Positions 1 through 7,295 of a stretch of 7,295 bases of DNA are shown piece by piece (the first letter of the stretch is position 1; each line of letters begins with the position of its first letter). The stretch lies in the IMG/VR virus record IMGVR_UViG_2713896781_000013. The stretch is one strand, 5' to 3'. Origin of the DNA: a virus. Lineage: Duplodnaviria; Heunggongvirae; Uroviricota; Caudoviricetes. Both the position numbers and the translations under genes were made by a program. The notes below the pieces were generated by a model, which was not told where the DNA came from, searched no databases, and worked only from the letters and a program-made list of their open reading frames with translations.

Positions 1-389
1 ACGGGCATACACCCGGCGGCGGACCACCGTGGCCCCCACCAGGCTCTGCAGGTCCTCCGCCATTCCGGTGACCAGACCGAACAGATTGGACACCGTCAGT
101 GACGGGCGGGCACTGCTGCCCTTCCCGTTCATCTCAAAACCGCTGCCGTCAATCGGGTATGCCTGATATTCCCGCCCCTGCCAGGTAACCGCCTCCCCTT
201 TTTCATTCAGCTCATTGCAGAAAAAATACCGCTCNNNNNNNNNNNNNNNNNNNNNNNNNNNNNNNNNNNNNNNNNNNNNNNNNNCCGCTCACCACCCTGT
301 ACCGTCAGGTCGATTTCCCAGAGTACCACCCGCGGTGACTGCTCTGACTTAACCGACTCGTTCAGACTTTCTTCGCGAATATCCTGCAT
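1..389 (-). CDS. L: Minor tail protein L (lambda gpL family); 3' end lies beyond the window start and the reading frame is interrupted by a 50-nt N run (235..284)
   Basis: ATG at 389..387. N-terminus MQDIREESLNESVKSEQSPRVVLWEIDLTVQGGER runs up to the N gap. My translation of the minus strand from 234 to 1 gives ERYFFCNELNEKGEAVTWQGREYQAYPIDGSGFEMNGKGSSARPSLTVSNLFGLVTGMAEDLQSLVGATVVRRRVYAR with no stop. Both parts are colinear with lambda gpL as I recall it (MQDIRQETLNE...VVLWEIDLT...GGERYFFCNEQNEKGEPVTWQGRQYQPYPI...TLTVSNLYGMVTGMAEDMQSLVGGTVVRRKVYAR). The start codon overlaps the stop of M by one base (TGATG). Confidence 0.85.
235..284. other. Run of 50 N (assembly gap or masked bases) inside gene L, flanked by the direct repeat CCGCTC (229..234 and 285..290)
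   Basis: Seen directly in the sequence. Deleting the N run plus one copy of the 6-bp repeat restores a continuous L frame (...TVQGGERYFFCNE...). Confidence 0.9.
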
Positions 390-730
390 CAGTTCACCAC
401 CTGCTCAATCGTACAACTGAAATCACTGTACCTGGCGTTATCTGTGACGCTCCACTCCCGGCACACCACCCTCACCGTCCGGTTATGTTTCGGCGGTCGC
501 CACAAAAAGGCACGGTAACCACCATGCCAGGATAAAAATTCATCCAGCCAGCGCCGGGTTGACTCATCCGTCACCCGGAACACCGCCTGAAACGTCTTCA
601 GTTGAGGATTCAGCCCTGTGGGGCGGCGCTGTTCATAACCGTCACCAAACCGCACCCTCACCACCGACGGCTTCTCACTCACCTGCATCCCTTCACGCGG
701 GACCAGATGCAGCGTTTTTATCTCAGCCAC
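389..730 (-). CDS. M: Minor tail protein M (lambda gpM family)
   Basis: 113-aa ORF MAEIKTLHLVPREGMQVSEKPSVVRVRFGDGYEQRRPTGLNPQLKTF...FLWRPPKHNRTVRVVCREWSV...EQVVN, matching the lambda gpM pattern as recalled (VRFGDGY, LNANLKT, HGG, FLWTPP, EQVVN C-terminus). Start is GTG at 730..728 with GGAGGA (743..738) 7 nt upstream; it overlaps the 3' end of H by 8 nt. Stop TGA at 391..389. Confidence 0.9.
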   Translation of the reverse strand: MAEIKTLHLVPREGMQVSEKPSVVRVRFGDGYEQRRPTGLNPQLKTFQAVFRVTDESTRRWLDEFLSWHGGYRAFLWRPPKHNRTVRVVCREWSVTDNARYSDFSCTIEQVVN

Positions 731-3700
731 TCAGCATTCCTCCGTCACGTCGCATGGACAGCATCACCGCCTGCACCCGCTGGTCAATCAGCTGCACAAG
801 GCTGCCCGCAGCTTCCGGCCCTATCTGTCCGTTAGCCCCGTCATTCTGAATGGCGATGTGGTAGACCGGGGAATACACCAGACCAGCACTGCCGTTCATA
901 CTGCCCACCGCGCGTACGCCCAGCGAGCCATCCGCCGCCCGGGTCAGGGGCATAATGGCTTCAGGTCCGGCTTCCCCCATCAGCCCGGCCCCTTTTGCAA
1001 ACGCAAAGTACGTGGGCGTGTCCACAATGCTGTTGCTGTACGCGCTCAGGTTTGCCGAGGTATACACGCCGCCTTTTGCATTGGCCACCGCACCGCCCAG
1101 CCAGTCACCAATGCTGCCGAGAAATCCTCCTGCACCGGACATACTGTTTGCCGCCGTCTTGATCCCGTTGACAATCGCGGCATTCATAAGAACTTTTGAT
1201 ATTTCCTGCAGCACTGATGAGGCCCAGCTGCGCCATTCCACTTTATTTCCGTTCAGCATCTCCGTGATGTTATTCACCATCCCTGAGATACCCTCCGTCG
1301 CAAGCTGTGCTGCCTGTGAGGCGTAATCGGACGCATTATCCACCCAGTTACTGAATCCCTCCTGCAGCCCTTTCTGCCAGTCCGCACGCTGCGCATCCGA
1401 TTCGGCATAAAAAGTTTCCTGGTCTTTAAGGCGTTCACTCAGATACTGCGCGTTCTGTGCCAGAGCCTGTCTGTAAAAATCCTCACTGATATCCCCGCTC
1501 TGATACTGAGACTGAAGGTCCGCATCCTTCTGGCGGAAGCTGTCGCGGATCTGCTGCAACTCCCGCATGCGTTCTCTGGCTCGCTCCCCCTGCCCGTACC
1601 CCAGCAGTTCAGCATCATTCGACGCACGCGCAGCCGCATTCTCATTCTTCAGTGTCTCTTCCCGGGATCGCAACTGTTCCCGGATTTTTTGCTGGTCAAT
1701 CAGGGTCGCGTTACGCAGCAGTTCCTGCTTCTGCATCTCCGTCAGGGTTTTCAGTTCACCCAGCGCTGTCTGGTATTTCAGCTTCGCCAGCTCTGTATTC
1801 TGCCCCACCAGTGCCAGTTGCTCTTTCTGCTGCTTCAGCAGCCGGGAAAAACTGTCTTCCGCTTTTTCCGTCTCTGATTTTCCACCCCGGGATTTGGGTT
1901 TATTCGCCTCGTTATTGCGCCAGGCTTCCAGGGCATTACTGATATAACGTTGTCTCGCCTCCTGATACGGATCACCCACAAAACCGAGGTCATCCGCCGC
2001 ATACCCCAGTCGGACACGCTCTTTTTCTTCCCCTTTCAGTCTGGACAGGGCCAGCTCACGCTCTGTTTTTGTCAGGGCACTCTGCTGTTTATCATCCAGG
2101 GTGGCCTGCGGCAGCCGTAACGGTACATTCACCAGTCCCTGACGCTGCTGAAGCAGTTCATTCCCCAGCCCCAGCAGACGGTTGAATTCCGTATGCTGAC
2201 CGTTCATAACCAGCATGGACTGGTACACCTTATTCTGCTCTGCCGCCTGCTGACGAATTAACGCCACACGACGGTCTTCCAGCCCGGCAAGCACATCCTG
2301 AATGGACTGCGCTTTTTCCTGCATCTGTGCCAGACGGGACTGCTCAACGGCAAGCTGCTCTGTTGCCTGAGAAAGCCCTTCCGTTACGGTCTTCACCGAT
2401 GTCAGATGGTTTATCATGAATCCGTCACCGGTCGTCCAGCCCGGGTTCGCCAGAACATACTGATATCCTGCGATTTTTTCCTGCAGGGATTTCACCCGAC
2501 TGGCCTGTTCATCAATCAGCCGGTTCTGCTCTGTCAGCGCCGCCCGTGTTCGTCCTTCATTATCTGAGGCTTCAGGCAAAGACATTGACGGCGTTTTATG
2601 CGCGATTTCATCTATCGTCAGTGCATACTGGCGCGCAGACTCCCTGGCCTGCTCCTGATTCTGGTACAGCGTGTACCATGCTGCAGCCCCCAGCATCACC
2701 AGTCCGGGTACGCCACCAACCAGCCCCAGCGCACCGCTCATCAGACGTGAGCCCACCGCCGTTGTACTGTTCAGCGCATTCTGGGCGGCGCTTCTGGCAG
2801 CAATATTTCTGTTCAGGCGTTCCTGTGTGGCCGCCAGACGGGCCTCTGCAGCAATCTGCATCTCCGTCCCGCGGGCTGCCGCCACGGCCTGCTGAGCACG
2901 GTACACGGCTGCCCTTGCCCGCGCCGTGGCAATCTGCGTTCCCCTGAACTGTGCTTCCGCCAGTGCAACTTCATTACGTGCAGCCGTCACAAGTCCTGCC
3001 GTGGCAGACATCGCTCCGGAGGCCATATTGCCAAAGTACCGGGCAACCCCGACGGCAACCAGCGCGCCCACGGCTGTTGCCACATTATCAATCTGTCCGG
3101 CAACACCGTTCAGCATGCCGGAGAGCGTTTTTGTCACCCCGCTGGCCTCATTCGCACCGCCCACCCAGGCCATAAAGGCGTTTTCCACCTTCGTGATACT
3201 ACTGGAAACCGTTTCCGGCATGGCCGCATATTCATCACGTAATATCCCCAGCTGGCTGATTAACGCGGGGACCACTTTATCCGCTGTCAGTTTTCCGTCA
3301 TCCGCCATTGCCTTCAGATCTTTACGGGCCACGCCCATACCCGCAGCCAGTGCACGTACGATCCGGTCACCACTTTCATTGACCGAATTAAACTCCTCAC
3401 CACGCAATACACCCTGCGCCAGCGCCTGACTGAACTGGGTGATCACCGAGCCCGCCTCTGCCGTACTGGCACCGGAGATTTTCAGCCCTGTCGAAATGGC
3501 CTCCGTCACCTTCAGCACATCATCAGCACTGTAACCATATTCACGCATCGAGGCAGCCGAACGGGCAAACAGGGCCGCATTATCCGAAAATGCGGTGCCT
3601 GTCCGCTGGCTGATATCCATCAGCACTTTCTGTGATGACGCAAATTCATCCGATGACTGCGACGCCTGTTTCAGACGGGCATTCACGGAGCTCCATTCAT

Positions 3701-3965
3701 CCGCCAGCGAAATCAGGTGTCCGGTGGCAAAGGCACCGGCAAACGCACCGGTCATTCCGACAGCCGAAGCGCGGATTTCCGTCAACTGGCTGTGCAGCTC
3801 AGCCAGAGCCCGGCGCTGCTCCCTGGCTGCCGCAGCAGCCTGACGTCCGCCATTCTGCAGGGTCCGGTAATATTCACTGCCCATACGGGACGCCCGCTGG
3901 ATCTCCGACTGGAATGACTGTGAATTTGCCGAAATTTTGATAATCAGTTCACGTAACGTCGCCAT
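723..3965 (-). CDS. H: Tail tape measure protein (lambda gpH family), 1080 aa
   Basis: Single 3243-nt ORF. Ala/Gly-rich N-terminal tape-measure-type region, a long Gln/Glu/Arg/Leu-rich coiled-coil-like centre, then a hydrophobic Gly/Ala stretch and a C-terminus (...NDGANGQIGPEAAGS...MRRDGGMLSG) resembling the lambda gpH C-terminus as recalled (NNDGTNGQIGPAAL...MRDGGLFSGGGR). Sits directly downstream of the G/G-T chaperone pair. ATG at 3965..3963 preceded by GGAGAAAGG. Confidence 0.95.
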   Translation of the reverse strand: MATLRELIIKISANSQSFQSEIQRASRMGSEYYRTLQNGGRQAAAAAREQRRALAELHSQLTEIRASAVGMTGAFAGAFATGHLISLADEWSSVNARLKQASQSSDEFASSQKVLMDISQRTGTAFSDNAALFARSAASMREYGYSADDVLKVTEAISTGLKISGASTAEAGSVITQFSQALAQGVLRGEEFNSVNESGDRIVRALAAGMGVARKDLKAMADDGKLTADKVVPALISQLGILRDEYAAMPETVSSSITKVENAFMAWVGGANEASGVTKTLSGMLNGVAGQIDNVATAVGALVAVGVARYFGNMASGAMSATAGLVTAARNEVALAEAQFRGTQIATARARAAVYRAQQAVAAARGTEMQIAAEARLAATQERLNRNIAARSAAQNALNSTTAVGSRLMSGALGLVGGVPGLVMLGAAAWYTLYQNQEQARESARQYALTIDEIAHKTPSMSLPEASDNEGRTRAALTEQNRLIDEQASRVKSLQEKIAGYQYVLANPGWTTGDGFMINHLTSVKTVTEGLSQATEQLAVEQSRLAQMQEKAQSIQDVLAGLEDRRVALIRQQAAEQNKVYQSMLVMNGQHTEFNRLLGLGNELLQQRQGLVNVPLRLPQATLDDKQQSALTKTERELALSRLKGEEKERVRLGYAADDLGFVGDPYQEARQRYISNALEAWRNNEANKPKSRGGKSETEKAEDSFSRLLKQQKEQLALVGQNTELAKLKYQTALGELKTLTEMQKQELLRNATLIDQQKIREQLRSREETLKNENAAARASNDAELLGYGQGERARERMRELQQIRDSFRQKDADLQSQYQSGDISEDFYRQALAQNAQYLSERLKDQETFYAESDAQRADWQKGLQEGFSNWVDNASDYASQAAQLATEGISGMVNNITEMLNGNKVEWRSWASSVLQEISKVLMNAAIVNGIKTAANSMSGAGGFLGSIGDWLGGAVANAKGGVYTSANLSAYSNSIVDTPTYFAFAKGAGLMGEAGPEAIMPLTRAADGSLGVRAVGSMNGSAGLVYSPVYHIAIQNDGANGQIGPEAAGSLVQLIDQRVQAVMLSMRRDGGMLSG

Positions 3966-3981
3966 TCACCTTTCTCCGGGC

Positions 3982-4007
3982 AAAAAAAACCTGCCACAGC
4001 AGGTTTT
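3982..4007 (-). terminator. Hairpin followed by a T8 tract in the T-H intergenic spacer (possible weak intrinsic terminator or RNA-stabilising hairpin)
   Basis: Minus strand reads AAAACCTGC-TGTG-GCAGG-TTTTTTTT: a 5-bp GC-rich stem (3990..3994 with 3999..4003), a 4-nt loop, possible A-U extension, then eight U. It lies between the T stop (4019..4017) and the H start (3965). Confidence 0.3.
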
Positions 4008-4016
4008 CATCATTAT

Positions 4017-4696
4017 TTATGACATTGCTGCAAGGCTCAGCGCGTCTTCCAGCGCCGCAAACGGATCCACCTCCGGCTTATCCTCATCCTCGCCCCAGCA
4101 GAGCATGGCGTCCTTCAGTGCAACATTCATCCCCTGTGCCCCGAAAACCGCTTTCACGATCTGCGCATTACGGATATCCCCGCGCTCATCACCCAGCGGG
4201 GATACCCTGTCGAACTCCATCCACATCATCGCCTCGCTCGCACTCAGGCTGTGCCGCAGTTCGGATAAGGTGCGCCCCAGACGGAGCGCAAGTCGCATCA
4301 GAAAGCGAATTTCCGGGCGGGCTACTTTTTTCTGGCCGACTCTGCATCAGCGATCAGTTCCAGTGCCTGACGCAGCAACCGGGCATGTACCGGACCATAG
4401 ACGGCCAGCACCTGCTCACGGTCGTCCGGAGTGAACACCCGTTGCAGGTCAGTATCACACAGGACATCGCAGAACAGCGTCACATCCGCTTCCAGGTTAC
4501 GGCGGGTTTTCGCCACCACCGACAGGGTATCGTCATCCTCTCCATCACCATTGAGCACTTCCTGCCACAGATACCAGGCCTCTGCCGAAGGCTCCCGCAG
4601 CACCACGCTGACATTTCTCCATTCCGGCACCTTCACCGTTTTATGACGGAACCCCGACAGTCTGGCCAGCGCCAGTGTTTTCAGATCTTTTGCCAT
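4017..4696 (-). CDS. T: Tail assembly chaperone G-T fusion made by a programmed -1 ribosomal frameshift at 4331..4325 (about 226 aa); the T-frame portion is 4017..4328
   Basis: The T-frame ORF (93 aa from its first Met, MRLALRLGRTLSELRHSLSASEAMMWMEF...) is in the -1 frame relative to G and is open across the slippery site (CRVGQKKVARPEIRFLMRL...). The T portion resembles lambda gpT as recalled (LRHRMSAAELTEWMAF). Synteny G, T, H is conserved. Confidence 0.8.
4322..4696 (-). CDS. G: Tail assembly chaperone G (zero-frame product, 124 aa)
   Basis: ORF MAKDLKTLALARLSGFRHKTVKVPEW...ADAESARKK with an acidic DGEDDD stretch, lying between the major tail gene and the tape measure gene. It ends with AGA AAA AAG TAG, so the slippery heptamer sits immediately before the stop. 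ATG at 4696..4694 is 5 nt after the V stop. Confidence 0.85.
   Translation of the reverse strand: MAKDLKTLALARLSGFRHKTVKVPEWRNVSVVLREPSAEAWYLWQEVLNGDGEDDDTLSVVAKTRRNLEADVTLFCDVLCDTDLQRVFTPDDREQVLAVYGPVHARLLRQALELIADAESARKK
4325..4331 (-). other. Programmed -1 frameshift slippery heptamer A AAA AAG, immediately followed by the G stop codon TAG (4324..4322)
   Basis: Plus-strand CTTTTTT at 4325..4331 is A_AAA_AAG on the minus strand, in the G zero frame (AAA 4330..4328, AAG 4327..4325). A -1 slip reads AAA AAA GTA GCC CGC CCG GAA ATT CGC TTT CTG ATG, which joins the T frame. Confidence 0.8.
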
Positions 4697-4701
4697 AAGC
4701 C

Positions 4702-5418
4702 TTATCCGCCCGCACCATTAACCGTTACCGTACACGCATCAGAGGTAATGCTCTGCGGCTGTTCTGCAGAATCCATTACCATGCAGGTATAAGCCCCCTT
4801 ATCACCTGACTGCGCATTGGCTTTACTGAAAGTGTCAGTAGTCTGTCCCTCGACCGGCTGACCATCCTTCTTCCAGGCGTATTTATAAGGCGGCGTTCCC
4901 CCGTTGACACTGACTGACATTGTCAGCAGCGCACCGGTATTCACGGTAAGTGTCTTCTCCGGATTTTTCACAAACGCCAGCGGTACCACATAGGACACCG
5001 GTTTACCCTTCAGGCGAAGTGAAAACGTTGCAGCCACCACGCCGTTGGTACCGGATGACCAGGTGTGCTGACGCACTTCCGCCAGGAACTTAAAGCCCTT
5101 ACCGGACGGAAACTGCACCTTAAACGCATACACCGTGTCATTGTCATAGGCATCACGCAGGGCGTTCTGGGCCTGATTCAGATAAAAATTACCCGACATG
5201 GAAATCTCGGACGACGCCCCCAGACCGTTGATGTTCTCCTGCTCTGTGGAGCAGAGCGTGGTCACATCAATATCCTGTTTCTGCCCGGCGGTGAACTGGA
5301 CTTCCTTGATGGCGCAGTCCAGGCGCAGATATTCCGCCTTATCCATAGTTTCAGCAGTCGCCGGGGCAGATGAAATCATCACCTGCGTCAGCTGTGAGCG
5401 TTCATACAAAGCAGACAT
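4702..5418 (-). CDS. V: Major tail (tube) protein, lambda gpV-like, with a C-terminal Ig-like domain (238 aa)
   Basis: Start assigned to the ATG at 5418..5416 (Met47 of the 284-aa track ORF) because AGGAGG lies at 5428..5423 and the upstream part of the open frame overlaps the previous gene and the intergenic hairpin. Protein MSALYERSQLTQ...VYAFKVQFPSGKG... resembles the lambda gpV core as recalled (AYKIRFPNG). The C-terminal ~85 aa carry Ig-type motifs (PPYKYAWKKDGQPV, GDKGAYTCMV). Position immediately upstream of G/G-T fits the tail tube gene. Confidence 0.85.
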   Translation of the reverse strand: MSALYERSQLTQVMISSAPATAETMDKAEYLRLDCAIKEVQFTAGQKQDIDVTTLCSTEQENINGLGASSEISMSGNFYLNQAQNALRDAYDNDTVYAFKVQFPSGKGFKFLAEVRQHTWSSGTNGVVAATFSLRLKGKPVSYVVPLAFVKNPEKTLTVNTGALLTMSVSVNGGTPPYKYAWKKDGQPVEGQTTDTFSKANAQSGDKGAYTCMVMDSAEQPQSITSDACTVTVNGAGG

Positions 5419-5422
5419 TCTG

Positions 5423-5428
5423 CCTCCT
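5423..5428 (-). promoter_or_regulatory. Shine-Dalgarno AGGAGG for the major tail protein gene
   Basis: Plus-strand CCTCCT at 5423..5428 is AGGAGG on the minus strand, 4 nt upstream of the ATG at 5418. Confidence 0.6.
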
Positions 5429-5434
5429 GATAAT

Positions 5435-5455
5435 AAAAAACCCGCACGCGGCGGG
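5435..5455 (-). terminator. GC-rich hairpin followed by a T6 tract directly upstream of the major tail protein gene (candidate intrinsic terminator or attenuator, or mRNA processing/stability element)
   Basis: Minus strand reads CCCGC-CGCGU-GCGGG then UUUUUUAUUA: stem 5455..5451 with 5445..5441, 5-nt loop, T tract 5440..5435. It sits between the stop of the gpU-like gene (5488..5486) and the V Shine-Dalgarno. Confidence 0.35.
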
Positions 5456-5485
5456 GTATGGGTTTTGTAGAAAAAAAAGAAAAAG

Positions 5486-5830
5486 TCACACCGTGACCTG
5501 AAACTCCAGGGTTGCACGGTAACAGCGGTTTTCCGGAATATAGTCCTGCATTTCACTGACGGATCCCGGGGCCAGCAGCATTATGGCTTCACGGGCGTCC
5601 TGACGTATCTGACGCGCCTGCGTCACAGTCCCGGCATAAACGTCTATCTGCACCGACACTGAGGACTCCGCCTGCCCGCCCATCACGTCCGCCGACACCG
5701 ATGAAATCAGGCTGAAAACCACCCACGGAAGCGCCACCGACGGCCTGCCATCCAGCAGGGGGACCACATACGGGTACACCTGCCCGCCGGCAAGATGCGC
5801 CAGATAAGGATACAAATCCGCCTCCGTCAT
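5486..5830 (-). CDS. Tail terminator protein (lambda gpU-like / DUF3168-like), 114 aa
   Basis: ORF MTEADLYPYLAHLAGGQVYPYVVPLLDGRPSVALPWVVFSL...VQIDVYAG... shares the DGRP-V...P-V and hydrophobic-strand pattern of lambda gpU as recalled (FFDGRPAVFDEADFPAVAVYL...LHIEVFLPA). Lies immediately upstream of the major tail gene. Its ATG (5830..5828) overlaps the preceding gene's TGA as ATGA. Confidence 0.65.
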   Translation of the reverse strand: MTEADLYPYLAHLAGGQVYPYVVPLLDGRPSVALPWVVFSLISSVSADVMGGQAESSVSVQIDVYAGTVTQARQIRQDAREAIMLLAPGSVSEMQDYIPENRCYRATLEFQVTV

Positions 5831-6273
5831 CGTCTCAGTACCTCATCAATGGCCCGGTTCATCCGCGCAATCGCCACCTGAGCTGCCTGTTCACTGCGCA
5901 CATCAAACGCCGGGCGCACAAACGGGTGCGGTGGCATATTCACGGTCCCCATTTCCACAAACCGCCAGTAGAAAGCATTGCGCGGGTTATCCGCCTTCAT
6001 GGTGTTATCGCTGTTACCGGTGTCCGGATTAACACCACGGATATGGACACCGGATTCCATCCCGCCATCGCGGGAGCGCCGGGAAAGGACCACCACATTG
6101 CGGCGCAGTTTTCCCCTGCGTACCGGTGCCCGTGACACCACTTCTTCTTTCAGCACATTCGCACCCGCACGGGTTGCCTCACGCAGCACCCGGTTATTTT
6201 CCGCACCACTCAGAAGCTGCAAATCGCGGCTGATGTCCTCCAGCCCCGAAAAATCCAGCAGGGTTTCGATCAT
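5827..6273 (-). CDS. Tail completion / head-tail joining protein, HK97 gp10 family (lambda gpZ-analogous), 148 aa
   Basis: ORF containing WRFVEMGTVNMPPHPFVRPAF, the motif I associate with the HK97 gp10 family (F-E-x-G-T...HPF-x-RPA). Position is between the head-closure gene and the tail terminator gene. ATGA overlap with the upstream gene at 6273..6270. Confidence 0.7.
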   Translation of the reverse strand: MIETLLDFSGLEDISRDLQLLSGAENNRVLREATRAGANVLKEEVVSRAPVRRGKLRRNVVVLSRRSRDGGMESGVHIRGVNPDTGNSDNTMKADNPRNAFYWRFVEMGTVNMPPHPFVRPAFDVRSEQAAQVAIARMNRAIDEVLRR

Positions 6274-6620
6274 TTTTCCCCTCCCAGCCGACAGAGAATT
6301 TCCAGACGCCCGCCGGTCGCATCCGGCACGGGCAGCCCGACAACGTTCAGGATCCGGTCACGCCATGGACCACTCAGCACATGAAGTCGTGACGCTGCCG
6401 TGATTTCCCGGCCGGACTGACCGCGCACCCAGATGCGGATTTCCGCCTGCGCCATTTCCGCACCGGACTGCATCCGCTCCCGGCTGCTCCTGCCACGGAT
6501 ATCCGCATGAATTTTCCCGCATGACACCCATTCTTCCGTCATTTCTCCGGCAGCATTACGGGTTAACACCGGCTTCAGAACACTTATCATCTGTGTCAGA
6601 CGACCTGCAGATATTGCCAT
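6270..6620 (-). CDS. Head closure / head-tail adaptor protein (SPP1 gp16 and HK97 gp8-like head-tail joining family), 116 aa
   Basis: ORF MAISAGRLTQMISVLKPV...GEMTEEWVSCGKIHADIRGRSSRERMQSGAEMAQAEIRIWVRGQSGREITAASRLHV...RILNVVGLPVPDATGGRLEILCRL shows the family's typical pattern (GRL near the N-terminus, E-x-W, SGRE, I-R-I/W, R-I/L-x-V/I, LE-x-x-C). Strong Shine-Dalgarno GGAGGGAGGA at 6630..6621 directly before the ATG at 6620. Confidence 0.7.
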   Translation of the reverse strand: MAISAGRLTQMISVLKPVLTRNAAGEMTEEWVSCGKIHADIRGRSSRERMQSGAEMAQAEIRIWVRGQSGREITAASRLHVLSGPWRDRILNVVGLPVPDATGGRLEILCRLGGEK

Positions 6621-6630
6621 TCCTCCCTCC
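6621..6630 (-). promoter_or_regulatory. Shine-Dalgarno GGAGGGAGGA for the head closure gene
   Basis: Plus-strand TCCTCCCTCC at 6621..6630, directly between the TGA of the gp6-like gene (6633..6631) and the ATG at 6620. Confidence 0.6.
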
Positions 6631-6957
6631 TCATAACACCGTCGGACAACGCAAATCGTAAATCAGCACGGACACAGAAAACGGCAGCTCCCCCTGAATC
6701 AGTTCTTCCCGCTCCGCAAGATCCGGATTCCGGTACAGCATCCCGGTCAGTCGCATGGCAGCCCCCTTCATCCGGGTTAATGCCTCGCCCGGGATCAGTT
6801 CACCGTCCTCACGAATCACCTTATCCCGGCTGCCCTGAATGTAGGCCAGCAGCACGGCGGTAGCCTGACGAACCTTGTCCATCAGCATGTCATCATCCGC
6901 GTCATGGTCGACACGCAGATGTGCCTTGATCTCTTCCAGTGTCAGTAATGCCGTCAT
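6631..6957 (-). CDS. Head-tail connector protein (HK97 gp6-like, Phage_connect_1-type), 108 aa
   Basis: ORF MTALLTLEEIKAHLRVDHDADDDMLMDKVRQATAVLLAYIQG... carries the N-terminal signature of gp6-like connector proteins (LTLEE-x-KAHLR-x-DHD-x-DD then a helical region). AGGAGG at 6969..6964 is 6 nt upstream of the ATG at 6957. ATGA overlap with the upstream ORF. Confidence 0.75.
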   Translation of the reverse strand: MTALLTLEEIKAHLRVDHDADDDMLMDKVRQATAVLLAYIQGSRDKVIREDGELIPGEALTRMKGAAMRLTGMLYRNPDLAEREELIQGELPFSVSVLIYDLRCPTVL

Positions 6958-7295
6958 TTTCCGCCTCCTGCATCCCGTCCACGTTTGGCAGCCAGGGTCC
7001 AGCCTGATGAATGAGCTTCTCCGGGTTTATCACCGGTCATACTGTTGCAGTGCCACAGCGAGCCCCCCCACGTCACCGTATCACCGGGGTGGTAGGTTTC
7101 ACCGGCTCTGAACACACCGCGGTAGAGCATCACCGGCAGGGAAAATGTTTTTTCCGTACGCTGGCCACTGCTCTGCCGGACCACCACAGTGAACGACCGT
7201 TCGCCGGTCATGCTGACGTCAATATCGGCCACCCCGTCAACCAGGCATTCCCATCCCCGCATCCCGTGCGTTTTTTCATACGCCCGCCAGAGTCC
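6954..7295 (-). CDS. 5'-truncated ORF of unknown function (C-terminal 113 codons visible); possibly the end of a capsid-module gene
   Basis: The frame is open from the window end (7295) down to TGA at 6956..6954. My translation upstream of the track ORF's first Met (7262) gives GLWRAYEKTHG with no stop, so the gene starts outside the window. I do not recognise the sequence ...GETYHPGDTVTWGGSLWHCNSMTGDKPGEAHSSGWTLAAKRGRDAGGGK. It is co-directional and translationally coupled (ATGA) with the gp6-like gene. Confidence 0.5.
   Translation of the reverse strand, partial: GLWRAYEKTHGMRGWECLVDGVADIDVSMTGERSFTVVVRQSSGQRTEKTFSLPVMLYRGVFRAGETYHPGDTVTWGGSLWHCNSMTGDKPGEAHSSGWTLAAKRGRDAGGGK

Follow-up and report, generated by a model that had tools for sequence, protein, structure and literature searches.

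The run of 50 N's that interrupts gene L in the analyzed stretch of DNA (7,295 nucleotides of a Caudoviricetes virus, IMG/VR record IMGVR_UViG_2713896781_000013, hereafter the window) is very probably a placeholder written during scaffolding or contig joining, where two contig ends share an overlap of six bases. Judged from related sequences, gene L is almost certainly intact, with nothing biological hidden at the N run. The initial annotation had favored a scaffold or contig-join artifact with overlapping ends, and this proposal is supported, as a 56-nt closure of the gap reproduces finished genomes, the listed relatives are 56 nt shorter across the site, and no occupied site was found in the databases searched. 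The N run is without biological novelty and is not a disrupted gene.

N run and hexamer repeat in gene L

The N run comprises exactly 50 N's, is the only one within the window, and is directly flanked on both sides by a copy of CCGCTC inside the minus-strand gene L (Table 1). Read on the minus strand, 389..285 translates from the ATG at 389 to MQDIREESLNESVKSEQSPRVVLWEIDLTVQGGER, and 234..1 translates to ERYFFCNELNEKGEAV... (in a longer form, ERYFFCNELNEKGEAVTWQG...). The hexamer reads GAGCGG on the coding strand and gives Glu-Arg (E-R) on each side of the N run. When the end of the left flank was compared with the start of the right flank, CCGCTC was the only match besides a trivial one of 1 nt. 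At a single fixed junction, six matching nucleotides would arise by chance with a probability of about 4^-6 = 2.4e-4 (about 1 in 4096 trials), and the repeat is therefore considered real and not a chance occurrence. The surplus length amounts to 50 + 6 = 56 nt, and since 56 is not a multiple of 3 (56 mod 3 = 2), gene L is out of frame as written. The mechanical open reading frame at 207..389 encodes a 60-aa product that contains 17 X codons, then runs in the wrong frame and ends early at a stop at 207. An exact look-up of this X-containing product gave no match.

With the gap and one repeat copy removed, the resulting 111 residues align end to end and without gaps with lambda gpL (PDB 8iyk chain L, E = 6.2e-56), which reads ...VGGERYFFCNEQNEKGE..., and the stretch GGERYFFCNE spans the junction. 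The Pfam profile PF05100 (Phage_tail_L) matched the closed-up fragment with E = 2.6e-34 and a full-length relative with E = 1.1e-91, the latter covering the whole profile; full-length L has 232 aa in relatives. The initial annotation had described a 50-nt N run in L between CCGCTC repeats, a hexamer encoding ER on either side, a 56-nt surplus that puts L out of frame, and the residue order of lambda gpL after closure. This description is accurate in every detail.

Table 1. Features at the N run and in the adjoining tail genes of the window.
Feature	Positions	Strand	Basis or remark
Left CCGCTC	229..234		probably the last 6 bases of the left contig and the same genomic bases as 285-290; single-copy in the reference
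N run	235..284		probable fixed-length gap placeholder for no real sequence; relatives 56 nt shorter, identity exact after closure
Right CCGCTC	285..290		probably the first 6 bases of the right contig; single-copy in the reference
Gene L, 5' part (minor tail / tail tip protein L), codons 1-35, ends ...GGER	285..389	-	translation, lambda gpL match, PF05100 Phage_tail_L
Gene L, continuation, codons 34-111 (ERYFFCNELNEK...), runs off the left end of the window	1..234	-	identical to the N-terminus of WP_032162127.1
Gene M, intact, encoding a minor tail protein of 113 aa, next gene upstream of L	389..730	-	PF05939, E = 5e-29; annotation of relatives
Gene H, tape measure, 1080 aa, intact	723..3965	-	PF06120, PF20155, PF09718

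All genes at the locus lie on the minus strand. In addition to L, M and H, the annotation of the closest finished genomes places T, G, V, a tail completion gene, an HK97-gp10-like gene, a head closure gene and a head-tail connector gene in the window. By these assignments, the module is recognizable as a standard lambda-type tail module together with HK97-type head-tail joining genes. A canonical -1 slippery heptamer, A AAA AAG, was observed at 4325-4331 (-), near the end of G (4322-4696) and upstream of T (4017-4298). The heptamer sits in the G frame just ahead of the G stop codon, and the T frame (-1) is already open before the heptamer is reached (...GQKKVARPEIRF...). This A_AAA_AAG motif is predicted to be the conserved programmed frameshift of the G/GT tail chaperone; in lambda, the G/GT slippery motif is G_GGA_AAG. 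In databases, T is annotated as a separate CDS of 67-93 aa.

Closing the gap against finished genomes

To close the gap, 56 nt were removed, namely all 50 N's and one of the two CCGCTC copies. After closure, positions 1-442 of the window showed 0 mismatches to LC567839.1, NZ_CP031919.1 and NZ_CP031353.1, all of them finished records. These three base-identical records are those of phage PPompW_EH1846 and of the E. coli O145 strains FWSEC0002 and RM9154-C1. Because there is no mismatch over 1-442, both flanks correspond to one natural haplotype, and there are no foreign bases beside the N's. In the direct alignment, the reference carries a single CCGCTC that is abutted by the left flank. Judged by the finished genomes, the flanks leave no space for any missing sequence.

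The same length difference was seen in a wider set of relatives. The whole window matched 164 phage records and 2442 of 5426 complete E. coli genomes, the best whole-window matches being 99.8% identical and belonging to PPompW prophages, Stx phages and E. coli O145:H28/NM. Among the matches listed (20 phage and 12 E. coli), each covers 1-7295 in two pieces. The closest records span 7239 nt, which equals 7295 - 56, and the spans that were checked in distant relatives with indels elsewhere are a few bases less. When window 1-700 was used as the query, all 30 of the 30 matches listed spanned 644 nt (700 - 56). Additionally, every one of the 10 loci encoding an identical 1080-aa tape measure carries an intact 232-aa L, positioned two genes downstream of the tape measure and directly after M. 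The continuity of L in this isolate is inferred from these relatives.

Outside positions 1-442, the window differs from its closest relatives in a patchy manner. Window 562-623, within gene M, shows 11 substitutions in 62 nt relative to PPompW_EH1846 and RM9154-C1 and is identical to FWSEC0002. Position 443 shows the opposite pattern, matching RM9154-C1 and differing from FWSEC0002. By these comparisons, the window reads as a mosaic of haplotypes found in different finished genomes, which may have arisen either by natural recombination between prophages or as a blended consensus of collapsed repeat copies.

Search for an occupied site

A 60-mer from the right flank was scanned in IMG/VR, GTDB species genomes and metagenomes, and the loci recovered were pooled with other fetched loci. 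The 60-mer was located at 91 loci in IMG/VR, 1 in the GTDB genomes and 69 in metagenomes, none of which contains the N run. In 164 of the 164 other public occurrences, the left flank directly precedes the 60-mer, with 0 insertions; the preceding sequence reads ...CAGAAAAAATA, i.e. ...CA(G/A)AAAAAATA. None of 174 fetched loci contains an N run of at least 5. One exact 60-mer lies at 652-711 of SFGJ01000081.1, a 2.8-kb contig of a metagenome-assembled genome labeled 'Clostridiales bacterium'; it is probably a binning contaminant and not part of a Clostridiales phage.

These data bear on the alternative raised in the initial annotation, a masked insertion with a target-site duplication. An IS or other mobile element inserted in L with a 6-bp duplication, which the assembler failed to cross or which was later masked, would leave the tail tip gene disrupted. 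The 6-bp direct repeat around the N stretch is the sole feature within the sequence that favors such an insertion, and genomes of Shiga-toxin-producing E. coli (STEC) carry numerous IS elements at which short-read assemblies are interrupted. Against this, exact L-gene sequence continues on both sides up to the final base ahead of the N's. A contig that ends at an IS usually includes a few bases of the element terminus. No element termini were seen inside the direct repeats, where the bases adjoining the N's belong to L; the N interior itself is unreadable.

The scans for deviating bases point the same way. Searches of IMG/VR for the left flank and CCGCTC followed by a non-A base, and for a non-A base followed by CCGCTC and the right flank, returned no match. 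With no deviating base beside either hexamer copy in IMG/VR and all 164 of the 164 public occurrences uninterrupted, the same site was not found occupied in any other genome of these sets. A count of exactly 50 N's is moreover a placeholder value and not a measured size. The common E. coli IS elements produce duplications of 3 bp (IS629/IS3 family), 4 bp (IS5), 5 bp (IS2), 8 bp (IS66 family) or 9 bp (IS1, IS10), and to our knowledge a duplication of 6 bp is atypical of them. Beyond the repeat itself, the suggestion of a masked insertion thus gained no support, and we regard a mobile element at this position as extremely unlikely.

The N's could also stand for 50 real bases that were masked. 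The window would then contain a real extra segment of 56 nt, most simply a 56-bp tandem duplication starting from CCGCTC, that frameshifts L. If one copy of a tandem duplication of CCGCTC + 50 nt had been masked, the result would look exactly like the window, and the description of the genome contig collection states that some stretches there are masked as N. However, masking 50 nt inside a tail gene would be unmotivated, and both edges of the mask would need to fall exactly where an unbroken repeat of 6 nt remains. A third CCGCTC was sought 56 nt off on either side and none is present, so that the microhomology that would mediate a duplication is absent: positions 173-178 read CGCCCC, and the nearest similar hexamer, CTGCTC, lies at 339-344. 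Finally, no spacer of 35-65 nt between two CCGCTC copies was found in IMG/VR or the metagenomes, which we count as evidence for the absence of a real insert of that length, and the fetched loci are free of N runs as noted above. A masked segment of this kind has a close to negligible probability. Taken more broadly, it is very unlikely that the N's hide real DNA, whether a small insertion or a 56-bp tandem duplication, which would frameshift L and imply a tail-defective, decaying prophage.

Repeat boundary at the break

The tape measure gene H forms the core of a long repeat common to several prophages of one genome. Among the matches listed, as many as 12 sites match in a single genome, and two genes for the identical 1080-aa tape measure are present in each of the chromosomes CP007133.1 (loci L097 and L098) and CP035768.1 (loci L102 and L103). 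Each pair represents two prophages of one E. coli O145 chromosome with near-identical flanking tail genes.

Three copies (L099, L102 and L103) are base-identical to window 444-7295, about 6.85 kb, and differ from the window at 24-27 sites within 43-443, including positions 217 and 300, which bracket the gap. The divergent stretch of about 400 nt lies in M at its 3' end and in the 5' part of L. The change is abrupt and marks a boundary, of recombination or of the repeat, close to the M/L junction. As the copies are identical over 444-7295 and divergent over 43-443, the gap sits where an exact repeat of about 7 kb turns copy-specific. Short-read assemblies are prone to breaks where repeats become copy-specific. 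Of 38 blocks that carry this module, 16 lie on draft contigs of 2-10 kb, the size class of the window itself. We infer that the break was caused by short reads failing to resolve near-identical prophage copies that diverge here.

An estimate of the assembler k from the distances between contig ends and variable sites was also attempted. The left contig end lies 17 nt past position 217 and the right contig end 15 nt before position 300. The two distances differ and both fall well below any realistic k, so that no simple de Bruijn explanation fits.

The presence of many near-identical copies per genome also leaves room for a gap that is artifactual but joins the wrong pieces. The left piece of 234 nt could stem from one prophage and the right piece of 7 kb from another in the same genome, the two being linked by read pairs unable to distinguish the copies. 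In favor of this, the left piece is only 234 nt long, and against any one of the finished genomes the window is mosaic, with 562-623 matching FWSEC0002 and not RM9154-C1 and position 443 the reverse. On the other side, 1-234 and 285-442 both match the same three finished copies with 0 mismatches, despite about 27 variable sites among copies in this zone, and a single natural haplotype therefore explains both flanks. We consider a chimeric join improbable, and it would likewise be an artifact.

Origin of the gap

On the basis of these observations, a join between two correctly placed contigs is the preferred explanation for the N run. The source would be two draft contigs from a probable Shiga-toxin-producing E. 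coli or a close relative with several lambdoid prophages. Both contigs would have been placed adjacent to each other in the correct order and orientation, with ends sharing just the 6 bases CCGCTC, an overlap probably too short for the joining software to merge. A fixed spacer of 50 N's would have been written instead, leading to the appearance of the 6 shared bases twice and to a 56-nt shift of the L reading frame that exists on paper only. In the real DNA, L most likely continues across the junction (...GGERYFFCNELNEK...).

The site has the properties of a scaffolding gap. The N run has a fixed, conventional length (50 N's), and in finished relatives the two flanks lie side by side and are colinear, with nothing missing between them. 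The duplicated bases are a true overlap of contig ends, CCGCTC being present once in the reference and twice in the window, and the location at a repeat boundary is one that is hard for assemblers. Two counterpoints should be considered. An overlap of 6 nt is smaller than the k-1 of raw de Bruijn contigs, so the explanation requires that some trimming took place, that the assembler was overlap-based or that the join was made by hand. A flanking direct repeat also resembles a target-site duplication.

The length of the spacer was compared with known conventions. The usual NCBI gap of unknown length is 100 N's and not 50, and the default minimum output gap of abyss-scaffold is 50. In the literature, a '50 Ns' convention was found in incidental mentions only. 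The JGI annotation pipeline cuts scaffolds at runs of at least 50 N's, a rule that says nothing on the origin of the gap at 235-284.

With the record as written, gene callers would report a truncated or split L, and tools for prophage completeness might score the tail module as defective. When a fixed N run bordered on each side by a few duplicated bases is recognized as such, false calls of pseudogenes or insertions in draft STEC genomes are averted. The relevance of the site is one of data hygiene only, and such gaps should be closed or flagged before pseudogenes are called or prophage integrity is scored.

Comparison with known systems

The closest parallel is a negative gap that has been padded with a fixed number of N's. 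The placement of gaps between overlapping contigs by scaffolders is documented for SOAPdenovo2, and in ALLPATHS-LG such overlaps appear as gaps of negative size (PMC5368935). The window shares with this system a round N count, contig-end bases duplicated across the gap, exact restoration of the reference after closure and a location in a multi-copy repeat. It differs in that the overlap here is merely 6 nt. With the insertion of an IS in a prophage structural gene, the window shares a short direct repeat around an unresolved stretch within a gene. It differs in that no element sequence is present at the edges and the site is empty in all other sequences examined.

Finally, the module can be compared with that of phage lambda, whose gene order Z-U-V-G-T-H-M-L is also found here. 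Relative to lambda gpL, the L of the window is an ordinary diverged homolog from lambdoid prophages of STEC (PPompW and Stx phages; E. coli O145 and O157), and there is nothing unusual in the protein itself.

Follow-up and report, generated by a model that had tools for sequence, protein, structure and literature searches.

[quoted passage not shown]

Background

In the dnaX gene of Escherichia coli, which yields tau and gamma, the frameshift site is flanked by an upstream Shine-Dalgarno (SD)-like element and a downstream stem-loop, and frameshifting reaches about 50%. The shift site of the G and T genes of phage lambda is reportedly G_GGA_AAG, a result attributed to Levin et al. 1993. The lambda G and G-T proteins occur in a ratio of about 30:1 according to a review (PMC5009743). 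Both bind the tape measure protein, the T part binds the major tail protein, and both proteins are absent from virions (PMC5009743). The heptamer A_AAA_AAG is among the most shift-prone in E. coli, where AAA is a better partner than AAG for the single tRNA-Lys, and G_GGA_AAG is also named as shift-prone (PMC5009743).

The tail assembly chaperones of HK97 and its relatives form another described group. In the HK97 record (NC_002167), gp13 and gp14 are connected by an annotated -1 join, with the note 'translated due to a -1 frameshift'. Antonov et al. 2013 (NAR 41:6514, PMC3711429) sorted genes with predicted frameshifts into clusters and, for use in E. coli, cloned 40 cassettes into a reporter between its GST and MBP parts. 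One of their clusters, 'phage tail assembly chaperone' (Phage_TAC), has 41 members resembling an HK97 protein, and its cassettes gave 6% and 7% frameshifting (PMC3711429).

The DNA considered here is a 7,295-nucleotide stretch of the IMG/VR virus record IMGVR_UViG_2713896781_000013, hereafter called the window, and belongs to a lambdoid prophage of Shiga-toxin-producing E. coli. The reading preferred here, with a probability of about 0.93, is that the region on its minus strand between positions 4696 and 4017 encodes the two tail assembly chaperones of an HK97-like module, in which G-T is produced by a -1 slip on A_AAA_AAG.

Gene neighbourhood and protein families

Along the minus strand, the major tail gene (5418..4702) is followed by G (4696..4322), by the T frame running to 4017 and by the tape measure gene (3965..723). 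The upstream neighbour (4702..5418, minus strand, 717 nt) is the gene of the major tail (tube) protein with a C-terminal Ig-like domain, as identified by Pfam Phage_TTP_11/Phage_tail_2 together with Ig_2/Ig_3/I-set. It is named 'major tail subunit' in RefSeq, and a strong SD sequence precedes its ATG at 5418. The downstream neighbour (723..3965, minus strand) encodes a tape measure protein of 1080 aa carrying Pfam Phage_HK97_TLTM, TMP_3 and Tape_meas_lam_C, called 'phage tail tape measure protein' in RefSeq. Genes for a head-tail connector, a head completion protein, an HK97 gp10-like protein and a gp17-type tail completion protein lie further upstream, and a lambda M-like minor tail protein is encoded beyond the tape measure gene. 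These neighbours make up a standard HK97-like tail module, in which the major tail protein is the presumed partner of the T domain and the tape measure protein the presumed substrate of G and G-T. A terminator-like hairpin alone stands between GT and the tape measure gene.

The zero-frame product of gene G, named 'phage tail assembly chaperone' in RefSeq, belongs to Pfam PF06222 (Phage_TAC_1), which it matches with residues 1-124 on profile positions 1-124 (E 8.4e-61, 203.8 bits for a cutoff of 25); no other chaperone family was found for G in the Pfam scan. The G part also matches PDB 2ob9, the 'Tail assembly chaperone' of HK97, over residues 1-127 (E 1.8e-46). The product of the -1 frame is assigned to Pfam PF06223 (Phage_tail_T), with residues 152-221 of the fusion on profile positions 1-70 of 73 (E 2.7e-18, 66.6 bits for a cutoff of 25.9). 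The NCBIfam scan of the 226-aa fusion matched no family. PHROG 14766, a profile of 224 positions, spans fusion residues 1-223 in one stretch (E 9.2e-86), and fused G-T proteins of relatives are therefore already included in phage protein sets.

Reading frames and shift site

Gene G (4322..4696, minus strand) starts at ATG 4696..4694 and, according to the list of open reading frames and its translation, encodes 124 aa with the C-terminus SARKK. Its last codons, read on the minus strand, are AGA (4333-4331), AAA (4330-4328), AAG (4327-4325) and the stop codon TAG (4324-4322). The heptamer A_AAA_AAG (4325..4331, minus strand), set in the G zero frame, can thus be read directly from the sequence, with the P-site codon AAA at 4330..4328 and the A-site codon AAG at 4327..4325, and the TAG (4322..4324, minus strand) stands directly 3' of it. 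It is the sole heptamer of the form X_XXY_YYZ in the G frame. This arrangement of the G end with the heptamer set against the stop codon is as the initial annotation had described it.

The -1 frame is closed by TGA at 4349..4347, then open from 4346 to TAA 4019..4017, and ends 101 codons past the G stop. The slip must fall within the 22-nt overlap (4325..4346, minus strand), because only there do both frames run, the -1 frame being already open and the G frame not yet ended. Of the initial statement that the -1 frame is open to 4017 from 7 codons upstream of the heptamer, the first half holds and the second does not: 5 sense codons (15 nt) precede the heptamer, and the distance of 7 codons applies to the first post-shift codon GTA, the frame being open 22 nt before the G stop. 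After the slip, the T segment (4017..4325, minus strand) is translated from GTA 4325..4323 to the stop TAA 4019..4017 and adds 102 aa, giving a predicted product of the form ...SARKK-VARPEIRFLMRLALRL... and a G-T fusion of 226 aa. Translation agrees with the earlier prediction of a G protein of 124 aa and a G-T protein of about 226 aa, and with the predicted junction peptide. In the databases, 'T' is a stand-alone open reading frame of 93 aa (4017..4298, minus strand), starting at ATG 4298..4296 and recorded as a separate CDS.

The heptamer is not exceptionally frequent in the window, which holds 2 for 0.70 expected, a number reached in 27 of 200 shuffles. As this count is not significant alone, the argument rests on position and conservation. 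Chance is excluded by the Phage_tail_T domain in the -1 frame, by the recurrence of the arrangement in 77 of 80 species-level loci and by the presence of A6 in 105 of 106 contigs.

Conservation of the arrangement and integrity of the site

A tblastn search of phage records returned relatives down to 35% identity, and those spanning both parts match in two pieces, which indicates a change of frame between the G and T parts. At the homologous place, HK446 and Bcep176 carry, like HK97, an annotated two-piece CDS with a -1 join. Together with the domains and the synteny, these joins fit the view, already taken in the initial annotation, that the site is the conserved tail chaperone frameshift. Phages at 35-68% identity, 13 in all, retain the -1 frame together with a shift site at the corresponding place. 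The fusions of 12 relatives were rebuilt by slipping at the last A_AAG-type codon of the overlap, and an alignment of 11 sequences was made from the window and 10 relatives, the duplicates HK446 and HK542 being left out. In this comparison, the 11 fusions align unbroken over the junction, the HK97 fusion being 61% identical to that of the window. Two residues encoded ahead of the annotated T ATG are conserved, P128 without exception and F132 almost so, which argues that the T frame is read from the junction rather than from the ATG. The annotated T start, M134, is invariant in the same alignment.

At species level (80 loci, one genome per species), T lies in the -1 frame in 77 loci. All 77 have a candidate shift site at the corresponding place, of A_AAG or A_AAC type outside the six loci of HK97 type, and the most frequent is A_AAA_AAG. 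This heptamer stands directly before TAG or TAA in 31 loci, and in another 15 it is followed by TGA 8-10 codons on. A single A_AAG directly before TAA is found in 13 loci, 11 of them with GCA_AAG and 2 with GAA_AAG. The HK97 type, CGG_GAA_AAG with TAA five codons on, accounts for 6 loci, G_GGA_AAG with TAA one codon on for 5, and A_AAA_AAC directly before TGA for 4. The remaining types are a single A_AAG (as G_GAA_AAG) with TAA one codon on, in 2 loci, and G_GGA_AAC with TAA one codon on, in 1 locus. Loci of Enterobacterales, Halomonadaceae and Burkholderiales all retain the -1 arrangement, and in close relatives that differ in the adjacent bases the heptamer and the TAG are unchanged. With a shift site that varies and a position that is fixed, the family could serve as a natural series for the study of unstimulated -1 frameshifting.

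The three exceptions among the 80 loci are single-base indels. In one (L097), an extra A in the run fuses G and T in frame; in another (L139), the run is one A shorter than in the relatives of its clade (A6 vs A7); in the third (L096), the indel is located elsewhere in the gene. A further locus (L089) also has a run one A shorter than its clade relatives (A7 vs A8). Such rare indels in L097, L139 and L089, together with a single IMG/VR contig with A5, are what could be cited in favour of an artefact or of decay, i.e., a homopolymer sequencing error or a frameshifted pseudogene of a once-single G-T gene. The likelihood of such an origin is nevertheless negligible. Indeed, when IMG/VR was scanned with any run length allowed between fixed flanks, A6 was found in 105 of the 106 contigs with the same flanks and A7 in none. 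A homopolymer sequencing error, the possible refutation raised in the initial annotation, is thus excluded, and these counts together with the pattern of 77 of 80 species exclude a pseudogene as well. The region is also near-identical in 1,246 complete E. coli genomes, and the wide taxonomic conservation of the -1 arrangement speaks against decay.

These 1,246 genomes, of 5,426 complete E. coli genomes searched, carry the site region in up to 7 places per genome. A stretch of 901 bases that surrounds the site matches E. coli PPompW and Stx2a prophage records at 100% identity, and its identity to BP-4795 and to many Stx1a/Stx2a/Stx2c phages is 99%. The carriers of this tail module include Shiga-toxin-converting phages of O157:H7 and of other Shiga-toxin-producing E. 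coli.

Published efficiency and the origin of the T product

The initial annotation called this type of site well understood, and rightly so. The very same sequence had already been assayed in the 2013 paper (PMC3711429). The Phage_TAC cassette of Table S2 (fs-gene 15618692) gave 7% +/- 0.79 of -1 frameshifting in E. coli (PMC3711429), and its 75-nt insert is base-for-base identical to positions 4351..4277 of the window, heptamer, TAG and flanks included. The initial description of the site as a slip-prone heptamer of the dnaX type is matched by a direct value, which holds for a 75-nt insert in a GST-MBP reporter rather than for the phage message, and in which ribosomal and transcriptional slippage are not separable. 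A second Phage_TAC insert, of the G_GGA_AAG_CCG_TAA class found in Fraca and HK542, gave 6% +/- 0.61 (PMC3711429).

The addition of one A to the A6 run by RNA polymerase would produce an mRNA for the same 226-aa protein, and the two routes look alike in the published reporter. In the phi467 clade, Pectobacterium and Symbiopectobacterium, where the runs reach A8-A9, such transcriptional slippage could contribute. At the A6 run of the window it has only a slim chance of being the source of G-T. RNA polymerase is described as realigning productively on runs longer than 7 A (PMC3711429), whereas the run is of 6 here, and relatives with G_GGA_AAG, GCA_AAG or GAA_AAG, which have no long homopolymer, keep the arrangement, one of them having given 6%.

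Another reading follows the annotation: G and T would be independent genes, the 93-aa T starting at ATG 4298 with no fusion needed. GenBank and RefSeq records indeed annotate two CDS. The ATG is conserved, M134 being invariant, so a little internal initiation is possible on sequence grounds, and the overlap of this ATG with a second zero-frame stop codon (TGATG, 4300..4296) is a geometry compatible with re-initiation. The 20 nt before ATG 4298, however, pair with the anti-SD sequence at only -3.5 kcal/mol, the weakest value of nine starts tested in the window, the remaining eight ranging from -5.8 to -12.8 kcal/mol. The conservation of P128 and F132 upstream of the ATG argues against a start at that codon, and the -1 relation and the shift site, kept in 77 of 80 species, would not be needed by independent genes. 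A fusion was measured from the identical cassette, and Phage_TAC is not among the clusters listed as showing internal initiation (PMC3711429). With the precedents of HK97 and lambda, these data make two separate genes very improbable, although a shade less so than slippage by the polymerase. The 93-aa open reading frame T is probably not an independent gene, and we infer that free T is absent.

Stimulators and the role of the stop codon

According to the initial annotation, the site has no obvious stem-loop or SD-like stimulator, and searches by folding, anti-SD pairing, covariation and Rfam are in line with this. In the 25 nt located 5' of the heptamer, no upstream SD-like stimulator was found, the best anti-SD duplex reaching only -3.0 kcal/mol; 75% of the 25-nt background windows of the same strand pair at least as well. 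The 60 nt upstream of the heptamer fold no better than shuffled sequences (z -1.04). On the downstream side, no stem-loop is supported in the first 43 nt after the heptamer, which also fold no better than shuffles (z +0.33); z is -2.0 for 63 nt and -0.56 for 103 nt. An Rfam search of the complete window returned no hit at E <= 1.

The value of -2.0 for the 63-nt stretch is due to an 8-bp hairpin (4290..4271) that starts 34 nt 3' of the heptamer and sits on the codons of the conserved LALRLGRT motif. No covariation was detected for it among 70 distinct homologous sequences, in which 65.0% of the cells are paired vs 64.5% in shuffles. This hairpin is truncated in the published 75-nt cassette, whose insert ends inside it, so it is not needed for the 7%. 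Distant from the heptamer, devoid of covariation and cut in the cassette that gave 7%, it was rejected as a stimulator. The site therefore comes down to the heptamer and the stop codon behind it, with neither an SD-like stimulator nor a supported structural one.

The place of the stop codon itself leads to another mechanism, the 'shifty stop', in which the P-site tRNA slips on AAG while TAG awaits RF1, the stop codon acting as the stimulator, instead of tandem slippage during translocation. The concept is established (Weiss et al. 1987, as cited in PMC5009743). Besides the window, where the heptamer abuts the stop, the shift codon is directly followed by a stop codon in 48 of the 77 species-level relatives with T in the -1 frame, and both TAG and TAA are used though the next residue of the T frame is thereby changed. 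For the 13 relatives with a single A_AAG then TAA (GCA_AAG_TAA or GAA_AAG_TAA), the overlaps of which go down to 7 nt, only a one-tRNA slip beside the stop is possible. The lack of any other stimulator, whether SD-like or found by folding, covariation or Rfam, points the same way.

Such a stop-driven slip is nonetheless possible rather than likely in the window. The same heptamer stands 8-10 codons before the stop in 15 relatives, and six relatives of the HK97 type shift 5 codons before it, so adjacency to the stop is not required in the family. The G_GGA_AAG cassette, with its stop one codon off, gave 6% against 7%, which suggests that the stop has no large effect. Moreover, A_AAA_AAG by its own nature slips very readily in E. 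coli (PMC5009743), and the stop may be kept only because it sets the C-terminus of G. The frequency of the adjacent stop and the 13 loci with a single A_AAG argue for some role of the stop codon, although any effect would be modest and not essential. If the stop were a stimulator, the G:G-T ratio, and hence tail assembly, would be tuned by the availability of RF1 and not by mRNA structure.

Proposed mechanism

In the preferred reading, a -1 slip on A_AAA_AAG within an HK97-like chaperone pair, most ribosomes would translate G (124 aa) and end at TAG 4324..4322, and about 7% would slip back one nucleotide on the heptamer at 4331..4325. The single tRNA-Lys would re-pair from AAA-AAG to AAA-AAA, and the slipped ribosomes would read GTA GCC CGC... 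to TAA 4019..4017, yielding the 226-aa G-T. The heptamer would act alone, with no help from a Shine-Dalgarno-like element or an RNA structure. With a shift-prone heptamer and a tRNA-Lys preferring AAA, about 7 of 100 ribosomes would thus enter the -1 frame and make G-T. This would correspond to a G : G-T ratio of roughly 13:1, vs about 30:1 in lambda, the value for the native phage being derived from the reporter.

If the pair works as it does in lambda, the 1080-aa tape measure protein would be coated by G and, through its G part, by G-T. The T domain would serve to recruit the major tail protein, and neither G nor G-T would end in the virion. For the tail to assemble correctly, G-T would have to stay at a fixed, low proportion relative to G. 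These functions of G and G-T are those suggested by the homology of the T domain and by synteny. The lambda mechanism can be extended to the G part by analogy only, as the T domain is the sole part that shares a Pfam family with lambda.

Annotation in public records

In every GenBank or RefSeq record of the prophage that was inspected, G and T are two separate CDS. The exact G and the exact T each occur on at least 1000 contigs of a protein collection of 15 billion sequences, from which the exact 226-aa G-T fusion is absent. The initial remark that automated annotation often splits such pairs therefore applies here. The G/G-T recoding site is a textbook case, already known, with a published efficiency for the exact sequence, and nothing new is added to the biology of the G/G-T paradigm. 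The splitting of G-T into two genes in public annotation is the only remaining gap. The main value lies in annotation: with a ribosomal-slippage join, thousands of records would be put right and a spurious 93-aa 'protein T' would disappear.

Comparison with known systems

The closest described system is the Phage_TAC cassette of Antonov et al. 2013 (PMC3711429), identical in sequence, which was studied as a reporter cassette only and in which the hairpin at +34 is cut off. HK97 gp13/gp14 (NC_002167, PDB 2ob9) is another close system, in which both parts belong to the Pfam families found here and the major tail, G/GT and tape measure genes follow each other in the same order. HK97 differs in that its 49-nt overlap lacks a canonical X_XXY_YYZ heptamer, the sole A_AAG being in CGG_GAA_AAG, five codons before TAA; the fusion would have the same length whether the slip fell at GAA_AAG or at CCC_CCG. 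In HK97, moreover, GT is separated from the tape measure gene by a moron, gp15, where only the terminator-like hairpin is present in the prophage.

The locus resembles the lambda G/G-T genes by a -1 shift near the end of G, a low-level fusion, the Phage_tail_T domain, a position before the tape measure gene and the lack of a strong stimulator. It differs from lambda by its G part, which is of the HK97 gp13 type (Phage_TAC_1) and not of the lambda gpG family, and the efficiency of its site in the reporter is roughly twice that of lambda.

With E. coli dnaX, the site shares the identical heptamer A_AAA_AAG and the same reliance on a single tRNA-Lys. The dnaX site, however, is a stimulated cassette, whereas an upstream SD-like element and a stem-loop 5-9 nt downstream are missing here, and frameshifting is 7% in the reporter. 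Moreover, the shifted frame of dnaX ends quickly and gives a shorter product, whereas it gives a longer one here. The site fits the tailed-phage G/G-T frameshift type of Xu, Hendrix and Duda 2004, as seen from the position of the open reading frames, a -1 overlap with a weak ribosome binding site, a slippery site, its conservation and the fusion obtained in the reporter.

Length of the A run among relatives

The homopolymer of the G/T shift site, A6 in the window, differs by a single base between close relatives at several of the homologous loci. Candidatus Symbiopectobacterium endolongispinus (L097, about 880-920) carries A9 whereas Symbiopectobacterium purcellii has A8, and this longer run joins G and T in a single frame at the DNA level. 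Such an in-frame arrangement could be genuine, the fusion having become fixed as the symbiont degenerates, or it could stem from faulty assembly. Runs shorter by one base are rare and are found in L089, from IMG/VR (A7 versus A8), in Serratia sp. L9 (L139, A6 versus A7) and in one of the 106 same-flank IMG/VR contigs L176-L281, with A5 instead of A6; in all of them, T is moved to the +1 frame with respect to G. Either misassembly of the homopolymer or an inactivating mutation may account for these shorter variants. Runs of eight A, in the form GTT, GCT or GCC followed by AAA AAA AAG and the stop codon, occur in many relatives, among L004 and L079-L095 (both phi467 clade) and among L104, L107-L109 and L111-L115. 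As the run is long enough, transcriptional slippage might take place in these relatives in addition to ribosomal frameshifting.

Relatives without a canonical heptamer

The heptamer is absent from a subgroup of loci in which GCA_AAG is directly followed by TAA (L007, L116-L118, L123-L125, L137, L138, L153, L155 and L163), from Klebsiella, Raoultella, Pantoea, Erwinia and others. The -1 overlap of this subgroup goes down to 7 nt and amounts to 13 nt in several others. Because the overlap is short and no heptamer is present, only a single tRNA-Lys slip beside the stop codon is possible in these loci. The G frame of HK97 itself (L015, 1308-1359), considered alongside HK446 (L005), contains no X_XXY_YYZ heptamer within the 49-nt overlap of HK97. 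The candidate shift sites of HK97 are CGG_GAA_AAG and CAA_CCC_CCG, a slip on either of them giving a fusion of equal length.

A second stop codon in the G frame

On the minus strand of the window, a second zero-frame stop, TGA (4298-4300), lies 8 codons past the G stop codon TAG and shares bases with the annotated T start in the sequence TGATG. Read-through of the TAG would lengthen G by 7 residues only. The TGA equivalent to 4298-4300 is the real G stop in the Serratia and Xenorhabdus relatives, 8 codons past the heptamer, and G also terminates at the corresponding TGA in the Burkholderiales relatives, 10 codons past the heptamer.

Flanking genes

In the major tail protein, the C-terminal third (4702-5000, minus strand) includes an immunoglobulin-like domain matched by Pfam Ig_2, Ig_3 and I-set with E values of 1e-8 to 1e-6. 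The mechanically called ORF for this protein has 284 aa from GTG 5556, whereas the annotated gene encodes 238 aa from ATG 5418, a start preceded by a strong SD.

Upstream of the head-tail connector gene, a 102-aa ORF is found on the minus strand (6954-7262), with a weak, sub-threshold match to the carbohydrate-binding motif CBM_5_12 (20.8 bits for a cutoff of 26.2) as its sole Pfam match. The RM9872 RefSeq record has no CDS annotated in the corresponding stretch, and the gene preceding this stretch in the WGPS2 phage record is labelled 'portal protein'. Elsewhere in the window, a stretch of 50 N (masked or unresolved bases) at 235-284 breaks up the minus-strand ORF 389..207, the translation of which contains a block of X.

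A terminator-like hairpin (3978-4007), AAAACCTGC-TGTG-GCAGGTTTT, followed by further T, separates the T stop (4017) from the tape-measure start (3965) on the minus strand; the scanner gave it in plus-strand orientation only. HK97 and HK446 have a moron and an annotated terminator at the matching position, whereas in the window the hairpin is present there without the moron.
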